Positions 1 to 64,000 of a DNA stretch of 64,000 bases are shown here, in pieces. The notes beneath the pieces were generated by a model. The model had not been told where the DNA came from. It searched no databases and saw nothing but the letters and a program-made list of their open reading frames with translations. How positions within the stretch are numbered: the stretch's first letter is position 1; every line of letters begins with the position of its first letter. The stretch spans positions 106,070 to 170,069 of the forward strand of contig JBBTSO010000005.1 in the NCBI GenBank assembly GCA_038064695.1, read 5' to 3'. The stretch comes from Patescibacteria group bacterium (GTDB lineage: Bacteria > Patescibacteriota > Minisyncoccia > Phycocordibacterales > Phycocordibacteraceae). The translations under genes and the position numbers were made by a program.

Positions 1-319
1 GCACGATAGAGAGTTTATCAATAGCGACCACAGTTGAGGTAGTTCCTCCTTGAATAGCGGCAAAATAAAAAATCCATGATAGTGCCCCCGCGACTCCAGA
101 AAGCGCGATAAAAATCCATGCCTTGCTGGTAATAGTTTCAAGTCCAGCAGCAGTCAATTTTCCTAGAACAAGTGACACGCCGAAAAGAAACACCGCCATG
201 ATAATGCCACGCACCGTGGTTGCCATGGTTGAGTCAATGCCGGTGAGCCCAATTTTTCCAAAAATAGCGACTAAGGAGGCGAACAGAGCGGCGAGTGAGG
301 CGTATAAAATAGAAAGCAT
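1..319 (-). CDS. EamA/DMT-family small membrane transporter, N-terminal part (gene continues past window start)
   Basis: Own translation of the minus strand from ATG at 317-319: MLSILYASLAALFASLVAIFGKIGLTGIDSTMATTVRGIIMAVFLFGVSLVLGKLTAAGLETITSKAWIFIALSGVAGALSWIFYFAAIQGGTTSTVVAIDKLS. This is a typical EamA-domain 4-TM N-terminus and stays open to position 1. Absent from the ORF track because it is truncated. Confidence 0.55.
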   Translation of the reverse strand, partial: MLSILYASLAALFASLVAIFGKIGLTGIDSTMATTVRGIIMAVFLFGVSLVLGKLTAAGLETITSKAWIFIALSGVAGALSWIFYFAAIQGGTTSTVVAIDKLSIV

Positions 320-336
320 ATACAATACTATAGCGC

Positions 337-1014
337 ATGAACAGTAACACTCAAGTGCAGATGCCCGAAGTCTGGAAAACACTTCTTGAAGAGGAGTTCC
401 AAAAACCGTACTTTGTATCACTGAGGGATGCCGTTCGCGCTGAATACCTCACCGGTACCGTGTTCCCCCACCCCACGAAACTATTTCGAGCGTTTGAGTT
501 TGTAAAACCAAACGAGGTGCGCGTCGTTATCCTTGGGCAAGACCCTTACCATACGCCGGGAGTTGCTGATGGGCTGGCATTTTCTACACTTTCCCAAAAT
601 AAAATCCCGCCTTCGCTTCAAAATATATTTAAAGAAATAGAGTCAGAATTTAGCTTTCAATGTGAAAAAAATCCTGACCTTTCGCGGTGGGCTACACAGG
701 GCGTACTGCTCTTAAACGCGTCCCTTTCAGTCAAAAGTGGGCTCGCAAACTCACACGCTCCCTACGGGTGGCACACCTTCACTGATGCGGTGATTTCAAA
801 AATTTCTGACACACAAAATGATGTAGTTTTTTTACTATGGGGGTCTTTCGCGAGTAAAAAAAGTATTCTTATTGACTCTGCTAAGCATCTTATTCTCACC
901 TCTCCTCATCCGTCACCTTTTTCTGCCTATAGTGGTTTTTTTGGAAACGGGCATTTTCTTAAAGCAAACGACTACCTAAAAACCCACGATCGTGGGGAAA
1001 TCAACTGGAGATAG
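337..1014 (+). CDS. ung: uracil-DNA glycosylase (family 1 UNG)
   Basis: Catalytic water-activating loop GQDPYH and C-terminal HPSPFS (HPSPLS-type) motif. Length and order match Ung. The true start may be the internal Met (MPEVWKTL) at 361, because the annotated start is only 17 nt from the divergent EamA start. Confidence 0.9.
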   Translation: MNSNTQVQMPEVWKTLLEEEFQKPYFVSLRDAVRAEYLTGTVFPHPTKLFRAFEFVKPNEVRVVILGQDPYHTPGVADGLAFSTLSQNKIPPSLQNIFKEIESEFSFQCEKNPDLSRWATQGVLLLNASLSVKSGLANSHAPYGWHTFTDAVISKISDTQNDVVFLLWGSFASKKSILIDSAKHLILTSPHPSPFSAYSGFFGNGHFLKANDYLKTHDRGEINWR

Positions 1015-1082
1015 GGAGAAGAAATTGACGACTTGGAACCCCTAGCGTACCATCACGAGTATATAAAGTAATTTATTTTTTT

Positions 1083-1376
1083 ATGACAACACTAGGAAGC
1101 AGGGAGGGTATTAATGTCCCTACGGCATTGGCAGCAGCTTTTGTTATGTTTGCAGCGGCAGATTTTCTTGCAGAAAGTGCCTATGCAGCAACAATGGCAT
1201 CGTCTGAATTAAGTGATGCTGAGCGACACTCAATTTTTCAAGAGTGGATGAACAATATGAAAGCAAACTGTCGCTTTCCCTTCTGTTTGGCTCCTTCAAC
1301 GCGAATGATTACTGAAGGGTGGGGGGTGTGCGAAGTACACGCGCAAACGTTTGATAAACTTGCCGGTAGAATTTAG
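1083..1376 (+). CDS. small membrane-anchored protein with C-terminal C-x4-C-x14-C-x2-H motif (member 1 of tandem trio)
   Basis: 97 aa with an N-terminal hydrophobic helix (ALAAAFVMFAAADFL). C-terminus NCRFPFCLAPSTRMITEGWGVCEVH. No recognised family. Confidence 0.45.
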   Translation: MTTLGSREGINVPTALAAAFVMFAAADFLAESAYAATMASSELSDAERHSIFQEWMNNMKANCRFPFCLAPSTRMITEGWGVCEVHAQTFDKLAGRI

Positions 1377-1410
1377 TTGTTTACAGTGGGAGGTTAGATT
1401 TTGAATTTTT

Positions 1411-1656
1411 ATGACCGTTGCCGATGCGACATATTATCCTCGTGAGAGTAGGAATGTTGAAGCAGCTCTCATCGTGTTGAGTGTAGTAACGGCAGTAGTT
1501 GCCGTCGTATGGTACGTGAACGAAACAGGGAGAGGTGACGAGCCGGTGTACCACTGCGCGCGTGAAGAATGCCCCAACGCCGGAGTGTTCTTAAGCAAAG
1601 GACGCCCCTATTGTTTTTTTCACTACCTCTCTTCTCGCGCGGCAAACGATAATTGA
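1411..1656 (+). CDS. small membrane-anchored protein with C-terminal C-x4-C-x13-C-x2-H motif (member 2)
   Basis: 81 aa with TM helix ALIVLSVVTAVVAVVWYV, then YHCAREECPNAGVFLSKGRPYCFFHY. Confidence 0.45.
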   Translation: MTVADATYYPRESRNVEAALIVLSVVTAVVAVVWYVNETGRGDEPVYHCAREECPNAGVFLSKGRPYCFFHYLSSRAANDN

Positions 1657-1687
1657 CTTTTACAATAGTTAACGTAAGTTAAAGCAT

Positions 1688-2017
1688 ATGTCTTTATTAC
1701 GCGGTGAGGCAAATGCTCTTACGATGGGACGACATAGAGTCGATAATGGTCCTTTAATCACCGTATTCGGCTCAATAGCAGCTGTAGCTCTTGCTGCATT
1801 GACTGTGTACGCCAAAGGGTCTTTTGACGATCCTGTTGAAGGTATGCGTGATTCAAACTTTAACACCACCACACCCTTCGCTGAGAATAATCAGATAAAA
1901 CCAGAGGACCCGTGTCCAGGTACAGGCATATTCCCTTGCGGTAAACCAACCTACGCTGGTTTGGATTACTGTTTAGAGTGTTATGAAAAAATTGCAGCGG
2001 ATATGAGCGGAGACTAA
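1688..2017 (+). CDS. small membrane-anchored protein with C-terminal C-x7-C-x10-C-x2-C motif (member 3)
   Basis: 109 aa with TM helix ITVFGSIAAVALAALTVYA, then CPGTGIFPCGKPTYAGLDYCLECY. Confidence 0.45.
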   Translation: MSLLRGEANALTMGRHRVDNGPLITVFGSIAAVALAALTVYAKGSFDDPVEGMRDSNFNTTTPFAENNQIKPEDPCPGTGIFPCGKPTYAGLDYCLECYEKIAADMSGD

Positions 2018-2298
2018 ATATGTACTCCTTCAGCCTTCAAGAGTTTTTCCTTTTCCCCTCGTAAACCGTTGTAACCACCAAGACCATTTTTTGCGACTAC
2101 GCGGTGACACGGGACATTGGTGTCGCGATTTGAGCGCATAATAGCTCCTACGGCACGAGCGGCGCGAGGATGCCCCGCGAGAGTAGCTACTTCTCCGTAC
2201 GTGAGTGTTTTCCCTTTTGGAATTTTTTTAACTTCCGCGATAACGCGTTTAGAAAAATCAAAACGATCTTTAATTGAAGAGAGTTTCTGTGTGTGCAT
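2014..2298 (-). CDS. methylated-DNA--protein-cysteine methyltransferase (MGMT/Ogt) DNA-binding/active-site domain protein
   Basis: PCHRVV active-site motif and GHPRAARAVGAIMRSNRD...GGY signature of the Ogt C-terminal domain. There is no N-terminal Ada/Ogt domain. The ORF is open up to 2430 with a Lys/Arg-rich extension, but that would overlap the upstream nuclease by 161 nt, so the internal Met at 2298 was chosen. Confidence 0.7.
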   Translation of the reverse strand: MHTQKLSSIKDRFDFSKRVIAEVKKIPKGKTLTYGEVATLAGHPRAARAVGAIMRSNRDTNVPCHRVVAKNGLGGYNGLRGEKEKLLKAEGVHI

Positions 2299-3127
2299 CT
2301 TTTTTCTTTTTAGTACTGCTAACAACCTTTTTTGACACTGTTTCTTTTTTCTGACTGCCCGCGTGCAATTCTTTAAAGGCTTTACCCGCAGCTTCTCGAT
2401 ACAGACAATGTTCACACGGCTTTCCTCCAAAGGAGGTTCCTACGGGAGGTATGGTATCAGATGAAAGAACTTCCTTCATTTCCATAAGTAATGGTTCAAC
2501 CCACGAGTCATCTCCTGTATATGCAATGAGGTTAATATCAAAGTCTAACTTTGCGTCAAAAGCATTGATTGAATCGTCCTGGCGTGCGTTTGCGTACACA
2601 AAGTATCCAACCGGTGAGACCTTAAACCCATTTTGCTTAAAGAGCCACTGGTACACTTCCATTTGTTTCTTATACGAGTCATAGAGGTGATCTACACTGT
2701 TCGGGCCTTCTGCTTTTGATGTTGCTTTGTAATCAACAATGAGTAACTCCCCATTAGGACGTACCCACACATCGTCAATGCCTCCTCGCACATAAAAACC
2801 AGAGGGAGTGTGGTGAGTCCCGATACCTCTGCGTAGCGCGTCTCGCCACTCGTCCATTCGTTCGTCTTTAAACGGTACCGCTTCAACCCCGTACTGGCGT
2901 AGAATGGGGTGCACGGTCCCCGCTTCACGGTGAATATCAAATTCTCTCTTAAATAGTTCGTCAACCGCGTTGTTGAGCGTGAACGACGGCATAGAGGGAC
3001 GTGACACCCCGAGGCGAAGGTCTAAGTACGAGCAACGCTGACACTCTGAAAACACATCAACCTTCGTTCGGCTGATTTTGAATGGCTCGCTACTTCCCGC
3101 ATCATATACTTTTCTTTTATACGCCAT
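2270..3127 (-). CDS. PD-(D/E)xK nuclease, Cas4/RecB-like (DUF83-type) with putative Cys4 cluster
   Basis: RecB motif II LLIVDYKATSK and Q-motif QMEVYQW. N-terminal CQRC plus C-terminal CEHC give four Cys as in Cas4 Fe-S nucleases. Lys-rich C-terminal tail. No CRISPR array or other cas genes nearby. Confidence 0.7.
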   Translation of the reverse strand: MAYKRKVYDAGSSEPFKISRTKVDVFSECQRCSYLDLRLGVSRPSMPSFTLNNAVDELFKREFDIHREAGTVHPILRQYGVEAVPFKDERMDEWRDALRRGIGTHHTPSGFYVRGGIDDVWVRPNGELLIVDYKATSKAEGPNSVDHLYDSYKKQMEVYQWLFKQNGFKVSPVGYFVYANARQDDSINAFDAKLDFDINLIAYTGDDSWVEPLLMEMKEVLSSDTIPPVGTSFGGKPCEHCLYREAAGKAFKELHAGSQKKETVSKKVVSSTKKKKDAHTETLFN

Positions 3128-3133
3128 AGAGAG

Positions 3134-3961
3134 TTATGCTCCACATAATTGCACACTTTCCTTCACAATGTCTTGGTGTTTTCTGCGAGGAATACCTGCG
3201 CGCACCAAAACCTCAGGGTTTGATGAAATATCTCTACAGAGTGTTACTTGATTTGCCAACAGCTGCGACTCCTCTTTTTTGCTAATAGAGGTCAGAACAG
3301 TAATTGGGTAAAGTCCTGTTTCCTCAACAAGCGTGGCAAGGTTTTGGTCTTGTGGGTAATTCCACCCCATGAGAGTGATGCCGGCACACGTTGCGTATTC
3401 AATGGCATGGCTAGTAAATTTTGTATTGGTTACAAGCCATGCACTACTGGTGGGAGAAGGTACGCCTCGGTCTTTTGCGCCATACTCAATGTCCCAAAAA
3501 CGCGCGCGGACATAGAGCGCGGTTTTGAGATCAGTTTTAAAACCGGGAACGTTGTGAAATTTTAACTCCGCGCCGATGGTTTCATTGCCTTTTCTTAAAA
3601 CGACATCTACTTCGTGCGACGTACACCGTCCAGGAATAATTTGACGAACCTGAGCATCGTACCCACGAGCACGCATTAGTTCGCAGAAGTAATCTTCAAA
3701 AGGAAATCCCGTGGGTCCCATTTCCAAAATGGCGCGACGCATGGAATAGCGAGCTGCGAGTGTTCGTTCTTCTTTTTTTAATTCTAAAAACGCCGAACGG
3801 TAAATTTCACCGGTGGTCATGCCGTCTTTTATTTTTTGTGACACACGTGCAGCGGTGCGTGCCACGACTTCACGAGGTGCCCCAGAGCGCGCGAGTGACG
3901 TTTCCAACTTCTGAACGTCAAACGTCTCACGGGTACCGTCACCTTTTATAATGATGCTCAT
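3134..3961 (-). CDS. ATP-cone domain fused to Mrr-like (type IV restriction endonuclease-fold) PD-(D/E)xK nuclease domain
   Basis: N-terminus IIKGDGTRETFDVQKLETSLARSG...RSAFLEL is an ATP-cone of the kind found in NrdR and RNR. The C-terminal half FEDYFCELMRARGYDAQV...SHEVDVVLRKGNETIGAELKF has the Mrr_cat D...(D/E)xK arrangement. No zinc ribbon, so this is not NrdR. Confidence 0.7.
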   Translation of the reverse strand: MSIIIKGDGTRETFDVQKLETSLARSGAPREVVARTAARVSQKIKDGMTTGEIYRSAFLELKKEERTLAARYSMRRAILEMGPTGFPFEDYFCELMRARGYDAQVRQIIPGRCTSHEVDVVLRKGNETIGAELKFHNVPGFKTDLKTALYVRARFWDIEYGAKDRGVPSPTSSAWLVTNTKFTSHAIEYATCAGITLMGWNYPQDQNLATLVEETGLYPITVLTSISKKEESQLLANQVTLCRDISSNPEVLVRAGIPRRKHQDIVKESVQLCGA

Positions 3962-3975
3962 TCAGACAGTATAAA

Positions 3976-5136
3976 CTAGACCAAAACACCACCTCCCACG
4001 CACTCATCTGTTTCGGGATTATACAAAACGATACTCTGTCCCGGTGCCACTTGTACTGGTTTTTTAAAGCGAAGTTCCGTGCCGTGCACTGAAACAGGAA
4101 TACGTTCTCCGTGGTAACGAATCTGTGCTTCAAGCAAGGAGGACTGCACATCGCTTCTAATCCAATGCATTTCTTTTACATTGCCAACCGCGCTCAAACC
4201 ATATTCTTCAACATAGGGCGAAAGAATTAATTCATTTGCATCAATATTTTTTTTAACGACGTATAATTTCTCGCCAGATCCTAAAGGAAATCGCTCTCCG
4301 AGTGTGTAAAATTGAACGCCATCATGCGTTCCGATCACCTCACCTTCGGTATTTTTTAGGTGTCCTGGCACAACCGGAATGTAGTGCTGGAGAAATTCAC
4401 GCATATCAACATGGCCTAAAAAACAAAGCCCCTGCGAATCGCGCTTTGTTGCGTTTGGAAGCCCTGCCTCATTTGCAATGCGACGCACTTCTGTTTTTGG
4501 TAACTCCCCTACGGGAAACAACGTGTGCGAAAGGTCGTCTTGAGTTAGTGTCCATAAAAAATAACTTTGATCTTTAGCCTCATCCACTCCACGCAATAAT
4601 TTGTAATCTTTGTTCCTCGCATAAGCAGAGCTTGCGTCCAGCGTTCGCTCGGACGTAATGACACTTGCGTTACTACGTCCCTCACTCACTCGGGCGTAAG
4701 CGGAGCTTTCGCTCGGCGTTCGTTCGTACGTATCAGTGCGGACACTGTCACGTACTTCTCTCACTTGAGCGTAGTGTCCCGTGGCAATAAAATCAGCGCC
4801 TTCTTTTTTTGCCTGTTCCCAAAATGCGCCGAATTTTATTTCTCGGTTACACGCAACATCTGGGTTAGGCGTCCGTCCAGAACGATACTCTTCAATAAAA
4901 TAGTCTACGACGCTCTTTTTGTACTCTTCTTCAAAGTCATAAGAAAGAAATGGGATTTCCAAATGCGCCGCGACACGCATTGCGTCCAGTCGATCTTGCC
5001 CTGAGGTACAGGGTAAAAAGTCCGGCTCCCATACCTTTAAAAACACCCCCACGACGCGGTACCCCTGTTTCTTTAAGAGGTACGCTGAAACAGCAGAATC
5101 CACCCCACCGGAGAGGCCTACAAAAACAGTTTTCAT
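3976..5136 (-). CDS. mnmA: tRNA-specific 2-thiouridylase MnmA, carrying an approx. 45-aa in-frame repeat-derived insertion
   Basis: PP-loop VGLSGGVDSAV, ATGHYA, DQSYFL and CFLG motifs. The ORF is open to 5334, but homology starts at MKTVFVGLSGG (ATG 5134-5136). The inserted segment VREVRDSVRTDTYERTPSESSAYARVSEGRSNASVITSERTLDASSAYAR is absent from typical MnmA. Confidence 0.9.
   Translation of the reverse strand: MKTVFVGLSGGVDSAVSAYLLKKQGYRVVGVFLKVWEPDFLPCTSGQDRLDAMRVAAHLEIPFLSYDFEEEYKKSVVDYFIEEYRSGRTPNPDVACNREIKFGAFWEQAKKEGADFIATGHYAQVREVRDSVRTDTYERTPSESSAYARVSEGRSNASVITSERTLDASSAYARNKDYKLLRGVDEAKDQSYFLWTLTQDDLSHTLFPVGELPKTEVRRIANEAGLPNATKRDSQGLCFLGHVDMREFLQHYIPVVPGHLKNTEGEVIGTHDGVQFYTLGERFPLGSGEKLYVVKKNIDANELILSPYVEEYGLSAVGNVKEMHWIRSDVQSSLLEAQIRYHGERIPVSVHGTELRFKKPVQVAPGQSIVLYNPETDECVGGGVLV
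4620..4745. repeat. imperfect tandem approx. 40-nt repeat with CCGAGCGA core inside the mnmA coding region (in frame)
   Basis: Two related units were read directly (gcataagcagagctt...cgttcgctcggacg and gcgtaagcggagctt...tcgctcggcgttcg). They encode the duplicated SSAYAR peptide. The core matches the intergenic repeat at 11.5 kb and the uvrB insertion. Confidence 0.6.
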
Positions 5137-5200
5137 CAGCTCAGTGTAACAAAAAAGCACCGAGGATATATCTCGATGCTTTTTGAACAAAGAAAGAAGG

Positions 5201-5452
5201 TTATCTTCGAAACATTCCTCGAAAGCCTCTTCTAGCTGTATAGAGTCCAAAACCGGCTGCACCACCAAAAAAACCGAGCATACCAGTTTTCTCTGGCCAA
5301 GAAATTGAAGAAAATTGCTGGTAATAAGAATCATTTTCTCCGATTAGATGAAAGAAATCTTTTTCTCCATCCAACGCATCAATGAGGGTAAAAAATTCAT
5401 CTCCCGCAAGAACTGCAAGAGCAGATCCAAAGAGTAAAAGATCAACTTTCAT
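5201..5452 (-). CDS. small secreted/membrane Gly-rich hypothetical protein
   Basis: 83 aa with signal-like N-terminus MKVDLLLFGSALAVLAG. It is only plausible if mnmA starts at 5136; otherwise it overlaps the mnmA extension. Confidence 0.3.
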   Translation of the reverse strand: MKVDLLLFGSALAVLAGDEFFTLIDALDGEKDFFHLIGENDSYYQQFSSISWPEKTGMLGFFGGAAGFGLYTARRGFRGMFRR

Positions 5453-5549
5453 ATAGTGTATTAATTATTTGTATTTGTGACGAGTATGCAGGAAATAAAT
5501 AAAATGTTTTGTTCCCTGCCTTGCATTATATACTATACTATATAATTTG

Positions 5550-6527
5550 TCAATTTTTTAAAAATCGTCTATTTTCCACATGCTCATCAAGAGTGCGCCC
5601 ATAGTGCATTTCCCCGTCAAAACCTGTTAGATAGTAGAAATAGGGTGTTTCCACAGGGTTCACCGCGGCTTTGAGCGACTCAAGCCCTGGGTTGGCAATA
5701 GGCCCTGGAGGGAGTCCCTTATTTTTGTACGTGTTGTATGGCGAGTCGGTAGTAACCAGTTCATCGAACGTTGGGCTAAAGGTATCTATGCCAAAAATGT
5801 ACCCGAACACTGCGTCTACCTGAAGCGGCATACCAATTTTTATGCGCTTCCATAAAATGCCTGAAATAATTTGCCGTGTTTCATACTGACGCGCTTCTTT
5901 TTCTAAAAGAGACGCCATCGTTACCACTTCAGAGAGCGGGACACCGAATGCCACTATATCTTCCTTAAGTACTGTTATTTGTTTTTCAAATTCACTTTCC
6001 ATTGTACTAATGACTGTTTCAGGCAACACGCCATCAGAAAACAAATATGTTTCAGGAAATAGATACCCCTCGTGTTCTTTTGCTTGCGTGATGAATGCCT
6101 GCTCATCAAACGAAAGGAGAGCTTCACTTAGCAGGCGCGCTATATCGCGCACCGTTGAACCTTCAGGAATAGTAACTTTTATTAAGGGAAGTCCAGTTTC
6201 TCCTTTTAGAGTTCGCGTGATGACGTGAAAAACAGAGAGTGGTCGTTCAAAACTATACGCACCGGCACGGATATTATTTTCTCCTCCTACAAGACGTACC
6301 GCATTGGTAAAGAAAAAAGATGAACGGATAACATCTTCTCGCTCAAGAATGGAACCGACTTCACGCACACTTGACCCCCCCGGAATAGTAACAGCCATGT
6401 TTCTAGGAAATGAAAAAGGAGGTATAACGTACAGAATGAAAAAAGTAACCAAACACACTGCCACAACCACTCCGTACGAGTACAGTGGCCTCCCAATAAT
6501 GCGCTGAAAAAGGTCATGAATGATCAT
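5550..6527 (-). CDS. mltG: endolytic murein transglycosylase MltG (YceG family)
   Basis: N-terminal TM helix, YceG-like domain, conserved GLPPGPI motif near the C-terminus, about 325 aa. Confidence 0.85.
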   Translation of the reverse strand: MIIHDLFQRIIGRPLYSYGVVVAVCLVTFFILYVIPPFSFPRNMAVTIPGGSSVREVGSILEREDVIRSSFFFTNAVRLVGGENNIRAGAYSFERPLSVFHVITRTLKGETGLPLIKVTIPEGSTVRDIARLLSEALLSFDEQAFITQAKEHEGYLFPETYLFSDGVLPETVISTMESEFEKQITVLKEDIVAFGVPLSEVVTMASLLEKEARQYETRQIISGILWKRIKIGMPLQVDAVFGYIFGIDTFSPTFDELVTTDSPYNTYKNKGLPPGPIANPGLESLKAAVNPVETPYFYYLTGFDGEMHYGRTLDEHVENRRFLKN

Positions 6528-6536
6528 AGGCAGCCA

Positions 6537-7790
6537 TTACAAGGGAATATTATCAGGTGGTTCTAAGCGCGTGCCGTGCACGCGCGAAAGAGCGCTGGAG
6601 CGCGTTATGTGTGGCAAGTGAAATAACGTAGCAAGTTCAGCAGTGTTCAGTACCGTTACTTTTCCATAGTAAGGCGGGGTGAAGTGCGTGCGGCGGCGAT
6701 AAAGGTTCAATACATATGCTTCATAAAGCCAGGGTATTGCGGCAAAGATATCTGAGAGTGGCCAAGAAATTCGTTCACGTGGATTATAGGCACTGAACCC
6801 ATTTAATTTTGGATCAGAGAATTGGTCAAAGAGCGTGTCCAGTCCCTCTGCGCGTGCCTCATCATACACATCACGGTCTGCCATATAAAGTGCCCTCACG
6901 CCACAGTCAAACGAGGGGCGTTTCAACGCGTCTTCAATTGCCGCAATAATTTCTTGTTCAGTTTTTGGAAGTTGTCGAGGGTCCCCAACGTCACCAATAA
7001 TTTTTCCAATTTCATGTGTGGCATCAGTGTGCAGACTATCAACTTCACGTTGCCAAAAATGTTTTCGCTCCCTCTGGTGGGGGCGAACGATGAAAGAGAT
7101 GTAGAGATGCTGTTTTTCAGGAAGTGAGATAAGTGAATCCAAGAGCGCGTGAAAGGGGCCACTCTGATCCTTTTCTTTCTCATACGATTCATACGTTTTT
7201 AACGGGTAAGGATCTGGTTTTAAAAGTGTAAACTCGCGCGCCGCAAGTTTCATTGAAACAGGGCTGAATGCTACCTCACGCGCGTAGTCGCGTGGCTCAT
7301 CAATATCAACGTCTTTATATTCGCTTCGCAAACGCAGCTCAAACGCCTGACGATGTGCCTTTGGGATGCGTACAAAAAAACGCACGGTACCGCCCGTTGC
7401 AGCAATCTCAAAGCTCCACGGAAGGCGCACTCTTCCGGCAAGTAATTCCTCTGTTCGTGAAATAGATTCACGGTAGTAGAGCGAGTAAAAAACTATCTCC
7501 ATAGGATGGGCAGTTTTGGGGGTGTGTTCACCAGGCTTTAACTCCAACATCACGTACGGAACTGAAGCAACGTATTGTGACCGCACATACGTAAGCCAGA
7601 GTGGAATAAACAGTGCAGTAAGGAGGAGCGGAAGCCACAAAGGCGCCAGCGCCCATAGAAAACCAAAAAAACCTGCGACGACGTTAGGAATGAAATACAC
7701 CCCGAGAGGAATAAGTAAAAGGAGTGAGAGCGCTAAAACGCGCAACAATACGCGAACATCCATGGATAAAATATACCATTTAAAAAACAC
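6537..7790 (-). CDS. hypothetical membrane-anchored protein (2 N-terminal TM helices plus approx. 330-aa soluble domain)
   Basis: 417 aa with no Walker or other recognised motifs. Translationally coupled after mltG (10-nt gap). Confidence 0.5.
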   Translation of the reverse strand: MFFKWYILSMDVRVLLRVLALSLLLLIPLGVYFIPNVVAGFFGFLWALAPLWLPLLLTALFIPLWLTYVRSQYVASVPYVMLELKPGEHTPKTAHPMEIVFYSLYYRESISRTEELLAGRVRLPWSFEIAATGGTVRFFVRIPKAHRQAFELRLRSEYKDVDIDEPRDYAREVAFSPVSMKLAAREFTLLKPDPYPLKTYESYEKEKDQSGPFHALLDSLISLPEKQHLYISFIVRPHQRERKHFWQREVDSLHTDATHEIGKIIGDVGDPRQLPKTEQEIIAAIEDALKRPSFDCGVRALYMADRDVYDEARAEGLDTLFDQFSDPKLNGFSAYNPRERISWPLSDIFAAIPWLYEAYVLNLYRRRTHFTPPYYGKVTVLNTAELATLFHLPHITRSSALSRVHGTRLEPPDNIPL

Positions 7791-7836
7791 CTCCCCACTT
7801 TTGGGAAGGTGTTTTTTGGTACGATTTCAGTGTCTT

Positions 7837-8865
7837 TTATTTCTTGAGCGCGTACTTACCATCGGCAAGTCGAGAGAACTTTGGATTTTGTAAGTTAACC
7901 AAGATCGTGTTGGTTTTTACAAAACGTTCTTTGAGCACTTTATCAATAATTTGATCTCGAGTCAGCGCTCCGTGTTCACGAAGTACATTTTCAATAATGG
8001 TAGCGACAGGTCCCTCGCGGTATCCCCACTCTTTGAGCGCGTACTGGCCACGTCCAACCAAAACAAAGCGATCACTCTTAATAAGCTCGTTGTGCGTCGT
8101 TGCTTCGTGTGCTTTTTTACCAAACAACTCACGAATTGATTTTGCTACTTCACGGAAGTGCATAGGAGAGCCGTTACGTTTCATAACGAGGTACGCGTAG
8201 TCAGCAATATTCTTTACTTTTATTCCAGGAGCAGACGTACGACCCCACTCATTGAGAGGATTTTTTACCAAACATTGAGACAATTCAAGCCAGCGAAGAA
8301 TGGTGTCACGGTTTCGGTGCTTTGCGTTTACGCGAGAAAGACACCCCATAACGTGAGTGACGAGTGCGTCTTCGGTGAGTACGTCAGAGGGACGAACTTT
8401 CTGGTGAACTTCTTTTAACGCGCTTTCAACTGCTTTTGCGATATCTGAATCTACAAACCAACGCTTGCCGAAGTCTTTATCTTCTTTTGCTTGCTTAAAT
8501 GAGTCACCAACCACCAACATAAAGTAAAGGTGATTCTGCATTTCAAGATCTGGAGCCAACGTGTTTAGAATGGTTTTTTCAGTCAAAATTCCCCCTAAGT
8601 CTCTAATTGAATCTTCGAGTGCTGAAAAAGAACCAGCCTCTTTCACAAATGCATCAGATTCCTGAATGAGTTTAATGGCATGATTTTCAATTTGTCGAAC
8701 GCGCTCACGCGTAATGCCGTACCGTTTCCCAATAGCATCCAACGTCTCAGCCTGTCTGCCCGAGGCAAGGCCGTAGCGCGAAAGAATAACGTCACGAGAA
8801 CGATCAGGAAGATTTTGAACTAAACGCTTCGTAACGACAGCTGGTTTAAAGGTTAGCTTGGACAT
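7837..8865 (-). CDS. sigma-70 region-4-like HTH protein with C-terminal HARE-HTH winged-helix domain
   Basis: N-terminal LSRYGLASGRQAETLDAIGKRYGITRERVRQIENHAIKLI (region-4-type HTH). C-terminal HFREVAKSIRELFGKKAHEATTHNELIKSDRFVLVGRGQYALKEWGY resembles the HARE-HTH of the RNAP delta subunit. Confidence 0.6.
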   Translation of the reverse strand: MSKLTFKPAVVTKRLVQNLPDRSRDVILSRYGLASGRQAETLDAIGKRYGITRERVRQIENHAIKLIQESDAFVKEAGSFSALEDSIRDLGGILTEKTILNTLAPDLEMQNHLYFMLVVGDSFKQAKEDKDFGKRWFVDSDIAKAVESALKEVHQKVRPSDVLTEDALVTHVMGCLSRVNAKHRNRDTILRWLELSQCLVKNPLNEWGRTSAPGIKVKNIADYAYLVMKRNGSPMHFREVAKSIRELFGKKAHEATTHNELIKSDRFVLVGRGQYALKEWGYREGPVATIIENVLREHGALTRDQIIDKVLKERFVKTNTILVNLQNPKFSRLADGKYALKK

Positions 8866-8985
8866 TGTGTTATTGGTTGTTTTCTAATAATTACCTTCTA
8901 CCTTTATATCATAAAAATAATTTAAAGTCAAAGATACTGTTTTCCACACCCTGACAAGGGCACGGCAACCGCTTTAGGCGCAGGA

Positions 8986-11376
8986 TTATGGAATAAAATT
9001 AATGATTTTATTTTTAACATAAATGACTTTTTTTGGCTTAAAATCTACATATTTTGACAATTTCTGATCATTTTTTATGCGAATAAACACCTCCCCTTCT
9101 TCAAGGTCTCGGCTAATGCGGATAGACCCTTTAGTCTTACCTCCAACCTGAACAGCAATTTCTACCTTATCCGAAGTTGCCTTTGCAGGGTCAAAAATAG
9201 GCCACATTTCTTGATGAATAGAGAAATGGTTTCCGATCCTTTCCCAAAGCTCTTCTGTAACATGAGGAGCAAAAGGGGCAATAAGTATAAGGAGTGTGTC
9301 ATATTGTTTTTTGCCAATTGTTTTTTGTTTCTCAACTTCATTAACAAAAATCATTAGTGCTGAAACAGCGGTGTTGAATTTGAATTTTTCAATATCTTCA
9401 GAAACCTTTTGAACAGTTTGGTGAAGTATTGTTTCAAGCGCAGCAACGTCTTCACTGCGTACTGAATCACGCAAACGCAATACACGTTCTATAAAACGTC
9501 GCGAACCAACCAACCCGTTGGTAGACCACGGGACGGTGTTTTCAAACGGTCCCATAAACATTTCATACACGCGCATTGAATCAGCGCCAACTGAATGAAC
9601 AATATCGTCAGGATTGATTATATTCCCCCACCGTTTGCTCATTTTTCTCCCATCTTCCGCAAGAACAAATCCAAGAAATTCAAGACGAGTAAATGGCTCA
9701 AGCGTGCTTACCAAGTTGATGTCATATAAAAATTTATGCCAAAACCGCGCATAAATAAGATGTCGGACCGCATGATCTCCTCCCACATAGACGTCTACCG
9801 GCCCCCACTTTTTTTCAATGTTTTGGTTTACTAACTCAGACGCGTTATGCGGATCCATAAAACGAAGCCAGTACCAAGAAGAACCGGCCCATTGCGGCAT
9901 AGTATTTGTTTCTCGTTTTGCATCTCCACCACAGGACGGACACGGTACGTTCACCCAACTCTCAATTGCGGCAAGCGGTGACTCTCCTGTTCCCGTAGGT
10001 TCATAGTGATCAACGTCGGGTAATAAAACCGGCAAGTCTTTTTCTGGAACGGGAACGACGCCACACTTTTTACAGTGGATGACCGGAATCGGTTCTCCCC
10101 AATAGCGCTGTCGTGAAAATACCCAGTCCTGAATTTTGTATGATGTTTTACGTTTAGCAATACCCATTTTAACCATCCACTCAACCATCTCGGCAATCAG
10201 TGTAGGAGAGATGGTTTTTCCGGTAAACGGCCCTGAATCTTTAAGAGTTCCTTCGTTGAGGTGCGCGTTTACGAATGTTCCATCACCCACCACTGTTCTT
10301 AGTGGAATGTTATATTTTTCAGCAAATGCCACATCGCGTTCGTCATGACCAGAGCAACGAATTGCTCCGGTGCCAAAATTCATTAAGGCGAAGTTTGCCA
10401 CCCACACTGGCATACGCGCACCTTCTCGGTAAGGATCTTCAACATAGCACCCTGTAAACACCCCAAGTTTTTCTTTTCCCTCAGTTCGCTCAAGCATTGT
10501 TTTTGAAGCCATCAATGACACAAATTGCAGTACCTCCTGTTCTGTTTCAAGACCCTGCACTAGTTTCGGCACCAACGGATGCTCTGGAGCTAGTACAACG
10601 TACGTGTCAGCGTACATCCACGCCGGATATGCGCTAAATGTTTCAATGGCAAAATCCTGGTCAACAACAGGGTGAGAAACGATTATGCCTTCCTTTTTTC
10701 CAATCCAATTTCGTTGCGCTTCCTTAATGTGCTCTGGCCACTCGGTGAGGGAGTCCAGGTCTTGAAGCATGCGGTCAGCATACTCAGTAATTTTCAATAC
10801 CCACTGACGCATAGGTTTTTTTGTGACAGTGCTGTCGCAGCGCTCACACGTGCCGTCAGCATTCACATCTTCATTCGCAAGTCCTGTTTGGCAGGACGGG
10901 CACCAGTTTATCGGTTCAAACGATTGATGCGCGAGGCCTTTTTCAAAAAGTTTAAGAAAAATCCACTGCGTCCATTTATAAAACGCGGGGTCAGTCGTGT
11001 TAATTTCACGAGTCCAATCATAGTTAAAACCGAGCAGGGCGAGCTGATTCTTGAAGTTGGCAATGTTTTTCTCAACCGCGACGCGTGGGTGTACTTTATG
11101 TTTTATCGCAAAATTTTCTGCAGGCAACCCGAACGCATCCCACCCCATGGGATGCAATACCTCAAACCCATTCATTTTTTTATATCGGGAATATATGTCA
11201 GTCGCTATGTACCCTTTTGGATGCCCCACGTGGAGCCCTTCACCCGATGGGTACGGAAACATATCCAGAATGTACTGTTTAGGTTTGTCAGTTGAAGCAT
11301 TCGTCTTATAGAGCGACGCCTCCGCCCAGCGTTTCTGCCATTTTGATTCTATTGCTTTATGATCGTACGGCTCCAT
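8986..11376 (-). CDS. leuS: leucyl-tRNA synthetase (short bacterial form)
   Basis: HIGH-type PYPSGEGLHVGHPKGY, KMSKRWGN, and editing/CP1 region present. 796 aa. Confidence 0.95.
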   Translation of the reverse strand: MEPYDHKAIESKWQKRWAEASLYKTNASTDKPKQYILDMFPYPSGEGLHVGHPKGYIATDIYSRYKKMNGFEVLHPMGWDAFGLPAENFAIKHKVHPRVAVEKNIANFKNQLALLGFNYDWTREINTTDPAFYKWTQWIFLKLFEKGLAHQSFEPINWCPSCQTGLANEDVNADGTCERCDSTVTKKPMRQWVLKITEYADRMLQDLDSLTEWPEHIKEAQRNWIGKKEGIIVSHPVVDQDFAIETFSAYPAWMYADTYVVLAPEHPLVPKLVQGLETEQEVLQFVSLMASKTMLERTEGKEKLGVFTGCYVEDPYREGARMPVWVANFALMNFGTGAIRCSGHDERDVAFAEKYNIPLRTVVGDGTFVNAHLNEGTLKDSGPFTGKTISPTLIAEMVEWMVKMGIAKRKTSYKIQDWVFSRQRYWGEPIPVIHCKKCGVVPVPEKDLPVLLPDVDHYEPTGTGESPLAAIESWVNVPCPSCGGDAKRETNTMPQWAGSSWYWLRFMDPHNASELVNQNIEKKWGPVDVYVGGDHAVRHLIYARFWHKFLYDINLVSTLEPFTRLEFLGFVLAEDGRKMSKRWGNIINPDDIVHSVGADSMRVYEMFMGPFENTVPWSTNGLVGSRRFIERVLRLRDSVRSEDVAALETILHQTVQKVSEDIEKFKFNTAVSALMIFVNEVEKQKTIGKKQYDTLLILIAPFAPHVTEELWERIGNHFSIHQEMWPIFDPAKATSDKVEIAVQVGGKTKGSIRISRDLEEGEVFIRIKNDQKLSKYVDFKPKKVIYVKNKIINFIP

Positions 11377-11465
11377 AATTATTACTGAGTATACCGTATC
11401 TAGCGTTCAATAAAAAAACCATATCTCTGCTCCTTCAAAGCGAGGACAATGCACATTTTTGAGAC

Positions 11466-11600
11466 TTAGACCCGGGCTCGTTTCTCACTTAAGCGAGGCG
11501 ATACTTGTTTTGAGGAGAGTAAGACTTGGGCTAGCGCCCTGGAGCGCTCTCCGAAAAATGAGTATCACCGAGCGACTCTCTACTTTCAAACGAGTGAAGA
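11466..11600. repeat. intergenic palindrome-rich repeat element (family with copies inside uvrB and mnmA)
   Basis: gagacttagacccgggctcg...gagagtaagacttgggctagcgccctggagcgctctc...tatcaccgagcgactctc. Compare uvrB 39925-39995: agactaagacttgggcaagcgccccggagcggtctc...atacccgagcgacc. Confidence 0.65.
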
Positions 11601-11628
11601 GAGTATTTAAATAGATTTAAATACTCTT
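11600..11628. promoter_or_regulatory. perfect 13-bp AT-rich inverted repeat AGAGTATTTAAAT-AGA-ATTTAAATACTCT (operator or terminator-like) between the membrane-protein gene and leuS
   Basis: Read directly. Perfect 13/13 arms. Too AT-rich for a canonical intrinsic terminator stem. Confidence 0.4.
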
Positions 11629-11654
11629 GAGCGAGCGCTGAAAGCAAGCTTTGC

Positions 11655-12197
11655 TTATTCTTTGAATTTCTTAACCCCAATATACACAAGCACGATGAGT
11701 GCAAGTCCCACAATGCCTAGACGAATGTAATCACCCGCTGCTTCCCAATAACGAACTGAAGCGATGATGAACGAGAGAACACCTCCGTACGAAAGTCCTG
11801 CGGACACTGCGGGAGACATACGAAGCACAAACCCAAGTCCGATTGACAGCGCGCCGAGCACCACGAGCGCGACAAATACATTTTGTGAGTACGCTTTTCG
11901 CTCATCTTCATATTCCATCTGACAGGTAAAGAATTCGTTACAATAACCCTTCGGTTCAGAGAGGTCTACTGGTTTAACGTCAGTGTACGGCGGATTCCAC
12001 TGCCCCCCAACGGCAACACACGATTCTTCAGAATCCAAAACGGGGCGTACTTGCTGTTGTACACAGAAATCTTCAAACTTCGGTTCAGGCGTTACCGTCT
12101 GAATCGCTACCGCAAAAAATAAGTTGAGAATAATAATTATGCCAATTGAGAGTGCCCACTTCAGCACACCTTTGCCTTTAAATTGGGTTGCATCCAT
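11655..12197 (-). CDS. hypothetical membrane protein (N- and C-terminal TM helices, Cys-containing ectodomain)
   Basis: 180 aa with hydrophobic segments ALSIGIIIILNLFFAVAI and VFVALVVLGALSIGLGFVL...GLALIVLVYIG. No family recognised. Confidence 0.5.
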   Translation of the reverse strand: MDATQFKGKGVLKWALSIGIIIILNLFFAVAIQTVTPEPKFEDFCVQQQVRPVLDSEESCVAVGGQWNPPYTDVKPVDLSEPKGYCNEFFTCQMEYEDERKAYSQNVFVALVVLGALSIGLGFVLRMSPAVSAGLSYGGVLSFIIASVRYWEAAGDYIRLGIVGLALIVLVYIGVKKFKE

Positions 12198-12206
12198 ATA
12201 GAAACA

Positions 12207-13307
12207 TTATACCTTAAATTCAATGACGTCTCCGTCTTTCACCACGTACTCCTTACCTTCCGTACGCACCCGTCCTTTTTCGCGTGCTTTTGCAAATGAA
12301 CCCGCTTCAACGAGATCAGTGTACGCAACCACCTCCGCGCGAATAAATTTATCTCTGAAATCAGAGTGAATAGCTGCTCCCGCGACAGGCGCGGTAGACC
12401 CAATCTGAACGGTCCACGCGCGCGTTTCTTTCTCTCCTGTAGTGAAGTAACTCATCAAACCCAAAAGGGTATACGCTTCTCGGATGAGTTCATCTACTCC
12501 ATTATCAAGAACGCCGAATTCGCGACGCAAACTTTCTTTTTCTTCGTGAGAAACGTCACGGAGTTCTCCTTCAATTGCTGCGTCTACCGTAACGTACGAG
12601 GCCGTGGATTCGTTAAAAAAATGTTTGAGGTTATGCCACCGCTCATCGTTCATTTCGTCTAAGTTATGCCCGCCTGCTTTTCGGTTCAATACGTACATCA
12701 TTGGCTTCATGGTCAATAAGTGAACAGTAATGAGCGCAGCGTGATCAGTTTCAGTGAGGGGCGCCTGGCGAGCAAGCAGCCCCTGGTCAAGGGTTGCCTT
12801 TACCTTAACTAACGCCTCCTGTTCAAGTACCGCCTCTTTTTTACCCTGTTTTACATCGCGCTCGAGTGTTGCAATGCGTTTAGTTACTGTTTGTAAATCA
12901 GCCAGAATGAGTTCTAGGTTAATGATGCCCACATCGCGAAGCGGATCCACCTGCCCCTCTTCCACGTGAGTAATGTCCGCGTCTTCAAACAGTCTGACGA
13001 CGTGTGCTATGGCGTCCACTTCACGAATGTGTGATAGGAATTGATTTCCTAAACCTGCCCCTTCTGAAGCACCGCGAACTAATCCCGCAATATCAACAAA
13101 CTCAATGGCCGCAGGAATAATTTTTTCTGATCCAGAAAGAGTGGAGAGAACTTGGAGGCGTGGGTCTGGCACCGCGACAATTCCGACCGAAGGGTCAATG
13201 GTGCAGAAGGGGTAGTTTTCAGCAGGGACAGCTTTTTCAGTCAGTGCATTAAAAAGCGTGGATTTCCCCACGTTTGGTAACCCCACGATGCCTACCGATA
13301 TATTCAT
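12207..13307 (-). CDS. ychF: ribosome-binding ATPase YchF (Obg-family GTPase with TGS domain)
   Basis: G1 GIVGLPNVGKSTLFNALT. YchF-specific helical insert and C-terminal TGS-like region. ORF open to 13334; start set at MNISVGIVG. Confidence 0.9.
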   Translation of the reverse strand: MNISVGIVGLPNVGKSTLFNALTEKAVPAENYPFCTIDPSVGIVAVPDPRLQVLSTLSGSEKIIPAAIEFVDIAGLVRGASEGAGLGNQFLSHIREVDAIAHVVRLFEDADITHVEEGQVDPLRDVGIINLELILADLQTVTKRIATLERDVKQGKKEAVLEQEALVKVKATLDQGLLARQAPLTETDHAALITVHLLTMKPMMYVLNRKAGGHNLDEMNDERWHNLKHFFNESTASYVTVDAAIEGELRDVSHEEKESLRREFGVLDNGVDELIREAYTLLGLMSYFTTGEKETRAWTVQIGSTAPVAGAAIHSDFRDKFIRAEVVAYTDLVEAGSFAKAREKGRVRTEGKEYVVKDGDVIEFKV

Positions 13308-13323
13308 TTTCCTGAGTATAAAA

Positions 13324-13354
13324 CAAAAAACCACCTATTCAAAGGTGGTTTTTT
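13324..13354. terminator. bidirectional GC-rich hairpin (CCACCT-ttgaat-AGGTGG) flanked by A6/T6 runs
   Basis: aaaaaaccacctattcaaaggtggttttttg read directly. Lies between the small lipoprotein ORF and ychF. Confidence 0.55.
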
Positions 13355-13356
13355 GT

Positions 13357-13518
13357 TTTAATTCCAGTTAATTTCTCGGTAGGCTTCTCGCATTGCATCA
13401 CCGGCTTCTTTTAAGTTTTCTTGCCAATCTTCATTTATTGCAAGCCCAGCGCAACCGGCGAGTATAGCAGCACAACTGGCCAAAGCACCATAACTCAAAA
13501 TTTTTATAGTTTTATCCA
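13357..13518 (-). CDS. small putative lipoprotein (53 aa) with LAGC lipobox
   Basis: Own translation: MDKTIKILSYGALASCAAILAGCAGLAINEDWQENLKEAGDAMREAYREINWN. Signal peptide plus L-A-G-C lipobox. Below the ORF-track size cutoff. Confidence 0.35.
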
Positions 13519-13630
13519 TAATGTTATATTTAACAAATTAACAATCCACCACGAAACGGGTAAATTTGAATTAGAATACCCTAATTCGAAAATTAATACC
13601 AGTAAATCTGCAGTAGACTTGTGGAATAAT

Positions 13631-13876
13631 CTACAAATTCACATTAACATTATTTAAATAAAAAGTCAATACATTAAGTGTACTTTCAGTTTCCCGGGTT
13701 TCTACAGGTAAAACGGGTTGTTTTTCAAGAGTTTCGTTTAGTATACGAGTCTGTTCATCCTCTTCCGCTATGCCAAACCTATGTGTAACAAGCGCCACAA
13801 CAATCAAAAGAGCGGCAAATAAAACAAGGAGGTTTTTCCGCTCACTTTTTGTCATTACCCTTTCTTGGGCAGCCAT
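13631..13876 (-). CDS. small membrane protein, hypothetical
   Basis: 81 aa with TM helix LLVLFAALLIVVALV. Confidence 0.35.
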   Translation of the reverse strand: MAAQERVMTKSERKNLLVLFAALLIVVALVTHRFGIAEEDEQTRILNETLEKQPVLPVETRETESTLNVLTFYLNNVNVNL

Positions 13877-13908
13877 ACAGCTAAACTATACTCTTCTCAC
13901 AAAAGGTT

Positions 13909-14490
13909 TCAAATGCCTTTTTTGCCAAGCTTTCGGACAAAGTGTAACCACCGCTTGTGAGTTTTAACGGAAGCTTTTTCCGAAGAAGAGAAAATATTTA
14001 TCTTTGTGGTGAATCCTGAAAATCCTAATATCCCGCGAGAAAGCTCGTTAGTAAAGTCACCAAAAAGGAGGTACGAAAGGAGTGGGTGTGCAAGTGAACA
14101 GATAAATATACGAGCAGTTTTACCTCTCATTTTTTGATGCCACCCAAGTCCGTTTTTGAAAAACTGGAATGCAAATCCAGGTAACCACACTCGGTCAAAA
14201 AGCCCTTTGAGGAGCGCAGGAATGCTGTACCACCAGTTGGGGTACAAAATGACCACGTGGTTGGCCCACGTGATGTTTTCTTGGAATTGAATTAAATCGG
14301 GTTCAAGTGCCTGTATCGTTTTATACCCACGATGTAAAATGGGATCAAACTGCATTTTCCCAAGGTGTTGTATGCGAACCTGGTGCCCTCCTTCTCGTGC
14401 CCCCTCCCCATATGAGTTTGCTAAGGCACTCGTGAATGTTGGCTCAGGGTCAGGATGCCCAATGAGTATAAAAATATTTTTTGACTCCAT
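13909..14490 (-). CDS. flavodoxin-like fold NAD(P)H dehydrogenase (quinone) family protein (Flavodoxin_2; MdaB/KefF-like)
   Basis: N-terminus IFILIGHPDPEPTFTSALANSY, typical of Flavodoxin_2 FMN-dependent reductases. 193 aa. Confidence 0.65.
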   Translation of the reverse strand: MESKNIFILIGHPDPEPTFTSALANSYGEGAREGGHQVRIQHLGKMQFDPILHRGYKTIQALEPDLIQFQENITWANHVVILYPNWWYSIPALLKGLFDRVWLPGFAFQFFKNGLGWHQKMRGKTARIFICSLAHPLLSYLLFGDFTNELSRGILGFSGFTTKINIFSSSEKASVKTHKRWLHFVRKLGKKGI

Positions 14491-14495
14491 GAATA

Positions 14496-14726
14496 CTACT
14501 CACCGCGAAACATTTTTTGTAGTTCTGCCTGATTTTCTTTGGCGACGGCTTGCATAGCCATCATTTGGTTTTCACCACGCTTCACGCGTTCTTGAATTTT
14601 TTTTGCCATAGAAGTAAAAAACTCAGGATTCTTTTCAACCATGCTTATAACCTGCTCCTGCATTTCCTTTGGCATCCCCTTAAGCTGCTTAGCCATGAGG
14701 GCCTTCATCATCATCCGTTTAAACAT
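14496..14726 (-). CDS. small Met/Lys-rich helical hypothetical protein
   Basis: 76 aa, MFKRMMMKALMAKQLKGMPKEMQEQ.... No family recognised. Confidence 0.35.
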   Translation of the reverse strand: MFKRMMMKALMAKQLKGMPKEMQEQVISMVEKNPEFFTSMAKKIQERVKRGENQMMAMQAVAKENQAELQKMFRGE

Positions 14727-14764
14727 ATGTGTCCTATTCTACCAGAAATCTAAAAAGACGGTAT

Positions 14765-14962
14765 TTAATACGCATCCGGGTTAGCGGTACAGATAGCAAA
14801 GCAAGTAACTTTTGCTTTCATTCCTAGTTCTTTAATACAGCGCGTAATGCATGGCCCGGTGTTTAATTCGTAGGAAAGCACGGCGACAACACCTAACGCG
14901 AAAAACGCAGCTGCATACACCATATATAACCGCTCACGGTTTACTATTTGTTCTCCGCTCAT
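14765..14962 (-). CDS. small membrane protein with C-terminal C-x3-C-x11-C-x3-C motif
   Basis: Start set at an internal Met to avoid overlap with the divergent MTHFS gene. TM helix then GPCITRCIKELGMKAKVTCFAIC. Same architecture as the 1.1-2.0 kb trio. Confidence 0.35.
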   Translation of the reverse strand: MSGEQIVNRERLYMVYAAAFFALGVVAVLSYELNTGPCITRCIKELGMKAKVTCFAICTANPDAY

Positions 14963-15064
14963 AGAGGTAATTTTTATACTGTACGCTCTTAGTATTTTTT
15001 CGCAAGAAAGGTCATTTTGATAGAAACTTTTCACATCGTACAAAGAGGTGTATGTTGATTTTAG

Positions 15065-15493
15065 ATGAGTATTACTGCTCCGCTTTCGTGCCAATCCATA
15101 ATTTCATTTAATTCACTAAAAGATGAGCCCAACCCGCGCGTGTTCCTTGAACAATTTCCTACCTCGCCTGTGTATATGGTTCCTTCTACGAAGGACACCG
15201 ACCCCTTTGCCGAGGCAGAGAAAGTAACAGTAATGTTTCAAAATAAAAATGTCTGCGTATTAGTGCCAGGAGTGACCTTTGATATACACGGCACGCGTCA
15301 CGGACGCGGTGGGGGCTGGTACGACCGTTTTTTGTCGCGCCTTCCTCGTTCATGGCTCAAGATTGGGGTCACAACCCCGGAGCATCTTTCACACGCACCA
15401 TTAAAAAGAGAAGTATGGGATGAGCCTATGTCGCTACTCGCACTTATTCATCAAGACACGCTTACTTTGCAAAGCGTGCGTAAAAAATTATAG
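15065..15493 (+). CDS. 5-formyltetrahydrofolate cyclo-ligase family protein (short)
   Basis: VPGVTFDIHGTRHGRGGGWYDRFL matches the MTHFS signature G-x-G-x-GGGYYDR. Only 142 aa, so it covers the C-terminal half of the fold. Confidence 0.6.
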   Translation: MSITAPLSCQSIISFNSLKDEPNPRVFLEQFPTSPVYMVPSTKDTDPFAEAEKVTVMFQNKNVCVLVPGVTFDIHGTRHGRGGGWYDRFLSRLPRSWLKIGVTTPEHLSHAPLKREVWDEPMSLLALIHQDTLTLQSVRKKL

Positions 15494-15718
15494 GAGCACT
15501 ACCGCTTCGTTAGACGATACTTCCAACACTCCGTCCTCAACAGAAAACTCGCTGTTGCCACTCTCTGTGCGGATCGTGGCAACACCTTTTTTAAGAAGCA
15601 CCACATATGGCTCGTGATGCGGAAGTATGGTTACCATCCCCTCAACGGTAGGGAGCGACACCGAGAGTGCTTCTCCGTCAAAAAGATTTTCGTGTACTTT
15701 TGCAATGATGACACGCAT
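15488..15718 (-). CDS. atpC: F-type ATP synthase epsilon subunit (beta-sandwich domain only)
   Basis: IIAKVHENLFDGEALSVSLPTVEGMVTILPHHEPYVVLLKKGVATI. Last gene of the atp operon. The C-terminal helical hairpin is absent. Confidence 0.8.
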   Translation of the reverse strand: MRVIIAKVHENLFDGEALSVSLPTVEGMVTILPHHEPYVVLLKKGVATIRTESGNSEFSVEDGVLEVSSNEAVVLL

Positions 15719-15727
15719 AGAGACAAT

Positions 15728-18026
<2,299 letters not shown>

Positions 18027-18029
18027 ACA

Positions 18030-19583
18030 TTATAGAGAAGCGGTTTTCACAAAGGTATCCAAGGCGCTTTTGAGTGCTTGTTCTGATGATTCGCTGATGA
18101 GTCGATCCGTACGAATAGCGTTCAACACAGATTCGTGTTCTCGATCCATGTACGCCAAAAATTGTTTTTCAACCACGCCCATTTTTTCCGGTGGGAATGA
18201 ACCGAAGTGTCCGTTCGTTGCTCCGTAAATAACAACTACCTGCCGCTCAAATGCCATTGGTTCGTGTTTACCTTGGTTTAAAACCGCGCTCAACCGGCGA
18301 CCGATATCAATGCGTTTTTTAGTGTCTTCGTCCAAGTCAGACGCAAACTGCATAAAGGCCTCCAACTCTCTGAACTGCGCAAGGTCCAATTTAATACGCC
18401 CGGCAACTTTTTTCATTGCTTTTGTCTGTGCGGCACTCCCCACGCGAGATACTGAAATACCAACGTTAATAGCAGGACGACTCCCTTTGTTGAAGAGGTC
18501 AGCTTCAAGGAACATCTGTCCGTCGGTAATGGAAATAACGTTGGTAGGAATGTAGGCTGAAATGTCTCCTTCTTGTGTTTCAATTATAGGCAGCGCGGTC
18601 AGCGACCCTCCTCCTTTTTCTTTAGAGAGTTTTGCGGCACGCTCCAAGAGACGTGAGTGGAGGTAGAAAATGTCACCAGGGTACGCTTCACGTCCTGGCG
18701 GACGACGGAGCAACAATGAGAGTTGGCGATACGCCACTGCTTGTTTTGAAAGGTCGTCGTAAATAACTAATACATCCTTTCCTTTCTCCATAAAGTACTC
18801 GCCGAGCGTTACCCCTGCGTACGGAGCTAAGAATTGAAATGCCGCTGAGGAAGATGCAGGAGCGGTTACTACAATGGTGTACTCCATCGCGCCACGTTCA
18901 GTGAGAAGTGCCGTAATGCGTGCCGTCTTTGACTCTTTCTGACCAATGGCAACGTAAATACAAATCGGTCGCGTATCCTTTGGCTCATTTTTTTGGTTTA
19001 AAATCGCATCAATAGCTACTGTTGTTTTACCCGTCGCGCGGTCACCGATAATCAATTCACGTTGTCCGCGCCCGATTGGGATCAACGCGTCAATTGCTTT
19101 TGTTCCTGTATGAATAGGGGTATCAACGGGAGCACGGTCAATAACGCCGTACGCCTCGCGTTCAATGGGAGCGAAGCCCGATGCTTCAACCGGTCCTTTG
19201 CCGTCCACCGCTTCGCCGAGTGGGTTTACGATACGGCCTATAAATGCATCGCCAACTGGTATTGAAAGCAACTTTCCCGTACGGCGCACAATCATTCCCT
19301 CAACCACGCGCGAACCTTCTCCGAGAATGATGGCCTTCACGGTGTCTTCTTCCAAGTTCAAAATGAGTCCAAAAAGTTGTGTGTCATGCGTAAGCGCGTC
19401 TTTGACGGTGCTCACACTCGATTCATCAAAAACAATCATTTCTGCCATTTGCGCGCCGAAGAGACCTTCAATTTCAACAATACCGTCGCCCACTTTTCGC
19501 ACCACTCCCACCTCTTCACGCTCAGCTTTTGGTTGTAGCGTTTCTATTTCTTTCTTGAGCCGCTCTAAGATTGTTTTGTCCAT
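18030..19583 (-). CDS. atpA: F-type ATP synthase alpha subunit
   Basis: [20 protein letters not shown]-loop. 517 aa. Confidence 0.95.
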
Positions 19584-19586
19584 ACG

Positions 19587-19937
19587 TTATTGTTGAGTAA
19601 TTTTTTGATAAAGTGACACGAGCGTGCGACGATACGACGCGTCTATTAATGACCCTCCTTTTCTAACCACATATCCGCCCACAATGGAAGGGTCCACTTT
19701 TGTTTCCACCGTGCCTTCACCAAGGTGAAGCGCGTGAGGAACAAATTTTTTCCCTTCTTTTTCAGATGCCACCGTAAGCTGAATCTGATCGCTATCTGGG
19801 GTGCGTTCAATGATGCGTGCTACCTGAGGAAGCAGCGACTCGTGACCTCGCTTTTTCATATACGCAATAACCTCATCAATCTTCCCTCCTTCACGGAGCG
19901 GTGCGATGATTGTTGCATAGTAGTGAGCGAGTGACAT
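19587..19937 (-). CDS. atpH: F-type ATP synthase delta (OSCP) subunit, short form
   Basis: C-terminal VDPSIVGGYVVRKGGSLIDASYRRTL matches the delta C-terminal domain. Only 116 aa. Operon position between atpF and atpA. Confidence 0.7.
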   Translation of the reverse strand: MSLAHYYATIIAPLREGGKIDEVIAYMKKRGHESLLPQVARIIERTPDSDQIQLTVASEKEGKKFVPHALHLGEGTVETKVDPSIVGGYVVRKGGSLIDASYRRTLVSLYQKITQQ

Positions 19938-19940
19938 ACG

Positions 19941-20390
19941 TTATGCTATTTTTTCTTTAAGTATTTTTTCTGCGGCAAGAATGGCAACTTTCACCATTTC
20001 TTTTTCGCTTTCAGCTAATGCCGCGCGCTTCAACTCCTCAGCTTGCGTACGCGCTTCGCTTAGTACTCCCTCTGCTCGCTCCTGCGCGGTTTTTAGAATA
20101 TCGGTGCGCTGATTTTTTGCCTCGTTGACCGCGCGTTCAACCACTGCGCCTGCTTCTTTTTGTGCAGAAGTTAAAATGCCTGTTTTTTCCTGTTCAATGA
20201 CCGCGCGCGCTTCTGATGCTTCACGGGCATCATCTAACCCTTTTTTGAGCACCGCCTCACGCTCCGCTAACACGTGCATTAACGGCTTGTACAAGAAAAA
20301 AGTAAGTCCACCGAACACGATAAGGAAGTTAACTCCTTGTGCGATGAGTAGTTTCCAGTCAACACCGAAAGCGGCAAAAAGCTCCCCCAT
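19941..20390 (-). CDS. atpF: F-type ATP synthase subunit b
   Basis: Single N-terminal TM helix, then a long charged Ala/Glu/Lys-rich helix. Confidence 0.85.
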   Translation of the reverse strand: MGELFAAFGVDWKLLIAQGVNFLIVFGGLTFFLYKPLMHVLAEREAVLKKGLDDAREASEARAVIEQEKTGILTSAQKEAGAVVERAVNEAKNQRTDILKTAQERAEGVLSEARTQAEELKRAALAESEKEMVKVAILAAEKILKEKIA

Positions 20391-20397
20391 GCACTTT

Positions 20398-20658
<261 letters not shown>

Positions 20659-21411
20659 CTAATGCTCTCCGTGTGGGGTAACTGCAATTTTGATAAAGAA
20701 GAGTGTTAGAAGCGCAAATACGGCTCCTTGAATTACGCTCACAAATGCTTCGTATAAAACCAGTGGCACGGGGGCGATATACGGAACAAAGAAAAGTGCC
20801 AACAAGATTAATACTTTCCCCGCAAAAATATTTCCAAAGAGACGAAAGGAAAACGTAATGAGACGAGCCACCTCACTGATTAGCTCAATAATGCCTACAA
20901 TGAAGCCAATCACTGAAGTAAAATTAACAAATTTTGAAAAATATTTCAAGAATCCGAGTGCTGCAATACCAGCAAATTCAATAACAACGAAAGAAATAAT
21001 GGCGAGTGCTATCGGTGCATTTAGATCGGTGTTGACAGGGTACAAAAGAGGAATAAACCCATGGTGCGCTTCATCGTAGAAACCAAGTGCTCCAATAAAT
21101 GGGAAGAGTCCGAAAAGATTTGCTGCTGTAACATACACAAAAATGCTCATGATGATGGGAAAATACCTTCGCGCGAGTACATCATCTTCTAAAACTTCAC
21201 GTACGTAGTTGTAAACACCAAGCACCACTTCCTCGACTGCCAACTGTCCTTTTGAAGGCGCAACTTTTAAATTTCTACCTATAAAGAAAGCAGCGACAAG
21301 GAGTAAAACTACCACCACCGAACTAGAAATTAACGTTGGGGTAATGGGAAAACCCCAGAGATCCCCGAGGTGGTACGGGGCAATAGAAATATGCAGACTT
21401 TCTGCAGCCAT
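20659..21411 (-). CDS. atpB: F-type ATP synthase subunit a
   Basis: Polytopic, with conserved Arg in the C-terminal helix region (ARLITFSFRLFGNIFAG). First gene of the operon. Confidence 0.9.
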   Translation of the reverse strand: MAAESLHISIAPYHLGDLWGFPITPTLISSSVVVVLLLVAAFFIGRNLKVAPSKGQLAVEEVVLGVYNYVREVLEDDVLARRYFPIIMSIFVYVTAANLFGLFPFIGALGFYDEAHHGFIPLLYPVNTDLNAPIALAIISFVVIEFAGIAALGFLKYFSKFVNFTSVIGFIVGIIELISEVARLITFSFRLFGNIFAGKVLILLALFFVPYIAPVPLVLYEAFVSVIQGAVFALLTLFFIKIAVTPHGEH

Positions 21412-21455
21412 ATGGATACTAGTGTATCATAAAAGCATTACAAACAAACAAAAAT

Positions 21456-21758
21456 ATGAAAAATTTTGTCGCGTTTATTCGTGAACAGGGAGTGATAGGC
21501 CTCGCCATTGGTTTTATTTTAGGAGGCGCTGTTTCTACCGTCGTTGCGTCGCTTGTTAAAGATATTATTAATCCCCTTTTGGGAATTTTGCTTGGCTCTG
21601 TGGGAGGGTTAGCAACCGCACATTTCTCAATTTTAGGAGCTCAAATTATGTGGGGTAGTTTCGTATCAGTGCTTATAAACTTTTTGGTGATTGCAGCAGT
21701 CGTCTACTACGGATTCAAAGGCCTTGGGTTAGACAAATTAGACGTAAAAAAACCGTAA
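21456..21758 (+). CDS. mscL: large-conductance mechanosensitive channel MscL
   Basis: VIGLAIGFILGGAVSTVVASLVKDIINPLLG is the MscL TM1 signature. 100 aa, two TM helices. Confidence 0.85.
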   Translation: MKNFVAFIREQGVIGLAIGFILGGAVSTVVASLVKDIINPLLGILLGSVGGLATAHFSILGAQIMWGSFVSVLINFLVIAAVVYYGFKGLGLDKLDVKKP

Positions 21759-21762
21759 AACA

Positions 21763-22395
21763 CTACGGAGTGAAGGCTTTTCGCAATTCCTCCATTTTCT
21801 GGGGGTTTGAAAGCGCTTCATAAACACGTAACCTAAAAGGCAATCCGCGGTAGTATTGCCCCTCAAAACCGGTTGTAGCAAAAGCAATAAGTTCATCAAA
21901 CGTTACCGTGCGCGGAGTTATCCGTTCGCCCGGATCAAGTGTTACCTCAGACACTTTTGTGCACCCTTTTCCGATGTACACGTAGACAACCGCGTCTGTT
22001 TTGGTTGCGGGAGCATCCGTATAAAACAACGTGAGCGTCTCTGCCTGGTATCCCGTTTCTTCTTTTAATTCTCTTCGAGCTGCCTCATCTGGTGTTTCTC
22101 CTGCCTCTACCCTTCCACAAGGAGCAGTAATAACCGTCTCTCGATTTGGCTGCGAATCTTCAATCAGTAGTATTCTCCCGTCGGGGAGTATGGGAAACAC
22201 GATCGCGGAGTCAGCGCGGTGCGCCATTTCAAAGGTGGCATATGACCCATCAAACAATTTCTGTTGCCACTGGTAAATATCAAAAATAATTCCCTCAAAA
22301 ACTTTCTTTGCGTCTTTCGGAATTCTACTTTCCCTGTACGGGGGCTGTGTTCCCATTGATATTAAAAATATACCATGGCAGGGCACACAGTCCAC
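21763..22395 (-). CDS. NUDIX hydrolase (ADP-ribose pyrophosphatase-like)
   Basis: Nudix box GRVEAGETPDEAARRELKEETG. The true start is probably the internal MGTQPPY. Confidence 0.8.
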   Translation of the reverse strand: MDCVPCHGIFLISMGTQPPYRESRIPKDAKKVFEGIIFDIYQWQQKLFDGSYATFEMAHRADSAIVFPILPDGRILLIEDSQPNRETVITAPCGRVEAGETPDEAARRELKEETGYQAETLTLFYTDAPATKTDAVVYVYIGKGCTKVSEVTLDPGERITPRTVTFDELIAFATTGFEGQYYRGLPFRLRVYEALSNPQKMEELRKAFTP

Positions 22396-22410
22396 TGGTG
22401 ACTAGTTGTT

Positions 22411-22956
22411 CTATTTGACTAACACTTCTACCGTTCTGTCAATAAGCGCGTCAGTAGGGAGCGACACAAAACCTAATGAACGAGCAAGGGAAATGCTCGC
22501 GTCATTTCCGCATGCGATCTGTACATAGAGTCGAACCCCTGTGTTTTGTGTTACGTAGTGAGCAAGTGCCATTTCACAAAATTTTTTCATAAAACCCGCG
22601 CCACGAAATATCCCATAGGAACGGTACGCTACCGTGTGCCACTCACTCCCCTCACCGAATTCACGATCAGTAGTGGGGAGTGCTTTTGGCCCACACCACA
22701 CGATGCCTGCCAACACGTCATCGGGAGTCACCGCCACGTACAGTGTTCTTCCTTGTGCATACCACTCTTCAAACGAACCCGTACCAAATCGTTTTCGGTC
22801 AGACGTTACCGCGAGCTCAGTGTCAGAAGTATCCAGTGAGTACTTTTTTAATTGCTGAAGATGGGTTTCAGAAAGTCCCTGCATTACGCGGAGCGGAACG
22901 CCACTTTTGGTGTTGACCGTTCCTATGTCGTGTAACTCAAAGAGCGGAGTGGTCAT
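22411..22956 (-). CDS. putative GNAT-family acetyltransferase
   Basis: RGAGF at the acetyl-CoA site position and an overall GNAT-like pattern. Weak. Confidence 0.4.
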   Translation of the reverse strand: MTTPLFELHDIGTVNTKSGVPLRVMQGLSETHLQQLKKYSLDTSDTELAVTSDRKRFGTGSFEEWYAQGRTLYVAVTPDDVLAGIVWCGPKALPTTDREFGEGSEWHTVAYRSYGIFRGAGFMKKFCEMALAHYVTQNTGVRLYVQIACGNDASISLARSLGFVSLPTDALIDRTVEVLVK

Positions 22957-24134
22957 AGAATACCGAACGTTTTACCCACTTCGGTAAATTTTTCTACCGC
23001 GAAAATAATATCTTCTTCAGTATGCGCGGCAGAAATTTGTACCCGAATGCGCGCGGTCCCTTTCGGCACCACCGGGTAACTAAATCCAATGACATAAATT
23101 CCCTTCTCGTATAACGCGCGCGCCATGTCGGTCGCTTTCTTTTCATCACCGACCATAATGGGAGTAATGGGGTGTGGTGCGACCGATACAGAAAATCCTG
23201 CTTCTTTCATCCGACTTCTAAACAGTGTGGTGTTACTCCACAAGGAACTACGAAGTTCGGGATGCGCTTGAATGTGCGCAAGTGCCGCAATGGAAGTACC
23301 CGTAATAACCGTATCCAAGCTGTTTGAAAAAAGGTACGAGCGAGATTTTTGCCGTAGATACTCAGCAACGCGCGCGTTGGTTGCGGTGAACGCACCTCCC
23401 GCGCCTCCGAGTGCTTTCCCAAACGTGCCGGTAATAAAATCAATTTTCCCTAAAACCCCTTCTGCCTCAGCAACACCACGACCGGTGTCTCCCATTACTC
23501 CCGTTGCGTGCGCGTCGTCAACAAACACGAGCGCGTCATATTTTTCCGCAAGCGCGACAATGGATTTTAATGGCGCAATATGTCCATCCATTGAAAAAAC
23601 GCCATCGGTTGCAATAACCCGGTACCGCTTATCTTTGGTACTGATGAGTTTTTGCTCCAAGTCGGCCATATCCATATGCGCGTACACCAATCGTTCGGAT
23701 TTTGTTAAACGAATAGCATCAATAATGGAAGCGTGGTTTAGTGCATCGCTAATAATGGCGTCTTCTTCGGTAAAAAAAGTCTGGAAAAGACCGACGTTTG
23801 CCATAAAACATGACGAGTAAAGAACGGCATCCTCGCACCCTACAAACTCAGCAATCTTTTTTTCAAGTGTTTTATGTATTTCCTGAGTACCGCAAATAAA
23901 CCGAACTGAGGCAAGTCCATACCCCCACCGCTCTAACACCTTCTCTGAGGCCTCCGCGAGCAGCGGAGACCCTGAAAGTCCAAGGTAGTTGTTTGCGCAA
24001 AAATTGAGCATTGTTTTATCGCCAACGGTGATTTCTCTTCCCTGGCGCGAGGAAAGTACTCGCTCTTCTTTGTACACACCTTCGTCACGAAATTTTTGTA
24101 ATTCTTGAGTGAGATTATCAATAAAACGTTTCAT
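22953..24134 (-). CDS. kbl: 2-amino-3-ketobutyrate CoA ligase (glycine C-acetyltransferase), PLP-dependent
   Basis: Class-II aminotransferase fold with PLP-lysine region GTFGKALG. Sits next to tdh. Confidence 0.8.
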   Translation of the reverse strand: MKRFIDNLTQELQKFRDEGVYKEERVLSSRQGREITVGDKTMLNFCANNYLGLSGSPLLAEASEKVLERWGYGLASVRFICGTQEIHKTLEKKIAEFVGCEDAVLYSSCFMANVGLFQTFFTEEDAIISDALNHASIIDAIRLTKSERLVYAHMDMADLEQKLISTKDKRYRVIATDGVFSMDGHIAPLKSIVALAEKYDALVFVDDAHATGVMGDTGRGVAEAEGVLGKIDFITGTFGKALGGAGGAFTATNARVAEYLRQKSRSYLFSNSLDTVITGTSIAALAHIQAHPELRSSLWSNTTLFRSRMKEAGFSVSVAPHPITPIMVGDEKKATDMARALYEKGIYVIGFSYPVVPKGTARIRVQISAAHTEEDIIFAVEKFTEVGKTFGIL

Positions 24135-24135
24135 A

Positions 24136-25335
24136 CTAGCCGTTAATAGAGAAAATAATTTTAGGGTGCGCGTTCATTGCGTTTTCAAAACTCTCTGGAG
24201 TAAACGACGAGAACGGGTAGAGTGTCCCTTCTCCTTTCTTTAGGATGGTATTCCAAATGGCATCTTGAACACCATTTGTTTTATCTGAAAGTACTCGTTG
24301 AGCAATTTGCCAGGTGCGAAAAATTTCGCGACCAATAATGTTGTGCATGGTGAGTCCTCGCACAATAACTCGGTTAAACTTCGGGATAGTAAGATCGCCG
24401 TCTTTGATACCAAAAAAGACCACGTGACCTCCGCGCCTCGTCGCGTCAATGGCGTTATTGACTGAAGAAAAGGGACCAGCCATTTCGAGAGAAACATCAA
24501 CGCCTTTCCCGTAGGTAATTTCCATAATGCGCGCTATTACTTCAGGATCACCTTCCCAGTCATGAGTTTTGGTCTTTTTTTCAATCTGAATTGTTTCGTG
24601 AGCCCCAAGTTCTCGCGCGATGCGTAAATTTTCAGGATTGACGTCTATGGCAATTACTTTTGCGGCACCGAAATTTCGCAAAAGTAAAATAGAAAAAAGA
24701 CCGATGGGGCCACACCCGAACACCGCGACACGTTGCCCTCGCACGTCGACGCGGGTAGTAGAGTGTACTGCGTTTCCAAACGGGTCAAAAATAGATGCTA
24801 TTTCTGGACGAATGCGCGTCTCATCAATGGCCCATAAATTTTTTGCAGGTATTTTTACGTATTCCGCGAAAACACCATCAATGGAGATCCCAAGAATTGA
24901 TTCATTCATACAAACATTAGCTTCACCTACGCGACACTGGAAACACGTGCCACACGTAATATGCGAGTCGCCCGATACGAGCGCACCCACCTGTATTTTT
25001 GCTTTGTTGTGCGGATCACTGTCCAAATACAGACGTTCAACCATTGACCCCTGTTCTACAATCTCCCCTACAAATTCGTGCCCGTTGATACGGAGTGTTT
25101 TCCCTTCACGTTGGAGTGAGTCGTGTACCAAATCTTTAAACGCGCTACGGTGCCAGAGCCCACGGTCGCTCCCACACACGCCTGCAAATCGAACTTTTAT
25201 AATGACTGCGAGTGCATCGTCTGGATTTTTTTTCTCATCGAGCGTGGGTCGCGGAACATCTCTCAAAACAAAACCTTTACTTCCCGACCAGCCGTCGGCA
25301 ACTGAGTCAAATGTGAGGGCTTTCACGGTATCCAT
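24136..25335 (-). CDS. tdh: L-threonine 3-dehydrogenase (Zn-dependent medium-chain dehydrogenase)
   Basis: GVCGSD...GHEFVGEIV zinc-ADH signature, GxGxxG Rossmann GCGPIGL. Operon with kbl. Confidence 0.8.
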   Translation of the reverse strand: MDTVKALTFDSVADGWSGSKGFVLRDVPRPTLDEKKNPDDALAVIIKVRFAGVCGSDRGLWHRSAFKDLVHDSLQREGKTLRINGHEFVGEIVEQGSMVERLYLDSDPHNKAKIQVGALVSGDSHITCGTCFQCRVGEANVCMNESILGISIDGVFAEYVKIPAKNLWAIDETRIRPEIASIFDPFGNAVHSTTRVDVRGQRVAVFGCGPIGLFSILLLRNFGAAKVIAIDVNPENLRIARELGAHETIQIEKKTKTHDWEGDPEVIARIMEITYGKGVDVSLEMAGPFSSVNNAIDATRRGGHVVFFGIKDGDLTIPKFNRVIVRGLTMHNIIGREIFRTWQIAQRVLSDKTNGVQDAIWNTILKKGEGTLYPFSSFTPESFENAMNAHPKIIFSING

Positions 25336-25381
25336 AAGATCTTAGTATATACCAACCAAAATACCATTCCGTCACACGGCT

Positions 25382-26056
25382 CTAAAACACGAGCAAATGA
25401 GCCGGTTTTTCAGAAAGGGTAATGAGTACCTTTTCTCCATCGTGGATGACTGCTTCGCCTTCAAAATTATCAACATACACGAGCGCGGGACCGCGGTGTA
25501 TTTCAACCGTAAGTGAAGTCTCTTGCTCTGGTAAAAACAACGGGGCCAGGTGTTCCGCGGTGTTGTTAAATGCAACCCCGATACCAGATTCAAAAGTCTT
25601 ACGGGTGATGCTTTGAAAATATCCCGTGGCACCAAGCGCAGTTGCCACCACTACCCCGTCTCCAATAATGTTAGAAAATGTCTGTGTATTGGTATGGAGT
25701 GAGAAACGAACTGCGTGGCGAGGATTTTTATTTCTTACCACCACGTCATTTAACGCGTACCAAACCACTCCGGCAGTTTCTACTTGTAGTTTTAAAATGG
25801 TCCGAACGGTGTATGCTTTTTCCGACAAACGCTTGAGCACGTGATCCAGCGGGAGCGTGGTGCACAACGTACACGTCGCGCTATTTTTTATGAGTAGCTT
25901 CGGAACAGTCGGAAACCGCGCTTCGGAGCGAAGAAAAGTGCCATCGCCCCCAAAACTAATAACGACGTCAGGGTTTTCATTAACAACGCGAAATCCTGCC
26001 CGTTCAACATCTGAACGTAACGTTTCTACTTGTTCACCAAAAAGGGCGATATTCAT
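25382..26056 (-). CDS. nadK: NAD+ kinase
   Basis: GGDGT, NDVVV and DGVVVATALGATGY motifs. Start set at MNIALFGE (ORF open to 26083). Confidence 0.85.
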   Translation of the reverse strand: MNIALFGEQVETLRSDVERAGFRVVNENPDVVISFGGDGTFLRSEARFPTVPKLLIKNSATCTLCTTLPLDHVLKRLSEKAYTVRTILKLQVETAGVVWYALNDVVVRNKNPRHAVRFSLHTNTQTFSNIIGDGVVVATALGATGYFQSITRKTFESGIGVAFNNTAEHLAPLFLPEQETSLTVEIHRGPALVYVDNFEGEAVIHDGEKVLITLSEKPAHLLVF

Positions 26057-26089
26057 ACAAACACTATACCGGAGCCAAAACAACGTGCC

Positions 26090-26434
26090 CTAGCTCGCCT
26101 TCTGAATGTCTTCAACGTCTTCACTTATTTCTTCCACGTTTTCGTGAATTTCTTCAATATCTTCCTGAATTTCATCAACATCTTTTTCAACCTCGCGGAG
26201 TGACATCGTGTTACGATTGACGGTCATTTGAATAAAAAGCGCAAGATAAATGGCCTCAAGCGAAACAACGGTAGTCAAAACCAAAAGAACCATATCCCAG
26301 GGAGCTACTCCAAGTACACCCACCATAAAGGCCCCTAAAAAAGCGAGCGTATGCACTGCAATTGAAGAGGGAGAACCCATCCAGTGGGTAATTTTTTCAT
26401 ACATCCCGTGGTGATGGTGGTGGTTACGATCCAT
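26090..26434 (-). CDS. small 2-TM membrane protein with native penta-His N-terminus and acidic C-terminal helix (DUF1003-like)
   Basis: MDRNHHHHHGMYEK..., two hydrophobic helices, then C-terminal EVEKDVDEIQEDIEEIHENVEEISEDVEDIQ. Confidence 0.5.
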   Translation of the reverse strand: MDRNHHHHHGMYEKITHWMGSPSSIAVHTLAFLGAFMVGVLGVAPWDMVLLVLTTVVSLEAIYLALFIQMTVNRNTMSLREVEKDVDEIQEDIEEIHENVEEISEDVEDIQKAS

Positions 26435-26540
26435 AAAAATATACCCAAAGTATACACGGTATTTTTAAATTCTATGGAATTGCGAATTTAAATAGGTACG
26501 ATATACTATTCGTACCTCAAAAAGGTACAATAATTTGCAT

Positions 26541-26613
26541 GGGCCCTTAGCTCATTTGGTAGAGCGCCTCATTTGCACTGAGGAGGCGGGGGGTTCGAAT
26601 CCTCTAGGGTCCA
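26541..26613 (+). tRNA. tRNA-Ala (anticodon UGC)
   Basis: Cloverleaf folded by hand: acceptor GGGCCCT/AGGGTCC (one G-U), D arm GCTC-ATTTGGTA-GAGC, anticodon stem CCTCA/TGAGG with loop TTTGCAC, T arm GGGGG-TTCGAAT-CCTCT, discriminator A. No encoded CCA. Confidence 0.9.
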
Positions 26614-26616
26614 CAA
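26599..26616 (+). repeat. 18-nt direct repeat copy 1 (= 3-prime end of tRNA-Ala, ATCCTCTAGGGTCCACAA)
   Basis: Identical 18-mer recurs at 26772-26789, 173 nt downstream. Confidence 0.8.
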
Positions 26617-26627
26617 CATAAAAATTG

Positions 26628-26652
26628 CCCAGCTCATGCTGGGTTATTTTTA
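26628..26652 (+). terminator. intrinsic terminator hairpin CCCAGC-tcat-GCTGGG + T-run after tRNA-Ala
   Basis: Read directly. Confidence 0.55.
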
Positions 26653-26705
26653 TGGCGGTTGAGTGTGGGAGGATTCGAAAACCGGAAGCGCGACGGCGCT
26701 GAGGT

Positions 26706-26744
26706 GGGGTCGCAAAAATTTTTAGCAAAAAATTATTAGTGACC
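26706..26744. repeat. GGGGTCGC-AT-rich-GTGACC unit, copy 1
   Basis: ggggtcgcaaaaatttttagcaaaaaattattagtgacc. Near-identical unit at 26887-26927 (181-nt period). Confidence 0.6.
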
Positions 26745-26771
26745 GATGCGTGCTGAGCGAAGCGATGACAC

Positions 26772-26789
26772 ATCCTCTAGGGTCCACAA
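26772..26789 (+). repeat. 18-nt direct repeat copy 2 (displaced duplicate of tRNA-Ala 3-prime end; att-like)
   Basis: ATCCTCTAGGGTCCACAA identical to 26599-26616. Followed by a second hairpin+T-run (ATCCCGC-ctg-GCGGGAT at 26801-26829). Confidence 0.8.
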
Positions 26790-26886
26790 AAGACAGAAAC
26801 ATCCCGCCTGCGCGGGATTTTCTGCTTTTGTGGAAGGCACAGGTATATTTTTCTTTGAACGAAGTGAGAGGGAAAAATACCGAGCC

Positions 26887-26927
26887 GGGGTCGCGGAAAA
26901 TTTCTGTCAAGAAATTTATTTGTGACC
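26887..26927. repeat. GGGGTCGC-AT-rich-GTGACC unit, copy 2
   Basis: ggggtcgcggaaaatttctgtcaagaaatttatttgtgacc. Preceded by ataccgagccgggg, which carries the CCGAGC core of the dispersed repeat family. Confidence 0.6.
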
Positions 26928-26941
26928 ACCTTTTGCTTGTT

Positions 26942-27100
26942 TTAAGCGTTATTTAACACGTGCTCAATAAACTCAGGCATTGAAACCCCTACTGCCGCGA
27001 GGGACTTCGGAAGAAGTGAATTTTCAGTGAGACCAGGGAGTGTATTCACTTCCAAAAAGTAAATACCTCGGGGGGATACAATAAAATCACTGCGCCCTCG
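26942..27100 (-). pseudogene. displaced, diverged duplicate of the ddl 3-prime end (last approx. 47 codons), preceded by an in-frame stop
   Basis: Own translation: ...RSDFIVSPRGIYFLEVNTLPGLTENSLLPKSLAAVGVSMPEFIEHVLNNA*. Intact ddl at 30281-30450 reads YSRSDFIVSPRGIYFLEVNTLPDLRDISLFSVALGSVGVNMSEFIEHILKLVYEK*. A 49-nt stretch (27043-27091) is identical to 30381-30429; the flanks are about 60 percent identical. Confidence 0.75.
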
Positions 27101-27149
27101 TTCAGGTACCAACGATTATACCTCAACCTTTTTTAGCGCAAGCAACTGC

Positions 27150-27155
27150 TATAAT
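27150..27155 (+). promoter_or_regulatory. TATAAT -10-like hexamer immediately upstream of the hydrolase gene
   Basis: gcaactgcTATAATacc read directly. No convincing -35. Confidence 0.25.
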
Positions 27156-27162
27156 ACCACCC

Positions 27163-27831
27163 GTGTCTACTATTATTGTTCTTCATGGATGGAAACATAG
27201 TCTTGCTTCGTGGGAAGAATTTCGAATGCAGTTTCCCGTTGATACCGTTATCACTTTTGATTTACCAGGATTTGGCGACGAACCACTACATCTAGGGTGG
27301 GGCGTACCAGAATATGCTGGATGGGTTAAAGAGAAAATTGCTCCGTATACGTCTAAAGGTCCAGTTATTCTCCTCGGACACTCTTTTGGAGGAAGAATCG
27401 CTGCATACATTGCTATCCAACAACCACCATGGCTCGAGCGCCTCATTCTTTATGGCGCACCTCTTATCTACCAACCAACAATATGGGTGCGCTTCCGGGC
27501 AGGGATTGCAAAAAAAATAAAAGCTTTTATACCTTTTAAAAAATACATTCTCAACGTGCTCTTTCCTGAAAGCCACAAACCCGAGTACTACAAAATATTT
27601 AAAAAAATTGCTACGTTTGATTTAAAAAATGAATTACAACACATCACCGTACCAACTTTATTTGTATGGGGTGACAATGACACCGAAGCTCCACTCCGTC
27701 TTGGTCGGATAGCGGCAAAACTCATTCCGCAGAGTTTAATGGTAATATTGCCAAAATCGGGTCACAATATACACATCGACTCACCGTATCTATTCTATGG
27801 CGTTGTTAAAAAATTTATTGAGGGTAACTAA
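27163..27831 (+). CDS. alpha/beta-fold hydrolase
   Basis: IIVLHGW oxyanion-strand start and nucleophile elbow GHSFGG. Likely GTG start; 222 aa. Substrate unknown. Confidence 0.75.
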   Translation: MSTIIVLHGWKHSLASWEEFRMQFPVDTVITFDLPGFGDEPLHLGWGVPEYAGWVKEKIAPYTSKGPVILLGHSFGGRIAAYIAIQQPPWLERLILYGAPLIYQPTIWVRFRAGIAKKIKAFIPFKKYILNVLFPESHKPEYYKIFKKIATFDLKNELQHITVPTLFVWGDNDTEAPLRLGRIAAKLIPQSLMVILPKSGHNIHIDSPYLFYGVVKKFIEGN

Positions 27832-29155
27832 TTTTATTTTTCCTTTCGTAGATTTTTGCTATATTCTTCAATTAGAAGAATATAGCACAAGGCGCTACTT
27901 AGTTGCGTTAAAAAAATTCCTTTTCAGACGAAATCTCCAACAACGCCAACGACTTGTCTTAACACAACGAATAAAATTAACCTTGTTTCTGAGCGTTGCT
28001 ATGTATCTTGGAATTCTGACTAGTATTTATATCTTTACATCTGGAACAACTGCTCTTGTGTCCTACTTAGGAACTACAATACTAATTCCCTTAATCGTTG
28101 CTTTAGCAGATACAGTTATTACACCTGGTACATACCTTTTAAAGAAACGGATTAGAGCGTCTGCGCAACGTAAGCTTAAAAACTATAAAAACATTGTCAC
28201 TATCGTAATCGCTGGCAGTCATGGCAAATCGACAACAAAGACGTTTTTGTACGAACTACTACGATACCACTACAACACCAAGATGGCTCTGAGAAATATT
28301 AATACGCCAATGGGTATTGCTGATTGGATAAACAAAGAATTGCATGGCGGGGTGGATATTTTGATAGCAGAAATTGATACGTATTGGGTAGGAGAAATTA
28401 CTGATTCATGTCATATGCTTCGGCCCCGTCATGCGATCGTAACATCACTAGGCGAACAACATCTTGTTCGATTTAAAAACCAAGAAGAATTGCATCAAGC
28501 GCTACTTGAGACATTCACCTGTACCACAATAGATGGTTTGAAATTGGCACCACGAGAACTGAAAAATAATCTAGAGAAAAAAGGTTTAAATGACATCATA
28601 TATGTGGATGATATTCCGTACTACGCAGGGAGAAAGATAGAAACTCCGCAACTTTCTGAGACACAAAAAAAAGATCTCTCTTTGGCGCTTCGTATGGCAG
28701 AGGAATTTAGTATTCCAGAACATATAGTGGTCGATATTTGCTCGAAACTTACACCGCCTGATCGCAGGCAGGTTCAAAGCAAAATGCACGGCTTTGAAGT
28801 TGTTGATGATTCATACAATATTAGTTTTGAAACCGCACAAAAAGGTATCACCAGAGCGGCTGAGCTTGCAAAAGAAAAAAACAAAAAACTACTGATAGTA
28901 ACTGCGGGTATTCCTGAGCTGGGAAAAGAGAACGCGCAAGCGAATACCAAACTGGGGCAACAGATGGCTATCACAGCAAATTACATCGCTATATTGAAAT
29001 CTGACTTTCACAAAGCAATAATCGAAGGTATACCAAAAAAGAGTAGCTATTCTCTATACCCTTCTATTGACGATTTCTGGCTCGCTACTGAGTCATTCCC
29101 CAAGGACGAGTGGTTAATTCTTGTACAACCAGAACTAACTGATTTATATTATTGA
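27797..29155 (+). CDS. membrane-anchored Mur-ligase-family protein, MurF-like (UDP-MurNAc-peptide ligase family)
   Basis: Two N-terminal TM helices, then Mur ligase P-loop VIAGSHGKSTTKTF, central-domain acidic/His residues, and the C-terminal VVDDSYNISFE (MurF-type IDDSYNANP). Confidence 0.7.
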   Translation: MALLKNLLRVTNFIFPFVDFCYILQLEEYSTRRYLVALKKFLFRRNLQQRQRLVLTQRIKLTLFLSVAMYLGILTSIYIFTSGTTALVSYLGTTILIPLIVALADTVITPGTYLLKKRIRASAQRKLKNYKNIVTIVIAGSHGKSTTKTFLYELLRYHYNTKMALRNINTPMGIADWINKELHGGVDILIAEIDTYWVGEITDSCHMLRPRHAIVTSLGEQHLVRFKNQEELHQALLETFTCTTIDGLKLAPRELKNNLEKKGLNDIIYVDDIPYYAGRKIETPQLSETQKKDLSLALRMAEEFSIPEHIVVDICSKLTPPDRRQVQSKMHGFEVVDDSYNISFETAQKGITRAAELAKEKNKKLLIVTAGIPELGKENAQANTKLGQQMAITANYIAILKSDFHKAIIEGIPKKSSYSLYPSIDDFWLATESFPKDEWLILVQPELTDLYY

Positions 29156-30291
29156 TCAATAAATTTTTCTACAATTGAAGAGTCATAGTCAAGCCTCTGT
29201 GCGTCAAATTCCACCTGTCGTTGTCGAGCATTTTCGATGAGTAAACTGAATTGTTGTGTATATGGTTCACCTGTAGCCTCCCAGAGATAGAAAGCGAGTG
29301 ACCCGGGGATGGAATTTACTTCGGTCAAATAAAGCACGCGGTCCTTAGTGTACATAAAGTCAATACGCACCATCTGACTCTGTCGAGTGGCTCGAAATAC
29401 CTTTTTGGCTGTTTCTTGAATTTCTGATCGCAAAGATTCAGAAATATCAGCAGGAAGCTCTCGATTGAGTGAAGCCATGCCTTGTTGTGCTGTTTTTTTG
29501 CCACCTTTTTCGTACTTTTCCGCAAAACTGAGAAATGCTTCTTTTGAAAGAGGGCGTTCAATCTCGCTTGTCTCAATAACTCCGTTATTTTCTCTCACTG
29601 AACAGTTGTATTCAACAAAGTCTGTAAGTAGGGTTTCAACCAGTATCTCATTATCTACATGCGAGGCTTTTAAAAGAGCTTTTTCAAGTTCAATTTTTGA
29701 GTGTGCGATATCTAGTCCAATTGACGACCCCAGATGAACTGGTTTAACGATGAGATCATCGCCTAGCGTACGACAACACTTTTCAACAATCTCCTGAGTG
29801 TTTTTACGAATTTCTACTGAGGTGAATGACAAACCTGGTACAGTTCTCACTCCTTCTTGAGAAGCTAAATTTTTAGTAATCTGTTTATTGAGTGCTATTA
29901 CGGAACCTTCGATTGAAGGAGATGAATGGGCAATGTTACATGTCTCAAGTAATCCTTGCACTTTTCCACCCTCGCCACCTCCTCCATGAAAAGCCAATAA
30001 TGCTGCATAAGGATAAATGCTTTTTGAAAAAAAACCATTAGTACGCACAAACCCTCCATGTTGGTTTTTTCCAAAAGAAACTGAGACACGTTTGTTTTTT
30101 AAAAATCCTTTTCGAGATTTTAACTTTGGCAAATAATAAAAATCGTTTTCTTTTGAAATATAAATAACGTGCGGAGTATAAACTTCTGTGTCTAAGGCTT
30201 CTAGAGCCTGCAATCCAGTCACGACAGACACCTCGTGTTCGGGTGAAGTTCCCCCAAACATAAGTAATATAGGTTTTCTTTCACTTTTCAT
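29149..30291 (-). CDS. ATP-grasp ligase of the D-Ala-D-Ala ligase family (second, divergent copy)
   Basis: Ddl-like N-terminus ILLMFGGTSPEHEVSVVTG and an ATP-grasp C-terminal half (YTKDRVLYLTEVNSIPG). 380 aa, highly diverged from the adjacent ddl. Confidence 0.7.
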   Translation of the reverse strand: MKSERKPILLMFGGTSPEHEVSVVTGLQALEALDTEVYTPHVIYISKENDFYYLPKLKSRKGFLKNKRVSVSFGKNQHGGFVRTNGFFSKSIYPYAALLAFHGGGGEGGKVQGLLETCNIAHSSPSIEGSVIALNKQITKNLASQEGVRTVPGLSFTSVEIRKNTQEIVEKCCRTLGDDLIVKPVHLGSSIGLDIAHSKIELEKALLKASHVDNEILVETLLTDFVEYNCSVRENNGVIETSEIERPLSKEAFLSFAEKYEKGGKKTAQQGMASLNRELPADISESLRSEIQETAKKVFRATRQSQMVRIDFMYTKDRVLYLTEVNSIPGSLAFYLWEATGEPYTQQFSLLIENARQRQVEFDAQRLDYDSSIVEKFIDQ

Positions 30292-31252
30292 ACACGAGTT
30301 TCAGAATGTGCTCAATAAATTCACTCATATTAACACCGACAGACCCTAATGCTACTGAAAATAGTGAAATGTCTCTTAGGTCGGGCAGAGTATTCACTTC
30401 CAAAAAGTAAATACCTCGGGGGGATACAATAAAATCACTACGCGAGTAATGTCTGAGCCCCAAAGCGCTATGCGATACCGCGGCGAGCGACTTTAACTCC
30501 GCACTTTCACGATCAGAAAACGACCCTGGACAACGCTCTATGGTGCGCGGGTTGTATTTTGTTTCGTAATCAAAAAACGTGCTTTGTGCTGGTAAGACAA
30601 TTTCAACGGGGGGCAAGCGGTAAACGGGCTCTCCACGAAGTCCCTCAACCACGCCCACCGTTGCTTCTTTTCCTGGAATGTATTCCTCTATCAAAATTTG
30701 AGGAGAAAACTGGAATGCGTTTTTTACTCCCGTTTGAAATTCAAAGAAGTTCTTTGCGAGTGTTACACCCACTGAAGAACCCGCACTCACCGGCTTAATA
30801 ACTGAGGGTTGCGGAAAATGCCGAAACGCATGTAGTATTTCACGATCAAGGGTGTCAGAAACTGAAAGCGTTATTCCGTAGGGAGTTTTTACCCCCATAC
30901 TCTCTAGCGTTTTTTTAGTAAGCACTTTATTCATCGCAACAGATGAAGCGTACGTGCGACTGCCGGTGTACGGAACACCTATGCGCTCTAGTACGCGCTG
31001 AACACCTCCGTCTTCCCCATACTCACCATGAAGCGCATTCCACACGACATCAACTCCCGTTAAACTTTTCTCAGGGGACGCAGGAACGCCACGAACAAAC
31101 CACTCACCCCCTTTATCAATAAAAATGTCTCGCGTTTTGTACTGCTCCGAAAATGAATGCGCTAACTGTTGCAGTACCGCGGCACCTGTTTTTAACGAAA
31201 CATCATGTTCCGCTCCCACTCCTCCGCGAATAACGGCGACAGTTTTTTGCAT
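30281..31252 (-). CDS. ddl: D-alanine--D-alanine ligase
   Basis: VAVIRGGVGAEHDVSLKTG, EEYIPGKE and SRSDFIVSPRGIYFLEVNTLPDL. 323 aa. Confidence 0.9.
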   Translation of the reverse strand: MQKTVAVIRGGVGAEHDVSLKTGAAVLQQLAHSFSEQYKTRDIFIDKGGEWFVRGVPASPEKSLTGVDVVWNALHGEYGEDGGVQRVLERIGVPYTGSRTYASSVAMNKVLTKKTLESMGVKTPYGITLSVSDTLDREILHAFRHFPQPSVIKPVSAGSSVGVTLAKNFFEFQTGVKNAFQFSPQILIEEYIPGKEATVGVVEGLRGEPVYRLPPVEIVLPAQSTFFDYETKYNPRTIERCPGSFSDRESAELKSLAAVSHSALGLRHYSRSDFIVSPRGIYFLEVNTLPDLRDISLFSVALGSVGVNMSEFIEHILKLVYEK

Positions 31253-31291
31253 CGTTATCCAATAATACTACAACCTTTTGTAAGTTCGTTT

Positions 31292-33181
31292 TTAAATTTC
31301 AATAATTAAAGGAACCAACTTAACAGTCACTTGAACAAATTGTGGGTCGCCATTGAGGTCATCACAACTTAAGGTAAAAATAGTTTCCGTGGTGAGTGCT
31401 GACGAATTGCGTAAACCTGATGAGGTAAGTCCTGAAAAAGAATCGCCATTCGTTCCCGCGATGCTACACGAACCACTTTCAATGTCAGTTGCGCTCCAGG
31501 TCAATGTCGCTGCAGTTTGTGGTTGTACCAGTTCAGATGCAGTAAAAGAAAGCGCGGCTGTAGGGAGTGATTCTTCAACACCGTCCGAAGGGCCCGTGCA
31601 GGCATTAACATCCGCGAGGTCAATAAGGTCATTTCCGTTATCGTCTAGCCCGTTAGCACACTGGGGGTTTGGAGATTCCGTTGTATCGGCAAGTGACGCG
31701 CAGCCATAGTCATTGGGATAGTCTATGAGCACATCTTCACCTGCATCATTATTTATCCCGTCTGAACACTGAGGATTGGGCGACTCGGTCGTATCAGACC
31801 CATCGGCACAACCGGGATCTGCGAGGTCTGTGTACGCGTCACCGTCATTATTTACTCCGTCGGCACACTGCGGAGTTGGATTACCAATGGTGATTGTGTG
31901 TGAGGTCCAGCCAGACTGCGCGCCCGCACTGTCTTGAGTTCGTGCCTTCACTATATATGAGTTTTGCGTAGCCCATTGGTAAAGGGTGCTTAAAAGCGTG
32001 TTTGACGTCGTGTATCCGCTCGCCGGAAGATTCAAATCAACGATTCCATCATTATTCCAGTCAACTCTGTAGCGAACCGTGTTGTTGTCGGGGTCGGATG
32101 CACGAAACGAAAACGTATAGTTGGCGCTCGTCACTCCTGTTGAAGGAGCAGTGATCGTGGGGACGTTTGGAAGTTGATTATACGTTACCGTCGCCGTATC
32201 GGTAATTTGATTCGGTGCAGAACCACCATTACATTGGTAGAGATCTGAAATGAGGTTACAGTAGGTGTTCGGACCACCTCCTCCTGACCAACTATTTACG
32301 GCACAGGTCTGTGAGCCAACGCAGGCAGTACCAGAAGGATCGGCGTTATTGGTACACTGGTTATTGGTGTAATAGTTACTATAGCTTGGTGGTGGTGGGC
32401 CTGAGCTGCACCACAAGTCAGTGACGTCCGTTACTCCTGTGTCTACCCACACACCTGGCGTTGCTGAGTACACTTCACTATCACAGGTGATGCTGTATGT
32501 TTTTGTTGTGGTGGGAGTAATAGTTACAGAACCGCTCGTGTTTCCCCCTGTAGAAAAGTTAGTGCCATTACAGAGAGTTGCGCGGGCTGAAGTCCAAGAA
32601 ATTAAAACAGAGCTTCCCGCGGTCACCGTTGTAGGAGAGACGGTTAAGTCAACGCTCGGGTCCGGTGGTGGCGGTGGATCATTGACGGTCACCGTGTCAG
32701 AAGCAGTTGCGGTAGTACACGAACCCTGACATTGAAACTGTCGGTGTGTCCACGTTCCACCTCCGTTGGAGGTACTCGACTGACATGTCCCTCCGTTTGG
32801 AGAACAACTTCCAGCTGGAGAGTAACTAATGTTTGTACTACAATTATTTGATCCAGGAGCGTCTTCAATATACGAGTCTGTTTGAACAAGTGTGCACGCT
32901 GGCGTTTCATCGTAACAAGTAACGGCGTACGTTTTAACTCCACTTGAACTTGGATATACTGTGGTGCTTCCGCTCTTTGCGTTCCCTGTTGAGAATCCGC
33001 TCCCCACACACTTCCACGCATCAGTTGAACTCCACGTAATGGTTACTGCTCCTTGCGTATATTGAGTTGCGGGAGTCGCGGTAACGGTTGCTGTTGCACC
33101 AAAAGCAAGCGTCGGGAAAAACAGTATGCTAATCATAAGCAACCCGAAGAATGAAAAGGAATTTTTTAAGTACAGCACCAT
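31292..33181 (-). CDS. large secreted Thr/Ser/Cys/Gly-rich surface protein with three Cys-flanked Asp/Asn-rich putative Ca-binding repeats
   Basis: Signal peptide, then 629 aa of low-complexity Thr/Cys-rich sequence. Three approx. 36-aa repeats: PQCADGVNNDGDAYTDLADPGCADGSDTTES, PQCSDGINNDAGEDVLIDYPNDYGCASLADTTES, PQCANGLDDNGNDLIDLADVNACTGPSDGVEES. PPPPPDP linker. Confidence 0.7.
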   Translation of the reverse strand: MVLYLKNSFSFFGLLMISILFFPTLAFGATATVTATPATQYTQGAVTITWSSTDAWKCVGSGFSTGNAKSGSTTVYPSSSGVKTYAVTCYDETPACTLVQTDSYIEDAPGSNNCSTNISYSPAGSCSPNGGTCQSSTSNGGGTWTHRQFQCQGSCTTATASDTVTVNDPPPPPDPSVDLTVSPTTVTAGSSVLISWTSARATLCNGTNFSTGGNTSGSVTITPTTTKTYSITCDSEVYSATPGVWVDTGVTDVTDLWCSSGPPPPSYSNYYTNNQCTNNADPSGTACVGSQTCAVNSWSGGGGPNTYCNLISDLYQCNGGSAPNQITDTATVTYNQLPNVPTITAPSTGVTSANYTFSFRASDPDNNTVRYRVDWNNDGIVDLNLPASGYTTSNTLLSTLYQWATQNSYIVKARTQDSAGAQSGWTSHTITIGNPTPQCADGVNNDGDAYTDLADPGCADGSDTTESPNPQCSDGINNDAGEDVLIDYPNDYGCASLADTTESPNPQCANGLDDNGNDLIDLADVNACTGPSDGVEESLPTAALSFTASELVQPQTAATLTWSATDIESGSCSIAGTNGDSFSGLTSSGLRNSSALTTETIFTLSCDDLNGDPQFVQVTVKLVPLIIEI

Positions 33182-33182
33182 A

Positions 33183-34109
33183 TTATGGAATTATAGAATA
33201 CGGCACATACCCCGCTTCAAATGTGTGCAGAAACTCACTGGGGATGGCTGGCTCTATAAAGTCCGCAAACTGATATCTTTGGAGAATGAACTCGTTATTT
33301 TCTTGATTTCTAGTGATTCCATAGAAACTGGCCGCATCCAGCGCCGCGGCATCAACAGCTGCTGGAACCTCACCGAGAGCACTCAGTTCAAAGGGAAACT
33401 CACCTTTTACTGAATATAGACTAAATCGTTTGGTGACTGGATTAAAAAACGCAATGTGTCCCCCGCGTGGAGCAACTAACGCAGCTTGCCCAATATATCC
33501 AACGGGACGGTCAGGTAATAACACCATTTTGTCTTTTAAAAGATAGTCATACGCCACCACGCCGTCGGGAGAAGAATAAATTAAAATTTTTGGATTCTCA
33601 GAAACGAGATACGGCTTAAACCCAACACCAATAACTTCTTTCTCTTCGGTATCAATATTTTGCAATACGACATTCCAGTCAGAAATGTTTTCTGAATAGA
33701 GTGTACTTCCAAAAGGCACATTGAGTTCTGCGTAGGCAACATAGGTGCCGTCAGGAGAGAAAGAAATAGCATCTTTTATGGATGAAGCGTCACTGATAAC
33801 TTTATTTCCCTCCGCCGACTCTAAAAAAATAACATTACCAATCTGGTTAGGCCAACGTACGATTGAGACGGTCGTTTTTGTGTTTGGCAAGCGCGCTCGC
33901 GCCAGTACTGACCCGTCATTTATAAAAGGGAGCGGAGTAAGTTTTTCATCACCCACTTCATACGCATCCGCTTTTATATAATTTCCTATAAGAATCTGAG
34001 TTGGCTCACGTTTGTCGGTGAGCAAAATTTTAGAAAAGAAAAACCACCCAACCACAGAAAGTAACAGTAATGAAAGAATAACAAAAGCAAAATACCTTTT
34101 CTTTATCAC
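33183..34109 (-). CDS. membrane-anchored putative beta-propeller protein (TolB-like repeats)
   Basis: N-terminal TM, then repeated SFSPDGTYVAY and SSPDGVVAY motifs of the WD40-like/TolB beta-propeller type. Confidence 0.5.
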   Translation of the reverse strand: MIKKRYFAFVILSLLLLSVVGWFFFSKILLTDKREPTQILIGNYIKADAYEVGDEKLTPLPFINDGSVLARARLPNTKTTVSIVRWPNQIGNVIFLESAEGNKVISDASSIKDAISFSPDGTYVAYAELNVPFGSTLYSENISDWNVVLQNIDTEEKEVIGVGFKPYLVSENPKILIYSSPDGVVAYDYLLKDKMVLLPDRPVGYIGQAALVAPRGGHIAFFNPVTKRFSLYSVKGEFPFELSALGEVPAAVDAAALDAASFYGITRNQENNEFILQRYQFADFIEPAIPSEFLHTFEAGYVPYSIIP

Positions 34110-34142
34110 GTTAACATTATACCATTGGACAAGAATATCTCT

Positions 34143-35369
34143 CTACCTTTTCCGCAACGCTTTACGATGACGCCCAATTGAAAAGCGATGCGCTTCGCTG
34201 TTTGCCAAAAGAATTGCGGCTTCGTGGGGAAAAGTTATTTTTGGGTTTCCCAACACTTCCCGAGGCCGGTGTTTTTCATCTTTCACCACCGACACAATGT
34301 CGCCGCTGTAGCCTAAATCAAAAAGTGTTTTTTTAGCACGTGCTACGTGCGCCTTCCCGCCGTCAATTACAACCAGGTGAGGTAGAGGCCACTCGCGGTG
34401 TGAAAAACGTCTCGTCAAAACTTCATCAAGCGCTGCGTAGTCGTCCCCCGCTTTTCCATTTCGAATGGTAAATAGGCGATACTGACTTTTTTGTACCTCA
34501 CCATCCTCAACTACCACCATCACCCCTCTCGGCGAACTACCCCGAAGGTGCGCCACATCAAACGCCTCAATGCGGTATGCAGTACTTTCTGGTTTTTTTA
34601 GCTCCTCTTTAATGAGTGTTAAATCCTGAATGTGTCGAAGCGCAAACACTTTTCTTTTTAACACTTCAGCTTCTTCAAAGTGGTGTGTTGCAGCTTTCGC
34701 GTTCATTTCTCGTTCTAAGCGTTTAACCAAACCGGCTTTGTTGGCAGAGAAAATATCAATAATAGCCCTGATTGTTTTTTGATACTCACCCTTATTAAAC
34801 GTTTGCGGATAGAGTCCGATAGATTGATTAAAGCGGATTTTTTTTTCTTGTGCTGGAGTTAGCTTTCCAGCACCCACAGGAAATTCTGTATCAAAAAACG
34901 GGAAAATTTTTCGTATAATTTTTAACGCTTCGCGTAATGCTACAGCACTTGGAAATGGTCCAAACAACTCTTTTACTGTTTTTGCGGGAAATCGCTGAGC
35001 AAGTTCGCGTTCTCGAACTACTAAGACCCTGGGAAATGTCTCCTTAGTCACCACGATAAAATTCCAACTTTTATTATCCTTGTTACTCGTATTTCCTACG
35101 GGAGTATATTTTTTAATAAGTTTTGCTTCTAAAATAAGTGCCTCTAACACTGAGTCAGTTTGCTCAAATTCAAGGGTTGATGCGTCAGTAACAATTTTTT
35201 CAATCAGTGGGCTCCGTATTTCTGCAATGTTTGATGCAAAATAACTTTTTACACGATCCCGAAGCGATGTTGCTTTGCCCACGTACAGCACTTCTCGTTT
35301 TGACCCGCGGAAAAAGTACACTCCGGGAGCGTCAGGAAAATCTTTAAATGAAACGTCTTTTTTGTTCAT
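34143..35369 (-). CDS. uvrC: excinuclease ABC subunit C, short form lacking C-terminal (HhH)2 domain
   Basis: GIY-YIG PGVYFFRGSKREVLYVGKATSLRDRVKSYF, UvrB-interaction region, and RNase-H-like endonuclease domain (RIEAFDVAHLRG...VVVEDG). Ends at 408 aa. Confidence 0.85.
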   Translation of the reverse strand: MNKKDVSFKDFPDAPGVYFFRGSKREVLYVGKATSLRDRVKSYFASNIAEIRSPLIEKIVTDASTLEFEQTDSVLEALILEAKLIKKYTPVGNTSNKDNKSWNFIVVTKETFPRVLVVRERELAQRFPAKTVKELFGPFPSAVALREALKIIRKIFPFFDTEFPVGAGKLTPAQEKKIRFNQSIGLYPQTFNKGEYQKTIRAIIDIFSANKAGLVKRLEREMNAKAATHHFEEAEVLKRKVFALRHIQDLTLIKEELKKPESTAYRIEAFDVAHLRGSSPRGVMVVVEDGEVQKSQYRLFTIRNGKAGDDYAALDEVLTRRFSHREWPLPHLVVIDGGKAHVARAKKTLFDLGYSGDIVSVVKDEKHRPREVLGNPKITFPHEAAILLANSEAHRFSIGRHRKALRKR

Positions 35370-35408
35370 TTTGACTAACTATACCAAACAGGGTACCGTG
35401 CGGGCAGT

Positions 35409-35747
35409 ATGGCTGAATCACTAGATGCAAAGCCGACACTAACGATTGAAAGGGTTGCTTTACTCATAGCATTTGCGAGTCTTATATATTATTACTTCAC
35501 ACCCGACATTGACTACTCAAGTGCCACGCTTGAACTGACTCCTGAACAGGAGGCTGACCGCGTCGTTACTTTTTATGAAGGACTTGGATATGACGAAGTA
35601 TACAAAGACTATGAAAACGGTGTGTGTATTGAAACTGGCGGACCACACGTACGTGCTTTTGAAACGGTCTGGAGAGGATCGATGACAGGAGGAGGAATGA
35701 TACGAGATGTAATGCGACGGTGTCTCGCGTGTGGAGAACTACTGTAA
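35409..35747 (+). CDS. small membrane protein with C-terminal CLAC motif, hypothetical
   Basis: 112 aa with TM helix VALLIAFASLIYYYF. Confidence 0.4.
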   Translation: MAESLDAKPTLTIERVALLIAFASLIYYYFTPDIDYSSATLELTPEQEADRVVTFYEGLGYDEVYKDYENGVCIETGGPHVRAFETVWRGSMTGGGMIRDVMRRCLACGELL

Positions 35748-35761
35748 CGATAGGAATAAGT

Positions 35762-38437
35762 CTATAAAACTTTCTTTACATATTCTGCTGTGTAACTTCC
35801 TTTGGCGCGGGCTACTTCCTCTGGTGTACCTTTTGCCACGATTTTCCCTCCACCCACTCCCCCGTCGGGCCCAATATCAATGAGATAATCAGACGATTTT
35901 ATCAAATCCATATTGTGTTCAATGGTCAAAACCGTGTTTCCTTTGTTTACAAGAGACTGCAAAATTTCTATAAGTTTTTTTACGTCTTCATAGTGAAGCC
36001 CGATAGTCGGTTCGTCCAAAATATAGATCGTTTTTTCCGTGTGCCTGCGATACAGTTCTGAAGAAATTTTTACACGCTGTGCTTCTCCACCTGAAAGTGT
36101 TGTAGCACTTTGCCCAAGTTCTAAATACCCAAGCCCAACATCATAGAGTGTTTGGAGCCGGTCCGCAATAGCGGGAATATCATTAAAAAACTCTAACGCT
36201 TCTTCAACGGTCATCGTGAGTACATCGTGGATATTTTTCTTTTTGTAGGTAACTTCTAAGGTTTCCTTCATAAACCGGTTTCCGTTACAAACGTCACAGG
36301 TAACGTACACGGTCGGTAAAAAGTGCATTTCAACCGCAACCGTTCCGTTTCCCTGACATGCTTCACATCGCCCTCCTTTTACGTTGAAAGAAAATCTTCC
36401 TCCCTTCCACCCACGTGCCTTCGCTTCAGACGTTGCGGCAAATAGATCGCGAATATGTGAAAACGCGCCGGTATAGGTTGCGGGGTTAGAGCGTGGTGTA
36501 CGCCCAATGGGACTCTGGTCAATCAACACCACGCGCGAAAGATATTCCGCGCCCGTAAAGGAGGTGCAGTTGTATATTTTTGCCGTTCGATAGTTACGCT
36601 CTAACTTTGCGCGCAAGTTTTTATAGAGAAGTTCATATACAAACGACGATTTCCCCGACCCCGAAACACCCGTGACTGAAATAAACTGCCCCAACGGAAC
36701 ATCAATATCCATATTTTTTATATTGAAAATGTTTCCTCCGCGCACTTTTAACTCTCCGAACTTCTGTGTGCGACGCTCCGCGGGAATTTCAATTTCCTCT
36801 TCTTTACGTAAATATGCGAGTGTCTTAGAATTGCTGTCATTCCTTTTTGCGGAAAGCAGTTTATCTAACCATCCTGCGACCACAATATCGCCTCCGTGCA
36901 CTCCCGCTCCCGGTCCAATATCTACTAAAAAATCCGAGGCGAAGATAGTATCCTCGTCGTGTTCAACTACAATAATAGTATTTCCTGCATCCCGAAGTGA
37001 CGTCAATGTTTGAATAAGGCGCGCGTTGTCTTTCTGATGAAGCCCAATCGTTGGCTCATCAAGCACGTAGAGCGCGCCCACCAATCCACTCCCCAACTGA
37101 CTTGCAAGCCTAATACGTTGTGCTTCTCCACCTGAAAGCGTGTTGGCGGTACGGTCAAGCGTCAAATACCCAATACCCACGTCAATCATAAACTGCAGGC
37201 GGTTTAAAATTTCCTTCACGACCGTATTTGAAATTTCCTGTTGTTTTTTGGTGAGCTTGAGACCTAAAACAAAATCCTGTGCGTCAACAATAGACATATG
37301 GGTTAAGTCCACGATGTTTTTCCCAAGTTCTTTTCCCTCGCCACCCAAGTACACACGGAGCGCTTCCGGACGAAGGCGTTTTCCGCTACACACTGGGCAC
37401 TCGTCGAGCGCAAAAAAACCCACGGTCCCAAGCCCGTTACATTCAGGACACGCGCCGTACGGAGAGTTGAATGAAAACAACCGCGGCTCAATTTCGGGAA
37501 ACGACGACCCATCTTCAGGGCAAATAAACTTGGCCGAAAGCAAACGTGGCTCGTCCACCCACTGGGTCAAAGACCCAGCGGAAGAAATGAACTGAGGGCT
37601 TTCAATTTTAATGAGCCCGCTTGATTCCCGAAGTGCTAGTTCTACTGCTTCGCTTAAACGTTCACTCGCGTCTGCTTTTGCAGTGTCAAACTCAGAGAGA
37701 AATATTTCATCCACCACCAAGTCAATGTCGTGGCGCTTGTTTTTATCAAGCTCTATCCGCTCGCGGAGCGAATATTCGCTTCCGTCTACCACCACTCGCT
37801 CAAATCCTTTTCCAAGGTAATCGTAAAGCATTTGGTAATACTCACCTTTTCTCCCCACCACCACTGGTGAGAGGATTTTTAACTTCGCGTTTGAATATGC
37901 TACCCCTTTGACGGTTTTTGATGTTTTTTTTAAATCAATGTCCGCAATGGACTTTAAAATAATTTTGAGAATTTCCTCTTTAGAAAGTTTTTCAATGGGC
38001 ACGTCGTGGTGCAAACAGTACGGCTGGCCCACACGCGCGTAAAGAATGCGCAGATAGTCATAAATTTCAGTAATAGTTGCGACCGTTGAACGAGGGTTAT
38101 TACTTCTGGACTTCTGATCAATAGCAATGGCGGGCGAGAGACCGGTAATTTCCTCCACGTCCGGCTTCTGCATTTGGTTCAAAAACTGCCTGGCGTACGC
38201 GGAAAGTGACTCCACGTAGCGCCGTTGTCCCTCGGCAAAAATAGTATCAAAGGCAAGTGACGATTTTCCGGATCCTGAAAGCCCCGTAAACACCACCATT
38301 TTGTTACGTGGTATTTCCAACGTAATATTTTTCAAATTGTGCGTCTTGGCACCCCGTATAACGATTTTCTCCGTCCCTAAATCAGGGGTTTCAATGACAT
38401 CTTTGACTGGTTTTTTAGAAGACATACACGTAAACAC
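35762..38437 (-). CDS. uvrA: excinuclease ABC subunit A
   Basis: Two ABC modules with Walker A GLSGSGKSS and GVSGSGKSS, zinc-finger Cys pairs, signature LSGGEAQR twice. Confidence 0.95.
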   Translation of the reverse strand: MFTCMSSKKPVKDVIETPDLGTEKIVIRGAKTHNLKNITLEIPRNKMVVFTGLSGSGKSSLAFDTIFAEGQRRYVESLSAYARQFLNQMQKPDVEEITGLSPAIAIDQKSRSNNPRSTVATITEIYDYLRILYARVGQPYCLHHDVPIEKLSKEEILKIILKSIADIDLKKTSKTVKGVAYSNAKLKILSPVVVGRKGEYYQMLYDYLGKGFERVVVDGSEYSLRERIELDKNKRHDIDLVVDEIFLSEFDTAKADASERLSEAVELALRESSGLIKIESPQFISSAGSLTQWVDEPRLLSAKFICPEDGSSFPEIEPRLFSFNSPYGACPECNGLGTVGFFALDECPVCSGKRLRPEALRVYLGGEGKELGKNIVDLTHMSIVDAQDFVLGLKLTKKQQEISNTVVKEILNRLQFMIDVGIGYLTLDRTANTLSGGEAQRIRLASQLGSGLVGALYVLDEPTIGLHQKDNARLIQTLTSLRDAGNTIIVVEHDEDTIFASDFLVDIGPGAGVHGGDIVVAGWLDKLLSAKRNDSNSKTLAYLRKEEEIEIPAERRTQKFGELKVRGGNIFNIKNMDIDVPLGQFISVTGVSGSGKSSFVYELLYKNLRAKLERNYRTAKIYNCTSFTGAEYLSRVVLIDQSPIGRTPRSNPATYTGAFSHIRDLFAATSEAKARGWKGGRFSFNVKGGRCEACQGNGTVAVEMHFLPTVYVTCDVCNGNRFMKETLEVTYKKKNIHDVLTMTVEEALEFFNDIPAIADRLQTLYDVGLGYLELGQSATTLSGGEAQRVKISSELYRRHTEKTIYILDEPTIGLHYEDVKKLIEILQSLVNKGNTVLTIEHNMDLIKSSDYLIDIGPDGGVGGGKIVAKGTPEEVARAKGSYTAEYVKKVL

Positions 38438-38486
38438 ACCCGCTTCGGACGATGTATGTACCTATCGTACCATAAAGACGTTTAAG

Positions 38487-38678
38487 TTACGGGGATTTTA
38501 CGAGACGAGAGGCAATTTTTGACATAATGAAGAAAAAGGCAGCCCAAATAATAACTTGACTACCAATCAAACCTACCTGTTCAACGGTACTCAAAGAATT
38601 CCACGCCTCAACGATAGGTGTCACATCTTCACCTTCTTTTGGAGAAGCTTTTTCAAGCAATGGACCTAGTATACTCAT
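38487..38678 (-). CDS. small membrane protein, hypothetical
   Basis: 63 aa with C-terminal TM helix VIIWAAFFFIMSKI. Confidence 0.35.
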   Translation of the reverse strand: MSILGPLLEKASPKEGEDVTPIVEAWNSLSTVEQVGLIGSQVIIWAAFFFIMSKIASRLVKSP

Positions 38679-38711
38679 GAAACCTATTTTATACTAGTTT
38701 TTTAAATATGT

Positions 38712-38770
38712 CAATCTTCCTGCAAATACCTCATTTTAGGCCTTATTTTGCGGGCTGGTTCGATAGGTAG
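38712..38770 (-). repeat. displaced duplicate of the uvrB 3-prime end (last 16 codons + stop), approx. 395 nt downstream of the intact copy
   Basis: RC translates ...PARKIRPKMRYLQED*, the same peptide as the uvrB C-terminus. 54/58 nt identical to 39111-39168, then abrupt divergence. Confidence 0.8.
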
Positions 38771-38938
38771 ATAAATAATTACCTTATATGGTAATTATTT
38801 TTATATATGAAAACAGTAAAAACCCGCCTGAGGCGAGTTTTTGTTTACATTTTTCACTGAGAAAGACACTGATCATTCTCCAGAGATGTGTTTCAGTGAT
38901 GCACTTAGCCAAAAATCCACCATACGGCGGATTTAATA

Positions 38939-39076
38939 CTAACGAATTTTGTTTTCGTTAGGGAAATAATCAAGGTGATTTTCTGCATTCCAATAACCCA
39001 ATACAAAACCAGCAACGACACCGGCTATAGCAGTTAGAGACATTGAGATGATAAGATCGCGTGTATTTTGATTCAT
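38939..39076 (-). CDS. tiny (45 aa) putative membrane peptide inside the segment between the uvrB 3-prime-end copies
   Basis: Own translation: MNQNTRDLIISMSLTAIAGVVAGFVLGYWNAENHLDYFPNENKIR. Below the ORF-track cutoff. Confidence 0.25.
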   Translation of the reverse strand: MNQNTRDLIISMSLTAIAGVVAGFVLGYWNAENHLDYFPNENKIR

Positions 39077-39110
39077 ACAACTTGCATAGTATCATTCAAA
39101 GTGAAATTTG

Positions 39111-41276
39111 TCAATCCTCCTGCAAATATCTCATTTTGGGCCTTATTTTACGGGCTGGTTTAACGGGTTTTGGTAACTTTTCTTCAAGTTTAATAATTTC
39201 GTCCCGCAAAAGTGCGGCGGTTTCAAAGTCCAGCACTTTCACCACTTCTTCCATTTCTGCCTTTTTATCTTTTATGAGCTGTTTTAGGGCCTTGGGGCTG
39301 TCCGCAATAGCCATATCAACCATCAACGCCATAGCGGTCGCTCTATCACGGTCGGCTTTGAGCGAATCAGTAATGTCGTGGATAGTTTTCTTAATAGTTG
39401 CAGGGGTAATGCCATGCTTTTTATTGTATGCCAACTGCACTTCGCGACGGCGGTTTGTTTCTGCAATTGCTTTTGTAAGAGACCCGGTCATTTCGTCTGC
39501 ATACAAAATCACTCGCCCATTTACATTTCGTGCTGCACGCCCAATGGTTTGAATGAGAGATGTTTCGCTTCGTAAAAATCCTTCTTTATCGGCGTCCAAA
39601 ATTCCCACCAACTCCACCTCGGGCAAGTCCAACCCTTCACGGAGCAAGTTCACTCCGACCAAGCAGTCAAATTTTCCACGCCTAAACTCGGTCAAAATAG
39701 TAATACGTTCTATTGTTTTTATATCTGAGTGAATGTATTCCGCTTTCACTCCCTTCTCTTTCAAAAACTCCGCCAAATCTTCCGCCATTTTCTTCGTGAG
39801 TGTGGTCGTGAGTACGCGCCCTCCGCCCGCCACCACTTTTTCAGTCTCTTCAATAAAATCCGCCACTTGCCCCTTATACTGTTCCTCAGTGTTTTCTGCC
39901 TTTTTAGCGAGGGTGTCCCTCGCAGAGACTAAGACTTGGGCAAGCGCCCCGGAGCGGTCTCTAAGAGGGATACCCGAGCGACCTGTGACGGGGCGAAGAA
40001 TAATTTCCGGATCAATGAGCCCTGTGGGGCGAATAATTTGCTCCACCACCTGTGTTGAATGTTCAAACTCATACGCGCTCGGTGTTGCGGACGTGTAAAT
40101 ACGCTGTCCGAGTCGCGCGTCTATTTCGTCAAATTTTAATGGGCGGTTGTCAGCGGCCGATGGTAGACGGAATCCGAAGTCTATCAATGTTTTTTTACGC
40201 GACTGATCCCCCGCATACATTCCTCCCAACTGCGGAATGGTTACGTGTGACTCGTCAATAATAGTGAGAAAGTCTGGCGTGCCATCTTTCTTATGAGGAA
40301 AATATGAAAGCAAAGTGTACGGTGGCTCGCCGGGTTTTCGGCGGTCAAAGTGGCGCGAGTAGTTTTCAATGCCGTTGGTGTAGCCAATTTCGCGAATAAG
40401 CGCCAAGTCATACTTGGTGCGGCGCTTCAAGCGCTCCGCCTCCAACAACTTCCCTTCTGCTTCAAATTTTTTAAGTTGCGATGCTAACTCCGCTTCAATA
40501 TCAACGAGTGCCACCTCTCGTTCTGACTCTGGTGTCACGTAGTGTTTTGCAGGGAAAAGGAAAAAAGTATAAGGTTCGTCAATAATTGACCGCGTTACTC
40601 CGTTGATGCGCGAAATTCTATCAATTTTTGTACCGTCCGGCACAACGCGATAAATAGTGGTTTCATTCACCGGCATCACTTCTATTTGGTTCCCTACCGC
40701 ACGAAAGGTGCCGGGAGTTAAATCAGCGTTCGTGCGCTCAAACTGCAACGCAATCAAAAAGCGCATAAATTCTGCACGTTCAAATGCGTCTCCGACAGAA
40801 ATTTTCCGATGCACCTTTTCATACTCGTCTGGTGAACCAAGTCCGTAAATACACGACACTGACGCCACGATAATGACGTCGGAGCGCGTCAACAGCGCTT
40901 GCGTTGAGGCGTGGCGCAAACGATCAATTTCTGCGTTAATCTGCGCTTCCTTCTCTATATAGGTGTCCGAGTGCGGCACGTACGCTTCCGGTTGGTAGTA
41001 GTCGTAATAAGAGACGAAGTAGTGAACGGCATTTTCAGGGAAAAACTCCCGATACTCTTGGGTTAACTGTGCTGCGAGTGTCTTGTTGTGGGCAATAACG
41101 AGAGTTGGTTTTTGCACCTGTTGAATCACATTTGCTGCCGTAAAGGTCTTTCCAGACCCCGTCACGCCCAGAAGGGTTTGGTGTGTATCACCACGTTTAA
41201 TACCCTTTACCAACGCCTCTATCGCCTTTGGTTGATCCCCTGCGGGTTCATACTCTGAATGGAGTTTAAAATTCAC
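39111..41276 (-). CDS. uvrB: excinuclease ABC subunit B, carrying an approx. 37-aa in-frame repeat-element insertion
   Basis: Walker A GVTGSGKTFT, DESH, helicase motifs, beta-hairpin, C-terminal UvrB/UvrC interaction domain. The insertion VTGRSGIPLRDRSGALAQVLVSARDTLAKKAENTEEQY sits between the conserved ...ILRPV and KGQV...RVLTTTLTKKMAEDL. Confidence 0.95.
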   Translation of the reverse strand: MNFKLHSEYEPAGDQPKAIEALVKGIKRGDTHQTLLGVTGSGKTFTAANVIQQVQKPTLVIAHNKTLAAQLTQEYREFFPENAVHYFVSYYDYYQPEAYVPHSDTYIEKEAQINAEIDRLRHASTQALLTRSDVIIVASVSCIYGLGSPDEYEKVHRKISVGDAFERAEFMRFLIALQFERTNADLTPGTFRAVGNQIEVMPVNETTIYRVVPDGTKIDRISRINGVTRSIIDEPYTFFLFPAKHYVTPESEREVALVDIEAELASQLKKFEAEGKLLEAERLKRRTKYDLALIREIGYTNGIENYSRHFDRRKPGEPPYTLLSYFPHKKDGTPDFLTIIDESHVTIPQLGGMYAGDQSRKKTLIDFGFRLPSAADNRPLKFDEIDARLGQRIYTSATPSAYEFEHSTQVVEQIIRPTGLIDPEIILRPVTGRSGIPLRDRSGALAQVLVSARDTLAKKAENTEEQYKGQVADFIEETEKVVAGGGRVLTTTLTKKMAEDLAEFLKEKGVKAEYIHSDIKTIERITILTEFRRGKFDCLVGVNLLREGLDLPEVELVGILDADKEGFLRSETSLIQTIGRAARNVNGRVILYADEMTGSLTKAIAETNRRREVQLAYNKKHGITPATIKKTIHDITDSLKADRDRATAMALMVDMAIADSPKALKQLIKDKKAEMEEVVKVLDFETAALLRDEIIKLEEKLPKPVKPARKIRPKMRYLQED
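39925..39995. repeat. palindrome-rich repeat element inserted in frame in uvrB
   Basis: agactaagacttgggcaagcgccccggagcggtctctaagagggatacccgagcgacctgtgacgggg. Same family as 11466-11600. Confidence 0.7.
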
Positions 41277-41307
41277 CTACCCACTATAGCAAAAGTGAGG
41301 TTATGAA

Positions 41308-41499
41308 TCATTTTCTTGAGCTAGATTTAGTTAGAAAACTAAGAGCGTATAAAACCGCAATAAAAGAAAAACCGATGCCGAGACCCTGAGACATCTCATG
41401 AGAAATTGATCCATCTCTAGAATCTATATAAAGCCCCCACATAGATAAGAGCACTGATAGCCCGGTCCCAACATGAAGGCCTGTTCTATTTTCAATCAT
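41308..41499 (-). CDS. small 2-TM membrane protein, hypothetical
   Basis: 63 aa. N-terminus MIENRTGLHVG resembles the tiny ORF at 38939-39076 (MNQNTRDLII). Confidence 0.35.
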   Translation of the reverse strand: MIENRTGLHVGTGLSVLLSMWGLYIDSRDGSISHEMSQGLGIGFSFIAVLYALSFLTKSSSRK

Positions 41500-41573
41500 A
41501 AATCTATTCTTACGTATTTATAAATTTTTGTCAAATTGTCCTATATTTTCTCAAAAACTCCTCGAAACACTTT

Positions 41574-42293
41574 TTACACTTTCCCCAAAATCATAATTTT
41601 TTGCCAAATGGAGCGTCGTAAGTTGGTGGTTAAATCTTCTATATCATTAACCGCGTCCACCACCACGGGGTCATGGACATGTTCAGCGTAAAGCGCCGCA
41701 AGTTTTCCAAGGAGCGAAAGGAGTTCGGAACAGTAATCTAAGTATCGATCAAGTTGAAATGATGACAGCCCATGAATTTGAACGTGTTCTGTTCTTAAAC
41801 TTGGATTTTGAGTGGTGACAGGGTCTTTGGTGAGCTGGTGCATATCCACCACGTGAGCATACGAGCGAAGTTCATGAAGATAATTCAAAATCCGACCTCG
41901 TTTGACGCGCTGTTCAATGCCCATTAAAAACCACAGCCCTGCGCCAAAGACAATTAAAAGGTTGATACCCGCGTCTAACCCTTGGGTGAGAGTAACAATG
42001 TCAGAACTTCCTTGCCAATTTTCTATTCCAACTTGAACCAACAGAAGCGAAAGTCCTATCAAAGAAAAAATAACAACGGCTATGAGAGTGCGGAGGAGCA
42101 TCGCCGGTTTTTGCATTCGTTCAGCACGCGCAACCGTTTCCTTCGCGGTAACCAGAATACTTCCCGAGAGCGCATAAAGTCCTGAGTCAGGAAAACGCGC
42201 ATGGATGCGTTTGGAAAGTCGCTCTAGCGTACTGATGACTTTTTCACTCTCCAATGTGCTAAACGGCAAAAGTGTACTCTTTTTTAGATTCAT
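41574..42293 (-). CDS. hypothetical membrane protein
   Basis: Start set at MNLKKS so the ATG abuts the tgt stop. Two central TM helices. Confidence 0.45.
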   Translation of the reverse strand: MNLKKSTLLPFSTLESEKVISTLERLSKRIHARFPDSGLYALSGSILVTAKETVARAERMQKPAMLLRTLIAVVIFSLIGLSLLLVQVGIENWQGSSDIVTLTQGLDAGINLLIVFGAGLWFLMGIEQRVKRGRILNYLHELRSYAHVVDMHQLTKDPVTTQNPSLRTEHVQIHGLSSFQLDRYLDYCSELLSLLGKLAALYAEHVHDPVVVDAVNDIEDLTTNLRRSIWQKIMILGKV

Positions 42294-42294
42294 A

Positions 42295-43533
42295 CTAAAC
42301 CTTTCTACTAGTATATCGCGCCAAAAACTCCTCTCGAAACGCTTCAAACCGATCCTCTAAAATTGATTGACGGATATTTTTCATCAAAGAAATAATGAAA
42401 TAGAGATTGTGTAAGGATGCCAGTGTTGCCCCAAGCATTTCTTTCGCTCTAAAGAGGTGCGCGAGGTACGCTTTGGAAAAGTGTTCTGATACGTACCCCC
42501 CTGTTTCCTCATCCACGAGAGAAAAATCGCGAATATATTCCTCGCGAAGTAAATTCATCTTTCCTCGTGCTGTGTAAATGGTAGCGCTTCGCGCAAGACG
42601 GGTTGGCTGTACACAGTCAAACATATCAATACCGTGGGCAACCCCCTCAAATAAATCTTCTGGCTCTCCAATGCCAAGTAAATGCCTGGGTTTATCAGAT
42701 GGAAGTGGGTTAATAGCCGACCTAAGCGCTTCTCCTAAGTCCGCTTTTGAAAACGACCCTCCAATGCCGTAGCCATCAAAATCCATCGCCCCCAACACCT
42801 CCGCGCTCCACTGTCTCAAATCCGGATACCTCCCTCCCTGCACCACACCAAAAATTCCCTGCTTCTTCCTTGCTTCAAGATTGTTTTGGTGTGTTGCGAG
42901 CGAACGCTCTGCCCATCGGTGAGTGCGTTCACCCGCTTCACGTTGGTACGCATAGTCAGCCGTGGGCGACGTACACTCGTCAAACGCAAAGAAAATATCG
43001 GCGCCAAGCGCGTGTTGAATTTCCACCGAACGCTCTGGCGTAAACCGATGAAGCGAACCATCAAGGTGCGACGTAAACGAAACTCCTTCGTCATCTATAA
43101 TGGCGAGTTTCCCGTGCTGAGAAAGTACACTCTCATCGAAAAAGCTTGGCATCACACTCTCGCCCTCTTGTTTGAATCCCGGGATTCCAACAAATTTGTT
43201 TGAACCATTTTCAAACCCCGCGCCAAGTGAGAATACTTGAAACCCTCCAGAGTCGGTGACGAGCGGTCCCTGGCAATTCATAAAAGAATGAAGTCCACCC
43301 GCCTCCTTCACGACATCCTCACCTGGCTGTAAAAACAAATGGTACGTGTTGGCGAGTGCCACTTCGGCCCCCACCAGTTCTTTTAAATCTTTTGGCGTGA
43401 CAGCCTTCACCGTACCTTTCGTCCCTACCGTGCAAAACGCCGGTGTGGCAAAACTTCCATGCGGAGTAGAAACGACTCCTGCACGCGCTCCACCTTCTAG
43501 GGTTTTCTCAATTGAGAAACGAATTGCACGCAT
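42295..43533 (-). CDS. tgt: queuine tRNA-ribosyltransferase homologue (zinc-site cysteines replaced)
   Basis: VTDSGGFQVFSL and GIDMFDCVQPTR catalytic regions are conserved. The canonical C-x-C-x2-C zinc site is here LVDEETGGYVSEHFSKAYLAHL. There is also an approx. 30-aa insertion after GGFQVFSLG. Confidence 0.85.
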   Translation of the reverse strand: MRAIRFSIEKTLEGGARAGVVSTPHGSFATPAFCTVGTKGTVKAVTPKDLKELVGAEVALANTYHLFLQPGEDVVKEAGGLHSFMNCQGPLVTDSGGFQVFSLGAGFENGSNKFVGIPGFKQEGESVMPSFFDESVLSQHGKLAIIDDEGVSFTSHLDGSLHRFTPERSVEIQHALGADIFFAFDECTSPTADYAYQREAGERTHRWAERSLATHQNNLEARKKQGIFGVVQGGRYPDLRQWSAEVLGAMDFDGYGIGGSFSKADLGEALRSAINPLPSDKPRHLLGIGEPEDLFEGVAHGIDMFDCVQPTRLARSATIYTARGKMNLLREEYIRDFSLVDEETGGYVSEHFSKAYLAHLFRAKEMLGATLASLHNLYFIISLMKNIRQSILEDRFEAFREEFLARYTSRKV

Positions 43534-43550
43534 GTATTTCTTCTAAAAAA

Positions 43551-43606
43551 CAAAAGTCCTTACGGAAGGGCTTGAAGCGTACATCTCCCTGGAGTAAGGA
43601 CTTTTG
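43551..43606. repeat. hairpin repeat element with conserved loop (copy A), doubles as bidirectional terminator
   Basis: CAAAAGTCCTTAC-ggaagggcttgaagcgtacatctccctggag-GTAAGGACTTTTG. 13-bp perfect arms with T-runs on both sides. Compare 46340-46393. Confidence 0.7.
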
Positions 43607-43619
43607 TTTTTATTATTAA

Positions 43620-44144
43620 CTACTCTCCCTGAGTTGCTGCTCCCTGCACTTCTCCTGAAAGAATTTCAAGTAACTCAATGTCGAAAATTAATGTCGCGTT
43701 CGCAGGAATAGTTCCTATAGCACGGTCACCGTATCCCAGAGAGGGAGGAATAGCGAGTAAACGGCGTCCACCCTTCTTCATTCCCAATACCCCACGCTCC
43801 CACCCTTGTATGACTAACCCGCTTCCAAGTTGAAAAGAAAATGGCTCCCCACGATTTAGAGATGAATCAAAAACCTCTCCGTTAGGAAGTACACCGGTGT
43901 AGTGCACAACAACAGTATCTCCTATTTTTGCTCCTTCTCCATCACCGGGCGTAATATCAAGTACTCGCAAGTCCGCCACTGTCCCCGTTGCTGCAAGTTC
44001 ATCAAGAATGGCTTGGGCATCAGTAGTGGGAGTAGCGGATGATGTTGGCAAACCACGTAACCCAAAGAAACCAAGAGCAATAAAGAGGACAATAACCACG
44101 AGAGCAAGAATCATAGCGATAGTAGTATTTTTGTTAAGTTTCAT
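43620..44144 (-). CDS. membrane-anchored FKBP-type peptidyl-prolyl cis-trans isomerase
   Basis: VVVHYTGVLPNGEVFDSS...FSFQLGSGLVIQGWERGVLGMKKGGRRLLAIPPSLGYG FKBP domain. N-terminal TM helix. Confidence 0.85.
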   Translation of the reverse strand: MKLNKNTTIAMILALVVIVLFIALGFFGLRGLPTSSATPTTDAQAILDELAATGTVADLRVLDITPGDGEGAKIGDTVVVHYTGVLPNGEVFDSSLNRGEPFSFQLGSGLVIQGWERGVLGMKKGGRRLLAIPPSLGYGDRAIGTIPANATLIFDIELLEILSGEVQGAATQGE

Positions 44145-44195
44145 AGCATGTTATTTACCAATAAAGGCTACGTGTAGGGTACCATTTCCCTCCTT

Positions 44196-45626
44196 CTATG
44201 ACGAGGTCTTTTTAACCACAGGTCCGGTGGGTCCGTCCAGAATGGTGAACCCTTCTTTCTGTATATCTTCTCTAAGCTTGTCAGAAAGGGCAAAGTTCTT
44301 TTCCTTTCGTGCCGCTTCTCGTTCAGAAATGAGTGCCTGCACTGCCTCAGGCACGGGAGTTGTTTCAACAACGTGGAGAGTCGTTTTAGAGCGACTATGA
44401 GCACTTCCAAACCCAATACCCAGTACTGAGTCAATCATAAGCACCGTGGCGCGTTTGTCAGCGCCTGGAATGGTCTCGTCTTTCAAAAGATCCCAGAGCA
44501 CTGCCACCGCCTGAGGGGTATTGAAGTCGTCATAAATCGCCTCCTCAAAACGGGTACGGTACCTAGAGTCCACTGAACCACGCCCTTGAAGGTCGGCATA
44601 TATTTTCCACGCACGGTGGAGCGCTGTTTGGCACGCCTGCACGGCCTCCCAGGTAAAATTTATTTTTTGTTTGTAGTGCGCGCCAAGTAACCAGTACCGA
44701 TACGCAAGCGGATGGATACCTCTATCTTTGAGCTGCGTGAGTGTAATGGCATTCCCTTCTGATTTTCCGATGCGAAGCGCGTCCACCGTCACAAACTCGT
44801 GATGCAACCAATACTTCACATACGGTTTATCATTTGCCGCTTCCGCCTGCGCGAGTTCGTTGTTGTGGTGAACAGCAATGTGATCAATACCTCCCGTATG
44901 AATGTCAAAGGTTTTTCCTAAATAATGCGTACTCATCGCCGTACACTCTATATGCCACCCTGGAAACCCTTTTCCCCACGGGGCGTCCCACCCAAGCTCA
45001 GCATTGAATTTCCACAACGCGAAGTCACGAGGATTCTTCTTTTCAACTGAAACTCCCGTGCGAGAGTGATCAACTGACGATGAACCACCTAAGCCTCCGT
45101 ACTGAGGAAACCGTGACGTGTCAAAGTACACCCCATCAGAAGTTTTGTACGCAAACCCTTTGTGGAGCAGCATTTCTACATACGCGCGCATACCTCCCAC
45201 ATGCTCTGAAGCACGCGGCATCGCTAGAGGGGGTTTTATATTCATTTCAGAGAGATCTGTTTTAAACGAGGCGATGTATGTATCCGCAAGACGCGCCATA
45301 TTTTCCATCGTCAGTTCTTTCCCTTCCCGCTTCAACGCAAGCGTCATTTTGTCTTCAGTGTCGTCCGCATCTCCTACCAAATGCCCGAAGTCAGTAATGT
45401 TTATAATTTGCCTCACCGTGTACCCTGCGTATTCAAATGTTCGGCGAACTATGTCTGAAAAAACGTAGGAGCGAAGGTTTCCTAGATGTACGTAGTCATA
45501 CACGGTAGGCCCGCATGTATACATTTTTACCTGCCCCTCTTTAAGAGCCATAAAAGGCTCCTTTTGTTTACTTGCCGTATTAAAAACCTGAATAGTGCTT
45601 TTCAACTTTTTCTTAAAGAAAAACAT
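44196..45626 (-). CDS. cysS: cysteinyl-tRNA synthetase
   Basis: N-terminus aligns with E. coli CysS (IQVFNT..KMYTCGPTVYD, HLGN). KMSKS-equivalent RIGKSEGN. Confidence 0.9.
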   Translation of the reverse strand: MFFFKKKLKSTIQVFNTASKQKEPFMALKEGQVKMYTCGPTVYDYVHLGNLRSYVFSDIVRRTFEYAGYTVRQIINITDFGHLVGDADDTEDKMTLALKREGKELTMENMARLADTYIASFKTDLSEMNIKPPLAMPRASEHVGGMRAYVEMLLHKGFAYKTSDGVYFDTSRFPQYGGLGGSSSVDHSRTGVSVEKKNPRDFALWKFNAELGWDAPWGKGFPGWHIECTAMSTHYLGKTFDIHTGGIDHIAVHHNNELAQAEAANDKPYVKYWLHHEFVTVDALRIGKSEGNAITLTQLKDRGIHPLAYRYWLLGAHYKQKINFTWEAVQACQTALHRAWKIYADLQGRGSVDSRYRTRFEEAIYDDFNTPQAVAVLWDLLKDETIPGADKRATVLMIDSVLGIGFGSAHSRSKTTLHVVETTPVPEAVQALISEREAARKEKNFALSDKLREDIQKEGFTILDGPTGPVVKKTSS

Positions 45627-45666
45627 AAAGACAGTATATCGCTATTTTTCACAAAATTGACAAATA

Positions 45667-45957
45667 GTGACGTCTATATACATTGTAAGTATGTTGAATG
45701 GAGAAAAAGGTGCCAGTTTCGCAAACGTAATACCTTTTCCAGAAAGAAAAAGATTTAGAACATATGGGGTTGCTGACTATGTGTGGATGGGAACTGCACT
45801 ATGCGGCGCTCTATATTTATTAAAAGAATCTGGCAGTATGATTGGACCAGATTTTTTTAAGTGTCCTTTATGTCACGGTGAACTGTGGGTTTCAGAAAAC
45901 GAACTATGCCCACTAGTATGGGTTACTCCAATTTGGCACATGGGAAATCCCGCATAA
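45667..45957 (+). CDS. hypothetical protein with CPLCHGE...C motif
   Basis: 96 aa. Followed by a hairpin terminator AAAATCCC-gttgtaagt-GGGATTTT at 46003-46029. Confidence 0.35.
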   Translation: MTSIYIVSMLNGEKGASFANVIPFPERKRFRTYGVADYVWMGTALCGALYLLKESGSMIGPDFFKCPLCHGELWVSENELCPLVWVTPIWHMGNPA

Positions 45958-46078
45958 AATTTTTTAATTTCTTTTTAAAGAAAGACGTCAACAAAGTATA
46001 CCAAAAATCCCGTTGTAAGTGGGATTTTTGATATTTTTTATAAAGAAACTGAAAAGTAGTAAGTAGTAGAAAACTACT

Positions 46079-46318
46079 TTATTTCATAATGTGCCGAGCG
46101 GCAACCATACCTAAAACAGCAGGCACTAACCCAGAAATAATTCGTAAACCAACATCAATAAGTGGGTTATCGGTAAGTTCGTGTTTATTTTCTAAATAAT
46201 CTGCAGAGAGGAATCCTGCACCGAGAAGACTAAGTCCCACAATTTCTGTAGTCTTAATTCTACTTTTAATTTTATCCATACTTTGTTTAAAGTAGTATAT
46301 TAAAAAAATAAATGTCAA
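46079..46318 (-). CDS. small 2-TM membrane protein, hypothetical
   Basis: 79 aa. Preceded on its own strand by hairpin AAAGTAGT/ACTACTTT. Confidence 0.35.
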   Translation of the reverse strand: MTFIFLIYYFKQSMDKIKSRIKTTEIVGLSLLGAGFLSADYLENKHELTDNPLIDVGLRIISGLVPAVLGMVAARHIMK

Positions 46319-46339
46319 GCATTTTTACCTAAGCGAAGG

Positions 46340-46393
46340 AAAAGACTTTTCGAAAGGGCTTGTAGCGTACATCCCGCTTGCGAAAAGCCTTTG
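46340..46393. repeat. hairpin repeat element with conserved loop (copy B), downstream of nrdB
   Basis: AAAAGACTTTTCG-aaagggcttgtagcgtacatcccgcttg-CGAAAAGCCTTTG. The loop shares GAAGGGCTTG-AGCGTACATC with copy A. Confidence 0.7.
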
Positions 46394-46493
46394 ATGGAGT
46401 GTAATATACTACCGAACGAAGTGAGAAATGAGAAAGTAAATTTTCTCATTTGAACAAGTGAAGGGAGCAAGAATTTTGTTTATAACAAAATTC

Positions 46494-47528
46494 TTACCAC
46501 TCCAAATTTCCTCCTGTTTTGTACTCAGTTACACGCGTCTCAAAGAAATTTTTCTTCTTTGAAAGGTCAATTGCTTCCGACATCCACGGAAATGGGTTAG
46601 TAACGCCAAATTGCGCAGGTAACCCCACACGCTCCAGTCGTCGGTCCGCAATGTGTTCAATGTACTGTTTAAATCCATCGGCGTTCAAACCAAAAATTCC
46701 TTTGGGAAATACTTCTTGCGCGTAGGTATACTCTAATACCGTTGCCTTGCGCACCAAGTCAATAATTCGATCTTTAAACTTTTGCGTCCAAAGGTCAGGG
46801 TTTTCTTCTTTGAGTCCGTTAATGATTTCAATACCGAAGTTTAAGTGCATGCTTTCGTCACGCATGATGTACTCAATTTGCTCCGCGCTTCCCGTGAGTT
46901 TGTTTTGGCGTTTGAATCCAAACACCACCGCGAACGATGAGTAGAAGAAAATACCTTCCAAAATAAGCGAAAATACGCACCAGTTTTCCAAAAACTTTTG
47001 ATCTGCTTCAAATGTCCCTGTTTTAAATGCACCGTCAAAAACGCCTTCGTTAAAGCCTAAAATGAATTCTTCTTTGTTGTAAATCGCGTCTACCTCACGG
47101 TACATATTGAAGATTTTTGCTTCATCCATTGCCAAGGACTCCACAATGTACTGATATGCGTGCGTGTGGATTGCCTCTTCATACGCCTGGCGCAAAAGGT
47201 ACATGCGGATTTCAGGCGAGGTCACGTGTTTGTAGAATCCCATCACAATGTTGTTGGCGGCAATAGAATCCGCGGTGGTGAAAAACCCGAGCACCGTTTC
47301 AAACGCACTTCTTTCGTCTGCCGTGAGCGCTGTTTTACTTTTCCACTGCTCAATGTCCAACTGCATTGAAATTTCGGTCGGCAACCAGTGGTTCGCGTTT
47401 GCGTTGTTGTAGTACTCCCACGCAAACTTGTGCTTCATCGGATAGAGCTGAATGACGTCAGCTTCAAGCCCGTTGATGATGCGACGATTGTTTACATTGA
47501 CAGGAGGTGCTTTTTTTATGATTGCCAT
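46494..47528 (-). CDS. nrdB: ribonucleotide reductase class I beta (R2) subunit
   Basis: Diiron ligand pattern (EAIHTHAY, EGIFFYSSF...), radical-Tyr region. 344 aa. Confidence 0.9.
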   Translation of the reverse strand: MAIIKKAPPVNVNNRRIINGLEADVIQLYPMKHKFAWEYYNNANANHWLPTEISMQLDIEQWKSKTALTADERSAFETVLGFFTTADSIAANNIVMGFYKHVTSPEIRMYLLRQAYEEAIHTHAYQYIVESLAMDEAKIFNMYREVDAIYNKEEFILGFNEGVFDGAFKTGTFEADQKFLENWCVFSLILEGIFFYSSFAVVFGFKRQNKLTGSAEQIEYIMRDESMHLNFGIEIINGLKEENPDLWTQKFKDRIIDLVRKATVLEYTYAQEVFPKGIFGLNADGFKQYIEHIADRRLERVGLPAQFGVTNPFPWMSEAIDLSKKKNFFETRVTEYKTGGNLEW

Positions 47529-47564
47529 AGTCGGAAGGTGTTAGTTGATAGTGGTTAGCGAAAA

Positions 47565-50450
47565 CTACTGACATGATTCGCAGGTCACTTCGGGCGACCG
47601 GTGGAGTTTTATTTCTCTTTTAGGAAGAGGTGCTACTGGTATTGCCGATTGCAAAGGCACTGAGTGACTCTGTGGAGTCACCGGTGCCTCAGTAGGTGCC
47701 ACTGCTACCGGACCCTCAGCGTGAGAGCGTTTGTGCGTTGAACCGAACTCCTGGGTGGAAACGGTAGATTTTTCCACCTGGGTCGCCGCCAATGAACGGA
47801 GGTAGTACGTGGTTTTGAGTCCCAAACGCCACCCGTAGAAATAAATTTCTGAGAGTTCCTTCCCGCTTGAACCATTGAAAAATATGTTCAGAGACTGCGA
47901 CTGATCAATCCACTTTCCACGATACGCCGCCGCGCGCACGAGCCAACGCATATCAACCTCAAACACTTCTTTGTATTTATTTTTGATTGCTTCGGGGATG
48001 CCCGCAATCTGAGCGATAGAGCCGTCGCGATATTTCAATTCGTTCAACATCGCATCATTCCACAAACCAATTTTCTTTAAGTCCCGCACCAAGTATGGAT
48101 TTACCATCGTAAAGTCGCCACTAATGTTTGATTCTACAAAAATGTTTTTGTAAATCGGTTCAATAGCGGGAACTGAGCCCACAATGTTGGAGATAGTCGC
48201 GGTCGGAGCAATTGCCATACAGTTACTATTTCGCATACCGTACTGTTTTATTGCTTCACGCACCACTCCCCAATCCATCGTGGTTTCGCGTGATACTTCA
48301 ATCACTTCGCCGCGCTCTTGTTCAAGAAGCGCAATGGTATCAATCGGCAATAATCCGCGATCCCATTTTGAATCTTTGAACGTCTGGTACGCGCCACGCT
48401 CTTTCGCTAATGAGACCGACGCGAGAATCGCGTAGTAGCTCACCACTTCCATACTCATGTCAGCAAACGCAACGCAGCGCTCTGAAGCAAAATCAATATC
48501 AAGTAAGTAGAGCGCGTCTTGGAAGCCCATAACACCAAGCCCCACGGGGCGGTGCTTCAAGTTAGAGAATTTTGCCTCGTCCGTTGGGTAGAAGTTAATG
48601 TCAATGACGTTGTCCAACATGCGCATTGCTACCATGACTGTTTCTTTTACTCGTTCTTTGTCAAACACACCGTTGACGACGTGGCGCGCAAAGTTTACTG
48701 AGCCCAGGTTACACACCGCGGTTTCTTCTTTAGAAGTGTTGAGGGTGATTTCAGTACAGAGGTTTGAATTGTGCACCACTCCCACGTGATCTTGAGGAGA
48801 ACGAATGTTTGAAGGATCTTTGAACGTAATCCATGGGTGACCTGTTTCAAACAACATACCGAGCATCTTCTTCCACAATTCTTGCGCGGGAATTTTCTTC
48901 GCCAATTTAATTTTTCCTTCGTCAGCCATTTTCTCGTACCGTTCGTACGCCTCTTCAAAACGCTTACCGTAGAGGTGGTGGAGGTCAGGTACTTCGTCAG
49001 GTGAAAAGAGTGTCCACTCCCTGCCATCACGAACCCGCTTCATAAACAAGTCAGGAATCCAATGCGCGGTATTGATGTCGTGAGTACGTCGTCGCTCGTC
49101 TCCGGTGTTCTTACGGAGCTCCAAAAAGTCAATAATATCAGCGTGCCAGGTTTCCAAATAGACCGCTGTTGCGCCACGGCGTCGGCCTGAGCGGTTTATA
49201 GCGACTGTTACGTCGTTTGCAATTTTTAAGAATGGAATAACACCCTGTGAACCAAATCCTGCCTTTTTAATAAGGGCTCCCGTTGCGCGAATGTTTGTCC
49301 AGTCAGTACCGATACCCCCTGCCCATTTAGAAAGCTGCGCGTTGTCTCCGTAGACTTTAAAGATGTGCTCCAGATCATCTTCCACGGTGTTGAGGTAACA
49401 ACTTGAAAGCTGCGAGTGAGGCGTACCCGCGTGAAAGAGTGTTGGCGTTGAGGGAGTGAAGTAGAGACTGCTCATTACCTGGTAGAACTGTTTCGCGTAC
49501 TTTTCTTTCTCGGCTTCTTCTTTAGCGAGCCCCATGGCAACGCGCATAAATAGAAACTGTGGTGTTTCCAAAAAGCGTTTATCTTTTCCTTTTACAAAGT
49601 AACGGTCAGCGAGTGTTTGCACACCGAGGTAGCGCAAAAGTCGGTCGCGCGATGGTGTCAGTTCACGTGCAAGCTCATCGAGGTTGTATGAGAGGAGCGA
49701 TTCGTCGTACCGTTTCTCCACGACACCTTCTTTAATATTCTCAACGAACGCGGCACGGTACGTGCTGAGGAACGCATCGTCTGAAATGTTGTTAGGAATA
49801 GTGGTAACGTTTGTGGTTTCTTCGTACAAGTCACGAAGTAACAAACGCGCAGCGAGTGCGTCGTACACAGGATCGCGTTCAATCATAGAACGCACGACTG
49901 AGATTAAGAGGCGCGAAATTTCTTTCGTCGTAATACCGTCGTACACTTCTCGTTTGAGTTGGTCCATCACCGTATCTAAATTCACGTCGCGCGACTCTTC
50001 CTCACTTAACATCTCACGCATCATTTTTAAAATTCGTGCGGGAGAAAAAATGTCAGGAGCGCCGTCATCCTTCTCAATCAAGAGCGCGTTCGCGTCAATT
50101 TTTTCTTCAACAATTTTTTTCTCCTGTTCGCGAATTTTTGCGTGCTCGTATCGATAGATAATGTAACTCTTCGCGACATCAAAATACCCGCGCTCCATCA
50201 ATCCTCGTTCAACGTTGTCTTGAATTTCCTCTACTGAGGGAATTTGTGCGGTTCCTGAGTAGCGAACGCGAATTTTTTCACCTACCCCTGCGGCGATTGC
50301 TTGCGCTTCATCGGTGTGTGGCGTCTTTAACACATCCAAAAACGCTTTTTGAATAGCGAGAGAAATTTTTTCTTGATTGAAGTCAGCAATACTGCCGTTT
50401 CGTTTTTTTATTTTCTGAGTTACCGACATGGGGTTTGTATTTCGCGTCAC
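47565..50450 (-). CDS. nrdA: ribonucleotide reductase class I alpha (R1) subunit with N-terminal ATP-cone
   Basis: ATP-cone KRNGSIADFNQEKISLAIQKAF, active-site NLCTEI, C-terminal CESCQ thiol pair. 961 aa. Confidence 0.95.
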   Translation of the reverse strand: MTRNTNPMSVTQKIKKRNGSIADFNQEKISLAIQKAFLDVLKTPHTDEAQAIAAGVGEKIRVRYSGTAQIPSVEEIQDNVERGLMERGYFDVAKSYIIYRYEHAKIREQEKKIVEEKIDANALLIEKDDGAPDIFSPARILKMMREMLSEEESRDVNLDTVMDQLKREVYDGITTKEISRLLISVVRSMIERDPVYDALAARLLLRDLYEETTNVTTIPNNISDDAFLSTYRAAFVENIKEGVVEKRYDESLLSYNLDELARELTPSRDRLLRYLGVQTLADRYFVKGKDKRFLETPQFLFMRVAMGLAKEEAEKEKYAKQFYQVMSSLYFTPSTPTLFHAGTPHSQLSSCYLNTVEDDLEHIFKVYGDNAQLSKWAGGIGTDWTNIRATGALIKKAGFGSQGVIPFLKIANDVTVAINRSGRRRGATAVYLETWHADIIDFLELRKNTGDERRRTHDINTAHWIPDLFMKRVRDGREWTLFSPDEVPDLHHLYGKRFEEAYERYEKMADEGKIKLAKKIPAQELWKKMLGMLFETGHPWITFKDPSNIRSPQDHVGVVHNSNLCTEITLNTSKEETAVCNLGSVNFARHVVNGVFDKERVKETVMVAMRMLDNVIDINFYPTDEAKFSNLKHRPVGLGVMGFQDALYLLDIDFASERCVAFADMSMEVVSYYAILASVSLAKERGAYQTFKDSKWDRGLLPIDTIALLEQERGEVIEVSRETTMDWGVVREAIKQYGMRNSNCMAIAPTATISNIVGSVPAIEPIYKNIFVESNISGDFTMVNPYLVRDLKKIGLWNDAMLNELKYRDGSIAQIAGIPEAIKNKYKEVFEVDMRWLVRAAAYRGKWIDQSQSLNIFFNGSSGKELSEIYFYGWRLGLKTTYYLRSLAATQVEKSTVSTQEFGSTHKRSHAEGPVAVAPTEAPVTPQSHSVPLQSAIPVAPLPKREIKLHRSPEVTCESCQ

Positions 50451-50587
50451 CTGAATGACATTACTGCGTTATTAATATGTGCGCATCATAGAACAGTGAT
50501 GAAAACGAATGTTGTCAAGAGTGTCGTTTTCGTCGTTACTGTTGGTCCAACTTCTTGGAAGTCCATTCTACATCATTGAGAGATTTC

Positions 50588-50602
50588 GCGCGTGTCACGC
50601 GC
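50588..50602. promoter_or_regulatory. perfect GC-rich palindrome GCGCGTG-T-CACGCGC about 140 nt upstream of nrdA
   Basis: Read directly. Candidate operator; not an obvious NrdR box. Confidence 0.3.
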
Positions 50603-50667
50603 TCACTCGACACCTGTGGATTAGAGTCACAACGGAATAAAAAATGAGTGTGTCAAACGAGGCACGA

Positions 50668-50693
50668 AAATGGCGCGTATGTACGCGCCATTT
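50668..50693 (-). terminator. perfect 12-bp-arm palindrome AAATGGCGCGTA-tg-TACGCGCCATTT just downstream of the aldolase gene
   Basis: Read directly. On the minus strand it is followed by TTTTCG. Confidence 0.45.
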
Positions 50694-50717
50694 CAGGAAC
50701 TTTTTTATGGTCACTTT

Positions 50718-51713
50718 TTAGAGCATTTCCATATTTGGCGTATATCCCCCTGCATCAGCTGCCACATTCAGCGTCAGCCGCTTCAAAAATGCAGCTTGTG
50801 CTTCATCCCACATCTCTTGGTTCCCTGCCCACGTTGACAACACCGGTTCTTGGAGCGCGCGCGAGAACGAAAAGGTAATCGGCCATGGATGCGGTTCAAG
50901 TCGCGCAATAGCATTCAAGTTTGCGGTCGCCTCAATGGGTGTTTGACCTCCTGAAAGAAATACCACGCCGCCCGCGTTTTCAGGAACAGTAGTGCGAAGC
51001 GCTCGCACGGTGCGTTCAGCAACCTCATGAGAGGCCGCGCGCATATCCGCGCTCTTCCCAGACACGGCCATACTCGTTTTTAGAATTACTTTTGTTATAT
51101 CAACATTCTTTTCTTTGAGAGCATCGTACACAATCGCGAGTGATTCAATAAGTGCACCCTCTGCATCTTCGGCAGAATGAATTCCTTCCATCAACACTTC
51201 AGGCTCTACAATGGGAACGATATCAAGTTCGTGACACACGCGTGCATATTCAGCCAAACGCTTTGCGTTTTCTTTTATCGCCGGGTCGCCGTACCCGTCA
51301 CCAACGCGCGCGACCGCGCGCCACTTTGCAAACGAAGCGCCAAAATTTTTATACTCTTGTAAACGAGTTGCCAATCCTTCTAACCCTTTGGTTACTTGTC
51401 CACCAGGAACATCTTCAAGACCTTGATCAACTTTAATTCCAGGCAAAATATTTTTTGAAAGCAACAGCTGAGGAAACGTGGTACCGTCACTCGACATCTG
51501 ACGTATAGTTTCATCAAACAAAATTACTCCTGAAAGATACTGTTCAGCACCCGGCGTGGTAAATAACAACTCGCGATATTTTCTTCTATTTTCTTCGTTC
51601 GACGGAACGTTGACCGACGCAAAACGCTTATCGGCGGTCGCTGAACTTTCATCTGCTGCTAAAATTCCTTTCCCCTGCTGCATAAGGGCACTCACGGTGT
51701 TCGTTAATGTATC
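50718..51713 (-). CDS. fructose-bisphosphate aldolase, class I
   Basis: GKGILAADESSATADKRF N-terminal signature of class I FBA, Schiff-base Lys region. Start set at MDTLTNT. Confidence 0.85.
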   Translation of the reverse strand, partial: DTLTNTVSALMQQGKGILAADESSATADKRFASVNVPSNEENRRKYRELLFTTPGAEQYLSGVILFDETIRQMSSDGTTFPQLLLSKNILPGIKVDQGLEDVPGGQVTKGLEGLATRLQEYKNFGASFAKWRAVARVGDGYGDPAIKENAKRLAEYARVCHELDIVPIVEPEVLMEGIHSAEDAEGALIESLAIVYDALKEKNVDITKVILKTSMAVSGKSADMRAASHEVAERTVRALRTTVPENAGGVVFLSGGQTPIEATANLNAIARLEPHPWPITFSFSRALQEPVLSTWAGNQEMWDEAQAAFLKRLTLNVAADAGGYTPNMEML

Positions 51714-51769
51714 CATATAAACCCTAGTATACCGTGCCCGCAAAATGAATCACAAGACACGCCTCGCGC

Positions 51770-52492
51770 TTAATTCACCTTTGATTCAGGCTGAGGTACG
51801 CCGAGAATATCAGTACACACCGCGCGCGTCGGGCGTGGAAGCTTGGCAAAAAACGCACCGGCCAATACGTAGAACATCATATGAAGCAAAATCGCCCACA
51901 CTATCCCCGCAGGAACGAAGAGAATGAAGAAAGGAATGGCAAATGCCCCGCCGAGAGAAAGCCCTGTATAGTAGAGCCCCCAAATAAAGCCCGACGTAAA
52001 AAATAAATACACATGTGAAAGGAGAAATAGCCCAATGAATGAAAATACAATAAGGTCGTACGGGACTCCTGCAACGTGGAGAAGTAAGATAAAAATACCC
52101 CCCGCCAACTGCTGCGACACCACGTCGCCTACTTTGGCAACCACATAACTTTCTTCCAACGTGAGCATGGTTTGTGTAGGAAATGTTTCATAGAGCCAGG
52201 TGGGGGCTCCAATTTTTTTTCGAAGCATACGATACGTGAAGGGAAAAACCACAAACACCATGAAAAGAAGCAGCACGTACCCGAAGCTGTTTACTTCATG
52301 AAAGAGGGTACGCACTTCCTCGGGAAATAAACCAATCAAGAGGAGCGACGCGAAACTAAAGTACAACAGTGAACGCACTGGTGCGTCAGCGAATGTCACG
52401 TGGAGACGCGACTGCAACCACGCGACATACACGTAGCGAACTAAGATTGCCACTACCACAATGAGGGTGAGCGAGAAAACGAAAGTATTCAT
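51770..52492 (-). CDS. polytopic membrane protein, possibly CPBP/Abi-like intramembrane protease family
   Basis: 6-7 TM helices. LEESYVV, LLLHVAG and LLHMMFYVLAG resemble CPBP motifs 1-3, but imperfectly. Confidence 0.35.
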   Translation of the reverse strand: MNTFVFSLTLIVVVAILVRYVYVAWLQSRLHVTFADAPVRSLLYFSFASLLLIGLFPEEVRTLFHEVNSFGYVLLLFMVFVVFPFTYRMLRKKIGAPTWLYETFPTQTMLTLEESYVVAKVGDVVSQQLAGGIFILLLHVAGVPYDLIVFSFIGLFLLSHVYLFFTSGFIWGLYYTGLSLGGAFAIPFFILFVPAGIVWAILLHMMFYVLAGAFFAKLPRPTRAVCTDILGVPQPESKVN

Positions 52493-52501
52493 GAAAGCAA
52501 A

Positions 52502-52975
52502 CTACTCAAAACGAATGGGAATTTCAAGCGCGGCATCATTCTCTGGCAACCCGGAAGGATTATCGCGTTTAAAAATGAGTGCACCGCGTTCATTATAAAT
52601 TGGTTTTGTAAAAGTAAGTGTTACCGAGAAGGGTACAAATTCTTCCGTCATCCACTCATCTTGTGCTTGTGCGATTCCTTCCGCGATAATCAAGCCGTCC
52701 CAATCAACCACGATGACGGGAAACGACGCTTCAAAAAACCAAAACCCGCGCGCCATGCCATGTACAGTGAGTGGTGACGAAATATACTGCCCCGGCACAA
52801 GTTCATCAACCACAATTAAGTCAGCTGACGCGTTTGAGTATGCTACTTCTAAAGCGGGTGGAGTGTCGGGGAGCTCGGTATTAGAAAGTTCAGGATTTTT
52901 AATAAACCCATTCCACGCCACCAAAGAAAAGAGACCGAACACTAGAATGATGAATCCGATATGTTGTATCTTCAT
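52502..52975 (-). CDS. secreted Gmad2 Ig-like domain protein
   Basis: Signal/TM anchor, then PGQYISSPLTVHGMARGFWFFEASFPVIVVDWDGLIIAEG, typical of the Gmad2 domain. Confidence 0.55.
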   Translation of the reverse strand: MKIQHIGFIILVFGLFSLVAWNGFIKNPELSNTELPDTPPALEVAYSNASADLIVVDELVPGQYISSPLTVHGMARGFWFFEASFPVIVVDWDGLIIAEGIAQAQDEWMTEEFVPFSVTLTFTKPIYNERGALIFKRDNPSGLPENDAALEIPIRFE

Positions 52976-53005
52976 ATCGCTTTAGTATATCAGGGTCAGA
53001 AAAAA

Positions 53006-54031
53006 CTATATTTCTCCAAACTCACCACGAAGCACGTCAGTCACTCCCACGAAAGCACGCGTAGAAACGTCATACTCACTGACAAAAGTTTTAATATTTT
53101 CGGTTATCTGTGCCTCAATTCTATTTTTTAAAACACGCTCTGAGGTGCCCTTCGCAAGCACGAACGAATACCACGGAAAACGCACCGTGGTCGTTTGAAG
53201 TGACCCTTGCGCAAAGGTAGCCGAAACAACGAGCGGATACCGCGTGGGAATAAAACCAAAGAGACGTCCGAACGCTTTGTAGCGCGTCGTCAATACTCCG
53301 TTAGCAAACACGACATCGTCAATATATTGATCTTCTAACACTGCGGACGACACGAAGAGTGCAAAATCGTTTTGTGAAAAAACGCGCGCGCCACGCCCTG
53401 TACCACGGAGCAACACTTCTTTTTGAGGAATAGCGATGCGCACAATGCCAAGAGAGCGAAACGCATCACGTACTCGGTCACCAAAAAAACGAAGTTGTAG
53501 AATGCTACCACTGCTTCCACCAACTGTACTTCCACCACTGTTTTGATTTTCGTATATTGCTGTTATGGCTCCACTCCCTAACAAAGTAGCCAGAATTTCT
53601 TCAGCGAGCACCGTGCTTTGTGTTTGGGTAGGGGTAGTGCCTGGCGTGGCGGAAGACGAAAACGACTCGGTCGTTACCGTCACTGTAGTAATAACTGGCG
53701 CTACTTCATCTTCATCACTCGCTTCGTTGAAAACAAGTATACTCTCCACGGCGACGTCAGAAATTATAGGAGACGTTCCTTGGGTTGCGCCAAGATTCAC
53801 CACGCTGTCGTTCACAATAACTGATGTACCTGAAGGCCACGACGTCCCGCCACTCCCCACGGGAGGGTTGTTTTCTTCTGCACCGACAAACTCCACAATC
53901 TGCGAGTCGTTGAGGTACGTTGCGGCGAGTGTTCTTTCACGCTCTACAAAACGAATACCGGATTGGTAGGTAAGCCACGCGAATGAAAAGAAAACCACTA
54001 CCGCAAGAAGCAAAAATGGGAAGCGTTGCAT
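53006..54031 (-). CDS. secreted hypothetical protein, paralogue A (shares C-terminal domain with 57710-58588)
   Basis: Signal peptide, Thr/Ser-rich linker. C-terminal YKAFGRLFGFIPTRYPLVV...VRFPWYSFVLAKG matches YRATGKLLGFIPHTFTERV...VKLPWYSFLLSPD. Confidence 0.5.
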   Translation of the reverse strand: MQRFPFLLLAVVVFFSFAWLTYQSGIRFVERERTLAATYLNDSQIVEFVGAEENNPPVGSGGTSWPSGTSVIVNDSVVNLGATQGTSPIISDVAVESILVFNEASDEDEVAPVITTVTVTTESFSSSATPGTTPTQTQSTVLAEEILATLLGSGAITAIYENQNSGGSTVGGSSGSILQLRFFGDRVRDAFRSLGIVRIAIPQKEVLLRGTGRGARVFSQNDFALFVSSAVLEDQYIDDVVFANGVLTTRYKAFGRLFGFIPTRYPLVVSATFAQGSLQTTTVRFPWYSFVLAKGTSERVLKNRIEAQITENIKTFVSEYDVSTRAFVGVTDVLRGEFGEI

Positions 54032-54067
54032 ACGTGTATCGTATCACTTGAAACAAGCGCGCACGGC

Positions 54068-55618
54068 TTACGCGTGTGGGAGCGAAAACCAAAACACACT
54101 TCCCTTTCCTGTTCCCTCTGACTCAACACCCATATTGCCTCCGTGACGCTTAATAATATTTTTTGCCATAGCGAGACCTAAGCCCACTCCTTCGGTGTCC
54201 GCGCGTTTTGCCGCGTCAGTTCGGTAGAAACGGGTAAAGATTCTATGCTGTTCTTCTGATTCAACGCCAATGCCGTGATCGTGAATAGAGTAGTACGCCT
54301 TCCCTCCTTTTTGATACGTAATAATTTGTATCACCTCCCCTTGAGGAGAGTAGTTAATTGCATTTTCCATCAATACCTCAATGACTGAGGTCAGTCGTCG
54401 TAAGTCGCCCGTCACCGTAACCTCAGCATCACCGTGAAGATTAACGGTGAGTTTTTTAGCAGCAATGAAAGAGCTCATGCGCTCCAAGACTTCTTTGGTA
54501 AGCGCCGTAAGACCAACGTGCTCTTTTCGATACGCGTACTGTTGCGAAGTTTCCTCAGTAGTTTCAAAAAGAGCGTTGGTGAGTTCAATGAGACGGTTGG
54601 AGGAGCGTTGTATATGCTCCGCGAGTGCGCGCACGTCGGGTGTGGGATTAGTGTCAAGGAGTGAACGCACGCCCCAACTGATTTGGGTGAGCGGCGTGCG
54701 AAGTTTGTGAGTTGCCACGGTAATAAATTCGTACTTCACGCGATCATTTTCAACGAGCTTACTCCAAAAGAGTCGCCCCACCACAAAAGCAACTACGGAG
54801 GTAAAGATAGGAACCGTCCAGAACTGTACCCACGGCACCGTTTGCACCAAGAGGTCGTTGAGGAAGATAAGAAGAGTGAGAAGTGCGGCGAGTGTGGCAA
54901 TGCCGGCGGAGAAAAGTGCCGCGCGCGCAAATACCACGCGGATATTAAGAAGATTTTTTGCAACTACCCCATAGGCAAGCGGTATAAGCCCAAGCCCAAT
55001 AGGAGCACCAATCAAAGGGTCGATGGGGATATTAAAAACGAGTGCGAAATTCAAGTTACCAAACCCAAACCCAAACGCATACATTAAAAGGAAGTACTCA
55101 ATGCGCTCTCGGTCGTACCCACTCATGTACGCACGCAACATAGCAATGTACGGAATGAGGGCTCCAAAAATAAAAAAGACTACCATAACAAGGTAAAGCC
55201 ACCCCCCATCTAGGTACCATGGAAAATATAATTTTGGCGTTACCTGTGGCAAAAACCAACGTGGTTCAACGAGTGCTGTAATAAATATGCCGACGGCAAT
55301 AACCGTTGAGCCAATGAGGTACCAACGCCATTCTTTTAATTTATTAATAGCCGCGAGTATAACGGCGCTCGTGGTAACGGGGATTCCCACGTCAAGCAAA
55401 TTAGTAAACCAGACAAGGTACGCCAATTCATACGTGGGCATCAGCGGCCCCAATACCATTCCTGCTTCATAAATTGCAATAAAAATAAAGTTGAGGAAAA
55501 ATGCCTGATTGATAAATCGATTCGGATTTTGTAAAAATACAAAAAGTCCTGCTCCAAGAAGGATGAAGCCCGAGATGCCGTGAATGGCAATCGTGAGGAT
55601 GAGCTGGCTCGTAATCAT
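54068..55618 (-). CDS. sensor histidine kinase with approx. 8-TM N-terminal domain
   Basis: H-box HKLRTPLTQISWG, N/G1/G2 boxes (MENAINYS, GVGLGLAMAKNIIKRHGG). Polytopic N-terminal half. Confidence 0.85.
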   Translation of the reverse strand: MITSQLILTIAIHGISGFILLGAGLFVFLQNPNRFINQAFFLNFIFIAIYEAGMVLGPLMPTYELAYLVWFTNLLDVGIPVTTSAVILAAINKLKEWRWYLIGSTVIAVGIFITALVEPRWFLPQVTPKLYFPWYLDGGWLYLVMVVFFIFGALIPYIAMLRAYMSGYDRERIEYFLLMYAFGFGFGNLNFALVFNIPIDPLIGAPIGLGLIPLAYGVVAKNLLNIRVVFARAALFSAGIATLAALLTLLIFLNDLLVQTVPWVQFWTVPIFTSVVAFVVGRLFWSKLVENDRVKYEFITVATHKLRTPLTQISWGVRSLLDTNPTPDVRALAEHIQRSSNRLIELTNALFETTEETSQQYAYRKEHVGLTALTKEVLERMSSFIAAKKLTVNLHGDAEVTVTGDLRRLTSVIEVLMENAINYSPQGEVIQIITYQKGGKAYYSIHDHGIGVESEEQHRIFTRFYRTDAAKRADTEGVGLGLAMAKNIIKRHGGNMGVESEGTGKGSVFWFSLPHA

Positions 55619-55651
55619 AACGTTCTCACCATAGAGAGAGGCACGTGCCGC

Positions 55652-56020
55652 CTATTGGAGAATGGTACGCGCAAGCGCGAGTACCTCGTTCGGGGTTGAA
55701 TTCACCTTCACTCTAAAATCAAGCGCTCCTAGGTCACGCGCGCGATCTTTATCTTCATGCGTTGATTGATTTGAAAAAACAACCACGGGAATTGTTTTTG
55801 TGGTGGCGTCTTCTTTCAGTTTTTTGAGGACATCAAATCCACTCATTTTGGGGAGAATGAGGTCAAGAAGAATGAGGTCAAATTTTTTCTCCTTCATCAT
55901 TTCAAACGCTGATTCACCATCTGCGGCAATCTCAGCTTCAAACCCATTCTCTTTCAGCTTGTTAATAATAGTCCTCCCAATAAAGGACTCATCTTCAATA
56001 TATAGAATACTTTTTGGCAT
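55652..56020 (-). CDS. stand-alone response-regulator receiver domain (CheY-like)
   Basis: ILYIEDE, phospho-acceptor DLILLDLILPKMSG, TIPVVVFS. No output domain. Adjacent to the kinase. Confidence 0.85.
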   Translation of the reverse strand: MPKSILYIEDESFIGRTIINKLKENGFEAEIAADGESAFEMMKEKKFDLILLDLILPKMSGFDVLKKLKEDATTKTIPVVVFSNQSTHEDKDRARDLGALDFRVKVNSTPNEVLALARTILQ

Positions 56021-56058
56021 AGAGATAGTATACCCCGCTTACGCAAAGCCTGAATGTG

Positions 56059-56640
56059 CTATTTCCACTCCACGGCTTCAAGGAAAGAGTTAAAATCTCG
56101 CGCAATGAGTGATGTCTCATCAATAAACCCTCCAGAAAAGTGGTACATAAAATCGCCATAAGCTACCAGCACATTGTTCGTTACATAGAGGCCGTCAGTT
56201 TTAACCCGTACTCCTTTCTCTCCCGCAACACTCGCCAATACAGGTTCGCCAATGGCAAGATCGGCATTAACGGCGTAGGGATGTTCCAACATCCACACGT
56301 CAGGAGCTACATGCTGTGGGTTTGCAAACACCGCAACGTTTATGGTGGGTGGCCCCTCACGAGGAACATCACCGGAGGCCTGGAGTGCTTCGTAATCTGC
56401 TTTCAGCATAAAACTTGTTACGTGCTGCAAGTCAGAATCGTCTTGCGCGCTTGGTGTGTGTTCAGAGACAATATATCCATCGGGGTTAGTTCGATACGTC
56501 AATGAAAACCCAAATTCATCCGATGCGTACGTCGCGACTGATTCTTCTACGGGCGCCTCACGCTCCGGCGGAGTCACCAACACAAAAATACTGAGAAGTA
56601 ATAGGATGACCACCGCGAGTCCGATGCTTACATTTTTCAT
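56059..56640 (-). CDS. secreted hypothetical protein
   Basis: Signal anchor. 193 aa, no motif recognised. Confidence 0.45.
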   Translation of the reverse strand: MKNVSIGLAVVILLLLSIFVLVTPPEREAPVEESVATYASDEFGFSLTYRTNPDGYIVSEHTPSAQDDSDLQHVTSFMLKADYEALQASGDVPREGPPTINVAVFANPQHVAPDVWMLEHPYAVNADLAIGEPVLASVAGEKGVRVKTDGLYVTNNVLVAYGDFMYHFSGGFIDETSLIARDFNSFLEAVEWK

Positions 56641-56685
56641 ATACCTACCAGTATACCGATGGTTATGAAATCAAAAAAGTGGTAT

Positions 56686-57156
56686 TTACACAGGGAGGTT
56701 TTCTTCCCAGGGAAAGTGGATCCACTCATTGGTTGGCATGACTGAAAAATCAGGCATCATTTTACAGTGATCGGTGTTCACCACGAATGTTGCTGTTTTT
56801 ACCTCGCCCGCGCTATAGGTAGATACTAAAAGTTCAGACAGCACTTTCTGTGTTTTTCCCGAATCGGCAATTTCATCAACGAGGAGAATTTTTTTATTTG
56901 AAAGATCAACGTTGGGAATATGGGTAATAGTGAGTTCCTTTTGAGACTGCGATTCGTAGGAACGCGCGGTAATGGTGGTTACATTGCGCACTCCTAAATC
57001 GCGCGCAAGTAAAGTGAGCGGCACCAAACCACCAATCGCAATACCAATCAGCATGTCGGGGACAAAGCCACTTTCACGCACGCGACGCGCAAGGAGGGCA
57101 GAGAGCTCTTCAACTTCTTGCCATGAAAGATGCTTAATGGCTGGAGCGGAAGTCAT
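56686..57156 (-). CDS. purine phosphoribosyltransferase (Xpt/Gpt-like)
   Basis: PRPP-binding motif ILLVDEIADSGKT. 156 aa. Confidence 0.7.
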   Translation of the reverse strand: MTSAPAIKHLSWQEVEELSALLARRVRESGFVPDMLIGIAIGGLVPLTLLARDLGVRNVTTITARSYESQSQKELTITHIPNVDLSNKKILLVDEIADSGKTQKVLSELLVSTYSAGEVKTATFVVNTDHCKMMPDFSVMPTNEWIHFPWEENLPV

Positions 57157-57206
57157 AGGTAGAAAAAGTATATACCACTTAGGTGAAAATAGTTAAAAGA
57201 GTCCAC

Positions 57207-57557
57207 TCACTTCCCTACAGTCCATGAAGGAACAAACCACTTTGAACACCCGATGCGCTTGCAACTCCACGCATGGTAATCCTGGTTATATTTCCAATCG
57301 TGTGGAAGATTACCCAAACACGTTTCGTCTTCCCACCGGTCCACCGCGTGAGCCCTCGTTGGTCCATCTATTTCTTCAACTAAACGCAAAGAGGACATTT
57401 CTGAACGAACGCCGTCTACAAGAAAATCGGTGGCATAGTACAGCGTGGCGCCGGCAGCGAGCAAAAAACCCCACGTAAGCGTGGGGTTTTGTAAAGCGCG
57501 TGAGGCGACTGATGACTCGTGGGGAGCGGAACCTTCTCGGGATCCAATAATCGCCAT
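57207..57557 (-). CDS. hypothetical protein with C-terminal Cys/His-rich segment
   Basis: 116 aa, CLGNLPHDWKYNQDYHAWSCKRIGC. Confidence 0.3.
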   Translation of the reverse strand: MAIIGSREGSAPHESSVASRALQNPTLTWGFLLAAGATLYYATDFLVDGVRSEMSSLRLVEEIDGPTRAHAVDRWEDETCLGNLPHDWKYNQDYHAWSCKRIGCSKWFVPSWTVGK

Positions 57558-57709
57558 AGTGTATACCCCGTAGAGTAGCAGGGTAAATCAAAAACTCCCT
57601 GTGGAAAAGTGAGTAATTGCTTTTGTATTAGATTGCATCAATACAAAAATTTGCCAAGCACGAGAACACCGACTACCACAAGGTACGACCTTTTCATAGG
57701 CGAGGTATG

Positions 57710-58588
57710 TTATCGAACATTACCAATAGAATTTTTTGCGGTGTCGTGTTTTGTTTGAAGAATGTCCGAAAGAAGCACAAGGAGCGTACCTGAATTTGAT
57801 GCGCCAAAACTCCATGATGCAATTTCAATGGTCTCTTTGTGTTTTTTCTTTGCCTCTTCTGCAATGTCGTTCGGATCAACATCGGGACTTAAAAGAAATG
57901 AGTACCACGGCAACTTTACTTTTACTTCTATGTCTTGCCCATCCTCCCCTTCAACGACCACGCGCTCAGTAAACGTGTGCGGAATGAACCCAAGGAGTTT
58001 TCCCGTTGCTCTGTAAGCAACTTCAAGTCCGTTGGTGCGAAACTCAATGTCTTCAATGTTTTCATCTTCAAGCAATACCCCCTTGGCAAAATTTTCAAGA
58101 TCCTGGCCCGATTGAAGTTCAGCAAACGCTTTAACATCTAGTAAAAAAGCTTCTTTGGTCGTTGCGTCCCATCCACGCACCTCAACGGCACTCACTGAAA
58201 TTTTTTCTCCCTCTTCAACTTTCCACCCGTATTCAACATTTCCTTTTTTCTCTTCAGCATCATCACTTCCCCCTCCTAACAAAACTGCCGTGTCGGGTGT
58301 GAGTTCTTCTCCATCGTCGGCAACGTCAATTTCATCTGGCTCAACTCCAGGAGTAGGTTTTGATTCTTCAACAGGAGCGGGGCGGTACGGAGATACCTGA
58401 ATGTCAGTGGTTGTTGGTTCGGTAGTGGATTTTGTACTTTCACCCTCCACACCATCAAGTTTAAGAAAATAATCCGTAGACGCTGCCTGGGCAACCACCG
58501 TGGCAAGCGCAAAAGTGGCAATAACTAAAAACGAAACAATGCTGACAAAAAGCGTGCCACGTTCAAACGTTACTGTTTTTGTTTTCAT
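57710..58588 (-). CDS. secreted hypothetical protein, paralogue B
   Basis: See 53006-54031. Acidic, Thr/Pro/Glu-rich linker. Confidence 0.5.
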   Translation of the reverse strand: MKTKTVTFERGTLFVSIVSFLVIATFALATVVAQAASTDYFLKLDGVEGESTKSTTEPTTTDIQVSPYRPAPVEESKPTPGVEPDEIDVADDGEELTPDTAVLLGGGSDDAEEKKGNVEYGWKVEEGEKISVSAVEVRGWDATTKEAFLLDVKAFAELQSGQDLENFAKGVLLEDENIEDIEFRTNGLEVAYRATGKLLGFIPHTFTERVVVEGEDGQDIEVKVKLPWYSFLLSPDVDPNDIAEEAKKKHKETIEIASWSFGASNSGTLLVLLSDILQTKHDTAKNSIGNVR

Positions 58589-58603
58589 AGATTTAGTATA
58601 TCG

Positions 58604-58795
58604 TTAAATTGCAAAATATACTCCTAAATAATACGGCCAAAGAATGATAGCGAGTAACCCCTTCATAAAAGAGAGGTGTAAAAACCCAACCGTAAAGAGC
58701 CATCCCGCGAGCCACACTCCACCGCCCAACGCCTCATTGTGAATTTTAATTTTATCCATACGCCCATAATACAAGCTCAAAAAAGAGCTCTCCAA
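58604..58795 (-). CDS. small membrane protein, hypothetical
   Basis: GGVWLAGWLFTVGFLHLSF...ILWPYYLGVYFAI, two hydrophobic helices. Confidence 0.3.
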   Translation of the reverse strand: MESSFLSLYYGRMDKIKIHNEALGGGVWLAGWLFTVGFLHLSFMKGLLAIILWPYYLGVYFAI

Positions 58796-59002
58796 TACCT
58801 GTGTATAACGCCCTTTCCTACTGCTACAGTTTAGCTGTTAACAACTAACATATTTTTATGGGAATAGAATTTGGCGCTTTTAATAAAATAGGGGTCAGCG
58901 ACGAAACAAGCCAGTCTCTACGAGATGGTGGAGGAACAAATATCCCTGCGTCACAACGCGGAGGAGGCAAAAACTAAAACGCGCTCAAGATATGTTGGCG
59001 TG

Positions 59003-59896
59003 TTACCGTTTTTTAATTTCAAAAGTAAACGCGTAGTCGGCTGGTTTTAACACCACACCCTCACGAGGGAGCGGTGTTACTTGCACCAGGGTAACTTCCT
59101 CCGCTTCAGTGGTGAGCGACTTCAAATCTTCAAATACATACTCCGCGGTCCCCAGTCCACTCGTGATGGTGGTGTGCACTTTTACGCGCCCTGCCCACAC
59201 GCACTGCACGTCAGCGGGGCAGCGGCTGTCTTCCACGAGTTCGCTCACCTGTATGGTGACTCCAAGGATGCTCGTCTTTTCTCCCACCTTTAAGGTAACG
59301 CGCGCAAACGTGTCCGTGTTGGTGTGTTCTCCTTCAAAATTTTGAACCACTTCACCGAAGTCATTGTTATCGGAGCTATATTTTAGGTACAGACTTTTTC
59401 CCATTGAAGGTTGCGTCGTGAACGGTTCTCCTGGTTTGCGAACAGCATAATTAACTATAATGCGCCCATCGCGATACTCCGTCGTCTGAGGAGCGATTCT
59501 GTCTCCTATAAACACAGCCTGCGTCCCACGATACCCACCCGCTTCCTTAATTGCCCCTGCGAGAAAAAAGAACGTGCCACTTCCCCCCGGCTGTTGGGTG
59601 ACCAGAAAAACAATATCTTCGTCACCGTCTCCGTCAATGTCGCCACGCGCTTCGTTGCCAAAATACTGATAGGAAGTCGTTATACTCTCATCGTCCGCGG
59701 AAACTACCTCTGCTTTCCCGTTTTCTAAATGCACCCACTCACCTGAAAAGAGGTACCATCCGTTTTTGGGGTCGGTAACCACCTTTTCATCAGTTTGCTT
59801 TTCGTTATAAATAAAAGAATTAAAGGCAAAAAAGCCCGCCACAAGCGCGCCAAGCACAACCACTGCAATACCAATATTTTTTAATGACATACTCAT
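59003..59896 (-). CDS. membrane-anchored hypothetical protein with FG-GAP/VCBS-like Ca-binding motif
   Basis: N-terminal TM. RGDIDGDGDEDIVF (D-x-D-x-D-G pattern). C-terminal CPADVQC. Confidence 0.4.
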   Translation of the reverse strand: MSMSLKNIGIAVVVLGALVAGFFAFNSFIYNEKQTDEKVVTDPKNGWYLFSGEWVHLENGKAEVVSADDESITTSYQYFGNEARGDIDGDGDEDIVFLVTQQPGGSGTFFFLAGAIKEAGGYRGTQAVFIGDRIAPQTTEYRDGRIIVNYAVRKPGEPFTTQPSMGKSLYLKYSSDNNDFGEVVQNFEGEHTNTDTFARVTLKVGEKTSILGVTIQVSELVEDSRCPADVQCVWAGRVKVHTTITSGLGTAEYVFEDLKSLTTEAEEVTLVQVTPLPREGVVLKPADYAFTFEIKKR

Positions 59897-59932
59897 ATAC
59901 TACCAAACGTGTGAAGAAACACTTCCTTACTG

Positions 59933-60442
59933 TTAGTCCACTCGGATTTCAACATTCGTGGGTAATTTTTCACGAATAATAGCAAGATCCGCCTCAGCAT
60001 AGTCGTTTCCGCGCAAGTCAAGAATTTTTAGGTGTGAAAGATTTCCCAGCTCATACGGTAAACCAGTAAGGCGATTGTATGAAAGGTCCAGCACTTCAAG
60101 CTCAGATAGTTGTCCCACTTCAGCGGGGACTCCGGTAAACTGATTCCCCGAGAGATCTAAAACGATAAGGTTTTTTAAGTGACGAACTTCCGCAGGGAGT
60201 GACCCCGTAAGCGCGTTGTCTGAAAGGTCCAATTCTATGATGTTGTTTTGCGTGAAGGTATCCTGAGATACACTCGTGAGTCCACGCCCACCCAAATCCA
60301 ACACAGCACCTTTAAAAAGTTCTTCACTTTGTTCTTCTCCATCCTGGAAAAAATAAGGAGCGTTTGGTGAGAGTTGGCTATATCCAAAAAATCCTGCCAC
60401 GATAACCAATACGGAAATAATACCTAAAATGAGTGCATTCAT
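59933..60442 (-). CDS. membrane-anchored leucine-rich-repeat protein
   Basis: Tandem LxxLxxLxLxxNxL units: LKNLIVLDLSGNQFTGVP, LSELEVLDLSYNRLTGLP, LSHLKILDLRGN. Confidence 0.75.
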   Translation of the reverse strand: MNALILGIISVLVIVAGFFGYSQLSPNAPYFFQDGEEQSEELFKGAVLDLGGRGLTSVSQDTFTQNNIIELDLSDNALTGSLPAEVRHLKNLIVLDLSGNQFTGVPAEVGQLSELEVLDLSYNRLTGLPYELGNLSHLKILDLRGNDYAEADLAIIREKLPTNVEIRVD

Positions 60443-60753
60443 ATATGAGGAAAGGGAACGGTAACAAAAATGAGCATAGCGAGAGCAACAAAAACCGCGA
60501 AGTACGCAACGATCTTTAAGAAGAAGGTTACCGCTTCCTGTTTCTGCCCCTCAACGTAGAGCGTTACCGGTTTGTAGAAAAAAAGGTACGCCATCACCGA
60601 AACAGAAAGTACCAAAAGCGACAGCATGACGACAGGAGCAAACACTTCACTCTGCCCATCGTTAGTCAGGGCCAACATTCCCTGCATAACGCCGACAACT
60701 CCTACTATATAGAGCGCCGCCAAGCTCGCCTGCAACAGTGGTTGTGGATTCAT
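60439..60753 (-). CDS. 3-TM membrane protein, hypothetical
   Basis: 104 aa hydrophobic. Confidence 0.35.
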   Translation of the reverse strand: MNPQPLLQASLAALYIVGVVGVMQGMLALTNDGQSEVFAPVVMLSLLVLSVSVMAYLFFYKPVTLYVEGQKQEAVTFFLKIVAYFAVFVALAMLIFVTVPFPHI

Positions 60754-60778
60754 TTATTCACTATAACACTGCCCGTTC

Positions 60779-61012
60779 CTACCTTCCCCTCCGCAATGAA
60801 GTCATGCTCGTGAGTGCGCAAAAGAGCCCGGTTATAAGAAACACGTCAACCGCATCAAATAACGTGGTCTCTTGATCAAAAAGGGACGCAAAAGGGAGAG
60901 GTGCGCGTTCACCTTCATTCAATGCACTGACCCCGGCCTGGTGACAAGCAATTCCAAGTCCCGCATTAACGCCTGACAAAGTGAGCATCAATAATTCTCT
61001 TCCTCGTGCCAT
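60779..61012 (-). CDS. small hypothetical protein
   Basis: 77 aa. Coding potential uncertain. Confidence 0.25.
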   Translation of the reverse strand: MARGRELLMLTLSGVNAGLGIACHQAGVSALNEGERAPLPFASLFDQETTLFDAVDVFLITGLFCALTSMTSLRRGR

Positions 61013-61018
61013 ACCGTA

Positions 61019-61711
61019 TTAGCGATGTTTGCCTTTCTCTTCTTTTACTATCTTTCCATCATCAATGGTAATAATGCGTTCAGCGTTTTCGGCATACTGT
61101 CGTTCGTGAGTCACCATAATAATAGTCTGCCCCGCGGTGTGGAGTTCTTCAAAAATCTTCATCACAATTTCAGACGCCACGTTGTCCAAGTTTGCGGTCG
61201 GTTCGTCAGCAAACAGCACCTCTGGTTTGTGCACAGTAGAACGCGCGATAGACACGCGCTGCTGTTCTCCTCCTGACAACTGACTCGGAAGGTTGTTGAG
61301 GCGATGCCCTAGTCCCGTACGTTCAAGTGAAGCGGTCGCCTCAATGTAGGCGTGCTTTTTTGTTTTACCCTGCATCAAAAGAGGAAGTGCTACATTCTCA
61401 AGCGCGGTTAGTTCCGGTAGGAGCGCGTAGTCTTGAAACACATACCCAAAGTTGTTGAGACGAAACTGGACGCGCTCGGCCTCTCCCATGGTGGCCACCG
61501 ACCGTCCCCGAATAAGTATGTCGCCCGCGGTTGGCTGGTCCAACAAACTCATTTGGTACATAAAGGTACTCTTCCCCGCGCCGCTTCTTCCCATGATGGT
61601 AATAAACTCGCCTTCAATGGCTTCAAAATCAATTCCCTTGAGAACGTGCGTCTCCACATCGCCTTGAGTGAATGATTTTTTAAGTTCGTTGGTTTTAATA
61701 ATAATCGACAT
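61019..61711 (-). CDS. ABC transporter ATP-binding protein (MacB/LolD-type)
   Basis: Walker A GRSGAGKST, signature LSGGEQQRVSIAR, Walker B LFADEPT. Start set at MSIIIKT. Confidence 0.9.
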   Translation of the reverse strand: MSIIIKTNELKKSFTQGDVETHVLKGIDFEAIEGEFITIMGRSGAGKSTFMYQMSLLDQPTAGDILIRGRSVATMGEAERVQFRLNNFGYVFQDYALLPELTALENVALPLLMQGKTKKHAYIEATASLERTGLGHRLNNLPSQLSGGEQQRVSIARSTVHKPEVLFADEPTANLDNVASEIVMKIFEELHTAGQTIIMVTHERQYAENAERIITIDDGKIVKEEKGKHR

Positions 61712-61712
61712 A

Positions 61713-62963
61713 TTAGTTTCTTCCCAAAATTGAGTCCAACGTATTTTTACGAACAATCATCCACGCGGGCACAAACCCCGCGAGTACGGTGGAAACAACC
61801 AGAAGCACGATGCGCATCATGGTTTCATTAAGGGGTGCCACCAAAATGCCGTCAGAGAACGGGAAGTCTATGGGGTTCGCCAGAAATGAGGGTACCAATA
61901 TTAAATACACGATTCCCAGTCCGATGGCCGACCCGATGAGTGCATAAAACATTGACTGGAACACATATGAGTACTCAATCGCGCGGGGATGAATACCAAT
62001 CCCCTTCAAAATACCGATATATTTACGACGCGTAATAGCGTTAATGAAAATTACAATGAACACGGTGATAATTGCTACCACAAGACCAATCGACGAAAAT
62101 GCCGCGCCGAGCATTCCGAAGGTGGCAATAATATCTTTCAAAAACTGTGGCTGCGCGTCTTCATACGTCTGCACTTTGGCGAATTCACCTACGCCACTTA
62201 AAAGTATAGAATCACGCACCGTCGTTGGATCGACTCCTGGCTCAAGTTTCACCGCAATCTCGTCCACGTTCCCATCGGTGCGTCCAATGAGACTCCGAAG
62301 CTGCGCGTCGTCCATAAATGCCGCAACTGAAATATCATCCACTTTCGTTTTAATAATTCCTTTTACCGTAACCTCGCGAGTTACCTCACCCACCTTAATG
62401 CGAATTTTAGTACCTATACCGACGTTATCCAGCGACTGAAACGCGGGGCTCTGCACGGGGATATATTGGGAGAGCAAAAAGTGGCCGAGAACAATTTTGT
62501 CATAGTCTCCCGGCTCAAGAAATGAACCTTCAATGATGTATTGCGCGATACCCGTCACTGCCTGTTCGCGAATAGGATCAATGCCAACAATTTGCGCGCT
62601 CGCCGTGTTTGGTTTGTCGGTATCTTTTCGTGTTTTGTAGTTAGCTTCCAACAGTGCCGCCTCACGGTACCGTGGCGTCACTGACTCGACTCCCGGTACT
62701 TTTTCAATGAGTGAAACGATGTTCGGGCTGTTCTCAATATATTTTTTATCTTGGAGTGATGAAATAATAACGTCTGACGTGTACTGCACGCGTGTCTGGT
62801 CTACGGCGCCCTGAATCAACCCTACCAAAATGCCGTACACCACGACCAAGTTTAAAAACGTCAAAACCATCACGAAAATAATGAGCCCCGTGGTCCACAC
62901 GCTGGTGCGCTGCAATTGGCGAAGCGCGAGATAAAAGCCAATGCGTGCGGGCCGAGGTTTCAT
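61713..62963 (-). CDS. ABC transporter permease, FtsX/MacB-like
   Basis: N-terminal TM, large periplasmic domain, C-terminal three TM helices with the FtsX pattern. 416 aa. Confidence 0.8.
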   Translation of the reverse strand: MKPRPARIGFYLALRQLQRTSVWTTGLIIFVMVLTFLNLVVVYGILVGLIQGAVDQTRVQYTSDVIISSLQDKKYIENSPNIVSLIEKVPGVESVTPRYREAALLEANYKTRKDTDKPNTASAQIVGIDPIREQAVTGIAQYIIEGSFLEPGDYDKIVLGHFLLSQYIPVQSPAFQSLDNVGIGTKIRIKVGEVTREVTVKGIIKTKVDDISVAAFMDDAQLRSLIGRTDGNVDEIAVKLEPGVDPTTVRDSILLSGVGEFAKVQTYEDAQPQFLKDIIATFGMLGAAFSSIGLVVAIITVFIVIFINAITRRKYIGILKGIGIHPRAIEYSYVFQSMFYALIGSAIGLGIVYLILVPSFLANPIDFPFSDGILVAPLNETMMRIVLLVVSTVLAGFVPAWMIVRKNTLDSILGRN

Positions 62964-62964
62964 G

Positions 62965-64000
62965 CTACTCCTTTAAAATAACCACGTCACCCGCGGAGAG
63001 TCCCGACACAATTTCTACGTCACCAAAACTGGAGGTAACACCCGTCGTTACGGTTTTTTGTACCTTTGCATCTCCCTCTTTCACCAACACGGTCTGAACT
63101 CCTCCCTCTTTTTTTACGGCGCCTACGGGAATCATCAGCACATTGTCTTTCGTGAGAGCGGTAATGACAATGTTTGCCGTCATACCGGCGCGCACGCGCT
63201 CGTCATCTTCATTAAATGCAAGGAGTGCGCGGTACGTAGACACGCCGTCACGCACGGTTTCCGCGGGGTCAACCGCGACAACGGAGGCAGGAAACTCAAC
63301 ACTCGTGCCGTACGCGTCGAGGGTTACCACCGCCGGGTCGCCTACTTCAAGGAGCGCGAGGTTTATTTCAGGGACAAAGCTCTCTATTTGTAAGGTGTTC
63401 TGCGAAATGAGAGAAATAACAGGAACGCTCGGAGTGGAAATTTCACCAAGTTTTGCGTCAATGGCGGTAACCACACCAGAAAACGGTGCAATGATGTATG
63501 TTTTTCTAAGCTGTGCTTCAGCGTCCAGCACCTGCGCGCGCGCCGCGTCAACGTCAGCCTGTTGTGCCGCGAGTGTTGAAGCGGTCGCGCCGGCCCGTTT
63601 TAAAAGAAGACTTTTTTCTGCTGACTCCAATGATGCGCGCGCATTTTTAAGCGCTGTTTCAGCACTCGTGAACGCGGAAGTAGCAGTGTTGACTGAAGAC
63701 CGCGCCGAAGCAACATCAGTGCCGTACCCTTCAAGAATAGTGCTGGTTACAGATCCGTTGGTAATGCCCTGACTCACGGCAATACTCGCGGAGAGTAAAA
63801 ATGATGAAACAGCGGAGAGTCCCGACTTAGTGGTAACAACAGCGGAAGTCAAATCAGACGAAGACGTGAGCGAAGTCGCCAGAGTCTCCAGCGATATCAA
63901 AACTGCCTCTACAGAGCGACGGCCACTCTCCGCGGTGATACGCACCTGAGCGTTGGATACGGAAAAAGTAAGTTGTGGGTCAGTCCGTGGGTTTGAAATA
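62965..64000 (-). CDS. periplasmic adaptor (HlyD/MacA-type membrane fusion protein), partial - continues beyond window end
   Basis: Coiled-coil Ala/Ser/Thr-rich region followed by beta-barrel/lipoyl-like C-terminus (GVVTAIDAKLGE, GMTANIVI). The frame stays open upstream to position 64000 (checked by hand). The track start is a GTG. Confidence 0.75.
   Translation of the reverse strand, partial: ISNPRTDPQLTFSVSNAQVRITAESGRRSVEAVLISLETLATSLTSSSDLTSAVVTTKSGLSAVSSFLLSASIAVSQGITNGSVTSTILEGYGTDVASARSSVNTATSAFTSAETALKNARASLESAEKSLLLKRAGATASTLAAQQADVDAARAQVLDAEAQLRKTYIIAPFSGVVTAIDAKLGEISTPSVPVISLISQNTLQIESFVPEINLALLEVGDPAVVTLDAYGTSVEFPASVVAVDPAETVRDGVSTYRALLAFNEDDERVRAGMTANIVITALTKDNVLMIPVGAVKKEGGVQTVLVKEGDAKVQKTVTTGVTSSFGDVEIVSGLSAGDVVILKE

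Follow-up and report, generated by a model that had tools for sequence, protein, structure and literature searches.

To our knowledge, ATP-cones have been characterized experimentally almost exclusively as regulators of ribonucleotide reduction, in the subunits of ribonucleotide reductase (RNR) and in NrdR. In both settings, the bound adenine nucleotides set the oligomeric state of the protein. The cones of RNR (NrdA, NrdB of Leeuwenhoekiella, and NrdD) regulate a reductase, and NrdR, a transcriptional repressor of RNR genes, carries, in addition to its cone, an N-terminal zinc ribbon with two CxxC pairs. Ligand gating of a nuclease of the PD-(D/E)xK superfamily is found in the defense proteins Can2/Card1, NucC and Cap4, in which the sensor is a CARF or SAVED domain and the ligand is a dedicated second messenger. 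The Mrr and type IV restriction enzymes join the Mrr_cat nuclease domain to Mrr_N or another reader of modified DNA. A further branch of the superfamily is represented by AF1548 from Archaeoglobus fulgidus (PDB ID: 1Y88), a structural-genomics protein of unknown function with the Pfam domains Mrr_cat and AF1548-like_C that was predicted to be a restriction endonuclease, with catalytic residues Asp38, Glu51 and Lys53, in the 2007 GOS paper (Yooseph et al. 2007, PMC1821046); a literature search on AF1548 returned nothing beyond that paper.

Here we analyze a gene from a 64-kb window (the whole stretch of Patescibacteria DNA under study) that combines elements of these systems. A sequence-only reading of the window had described its product as an ATP-cone fused to an Mrr-type nuclease domain and had proposed that it may be a stand-alone defense or abortive-infection effector. 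In full-text searches of the literature, which paired ATP-cone with nuclease, Mrr or Patescibacteria and also covered the product name used by NCBI, no paper describing an ATP-cone-nuclease architecture came up. Database names for the architecture are generic ('ATP cone domain-containing protein', 'restriction endonuclease', 'ATPase'), and the family appears to be known from databases by name only.

Results

Domain architecture of the cone-nuclease protein

The gene starts with an ATG codon, 14 nt past the stop codon of mnmA as judged by ORF calling in the window, and its features are collected in Table 1. An NCBI record identical to the protein is named 'ATP cone domain-containing protein' and comes from a 220-kb contig of a Patescibacteria MAG (GCA_964357335.1). 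A Pfam search assigned residues 3 to 77 to the ATP-cone family (PF03477, E value 1.8e-8, 35.2 bits versus a gathering score of 25.8), in keeping with the N-terminal cone of about 90 residues proposed earlier, and residues 85 to 198 to Mrr_cat (E value 3.2e-5), where 24.5 bits against a gathering score of 21 is a marginal pass. AF1548-like_C was narrowly below threshold at residues 218 to 269 (22.8 bits versus 23.9). A search of PDB sequences gave one strong match, AF1548 (residues 92–274, E value 2.2e-33), and the alignment spans residues 218 to 269 too. The two proteins share sequence and fold over the nuclease and C-terminal domains, with the same D-x12-E-x-K spacing, but AF1548 lacks an ATP-cone: the alignment begins at residue 24 of its 199-residue chain. 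AF1548 thus provides a fold but no function.

Table 1. Positions in the 64-kb window of the cone-nuclease gene, its domains and motifs, and the neighboring or related features discussed in the text
Feature	Position	Strand	Details
Cone-nuclease gene (whole gene)	3134..3961	-	275-aa ATP-cone + PD-(D/E)xK nuclease + HhH-like tail
ATP-cone domain, aa 1-80	3722..3961	-	β-hairpin 3-13 and four helices
Junction motif, aa 81-89 (M/L-GPTGFPFE)	3695..3721	-	ends in catalytic E89
PD-(D/E)xK (restriction-endonuclease-fold) domain, aa 85-205	3347..3709	-	α-β-β-β-α-β core
Catalytic motif D119-x12-E132-x-K134 (HEVDVV...GAELKFHN)	3560..3607	-	from homologue alignments; spacing as AF1548 D38/E51/K53
AF1548-like C-terminal helical domain, aa 218-275	3137..3310	-	HhH/SAM-like
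mnmA (tRNA 2-thiouridylase)	3976..5160	-	14 nt upstream of the cone-nuclease gene
PDDEXK_1/Cas4-like nuclease	2270..3127	-	6 nt downstream of the cone-nuclease gene; CxxC...CxxC cysteines
Short MGMT-type protein	2014..2298	-	DNA_binding_1 domain and PCHR motif; final gene of the co-directional run
Perfect sigma-70 consensus TTGACA-17-TATAAT	5525..5553	-	pattern match only
nrdA (two cones)	47565..50450		~43 kb from the cone-nuclease gene
nrdB	46494..47528		~43 kb from the cone-nuclease gene

Conservation was examined in alignments of 28 Patescibacteria homologues and then of 79 species across several phyla (Patescibacteria, Bacteroidota, Chlorobiota and others). The D...ExK signature noted from the sequence corresponds to Asp119, Glu132 and Lys134; in the 79 species these three residues, Glu89 and the TNT motif at residues 178 to 180 are each at least 95% conserved. 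The predicted model places Glu89 in the helix spanning residues 88 to 98, Asp119 in the strand 115 to 124, and Glu132 and Lys134 in the strand 127 to 134. The conserved catalytic residues and TNT motif argue for an active enzyme and not a relic. The C-terminal helical domain, which resembles helix-hairpin-helix (HhH) domains, presumably binds the nucleic-acid backbone.

The direct fusion without a zinc ribbon is also borne out: the cone hairpin (MSIIIKGDG) lies at the very start of the protein, residues 1 to 92 contain no Cys, and the mnmA stop codon 14 nt away leaves no room upstream. At the level of sequence, these results confirm that an ATP-cone is joined, with no zinc ribbon, to a nuclease whose active site is intact and conserved, and they assign the protein to the ATP-cone domain family and to the AF1548-like branch of the PD-(D/E)xK superfamily. 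The earlier assignment to the Mrr/type IV family stands only in part: Mrr_cat is only just over threshold, the protein properly belongs to the AF1548-like family, and neither Mrr_N nor another modified-DNA reader is present. The gene also lies outside variable or mobile regions, is vertically inherited (see below) and is not patchily distributed, and a type IV restriction enzyme in the functional sense was rejected for want of both a reader and such a distribution.

A divergent cone and a conserved junction

In the predicted model, the cone folds as an N-terminal β-hairpin capping a four-helix bundle. Conserved positions in the family are Lys6, Gly9, Phe14, Lys18, Thr50, Ile53, Tyr54, Ala69 and Tyr72, of which all except Thr50 and Ala69 are at least 95% conserved in the 79-species alignment; Glu12 and Arg71 are mostly conserved among the aligned homologues. 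By alignment, some of these positions may correspond to the nucleotide contacts of solved cones (the hairpin K/G, E-x-F, the Lys of helix 1, and aromatic or basic residues of the last helix). The cone motif is KGDG, where many other cones have KRDG. A phmmer search with the single protein sequence as query matched no solved cone, and with a Pfam score of 35 bits and the KGDG motif the cone is divergent. PF03477 is precomputed for nearly all of the best 120 of the 2,148 homologues described below.

The stretch joining the two domains (residues 81–89, L/M-G-P-T-G-F/Y-P-F-E) is the most conserved of the family, being invariant in alignments of 26 to 79 species, and only about 10 residues separate the last cone helix from the catalytic Glu89. 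Despite this conservation, residues 71 to 90 have the lowest confidence of the predicted model (pLDDT 65–67). We infer that the junction is a coupling or hinge element between the sensor and the active site.

Family size and distribution

A word-indexed protein search identified 2,148 homologues, the best 120 of which are almost all 271 to 290 aa long and 55 to 74% identical to the query. A HMMER scan with the nuclease part only (residues 85–275) gave 864 clusters at 50% identity, 225 of them with E values of 1e-30 or lower. Among the best 150 of the 864 cluster representatives, about 135 match from residue ~85 to 95 of a ~280-aa protein, that is, they have an N-terminal extension of ~85 aa and a cone is present. 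The cone is thus an integral part of the family. Several short representatives proved to be 5'-truncated ORFs that start inside the tail of the cone, and because most of the short members begin there, a large cone-less bacterial subfamily could not be established. Additional domains in the longer members (311–403 aa) were likewise rejected; the extra length consists of low-complexity insertions in a variable loop after the helix at residues 145 to 165.

Scanning GTDB with one genome per species, we found at least 590 species genomes with a confirmed locus. The Patescibacteria among the loci that were kept are, by their titles, Kaiser-, Pacei-, Wolfe-, Taylor-, Zambryski- and Campbellbacteria. 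The gene is also present in cultivated Bacteroidota (Salegentibacter, Bizionia, Aequorivita, Psychroflexus, Mesonia and Fulvivirga), in Chlorobiota and Kapaibacteriota, and in Halalkalibaculum; a search of plasmids added Pontibacter and the chlamydia Criblamydia. Orthologues in cultivable hosts include WP_237151220.1 of Pontibacter actiniarum and one in Salegentibacter sediminis.

Genomic context in Patescibacteria

For the context survey, ORFs were called in 80 loci from the genome scan and in the window's own contig, neighboring genes were clustered by BLASTP, and the recurrent clusters were annotated. The cone-nuclease gene was recovered in 78 loci, 29 from Patescibacteria species and 49 from species of other phyla. 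The Patescibacteria share the gene order leuS - sigma-70-like - DUF8128 - yceG - mnmA - cone-nuclease - PDDEXK_1 (Cas4-like) - UDG4 and/or MGMT-type - ... alaS, with flanking genes that are co-directional and mostly separated by less than 20 nt. Upstream, mnmA is found in 26 of the 29 species and yceG in 23; downstream, the Cas4-like PDDEXK_1 gene lies within three genes in 17 species and a UDG4 or MGMT-type gene is present in 15. The window agrees with this arrangement, and with the nuclease and repair surroundings described in the sequence-only reading: in a Pfam scan, PDDEXK_1/Cas4-like, MGMT-type and UDG genes were found to flank the cone-nuclease gene. The perfect sigma-70 consensus upstream (Table 1) is a candidate promoter for the run orf83-mnmA-cone-nuclease-PDDEXK_1-MGMT.

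Mean pairwise identity within Patescibacteria is 47% for the cone-nuclease protein, compared with 49% for leuS, 53% for mnmA and 44% for yceG, and its pairwise identities correlate with those of its neighbors (Pearson r 0.42–0.75). Since its divergence is like that of housekeeping genes and correlated with its neighbors, the gene is judged to be inherited vertically, and its place in the Patescibacteria housekeeping block is fixed. The same synteny limits what can be read from the adjacency to the Cas4-like gene: because the whole leuS...alaS block is syntenic in these streamlined genomes, this may be frozen gene order with no functional link.

Relationship to NrdR and ribonucleotide reductase

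The sequence-only reading had excluded NrdR, and each test agrees. With the NrdR equivalog model TIGR00244 the protein reaches 14 bits, far short of the cut-off of 124.65, the zinc ribbon is missing, and the domain attached to the cone is a nuclease whose active site is intact. When all neighbors were searched by BLAST with NrdA and NrdB of the window as queries, no RNR gene was found within 6 kb in any of the 78 loci. Neither of the two observations that the sequence-only reading had named as refuting it was thus made: the nuclease fold and its catalytic residues are conserved, and the homologues do not lie in nrd operons. The window's own nrdAB pair, which had been placed 40 kb away, lies at ~43 kb, and no NrdR-box-like palindrome was seen upstream of its nrdA. 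Identification as NrdR was rejected on all three counts (zinc ribbon, equivalog model, nrd linkage), and the lack of an RNR gene in the vicinity, together with the remote nrdAB lacking a box-like palindrome, argues that the protein is not a regulator of an nrd operon.

We also considered a functional analogue of NrdR, that is, a nucleotide-sensing regulator in which the nuclease fold and HhH domain only bind DNA and the cone controls transcription. Restriction-endonuclease folds sometimes serve as DNA-binding modules, and since the window's nrdA lacks an NrdR-box-like palindrome, another regulator could exist. However, a binding-only domain would not be expected to retain all four catalytic residues at 95% or higher across 79 species from different phyla, there is neither a zinc ribbon nor a HTH, and no homologue lies near nrd genes. 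We therefore regard a role as a transcriptional regulator as highly improbable.

Genomic context in other phyla

Outside Patescibacteria, the neighbors are of a different kind. A β-CASP/RMMBL metallo-hydrolase lies downstream in 27 of the 49 loci, and tandem universal stress protein (Usp) genes lie upstream in 23. In about 9 to 10 of the 49, the cone-nuclease gene is followed by an archaeal-type thymidine/AMP-phosphorylase-family protein (TIGR02645, over cut-off) and a ribose-phosphate diphosphokinase; Kapaibacteriota have the same phosphorylase and PRPP synthetase after the gene. The plasmids of Pontibacter and Criblamydia both carry the four-gene run cone-nuclease, MBL/β-CASP, thymidine-phosphorylase family and ribose-phosphate pyrophosphokinase; in Criblamydia the run has phosphoketolase, glgP, acetate kinase and glucoamylase at its flanks. 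Other frequent neighbors, assigned by eye from their sequences, are Hsp20, a response-regulator/Crp protein, a PAS histidine kinase and lactate dehydrogenase. In the remaining loci the gene stands beside cyclomaltodextrinase, transporters and dehydrogenases, and in Halalkalibaculum it adjoins a gene encoding an ATP-cone-glucoamylase fusion. The trio of MBL, PRPP-synthetase and TP genes belongs to the microoxia-induced genes of Bradyrhizobium diazoefficiens (PMC6515984).

The two gene orders are very different, yet in both of them the cone-nuclease gene is directly followed by the gene for a second nuclease, which comes from an exonuclease-type family: Cas4-like in the one order and β-CASP in the other. 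The RMMBL domain of the β-CASP partner points to RNA as the substrate; the HhH tail and the repair neighbors point to DNA.

These contexts bear on whether the protein is a DNA-repair endonuclease licensed by dNTP supply. Such an enzyme would nick or cleave damaged or branched DNA in the manner of NucS/EndoMS, Hjc or XPF-type nuclease-HhH enzymes, the cone would permit cutting only while there is ATP or dATP to support resynthesis, and the Cas4-like, UDG and MGMT genes would belong to the same repair operon. The window and 15 to 17 of the 29 Patescibacteria loci do place the gene just before Cas4-like nuclease and UDG4/MGMT-type genes, and the order of the domains, with an HhH-type domain after the nuclease, resembles that of structure-specific repair nucleases. 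However, that adjacency is possibly frozen synteny, and outside Patescibacteria the conserved neighbors (Usp, RNA-type β-CASP, nucleoside/AMP phosphorylase, PRPP synthetase and glycogen-degrading enzymes) include no repair genes. We consider a dedicated repair function unlikely.

Because the contexts differ between phyla, the role in Patescibacteria, where the neighbors are of repair type, may differ from that in Bacteroidota, where they are catabolic or stress-related. Homologues of the β-CASP, Usp, TP-family and PRPP-synthetase proteins were sought in the 64-kb window and none was found, so a catabolic module cannot be demonstrated for the window's genome from these 64 kb alone.

Relationship to defense systems

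According to the defense proposal of the sequence-only reading, the protein would be a stand-alone anti-phage or abortive-infection effector in which the ATP-cone senses a (d)NTP pool altered by phage and unleashes a non-specific DNase. Phages do perturb dNTP pools, and Pfam assigns the nuclease domain to Mrr_cat. However, neither PADLOC models nor PHROG families match the protein. Using tblastn, we found the gene in none of 50,697 phage genomes; a pattern scan of IMG/VR with tblastn confirmation found none, and among 72,556 plasmids only two carry it, both within the metabolic module. Its position in the core genome of Patescibacteria is fixed (beside mnmA in 26 of 29 species), with divergence at a housekeeping rate and correlated with that of its neighbors. 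In the context survey, the neighbors are metabolic, stress or housekeeping genes, and no methyltransferase, signal synthase, toxin-antitoxin or other recognizable defense gene is among the conserved ones. A scan of the window for CRISPR-like repeats found no array.

Can2/Card1, NucC and Cap4 resemble the protein in outline only. Their sensors respond to a dedicated second messenger, whereas the ATP-cone would respond to primary metabolites, and in the present case there is no nearby signal synthase, no PADLOC match and a housekeeping context. The defense or abortive-infection reading has no support past the generic resemblance to a sensor-nuclease, and we judge it improbable. The case is a warning against reading every sensor-nuclease fusion as immunity.

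Discussion

On balance, and with moderate confidence, we favor an adenine-nucleotide-gated endonuclease that acts with an adjacent exonuclease in the turnover, salvage or repair of cellular nucleic acids. The protein would be a cytoplasmic, chromosomally conserved endonuclease in which the AF1548-type PD-(D/E)xK domain cuts nucleic acid, DNA or RNA, while the C-terminal HhH-like domain holds the backbone of the substrate. The N-terminal ATP-cone would bind adenine nucleotides, namely ATP and dATP and possibly ADP or AMP. Their binding to the cone may, as in RNR and NrdR, alter the oligomeric state, and this would in turn determine whether the enzyme forms a dimer able to cleave or has its active site sequestered. 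As the last cone helix is so close to Glu89, a second, direct route is possible, in which the bound nucleotide repositions this catalytic residue. By either route, the state of the nucleotide or energy pool would determine whether cleavage occurs, and such gating would be a reasonable mechanism for the nuclease.

The partner of the favored endonuclease may be the Cas4-like protein in Patescibacteria and the β-CASP protein in Bacteroidota and Chlamydiota. As a housekeeping enzyme of cell maintenance, the endonuclease would serve in turnover, nucleotide salvage or repair, and neither in anti-phage defense nor in nrd regulation. Within that range, the neighbors in the window (Cas4-like, MGMT and UDG) favor repair, and the neighbors in other phyla favor catabolism and salvage linked to starvation or hypoxia.

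A more specific proposal, which we put forward tentatively as a possible but doubtful one, is that the protein, as a regulated first enzyme, controls entry into a conserved pathway of nucleic-acid catabolism and salvage. A falling adenylate or dATP pool would cause the cone to release the endonuclease, the adjacent exonuclease (β-CASP or Cas4-like) would trim the resulting fragments to mononucleotides, and the archaeal-type AMP/nucleoside phosphorylase and PRPP-synthetase-like enzyme would return ribose and bases to energy and nucleotide metabolism. If this is true, bacteria would have a counterpart, switched by an ATP-cone, to the nucleoside/AMP pathway of archaea and CPR. Its place would be in regulons of dormancy or microoxia, together with Usp, Hsp20 and glycogen-degrading enzymes and, in one lineage, with an ATP-cone-glucoamylase fusion. 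Patescibacteria are not known to synthesize nucleotides de novo, and there the protein would meter the digestion of imported DNA or of the cell's own.

The family is large, with at least 590 species genomes and about 860 clusters at 50% identity, and it has members in cultivable Flavobacteriia, in Pontibacter and in a chlamydia. If the cone does gate cleavage, ATP-cone allostery would extend to nucleic-acid degradation and would tie the turnover of DNA or RNA directly, at the molecular level, to the nucleotide or energy pool. Such a link would matter for Patescibacteria, which depend on salvage, and for the starvation and hypoxia survival modules of other phyla.

Conserved cysteines of the ATP-cone nuclease

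The ATP-cone nuclease is encoded at window positions 3134..3961 on the minus strand. Four of its cysteines, C113, C192, C242 and C273, are invariant in the alignment of 28 Patescibacteria homologues. In the alignment of 79 species across phyla, conservation reaches 95% or more for C113 and C192 and 80% or more for C242; that of C273 stays below 80%. AF1548 (PDB 1Y88) shares C113, C192 and C242. Metal binding or disulfide formation is a possible role for these residues.

Genomic neighborhood and candidate operon

A stand-alone Cas4-like nuclease lies beside the ATP-cone nuclease; neither a CRISPR array nor other cas genes were found with it in the 64-kb window. Its mean pairwise identity among Patescibacteria is 60%, above that of leuS and mnmA. 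A sigma-70 consensus matching at all 12 positions directly follows the yceG stop codon, and downstream of it lie an 83-aa ORF, mnmA, the ATP-cone nuclease, the Cas4-like nuclease and an MGMT-type gene. The presence of a perfect consensus ahead of these genes suggests that they constitute a five-gene operon.

The DUF8128 protein and the protein with the Sigma70_r4 match maintain synteny with the ATP-cone nuclease across Patescibacteria. Three tandem small ORFs, for none of which a Pfam family is recorded, each have a hydrophobic N-terminal half and a Cys/His-rich C-terminal tail (e.g. C..C...C..H); the set has the appearance of membrane-anchored, zinc-ribbon-like paralogs. Elsewhere in the window, a pattern search allowing up to three mismatches found no NrdR-box-like palindrome in the 270-nt region upstream of nrdA (50451..50717).

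Features of the window and of loci with homologues
Feature	Position	Strand	Details
Small ORF	1083..1376	+	97 aa
Small ORF	1411..1656	+	81 aa
Small ORF	1688..2017	+	109 aa
Cas4-like nuclease	2270..3127	-	PDDEXK_1; CxxC near both ends
ORF	5201..5452		83 aa
Sigma-70 consensus	5525..5553	-	TTGACA-17-TATAAT
DUF8128 protein	6537..7790	-	syntenic block
Sigma70_r4 protein	7837..8865	-	also faint HARE-HTH match
Class I NrdA	47565..50450	-	two ATP-cone stretches
ATP-cone-putative glucoamylase (PF10091)	L034 7184..8713		Halalkalibaculum sp. DA3122
Four-gene run	L084 1972..6597		Pontibacter plasmid NZ_CP021236
Four-gene run	L085 7995..12602		Criblamydia plasmid NZ_LK031773

Homologs in other genomes

Two genes downstream of the Halalkalibaculum homolog, an ATP-cone is fused to a putative glucoamylase, a second ATP-cone joined to a degradative enzyme within one locus. 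Aequorivita antarctica SW49 (L047) carries two ATP-cone nuclease paralogs about 6 kb or less apart, one with the usual Usp and beta-CASP neighbors and the other in a different context.

The Pontibacter and Criblamydia plasmids, from two unrelated phyla, have in common a run of four genes in identical order: ATP-cone nuclease, MBL/beta-CASP, thymidine-phosphorylase family and ribose-phosphate pyrophosphokinase. On the Criblamydia plasmid, this run is flanked by glgP/phosphoketolase on one side and acetate kinase/glucoamylase on the other. The last three genes of the run correspond to Bradyrhizobium bll3115-3117, a microoxia-induced trio (PMC6515984).

Follow-up and report, generated by a model that had tools for sequence, protein, structure and literature searches.

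In Rickettsia, the palindromic elements RPE-1 to RPE-10 (Ogata et al. 2000) are described in PMC10969869 as palindromic repeats of about 100-150 bp. The GTAG/CGTC REPs are stem-loops that measure 20-40 bp, have stems of 5-13 bp and carry an unpaired GTAG/CGTC tag at one end (Di Nocera et al. 2013, PMC3733652). Replication and repair genes, uvrA and uvrB among them, contain many of the intragenic REPs; REP dimers encode 20-30 aa, and the movement of GTAG REPs is thought to depend on RAYT tyrosine transposases (PMC3733652). Insertion sequences of the IS200/IS605 family insert 3′ of a specific tetranucleotide, which is TTAC for IS608; the latter has no terminal inverted repeats and ends in subterminal imperfect hairpins, the target being recognised when it base-pairs to a short guide located beside the hairpin foot (PMC3201880, PMC5934647, PMC5027513). 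Finally, the classical bacterial MITEs (i.e., Correia, ERIC, BOX and Nezha) are non-autonomous elements of 50-500 bp, occasionally fused in frame to ORFs, which lie near gene ends, give structured transcripts and are defined by the terminal inverted repeats of a parent IS together with a fixed target-site duplication (PMC10969869).

Patescibacteria have tiny, gene-dense genomes with many unexplained insertions in conserved proteins, and the locus described here indicates that at least some of these are copies of a structured selfish repeat that are presumably translated. RPEs are the textbook case in Rickettsia, and the repeat, named R1, suggests convergence between two reduced-genome lineages. 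The most probable explanation of the locus, to which we give a probability of about 0.8, is that an insert in the mnmA gene consists of two head-to-tail copies of R1, a selfish palindromic element of the RPE/REP type tolerated in frame. Judged from its sequence, R1 is a small, non-autonomous, hairpin-forming repeat dispersed in Patescibacteria genomes.

The insert in mnmA

The host gene mnmA, encoding the tRNA 2-thiouridine synthase, is located at positions 3976-5136 on the minus strand of the window, i.e., the whole stretch of 64,000 nucleotides analysed here, and is an intact ORF of 386 aa. Its product contains the Pfam domains PF03054 (tRNA_Me_trans, E=8e-73), PF20259 and PF20258 (M and C domains). 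It thus combines the PP-loop ATPase domain with the central and C-terminal barrel domains of an MnmA, and all the expected motifs are present in the alignment, namely the PP-loop SGGVDS, both catalytic-Cys contexts and DQSYFL. The best match to an MnmA of the PDB has E=5e-81 (phmmer), and the model of the protein fits the solved structures 2hma/2der with a TM of 0.86 (Foldseek). ENA, NCBI and Logan assemblies all contain an identical protein, and no polymorphism in insert length was found within its 90% identity cluster.

The phmmer match to the PDB covers query residues 4-130 and 178-385 in two pieces. In the solved chains, residues 139 to 142 follow one another without a break, so that about 47 query residues (131-177) have no counterpart. 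The PDB comparison, the relatives and the AF2 model all support the proposal of an earlier note on this DNA that MnmA carries about 45 extra residues between ATGHYA and DQSYFL: 45 residues are added at the tip of a beta-hairpin, with ATGHYA on one side and DQSYFL on the other. The mean pLDDT of the AF2 model is 85, with values below 50 confined to residues 131-174, between strands AQVRE and YKLLR, where solved MnmA structures have a two-residue turn. The insert is thus predicted to form a disordered loop at the hairpin tip with the MnmA fold otherwise intact, which agrees with the surface loop that the same note had expected from structure mapping. Its residues are rich in Ser, Arg, Ala, Thr and Glu, the loop is hydrophilic, and the insert is most likely translated as a floppy loop of 45 residues.

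Set by the register of uninterrupted relatives (the uninterrupted site of locus L026, in another genome, is HYAQAREVRGKRALYQG), the limits of the insert are 4615-4749 on the minus strand, i.e., 135 nt or 45 codons corresponding to residues 130-174 (DSVRTDTYERTPSESSAYARVSEGRSNASVITSERTLDASSAYAR), between the native strands AQVREVR and NKDYKLLR. The insert is therefore present where it had been reported, its limits being different from the original 4620-4745. It comprises 54 nt of a first unit (unit A, from the hairpin through the right arm to the tail), 75 nt of a second (unit B) and 6 nt, GCGAGG, which are a left-arm remnant. Units A and B are 64% identical over 75 nt and repeat with a period of 75 nt, or 25 codons; a repeat search finds them as a 39-nt direct repeat of 79% identity at a spacing of 75. 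The tandem duplication first described is thus real, with a unit of 75 nt rather than of approximately 40 nt. The seeming 40-nt period arises because GAGCGA-like boxes sit on both arms of each unit hairpin. TRF did not report the 75-nt duplication in mnmA, because the units are only 64% identical.

In the register of the family, unit A extends from 4696 to 4773 on the minus strand (78 nt, from a 5′ TAC to a 3′ TAC) with the stem GTACGT.ACAGTG/CACTG.ACGTAC, and its left arm falls on the host codons for AQVREVR. The covariance model matches it at 4699-4773 with 57.2 bits (E=6e-12), its DNA fold has a z of -2.3 and it is 83% identical to the mnmA unit of L001. Unit B (4621-4698, minus strand; 82.2 bits, E=4e-18) has the TAC at 4696-4698 in common with unit A; its boxes are near the family consensus and its central stem is decayed (DNA fold z=-0.07). 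The left boundary of the insert is ambiguous by 21 nt. At this site the uninterrupted L026 reads TAC GCT CAA GCG AGA GAA GTG CG, which is nearly the left arm of R1.

The nearest MnmA relatives (340-360 aa; 65% BLASTP identity, 72% in the alignment) lack the insert, and relatives with one R1 unit, at the same site or at another, are patchily distributed in the alignment, which bears out the lineage specificity that such a comparison had been expected to reveal. At the protein level, a search with the doubled 25-aa unit peptide gave no word matches, and a phmmer search with the 50-aa insert peptide against 1.84 billion representatives gave a single, spurious match to an unrelated repetitive protein.

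The R1 family and its closest analogues

R1 elements have the layout YTAC, then from the insertion point NNYC-RAGTGAGCGAGG, a variable perfect stem-loop and CCGAGCGAACG-NN-GRNN-G-AAAGCTCTGCTTAC. They measure 74-82 nt from TAC to TAC, typically about 78 nt. In 20 copies, the left flank is TAC (17), CAC (2) or AAC (1), with YTAC in most, and the right end is TAC or TAT in 19. The right end is itself TTAC, so that a 3-nt duplication and a design in which the target equals the end look alike. Read on the bottom strand, R1 begins with GTAAG and is followed by GTAG, GTAA or GTGA, and hence has GTA at both ends. Copies are single or form tandem arrays with one TAC in common, and are found in coding and non-coding DNA in both orientations. 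The left arm of R1 mimics host codons at several sites.

Either strand of R1 folds into a rod composed of an outer helix, a basal helix with two tandem G.A/A.G mismatches and the variable stem, i.e., one large hairpin, to which a 4-bp mini-hairpin is added. The arms pair subterminally, with G.A mismatches in the helix, and the 3′ tail of 15 nt stays unpaired. RNAalifold finds compensatory changes in 19 of the 26 predicted pairs; 89% of the cells are paired, against 29-50% when the partners are slid, and the covariation score of 0.47 compares with at most 0.195 in controls and is reached by none of 500 shuffles. The intergenic copies have DNA fold z values from -4 to -5.5.

According to the covariance model, the window contains four R1 copies, all with E<=1e-8. 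In addition to the two units in mnmA, a full-length intergenic copy is found at 11581-11658 on the plus strand (nhmmer E=4e-6; covariance model 80.6 bits, E=1e-17; fold z=-4.05), which confirms the link that had been drawn between the mnmA insert and the region at 11.5 kb. This intergenic copy has leuS on one side and a membrane-protein gene on the other and is antisense to each of them, and the TTAT at its end overlaps the stop codon of the opposite-strand gene at 11655-12197. The fourth copy, at 46407-46497 on the plus strand (43.6 bits, E=1e-8; fold z=-5.5), abuts the stop codon of nrdB on the opposite strand and has a longer nrdB-terminator hairpin in place of the 3′ mini-hairpin. L024 has that hairpin after nrdB too. 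An empty site after nrdB was sought in close relatives, where L024 proved to carry a degenerate remnant and L022 to be unrelated at this place, giving no clean comparison.

Beyond the window, nhmmer with R1 gives 31 matches, about 24 of them non-redundant, and the covariance model gives 25 matches in 23 other loci, while exact-pattern scans yield few copies (5 and 12 loci). A 30-nt degenerate pattern of R1, for which about one chance match is expected per 596 Gb (an estimate from the pattern degeneracy), matches only Patescibacteria MAGs and 12 metagenome contigs. In mnmA, R1 occupies the HY^A site in the window, L001 and L003, and a second site, FY^D, in L004. It is also found in frame in tatD at a GLDYY^ site (L010 and L021), at the stop codons of rplL and glmS in other Patescibacteria, in fragments of tRNA-Gln and tRNA-Ala, and antisense to tRNA fragments. 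At the syntenic site upstream of leuS, the element is antisense in the window and sense in L001. Flanking duplications of 14-20 nt accompany the copies in rplL (L017) and tRNA-Gln (L007). The recurrent occupation of the same sites across lineages could reflect inheritance with loss and not repeated insertion.

All seven coding copies have a length that is a multiple of three and contain no frame-0 stop, while only 6 of the 13 non-coding copies are multiples of three and 7 have frame-0 stops. With MnmA intact, an insert of 45 codons and R1 dispersed elsewhere, the idea of a repeat-derived peptide loop kept in frame in a housekeeping enzyme is well founded. In-gene copies of R1 are presumably translated.

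The likeness to RPEs, already suggested in the earlier note, rests on a palindrome with covariation that is dispersed in a reduced genome and lies in genes (mnmA and tatD) as well as in non-coding, intergenic DNA. As with RPEs, R1 is short, it is recurrently found in frame in unrelated housekeeping genes (7/7 coding copies), and its conserved peptide is compatible with the host fold, as illustrated by the low-pLDDT loop of MnmA. In contrast to RPEs, R1 has a patescibacterial host, a length of about 78 nt, TAC at both borders, head-to-tail arrays and a conserved basal helix with tandem G.A pairs. The two seem to be unrelated in sequence. Because its host is a Patescibacteria MAG, R1 is regarded here as an analogue of RPEs and not as a member of them.

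Like R1, REPs are small stem-loop repeats; they are located mostly downstream of genes and sometimes within them. The bottom strand of R1 is flanked by GTAG/GTAA. However, R1 is twice as long, and with its composite rod, a tail of 15 nt and a GTA on either side it is not a 20-40-bp palindrome with an unpaired GTAG/CGTC tag at one end. A left end at a fixed tetranucleotide and the lack of terminal inverted repeats bring R1 close to IS200/IS605 elements, whose movement as single-strand circles would suit a hairpin element. Unlike IS608, R1 does not form one hairpin at the left end and another at the right, and its 3′ end is identical to the target TTAC; longer duplications flank some of its copies, and no TnpA is known for it. 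MITEs resemble R1 in being non-autonomous, in their in-frame fusions with host ORFs and in their proximity to gene ends, but the arms of R1 pair only through the G.A-mismatch helix, its tail is unpaired and it has no known parent IS. Some integrating elements, such as tRNA-targeting islands or the prophage e14 in icd, restore the 3′ end of their target with synonymous codons and displace the native end. Such elements are kilobase-scale and encode an integrase. A displaced native end is likewise found beside R1 at rplL and glmS, though R1 is only 78 nt long.

Rfam 15 detects only tRNAs, both in the 64-kb window at the gathering threshold and in six R1-bearing loci at E<=0.1, and a literature search on Patescibacteria and Parcubacteria returned nothing relevant on MITEs, REPs, RAYTs or palindromic elements. 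R1 thus appears to be a family undescribed so far of a known kind of element. With a calibrated R1 model, repeat-derived loops can be flagged in CPR proteins, to the benefit of annotation, alignments, phylogenomic markers and structure prediction; the model also allows copies to be counted and can help to find the moving enzyme.

Movement of R1 and competing explanations

R1 would be selfish DNA acting at the DNA level. Its opposite orientations at the leuS site and its antisense position at nrdB and at tRNA fragments argue for action on DNA and not on RNA. In mnmA, the element lies in the region of the Tyr codon (HY^A) with the frame kept. Within genes, selection would spare only insertions that keep the frame, bring in no stop and lie in a tolerant surface loop, and the copies would then decay, as suggested by the degraded stem of unit B. 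Tentatively, movement could occur by single-strand, hairpin-recognising transposition of the HUH/Y1 type, as for IS200/IS605 and REP/RAYT, with insertion 3′ of a YTAC target. Since R1 itself ends in TTAC at its 3′ side, every insertion would provide a site for the next one, and the head-to-tail arrays could be understood in this way. The 64-kb window shows no transposase or recombinase among the ORFs of at least 110 aa read by eye or the three less obvious ones scanned with Pfam, which were housekeeping or without match, and no candidate RAYT/Y1 gene (ORF list by eye, few ORFs by Pfam). Beside the R1 half-element of L011, no autonomous partner was found, the ORFs being purine-biosynthesis and other ordinary genes (translations by eye). 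Because nothing of the kind was found in either place, the mechanism of movement is pure inference.

Simple cutting at TAC and pasting fails to explain the left-arm look-alike of L026 or the 14-20-nt duplications in rplL and tRNA-Gln. The main alternative to transposition, somewhat unlikely in our view, is recombination of R1 with host DNA across a short homologous core. The junction of a circular or tandem R1, in which GCTTAC is joined to NNYCRAGTGAG..., would recombine with a left-arm-like host site, as attP with attB, so that the left arm would replace similar host codons and push the native codons to the right of R1. Look-alikes exist at four host sites. In the uninterrupted L026, the mnmA HY^A site is TACGCTCAAGCGAGAGAAGTGCG, and the sequence to the right of the FY^D site, GAAGAGGGGAAACAGTG, is similar to the left arm GAGCGAGGGAAACACTG. 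In the rplL of L008, R1 provides ACT CTC AAG TAA and the native ACT TTA AAG TAA follows immediately to its right; in the glmS of L019, R1 provides ACT GTC GAG TGA with the native ACG GTG GAA TAG to the right, hence the C-terminal peptide is re-created in both. Moreover, when read in the register of the host, the mnmA insert terminates with part of a left arm, namely GCGAGG in the window and GCGCAGAGT in L001, which is what a Campbell-type event would be expected to leave. However, the tatD and tRNA D-loop sites share only TAC with R1, and no recombinase was seen. At glmS, the likeness is at the amino-acid level, about half of some 12 nucleotides being identical (counted by eye), which fits a selection filter better than nucleotide homology. 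An extension of this idea, which we consider doubtful, is that R1 is a "coding-neutral" mobile element for ultra-compact genomes that targets host DNA resembling its own left arm. Its right arm would pair with left-arm-like host DNA, extending the guide principle of IS608, or recombination would pass through such a core, and the look-alike host codons would be swapped for R1's own synonymous copy. If this were true, R1 could sit inside or at the end of conserved essential genes and leave the protein unchanged, for example at the mnmA strand AQVREVR, the GlmS end ...VTVE-stop and the L7/L12 end ...VTLK-stop. The repeated occupation of the same sites, in different lineages, by copies younger than the host genes would then be explained as well. 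The covarying rod, the TAC borders and the mimicry of host codons offer testable handles on how a 78-nt element could find safe landing sites in essential genes.

Readings that dispense with a selfish element fare worse. A cis-acting hairpin under selection for stability, termination or regulation, or an intron-like segment, would account for the strong covariation of the rod-like helix with its conserved tandem G.A pairs, for the many copies that adjoin the 3′ end of a gene (rplL, glmS, nrdB and the membrane-protein gene) and for those inside tRNA-Gln-like sequences, which gave an initial hint of splicing. Such a role at the RNA level is very unlikely, since orientation relative to transcription is mixed, and even opposite at the syntenic leuS site, the coding copies all keep the frame and have no stop, for which splicing gives no reason, Rfam gives no match and in-gene stems are decaying (z=-0.07 in unit B). 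A tRNA intron was considered for the copies in the D-loop of the tRNA-Gln-like L009 and L013, but after excision of R1 in silico ARAGORN still predicts no tRNA, and both sequences lack the T-arm 3′ strand as well as the acceptor 3′ strand and are pseudo-tRNA fragments. It is even less probable that the insert is a functional, selected protein module such as an additional tRNA- or partner-binding loop. The hydrophilic loop would suit this role, and between unit A and L001 the third codon positions are 72% identical (18/25), or 81% over the 27 insert codons when the genes are aligned, against 39% outside the insert. Because the conservation extends to synonymous sites, it argues for a recent origin or a constraint on DNA rather than for protein selection; furthermore, non-coding DNA and unrelated proteins contain this sequence too, and the closest MnmA relatives lack the loop, which is predicted to be disordered. 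The least probable explanation is a local origin, in which native mnmA sequence slipped or was duplicated in tandem without any mobile element. It would agree with the tandem arrangement and its 75-nt period, with the native-like left arm of unit A and with the clear homology between this unit and that of L001 (83% identity). Against it, full-length copies with the same boxes and structure are intergenic in the same window (E=1e-17 and E=1e-8), other genomes have R1 in tatD, at another mnmA site, beside rplL and glmS and within tRNA fragments, and unit B matches the family consensus (82 bits) better than it matches unit A (64% identity).

The uvrB insert

The earlier note had connected the mnmA insert to an intergenic repeat at 11.5 kb and to an insertion in uvrB through the common core CCGAGCGA. 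As evidence of homology this core does not hold: it has 4 matches where 1.54 are expected, 4 of 100 shuffles reach 4, and in mnmA the copies of the 8-mer occupy non-homologous positions of units A and B. The repeat in question at 11.5 kb belongs to another type, D15, and is located at 11492-11583 on the plus strand, directly upstream of R1 at 11581-11658. It consists of AGCGAGG, a long hairpin (fold computed) with the core GAGAnTAAGACTTGGGCnAGCGCCC, then CCGAGCGAC; nhmmer matches it at 11497-11582, and 37 nt of it are 89% identical to 39925-39961 in a repeat search.

The uvrB insert, at 39890-39981 on the plus strand (uvrB being on the minus strand), is a D15-type element of 90-93 nt inserted in frame and encoding about RSGIPLRDRSGALAQVLVSARDTLAKKAEN. 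Neither nhmmer nor the covariance model for R1 matches it, so that the proposed link to mnmA stands for a short basal module and fails for the element as a whole. On sequence grounds, the uvrB insert belongs to a family of its own, which has nothing but the basal module AGCGAGG...CCGAGCGA in common with R1. An alignment of 120 UvrB relatives was assembled, and comparison of filled and empty alleles shows that the site is empty in L022, whose UvrB is 92% identical and where GTCACAGG is directly joined to CAGTGAG...

The insertion in mnmA

In the window, mnmA occupies positions 3976-5136 of the minus strand (386 aa, start MKTVFVGLSGG) within a long ORF (3976-5334), and a Pfam scan of the protein recovers the three MnmA domains. 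The extra residues that the earlier note placed between the ATGHYA and DQSYFL blocks are real, since solved MnmA structures match the protein (E=5e-81) in two pieces, query residues 4-130 and 178-385, while their own chains run on across the split, from residue 139 to 142. The best protein matches are found in Patescibacteria, Kaiserbacteria, Paceibacteria and UBA2163 MAGs. An identical protein, MEK7613931.1 from a Patescibacteria MAG, is present in ENA, NCBI and Logan assemblies, which argues against an assembly artefact.

At the DNA level the insert consists of two head-to-tail units, A and B, spaced 75 nts (25 codons) apart and identical at 48 of 75 nts; a direct-repeat search finds a 39-nt repeat (79% identity) at a spacing of 75 within the gene. 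The tandem duplication described previously was therefore confirmed, but not its unit of about 40 nts, an impression explained by the GAGCGA-like boxes that occur on both arms of each unit. Nor did the 8-mer CCGAGCGA hold as a shared core, with 4 matches against 1.54 expected and non-equivalent positions in the two units. In the register of R1, the dispersed hairpin family of about 78 nts to which they belong, and counted from TAC to TAC, unit A lies at 4696-4773 and unit B at 4621-4698, both on the minus strand with the middle TAC in common.

In L026, a locus in which mnmA is uninterrupted, the insertion site, HY^A, reads CAC TAC GCT CAA GCG AGA GAA GTG CGA GGA AAA (HYAQAREVRGK), a sequence that differs little from the unit A left arm. 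This peptide aligns gap-free with E. coli HYVRRADVDGK. Other repeat-free relatives likewise show Q-[VIA]-x-x-V following HYA, so the AQVREVR of the window is probably native, in which case the inserted DNA proper would be 135 nts (4615-4749): 54 nts with the unit A hairpin, right arm and tail, 75 nts of unit B, and 6 nts, GCGAGG, as a left-arm remnant.

The claim that the enzyme accommodates a frame-preserving, repeat-derived loop is supported by an AlphaFold model built on a 24-sequence alignment (mean pLDDT 85, pTM 0.82). Its sole stretch with pLDDT <50, residues 131-174 of 386, is flanked by the predicted strands AQVRE (123-127) and YKLLR (178-182), and the remainder superposes on solved MnmA with a target-normalised TM of 0.86 and an rmsd of 2.5 Å. 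The insert, rich in Ser, Arg, Ala, Thr and Glu, takes the place of a two-residue beta-hairpin turn, with the fold otherwise kept.

A dispersed family of structured repeats

Searching with a profile of five units revealed R1 over its full length at window 11581-11658 (E=4e-6), so the proposed link of the mnmA repeat to 11.5 kb stands, and a further copy in the syntenic intergenic region of L001, the locus of a relative. A 30-nt degenerate pattern from the R1 right end, expected by chance about once per 596 Gb (estimated from its degeneracy), matched five contigs, every one from a Patescibacteria MAG, and twelve metagenome contigs. Across all loci nhmmer gave 31 matches, about 24 of them non-redundant; the family consensus comprises a YTAC left flank, NNYC RAGTGAGCGAGG, a variable stem-loop, CCGAGCGAACG NN GRNN G AAAGCTCTGCTTAC and the right flank. 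A covariance model run on the window with filters off returned copies at 4621-4698 (minus strand, 82.2 bits, E=4e-18), 11581-11658 (plus, 80.6 bits, E=1e-17), 4699-4773 (minus, 57.2 bits, E=6e-12) and 46407-46497 (plus, 43.6 bits, E=1e-8), the last adjoining the stop codon of nrdB, which lies on the other strand; a further 25 copies were found in 23 other loci. Degenerate modules beginning (T/A)AAGCGA(G/A)G lie directly upstream of R1 at 46320-46406 and 11437-11490.

RNAalifold of 20 copies predicts a four-part fold consisting of a 5-bp outer helix, a basal helix where the two arms' GAGCGA boxes are opposed as two tandem G.A/A.G mismatches with G-C and C-G pairs between them, a perfectly paired stem of variable sequence, and a 4-bp mini-hairpin (AAGC TCT GCTT) immediately before the terminal AC. 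Compensatory changes affect 19 of 26 predicted pairs. On a separately drawn 11-pair skeleton the share of paired cells is 89%, dropping to 29-50% once partners are slid. Its covariation score of 0.47 compares with no more than 0.195 for the slid versions, and 0 of 500 shuffles reach the observed value; these figures are to be read knowing that the structure was derived from the very sequences used in the test. In six sequences a C-G to T-A switch occurs within the boxes, showing that they pair with each other and excluding mere direct repeats. Compared with shuffled sequences, intergenic copies fold with z=-4.05 and -5.5, unit A with z=-2.3 and unit B with z=-0.07; the fold of unit A is weaker than that of intergenic copies and unit B has lost its stem. 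Rfam holds no family matching R1 in the window or in six element-bearing loci.

Apart from mnmA and plain intergenic DNA, R1 is found in frame in tatD following GLDYY, where its reading frame is the one used in mnmA (RVSEGRGNSEAISMSERTKGASSAY), at the stop codons of rplL (L008 4805-4882; L017 7139-7291, two identical tandem copies) and glmS (L019 1048-1127; L016 663-881, three or four tandem copies), and within tRNA-Gln-like and tRNA-Ala-like fragments where the D-loop would be. All seven coding copies are multiples of 3 without a stop in the frame used, though they represent at most about four independent events, whereas 6 of 13 non-coding copies are multiples of 3 and 7 of 13 have stops in that frame; judged by these reading frames, in-gene copies are probably translated. 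The syntenic gap separating leuS from its neighbour carries R1 in opposite orientations, antisense to the genes in the window and sense in L001. Other copies are antisense to nrdB and to the tRNA fragments, and together these orientations imply that the element acts at the DNA level.

Two loci, L009 (about 5897-6170) and L013 (about 323-764), contain tRNA-Gln(UUG)-like 5′ fragments with R1 in the D-loop, a different small hairpin (core AGTATGGGATACT) after the T-stem 5′ strand and no acceptor 3′ strand; L009 has an additional insertion in the anticodon loop, and both loci contain another R1 copy close by. Spliceable tRNA genes were rejected, as the 3′ acceptor strand is missing and the sequences are unrecognised as tRNA even minus the element. 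Downstream of an intact tRNA-Gln(CUG), L007 (1573-1740) carries a half-degenerate copy of R1 that has 20 nts of the tRNA 5′ part (TACCATTAGACGACCCCGCA) on both sides, a flanking duplication far longer than TAC.

Repeatedly occupied sites and host-codon mimicry

The insert is lineage-specific, and its distribution among MnmA relatives is patchy. The nearest relatives (340-360 aa) have nothing at the site, including P0002, which is 65% identical by BLASTP and 72% in the multiple alignment. P0006 carries a single unit at the same site (VREVRSSARTDTHERTLSERSAYAQ), P0059 also has one (VSEGENDARVDFSERTKRESSAYA), and in P0051 the same peptide (ASEGNTGHRMSSVSERTTSESSAY) lies elsewhere, between GQSLVFY and DEEGKQCLGGG. 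The DNA behind these inserts (L001-L004) is the same element every time, and at the second site, FY^D, it again follows a Tyr codon (TTT TAC|GCTCAAG...GCTTAT|GAC), as in the host sequence CAC TAC|GCT CAA G at HY^A. FY^D, near the C-terminus, also holds unlike insertions of 25-32 aa in P0120 and P0038 (alignment columns about 430-460), and HY^A holds longer degenerate segments in P0021 and P0064. From their occupation in these alignments, both Tyr sites appear to have been used repeatedly for insertion.

Unit A is 83% identical to the L001 unit. At third codon positions the window and L001 agree in 72% (18/25) when unit is compared with unit, in 81% of the 27 insert codons when the genes are aligned, and in 39% across the rest of mnmA of the same two genomes. 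The element is hence either younger than the host split or constrained at the DNA level. If younger, the same site was targeted repeatedly or the element was transferred between lineages. Unit B resembles the family consensus and the L003 unit more than it resembles unit A, so the window units are probably separate acquisitions or an old duplication and not the product of recent slippage.

Host look-alikes of the R1 left arm recur. At FY^D the right flank GAAGAGGGGAAACAGTG is similar to the left arm GAGCGAGGGAAACACTG. In rplL and glmS, where R1 begins within the last codons and forms arrays of 2 to 4 units, the conserved C-termini (TLK-stop, TVE-stop) are rebuilt with synonymous codons and the native ones pushed right: the element supplies ACT CTC AAG TAA, with native ACT TTA AAG TAA immediately right, and ACT GTC GAG TGA, with native ACG GTG GAA TAG to the right. 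The look-alikes may result from a selection filter on left-arm variants already present, from recombination across a homologous core, or from guide-type target pairing.

The uvrB insertion and known elements

The insertion in uvrB (about 39890-39981) is real, with 90-93 nts extra relative to the empty site (GTCACAGG|CAGTGAGAATTAT) in a relative whose UvrB is 92% identical; other close relatives have 78 or 141 nts there, with the peptide motif ERSGPLGQVL in common. The asserted link to the mnmA repeat did not hold for uvrB, as the R1 profile and covariance models do not match this insert in the window scan. It groups with a copy at 11492-11583 (89% identity over 37 nts) in a second family, D15, which shares with R1 only the basal module AGCGAGG...hairpin...CCGAGCGA and is not TAC-bounded in the R1 manner. 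Copies of the two families neighbour one another at 11.4-11.66 kb and in L005, the window intergenic repeats being mixed arrays of both, and the families may plausibly share an origin or a partner protein. The UvrB insert is of double length (44-47 aa) in P0123 and P0125 (L024 7085-7300), with an internal repeat (QDLRSATTDVLA / QVLRSTTTDVFA), indicating that D15 also makes in-frame tandem copies. A 57-nt direct repeat (91% identity; 38704-38760 and 39104-39160) doubles the last uvrB codons and stop around a segment of about 400 nts with a 45-aa membrane-like ORF and hairpins; in two close relatives the uvrB-uvrA gap is only 52-56 nts. From this arrangement, the segment looks like a further insertion that restores the last codons of the gene it entered.

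Rickettsia RPEs are characterised by palindromic repeats lying in frame within housekeeping genes (PMC10969869), and the RPE-like interpretation of the mnmA insert was supported. Intragenic REPs are known from several phyla, notably in uvrA and uvrB (PMC3733652), while IS608 and the IS200/IS605 family insert 3′ of TTAC, have hairpin ends without inverted terminal repeats, and read their target by base pairing with a guide beside the hairpin foot (PMC3201880, PMC5934647, PMC5027513). R1 resembles all three in its working, falls outside REPs by size and tag definition, and its assignment to RPEs, MITEs or IS200/IS605 derivatives needs a partner enzyme. By eye, no transposase-like ORF was evident among the 59 window ORFs of at least 110 aa, a handful of which were Pfam-scanned. 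No account of such repeats in Patescibacteria turned up in literature searches; the family appears new and the kind of element is already known. The phenomenon has clear precedents; what stands out is that R1 has a covarying structure, occupies the same sites repeatedly and mimics host codons.

The minus strand carries 50 of the 59 listed ORFs, among them those of the ATP synthase operon and uvrABC. The window also holds a 166-nt direct repeat (72% identity) at 26930-27095 and 30278-30443; one copy lies at the junction of adjacent ORFs (29149-31252) encoding putative D-Ala-D-Ala ligase paralogues, and the other, possibly a fragment of a gene, follows tRNA-Ala in what seems to be non-coding DNA.

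Follow-up and report, generated by a model that had tools for sequence, protein, structure and literature searches.

Small gene-less units behind Patescibacteria tRNA genes share a covarying fold closed by inverted and direct copies of the tRNA 3′ end

Integrative elements that target tRNA genes, together with CIMEs, are bounded by a direct repeat of the tRNA 3′ segment that starts in the T-loop; they leave the tRNA intact, can accrete in tandem, and differ in number among relatives at a given tRNA. The stretch from the T-loop to the 3′ end is reportedly among the classic crossover sites of integrases that target tRNA genes. These properties are shared by the units described here, which lie behind the tRNA-Ala gene of a 64-kb stretch of Patescibacteria DNA (the window, meaning the whole of that stretch) and behind tRNA genes in other genomes. 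The units differ from integrative elements and CIMEs in being 130 to 190 nt long, gene-less, and without an integrase nearby, in carrying that tRNA segment a further time inside, in inverted orientation, and in having as their interior a conserved, covarying fold, with the same core present at many tRNAs between ends tailored to each. A further comparison is provided by the tRNA-like domain of tmRNA, the YrlA Y-RNA-like RNAs, the MALAT1 mascRNA, and the viral 3′ TLS, in which, as in the intact members of the present family, a helix reproduces the acceptor (and T) stem plus the 3′ tail; such a helix would make the units plausible substrates of RNase P, 3′ trimming, and the CCA-adding enzyme, and their position right behind a tRNA resembles that of tRNA-linked processing units. 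Unlike these RNAs, the units copy the specific neighboring tRNA rather than a generic or alanine-type end, and they replace the T-loop by a three-hairpin core of 110 to 140 nt that has no D-loop or T-loop mimic. They match no Rfam family, and tmRNA or permuted tmRNA was excluded, with none detected by ARAGORN.

Mobile DNA that folds as a single strand, namely the CTX attP, integron attC sites, and the IS200/IS605 ends with their PATE and REP derivatives, also has hairpins that are conserved and strand-specific while their stems vary, non-autonomous copies devoid of genes, and, in a model weighed below, a folded stem that would imitate the target duplex. For the units, in contrast, a tRNA T-loop would take the place of dif, attI, or a tetranucleotide as the target, the repeats are 15 to 21 nt long and specific to each tRNA, no sequence similarity was found, and no Xer, IntI, or HUH partner was found in the 64-kb window. 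MITEs are likewise small, non-coding, and present in multiple copies with terminal inverted repeats (here X′/X, defined below), whereas the inverted repeats of the units vary between copies, each pair being equal to the end of the tRNA beside it, the copies have diverged and are not near-identical, insertion occurs strictly at tRNA genes, and the interior is conserved and covaries. The junction at T-loop position 58/59 and the complementarity of the intervening sequence to the flanking tRNA segment recall the archaeal non-canonical tRNA introns (including those at 58/59 and 59/60) and the split or permuted tRNA genes; unlike those cases, the tRNA here is complete upstream, the host is bacterial, no bulge-helix-bulge motif is evident, and the insert is far larger. 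TIGR-Tas arrays (PMC12045711) were set aside as unrelated in architecture. The group I introns of Patescibacteria tRNAs occupy the anticodon loop and are much larger than these units (PMC13011429), and such an intron was excluded in the window, where the tRNA-Ala gene is uninterrupted.

An intact member of the family has the fixed order tRNA - Y - X′ - P1/P2/P3 core - X, in which X is a direct copy of the tRNA from nt 59 (in the T-loop) to the 3′ end, X′ is the reverse complement of the neighboring tRNA's own nt 54 to the 3′ end, and Y is a hairpin. The window contains the following features.

26480-26507, predicted tRNA-Ala promoter TTGCGA-16-TATACT (promoter scan).
26541-26613/4, + strand, tRNA-Ala(UGC) gene (ARAGORN; Rfam RF00005, 63 bits).
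26599-26616, + strand, X(proximal), tRNA nt 59-73 plus CAA, the first copy of the 18-mer.
26617-26654, + strand, Y, a palindromic terminator-like hairpin made of an A-run, a GC stem (26627-26644), and a T-run.
26664-26679, + strand, X′ plus TCGAA (TGTGG-GAGGAT-TCGAA), an inverted copy of tRNA nt 54-76 (11/11 inverted repeat).
26681-26705, + strand, P1, a 3-bp base, a GA-rich internal loop, and the hairpin AGCGC-GACG-GCGCT (26687-26700) (RNAalifold, pair counts, MFE fold).
26708-26744, + strand, P2, the first GGTCGC..GTGACC module (RNAalifold, pair counts, MFE fold).
26745-26771, + strand, a 5-nt joiner, GAUGC, followed by P3 (GUGC..hairpin..GACAC), helices 6-7 (RNAalifold, pair counts).
26772-26789, + strand, X(distal), the second copy of the 18-mer and 3′ strand of the closing helix P0.
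26783-26834, + strand, terminator-like palindrome 2, CCACAAAAG..CTTTTGTGG, with a GC stem at 26801-26818.
26821-26930, + strand, unit B, a decayed second copy (match to covariance model R1 at 26821-26975, 36 bits, E = 1e-6).
26942-27112, - strand, displaced 3′ fragment of a D-Ala-D-Ala ligase (ddl) gene (ending ..RSDFIVSPRGIYFLEVNTLPGLTENSLLPKSLAAVGVSMPEFIEHVLNNA and stop), outside the element.

The tRNA-Ala(UGC) gene has G3:U70 and does not encode CCA, and its promoter block, GGAATTGCGAATTTA..GGTACGATATACTA, is common to the window and the relative L113. An earlier note on this DNA had reported that the last 18 nt of the tRNA recur 173 nt downstream. The 18-mer, ATCCTCTAGGGTCCACAA, indeed has exactly two copies in the 64-kb window (26599-26616 and 26772-26789, spacing 173 nt) and is thus not a frequent sequence there; no third copy was found in the window even with three mismatches permitted. 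This recurrence is non-random, the chance expectation being 0.02, with two matches seen in 0 of 100 shuffles. The other sequence features described in that note were also recovered and are likewise non-random. Each 18-mer copy is followed by a hairpin and T-run (26627-26644 and 26801-26818), both with 7 pairs, 5 of them GC, and a T-rich tail, terminator-like by match to the intrinsic-terminator consensus only; a terminator scan of this 1 kb gave 7 terminator-like sites versus 1.2 expected. The inverted T-arm-like fragment of the first unit is a perfect 11/11 inverted repeat (TTCGAATCCTC at 26594-26604 versus GAGGATTCGAA, a T-loop fragment, at 26669-26679). The GGTCGC..GTGACC modules occur in both units and nowhere else in the window, GGGTCGC-N-GTGACC matching only 26707-26744 and 26888-26927 (chance expectation 0.01); with two copies only in 64 kb, a dispersed genome repeat or operator was excluded.

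Unit A (26659-26788) scored 116 bits (E = 7e-28) against R1, a covariance model built in this analysis, and its single-sequence MFE fold is the consensus fold. X′, found in every intact family member, forms the 5′ strand of P0 and is paired with 26772-26788 in the MFE fold; because X′ pairs with X as a helix, the 18-mer repeat contributes one strand to the structure of the element and is no passive att scar. Y has its homolog in L007, where the corresponding hairpin follows tRNA-Ala, and together with X and X′ it can form one long hairpin (26594-26682, -44.3 kcal/mol, z = -8.4), of which X(proximal) is the outer portion of the left arm. Within the core, the base of P1 (ACC at 26681-83 and GGT at 26703-05) covaries in the family between GCC/GGC and GAC/GTC, and P1 (helices 3-4) was paired in 96-100% in pair counts. 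The base stem of P2 (helix 5), GGUCGC/GUGACC, includes one G.U pair that is invariant in 16/16 copies and is extended by a variable AT-rich portion with an AGCA loop; compensatory changes were present at 10 of the 16 pairs of P2. Both GATGCGTGC and GACAC were invariant in alignment A2 (10 intact copies).

X(distal) ends as the tRNA does, with discriminator A plus CAA, and it is identical to the tRNA even where X′ has drifted, an identity that gene conversion or recent insertion would explain as well as function. In the window, X′ has 6 nt deleted opposite T65-U70, and P0 consists of 6 bp and 5 bp with a 6-nt bulge (T65-U70) between them. Because the acceptor half of X′ is deleted or imperfect here, as in the other tRNA-Ala copies, the minihelix mimic is incomplete in the window, and unit A may be heading toward decay. 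The units hold no real gene, being overlapped only by mechanical ORFs of 62-73 aa. The earlier description of them as tiny, gene-less, and tied to duplication of the tRNA 3′ end is supported.

Unit B retains P1 (26836-26886) and P2 (26887-26929 as folded, corresponding to the second module) and is devoid of X′, the third hairpin P3, and the distal X. Its fold was calculated at -38.9 kcal/mol (z = -4.4) on the + strand versus -23.7 kcal/mol on the - strand. Units A and B align across ∼150 nt at 64% identity; by alignment, unit B is the counterpart of unit 1 of L012, and palindrome 2 resembles the hairpin directly after tRNA-Ala in L012/L104. The earlier note proposed a tandem att-like duplication, but the window has a single such duplication and no tandem pair: unit A is flanked by an 18/18 repeat, and no tRNA-end repeat follows unit B. 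What follows unit B directly is the ddl fragment. In relatives, ddl directly adjoins tRNA-Ala, and the fragment marks the former ddl/tRNA-Ala junction, prior to the insertion of a 3.3 kb cassette.

In other Patescibacteria and in metagenomes, at least 10 tRNA isoacceptors have the same core immediately on their 3′ side, in a family sampled via patterns derived from the window's own sequence. A search with GGGGTCGC-N20-45-GTGRCCGATGCGTGC, a pattern that includes no tRNA-derived sequence, returned 14 metagenome loci, 10 of them real. A tRNA immediately precedes nine of these 10 (Ala-TGC, Arg-TCT, Gly-TCC, Gly-GCC, Ser-GCT, Ser-GGA, Glu-CTC at two loci that are identical, and one tRNA truncated by the end of its contig); upstream of the tenth, L096, there is a tRNA-end fragment only and no intact tRNA. 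More members are located behind Arg-CCG of L007 and a tRNA of L021, divergent and weakly scoring copies behind Arg-CCG of L012 and His of L025, and a core-like sequence, recognized by pattern only, behind Leu of L025. In each intact member, X′ and X match that member's own tRNA, as illustrated by L094 (GCGGGGT-AGGAG-AATCGAA...GACAC-TT-CTCCT-GCCCCGC-ACA). The X′:X helix, ∼12-14 bp and acceptor plus T-stem-like, closes a four-way junction and keeps the discriminator and 3′ tail of the neighboring tRNA; intact members such as L094, L092, L103, and L007-Arg have a continuous minihelix of ∼12 bp. The flanks of hairpin Y, CAAAAATAATGA..TTATATTTTTGTAG, recur behind three different tRNAs, so Y is part of the element. 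Unit size is uniform (130-190 nt). Approximately 16 of the ∼48 distinct tRNA genes examined have their own 3′ end (≥13 nt) repeated within 200 nt downstream, and most tRNA genes in these genomes are without an element. Where one contig holds more than one copy, the copies have diverged and differ in core type, and nothing points to a recent burst.

When a plain MAFFT alignment of 10 copies was analyzed by RNAalifold, P0, P1, P2, and P3 were all recovered and 28 of 42 pairs were compensatory. Across 16 copies, 92.2% of cells were paired versus 37-45% with slid partners, and double changes occurred at 31 of 42 pairs, values reached in 0 of 500 shuffles; alignment A3 was fitted to the model, which inflates these pair counts, and the MAFFT/RNAalifold result is the independent check. 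The compensatory changes support a common fold, as in a conserved structured RNA; the fold may form in RNA, in single-stranded DNA, or in both. Where X′ departs from perfect complementarity (L021, L092, L094, L103, and the window), the change is A>G or C>T, which gives G.U pairs only on the tRNA-sense strand, and the + strand folds are more stable than those of the - strand by 7-15 kcal/mol. The possibility that X′ is a copy of tRNA 5′ strands, left from a deleted tRNA duplicate, was excluded because the G.U positions in L100 (X′ GACCCTA versus tRNA 5′ strand GGCCCTA) and L092 (X′ CCAGG versus tRNA CTAGG) follow the reverse complement of the 3′ strand, and because X′ bears the T-loop complement.

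The number of units at tRNA-Ala differs among relatives. An empty site, which the earlier note had thought worth seeking in related genomes, exists in L113, where tRNA-Ala is followed by a terminator and then by the ddl stop, with a promoter as in the window and a tRNA sequence as in L106/L111. One unit is present in L007-9, L106, and L111, and a decayed one in L112; the window and L012/L090/L104 have two. Since related genomes possess 0, 1, or 2 units at the same tRNA-Ala, units have been gained and lost. No polymorphism was found among the near-identical strains L001-L005, in which the region is 100% identical. Two short low-coverage contigs end within the region.

Known elements and partner enzymes were sought by several approaches. 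Rfam 15 (E ≤ 10) returned only tRNA for the window region and three related loci, all other hits having E > 0.1 and scores far below gathering. By blastn, no match indicating a phage or plasmid origin was obtained in 50,697 phage or 72,556 plasmid records. Three scans of IMG/VR gave no hit, or chance hits in GC-rich coding DNA only, and the IMG/VR loci from a 15-mer scan (755 kb) yielded 0 covariance-model hits. Pfam scans of the large ORFs of the 64-kb window, with the ATP-synthase genes (15728-21411) assigned instead from precomputed Pfam hits, detected no recombinase, integrase, transposase, or reverse transcriptase. Among 20 flanking ORFs at 8 other loci (two or three each), the sole recombinase-type hit was an rve/DDE transposase at L100. 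The copies share no common TIR or short TSD that we could find. A tRNA-primed retroelement, considered by analogy with an 18-nt PBS since the repeat begins after A58, was excluded because the genomic tail is ACAA/ACAAA rather than mature CCA and because reverse transcriptase is absent from the window. A literature search of limited range returned no earlier description, and the elements apparently constitute an undescribed family of small, structured, gene-less units 3′ of Patescibacteria tRNA genes.

We favor, with modest confidence, a model in which the region holds two copies, unit A nearly intact and unit B decayed, of a tRNA-linked structured RNA that has tRNA-mimicking ends and spreads among tRNA genes. 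The element would be transcribed on the tRNA strand, mostly by read-through of a leaky hairpin Y, a route that we propose because the space available would hardly, if at all, accommodate a separate promoter. No convincing promoter was found by eye between Y and X′, and Y resembles a real intrinsic terminator, so transcription of the element relies on the assumed read-through. The minihelix-like end would then allow tRNA end-processing (by RNase P, 3′ trimming, and CCA addition) to act on the transcript, which would release a stable cloverleaf-like RNA, and new tRNA genes would be colonized by re-copying the 3′ end of the target tRNA in both orientations. More tentatively, and with greater doubt than conviction, we suggest that the units represent a new element class, self-folding gene-less "tRNA-end mimics" that spread by templating inverted and direct copies of the host tRNA 3′ end; the minihelix might be a ticket into tRNA maturation (RNase P, CCA addition, perhaps aminoacylation) or a nucleic-acid guide for insertion at T-loop position 58/59 without an element-encoded protein.

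Much of the arrangement would also follow if the fold were a DNA recombination substrate and not an RNA, that is, if the units were non-autonomous mobile elements of folded single-stranded DNA mobilized in trans, which we regard as the main rival reading, if a rather unlikely one. A small circle (X - Y - X′ - core), in which X′:X mimics the duplex of the tRNA gene 3′ end, would be opened where the core meets X and would enter the tRNA gene between nt 58 and 59 of the T-loop, in a manner likened to the folded attP of CTX phage, integron attC sites, and IS200/IS605-type hairpin ends; the insert in the window would be 26599-26771 (173 nt). This model gives the exact observed order, tRNA(1-58) - X - Y - X′ - core - X - original terminator. 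It also accounts for the start of the repeat always at nt 59, for the conservation of Y behind different tRNAs, and for the resemblance of the distal X, terminator 2, and unit B of the window to the native tRNA end, terminator, and unit 1 of L012; the empty and filled sites and the strand-specific fold are consistent with it. However, no HUH or tyrosine recombinase was found in the window and none was consistently associated with the other copies, the diverged same-contig copies of different core types lack the signature of recent bursts, and the G.T wobbles and the invariant G.U are more typical of RNA. Each tRNA would, moreover, need its own X/X′ pair, which is hard to reconcile with a protein-recognized site unless the ends are re-templated at every move. 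The extreme stability of the T-loop-to-X′ hairpin speaks instead for a fixed, non-mobile cis device, in which X′, Y, and the tRNA 3′ half (26594-26682) would form an alternative structure controlling termination, 3′ processing, or stability of the tRNA, or would serve as a DUF1003 leader (L007, L012). In L007, L012, and L104 the units do lie between tRNA-Ala and DUF1003, all co-directional, and the sharing of tRNA-Ala units by several related lineages suggests long residence. We nevertheless consider such a device improbable: in the window, L111, and L113, the tRNA block and DUF1003 are in inverted relative orientation, and element copies elsewhere have unrelated neighbor genes, so the element is not the leader of a particular gene and a DUF1003 leader or promoter was excluded. 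Most tRNA genes, including an identical tRNA-Ala gene, do without the element, and the three-hairpin core and distal X would be left unexplained.

The earlier note had taken the locus for a classic site-specific integration scar, or for remnants nested by repeated integration and excision, which would make the repeats attL/attR-type traces of integrase islands or phages and the DNA between them a decayed island. A repeat spanning the T-loop to the tRNA 3′ end and a unit number that differs among relatives fit this reading, which is nonetheless strongly disfavored and, in our judgment, very improbable. The module, the inverted fragment, and the second 18-mer turn out to be helices P2 and P0 of one fold, and this conserved, covarying fold is found again behind at least 10 other tRNAs, in each case with ends that match the tRNA concerned. 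The inverted copy of the tRNA end is always present, whereas integrase att sites have none; the sizes are uniformly 130-190 nt, unlike decayed kilobase islands; the search for an integrase found none in 64 kb; and there is no similarity to the phage, plasmid, or viral contigs searched. A plain local duplication, in tandem, of the sequence flanking the tRNA on its 3′ side, with later drift, ordinary paralogy, and ordinary terminators, would suit the alignment of units A and B and the two units of L012. It is contradicted by the family and the covariation and appears to us scarcely credible, because it leaves unexplained X′, the exact 18-mer in units of only 64% overall identity, and the same covarying core behind unrelated tRNAs elsewhere.

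Standard island-finding tools would mis-score these repeats as att sites of prophages or islands. If the reading of the units as a family of tRNA-end-imitating elements is true, the minimal-genome Patescibacteria give space behind about one third of their sampled tRNA genes to folded elements that imitate tRNA ends. The units would then represent either a new tRNA-linked non-coding RNA family that uses tRNA mimicry for processing or function or a new route by which a protein-less mobile element chooses and safely occupies tRNA genes. Either outcome would bear on tRNA genes as integration hot-spots, on tRNA mimicry, and on the meaning of the abundant "partial tRNA" repeats in the genomes of uncultivated bacteria.

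The tRNA-Ala(UGC) gene of the window is followed by a nearly intact element copy (unit A) and a decayed second copy (unit B). The earlier note had described a repeated tRNA 3' end (an 18-mer), a hairpin with T-run after each copy, two modules and an inverted T-arm-like fragment in the first unit, and all of these were recovered:

26541-26613/4, plus strand: tRNA-Ala(UGC) gene, called by ARAGORN and Rfam
26627-26644: terminator-like hairpin and T-run, 3' of the first ATCCTCTAGGGTCCACAA copy
26669-26679: GAGGATTCGAA in unit A, an inverted T-loop/T-stem copy matching at 11/11 positions
26707-26744 and 26888-26927: the modules, GGGTCGC..GTGACC, found in the window only here
26772-26789: second exact copy of ATCCTCTAGGGTCCACAA (last 15 nt of tRNA-Ala plus CAA), 173 nt downstream
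26801-26818: terminator-like hairpin and T-run, 3' of the second ATCCTCTAGGGTCCACAA copy

No third copy of ATCCTCTAGGGTCCACAA was found in the 64 kb with 3 mismatches allowed (chance expectation, 0.02). The locus holds one att-like duplication rather than the tandem one that had been proposed. The region is 100% identical in four other assemblies from the same population. Two short independent assemblies of that population (contigs L004 and L005) end inside the tRNA (∼26569) and in helix P2 of unit A (∼26721); these breaks could be induced by a repeat or a polymorphism, or may mean nothing, as coverage is very low.

The order of parts was invariant: the tRNA, a palindromic terminator-like hairpin (Y), an inverted copy of the tRNA end (X'), the core, and a direct copy of the tRNA end (X). 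Three different tRNAs are followed by a Y with conserved flanks, CAAAAATAATGA..TTATATTTTTGTAG, and Y is therefore part of the element. X' is the reverse complement of the tRNA from nt 54 to the 3' end, and X copies nt 59 to the discriminator plus 1 to 3 nt, with CCA included where it is tRNA-encoded. The core runs from (A)GCCGGAG through helix P1, (C)GAGGCGGGGTCGC, P2, GTGACC-GATGCGTGC and P3 to GACAC. An origin of X' as a copy of tRNA 5' strands was ruled out because G.U positions follow the complement (GACCCTA versus GGCCCTA in the 5' strand at L100, and CCAGG versus CTAGG at L092) and the T-loop complement is also present. The tRNA lies just 19 nt from X' in metagenome locus L094.

Alignment of 10 intact copies with MAFFT and RNAalifold yielded a four-way junction, with compensatory changes in 28/42 pairs:

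P0: X' paired with X, 12 bp, corresponding to an acceptor stem plus T-stem
P1: 3-bp base, covarying between GCC/GGC and GAC/GTC
P2: base GGUCGC/GUGACC, followed by a 5-nt joiner, GAUGC
P3: directly abuts P0

The features that had been listed as separate are thus present but belong to one fold, in which the module corresponds to P2, and the inverted fragment and the second 18-mer form the 5' and 3' strands of P0, respectively. A covariance model of the element (R1) matched the window exactly twice, at unit A (26659-26788; 116 bits, E = 7e-28) and unit B (26821-26975; 36 bits, E = 1e-6). In an alignment of 16 copies that was fitted to the model, and for which the 10-copy analysis serves as the independent check, 92.2% of cells were paired compared to 37-45% with slid partners, and double changes occurred in 31/42 pairs; the observed values were reached by 0/500 shuffles. 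The minimum free energy fold of unit A alone recovers the consensus. Folds of the plus strand exceed those of the minus strand in stability by 7-15 kcal/mol, and drift in X' (A>G, C>T) is compatible with pairing on the tRNA-sense strand only. The conserved fold is strand-specific, and its closing helix copies the acceptor/T-stem and 3' tail of the adjacent tRNA. One G.U pair at the P2 base (window 26712:26740, alignment columns 85:152) is invariant in 16/16 copies; its neighbors are Watson-Crick pairs that are invariant or nearly so, and the pairs higher in the stem covary. This G.U could be a site for recognition or metal binding. P0 of the window comprises 6 bp and 5 bp separated by a 6-nt bulge (T65-U70), which marks unit A as a slightly degenerate member, and unit B retains only P1 and P2. 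Ala-linked elements have a deletion in the strand that faces U70 of the copied acceptor stem (window 26664-26674, 6 nt; L106 ∼255-268, 1 nt), which leaves U70 bulged, not paired, in both; with two cases only, this may be chance.

The same core, flanked by inverted and direct copies of the tRNA-Arg 3' end, follows tRNA-Arg(CCG) in the relatives L007 and L012. A JGI metagenome scan with a core-only pattern, GGGGTCGC-N20-45-GTGRCCGATGCGTGC, returned 14 loci, 4 of them chance matches in GC-rich coding DNA. Nine of the 10 real loci lie immediately 3' of a tRNA, and the tenth (L096) has a tRNA-end fragment upstream with no intact tRNA. The tRNAs of the nine were as follows:

Ala
Arg-TCT
Gly-TCC and Gly-GCC
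Ser-GCT and Ser-GGA
Glu-CTC (two identical loci)
one tRNA cut by the contig end

Among the ∼48 distinct tRNA genes on fetched loci, ∼16 are followed within 200 nt by a second copy of 13 nt or more of their own 3' end. Other or shorter cores at L011 (Arg), L022 (Pro and Gly), L035 (Ala) and L092 (Val) indicate that the phenomenon is broader than one core type, and the window's family is one of several. These inserts span 90-190 nt, mostly of the inverted-plus-direct design, with different or far shorter cores:

L022, 1026-1250 and 397-660 (reverse complement)
L035, 3669-3850 (reverse complement)
L011, 173-420
L092, 1579-1830 (reverse complement)

A type lacking P3 also exists, in which the repeat begins at T-loop nt 57.

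Related contigs were gathered with the neighboring DUF1003 protein as query. In relatives, tRNA-Ala is usually accompanied by DUF1003 and, directly adjoining, the D-Ala-D-Ala ligase gene (ddl). L007-9, L106 and L111 each have one GGGGTCGC..GTGACC module and L012/L090/L104 have two, and L112 carries a decayed unit at tRNA-Ala without the module. L113, with a DUF1003 protein 82% identical to that of the window, the same divergent orientation and a shared tRNA promoter block (GGAATTGCGAATTTA..GGTACGATATACTA), has nothing but a terminator separating tRNA-Ala from the stop codon of ddl and hence represents the empty site that the earlier note had sought. Relatives therefore carry 0, 1 or 2 units at this tRNA, in agreement with the proposal of miniature, gene-less units of variable number tied to the tRNA end. 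L106 and L111 share the tRNA-Ala sequence of L113, yet have one unit and a 19-21 nt tRNA-end repeat. In every case the repeat agrees with the tRNA at its own locus, including lineages whose tRNA-Ala sequences differ from one another. The tRNA-Ala-plus-element block (window 26435-26945) is co-directional with ddl/DUF1003 in L007, L012, L104 and L112 and inverted in the window, L011, L111 and L113; it was thus inverted at least once.

Upstream of tRNA-Ala, L111 (3755-3930), L106 (60-132) and L011 (1-120) have 2-3 tandem ∼100-nt units, each ending with the leader and the initial 9-11 nt of the tRNA (TCGGGCGCGTA), and some contain a hairpin closed by acceptor-stem sequence (GGGCGCG..CGCGCCC). These units are the 5'-end counterpart of the 3'-end duplications.

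Unit B adjoins a displaced ddl 3' fragment (26942-27112, minus strand). Over its first ∼60 nt (27036-27095) the fragment shows 95% identity with 30383-30443 of the intact ddl gene (323 aa), and its tail has diverged. The segment separating the copies (27163-30291) encodes an alpha/beta hydrolase, a Mur-ligase-like protein and a second Ddl of 380 aa. All three are missing from this interval in every relative that shows it (L007-9, L012, L104 and L113), and L111 has only an ORF of 91 aa at that place. The arrangement suggests that a cell-wall gene cassette of ∼3.3 kb entered by recombination inside the 3' end of ddl and supplied a replacement for the end of the gene.

The element matched no Rfam family and showed no similarity to phage and plasmid records or IMG/VR; ARAGORN detected no tmRNA, and R1 gave 0 matches in 755 kb of viral loci from a 15-mer scan, used as a negative control. 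Among the large ORFs of the window that were scanned, none was recognized as an integrase, transposase or reverse transcriptase; the ATP-synthase genes, outside that scan, were assigned from precomputed Pfam hits. At eight other element loci, 20 flanking ORFs (two or three each) were housekeeping genes except for one recombinase-type gene, in L100; it encodes an rve-domain (DDE) transposase (661-1755) and is separated by 160 nt from the tRNA-Glu-linked element upstream. The group I introns in patescibacterial tRNAs (PMC13011429) and TIGR arrays (PMC12045711) differ from these elements.

The element is tied to tRNA genes of many specificities, is gained or lost at an orthologous site, and has no associated gene. 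The best explanation, which we consider somewhat probable, involves an RNA from the tRNA strand, tRNA-end processing through P0, and colonization with re-templated X' and X. The RNA would be made mostly by read-through of Y, and tRNA end-processing enzymes would cut it free and mature its ends by way of the minihelix-like P0. In the colonization of further tRNA genes, X' and X would be templated anew on the target, possibly through a small circle (X-Y-X'-core) that is cut at core|X and inserted into the T-loop at 58|59. Such an insertion yields the observed order of parts exactly. In the window, the inserted piece would be 26599-26771, and the distal X, second terminator and unit B would be an older, displaced native end, which agrees with the similarity of these parts to the tRNA end, terminator and unit 1 of L012.

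The main rival, a version in which the circle intermediate is folded single-stranded DNA, seems to us possible though doubtful. A fixed cis-regulatory device fits the data poorly and is improbable. Classical integrase scars or island remnants, as the earlier note had proposed, are very unlikely in view of the conserved fold, the inverted tRNA-end copy, the many tRNAs and the lack of a recognized integrase among the scanned large ORFs of the window; plain tandem duplication also fits poorly and is scarcely credible. A literature search found no earlier description of such elements, and these folded mimics of tRNA ends in Patescibacteria appear to constitute an undescribed family.
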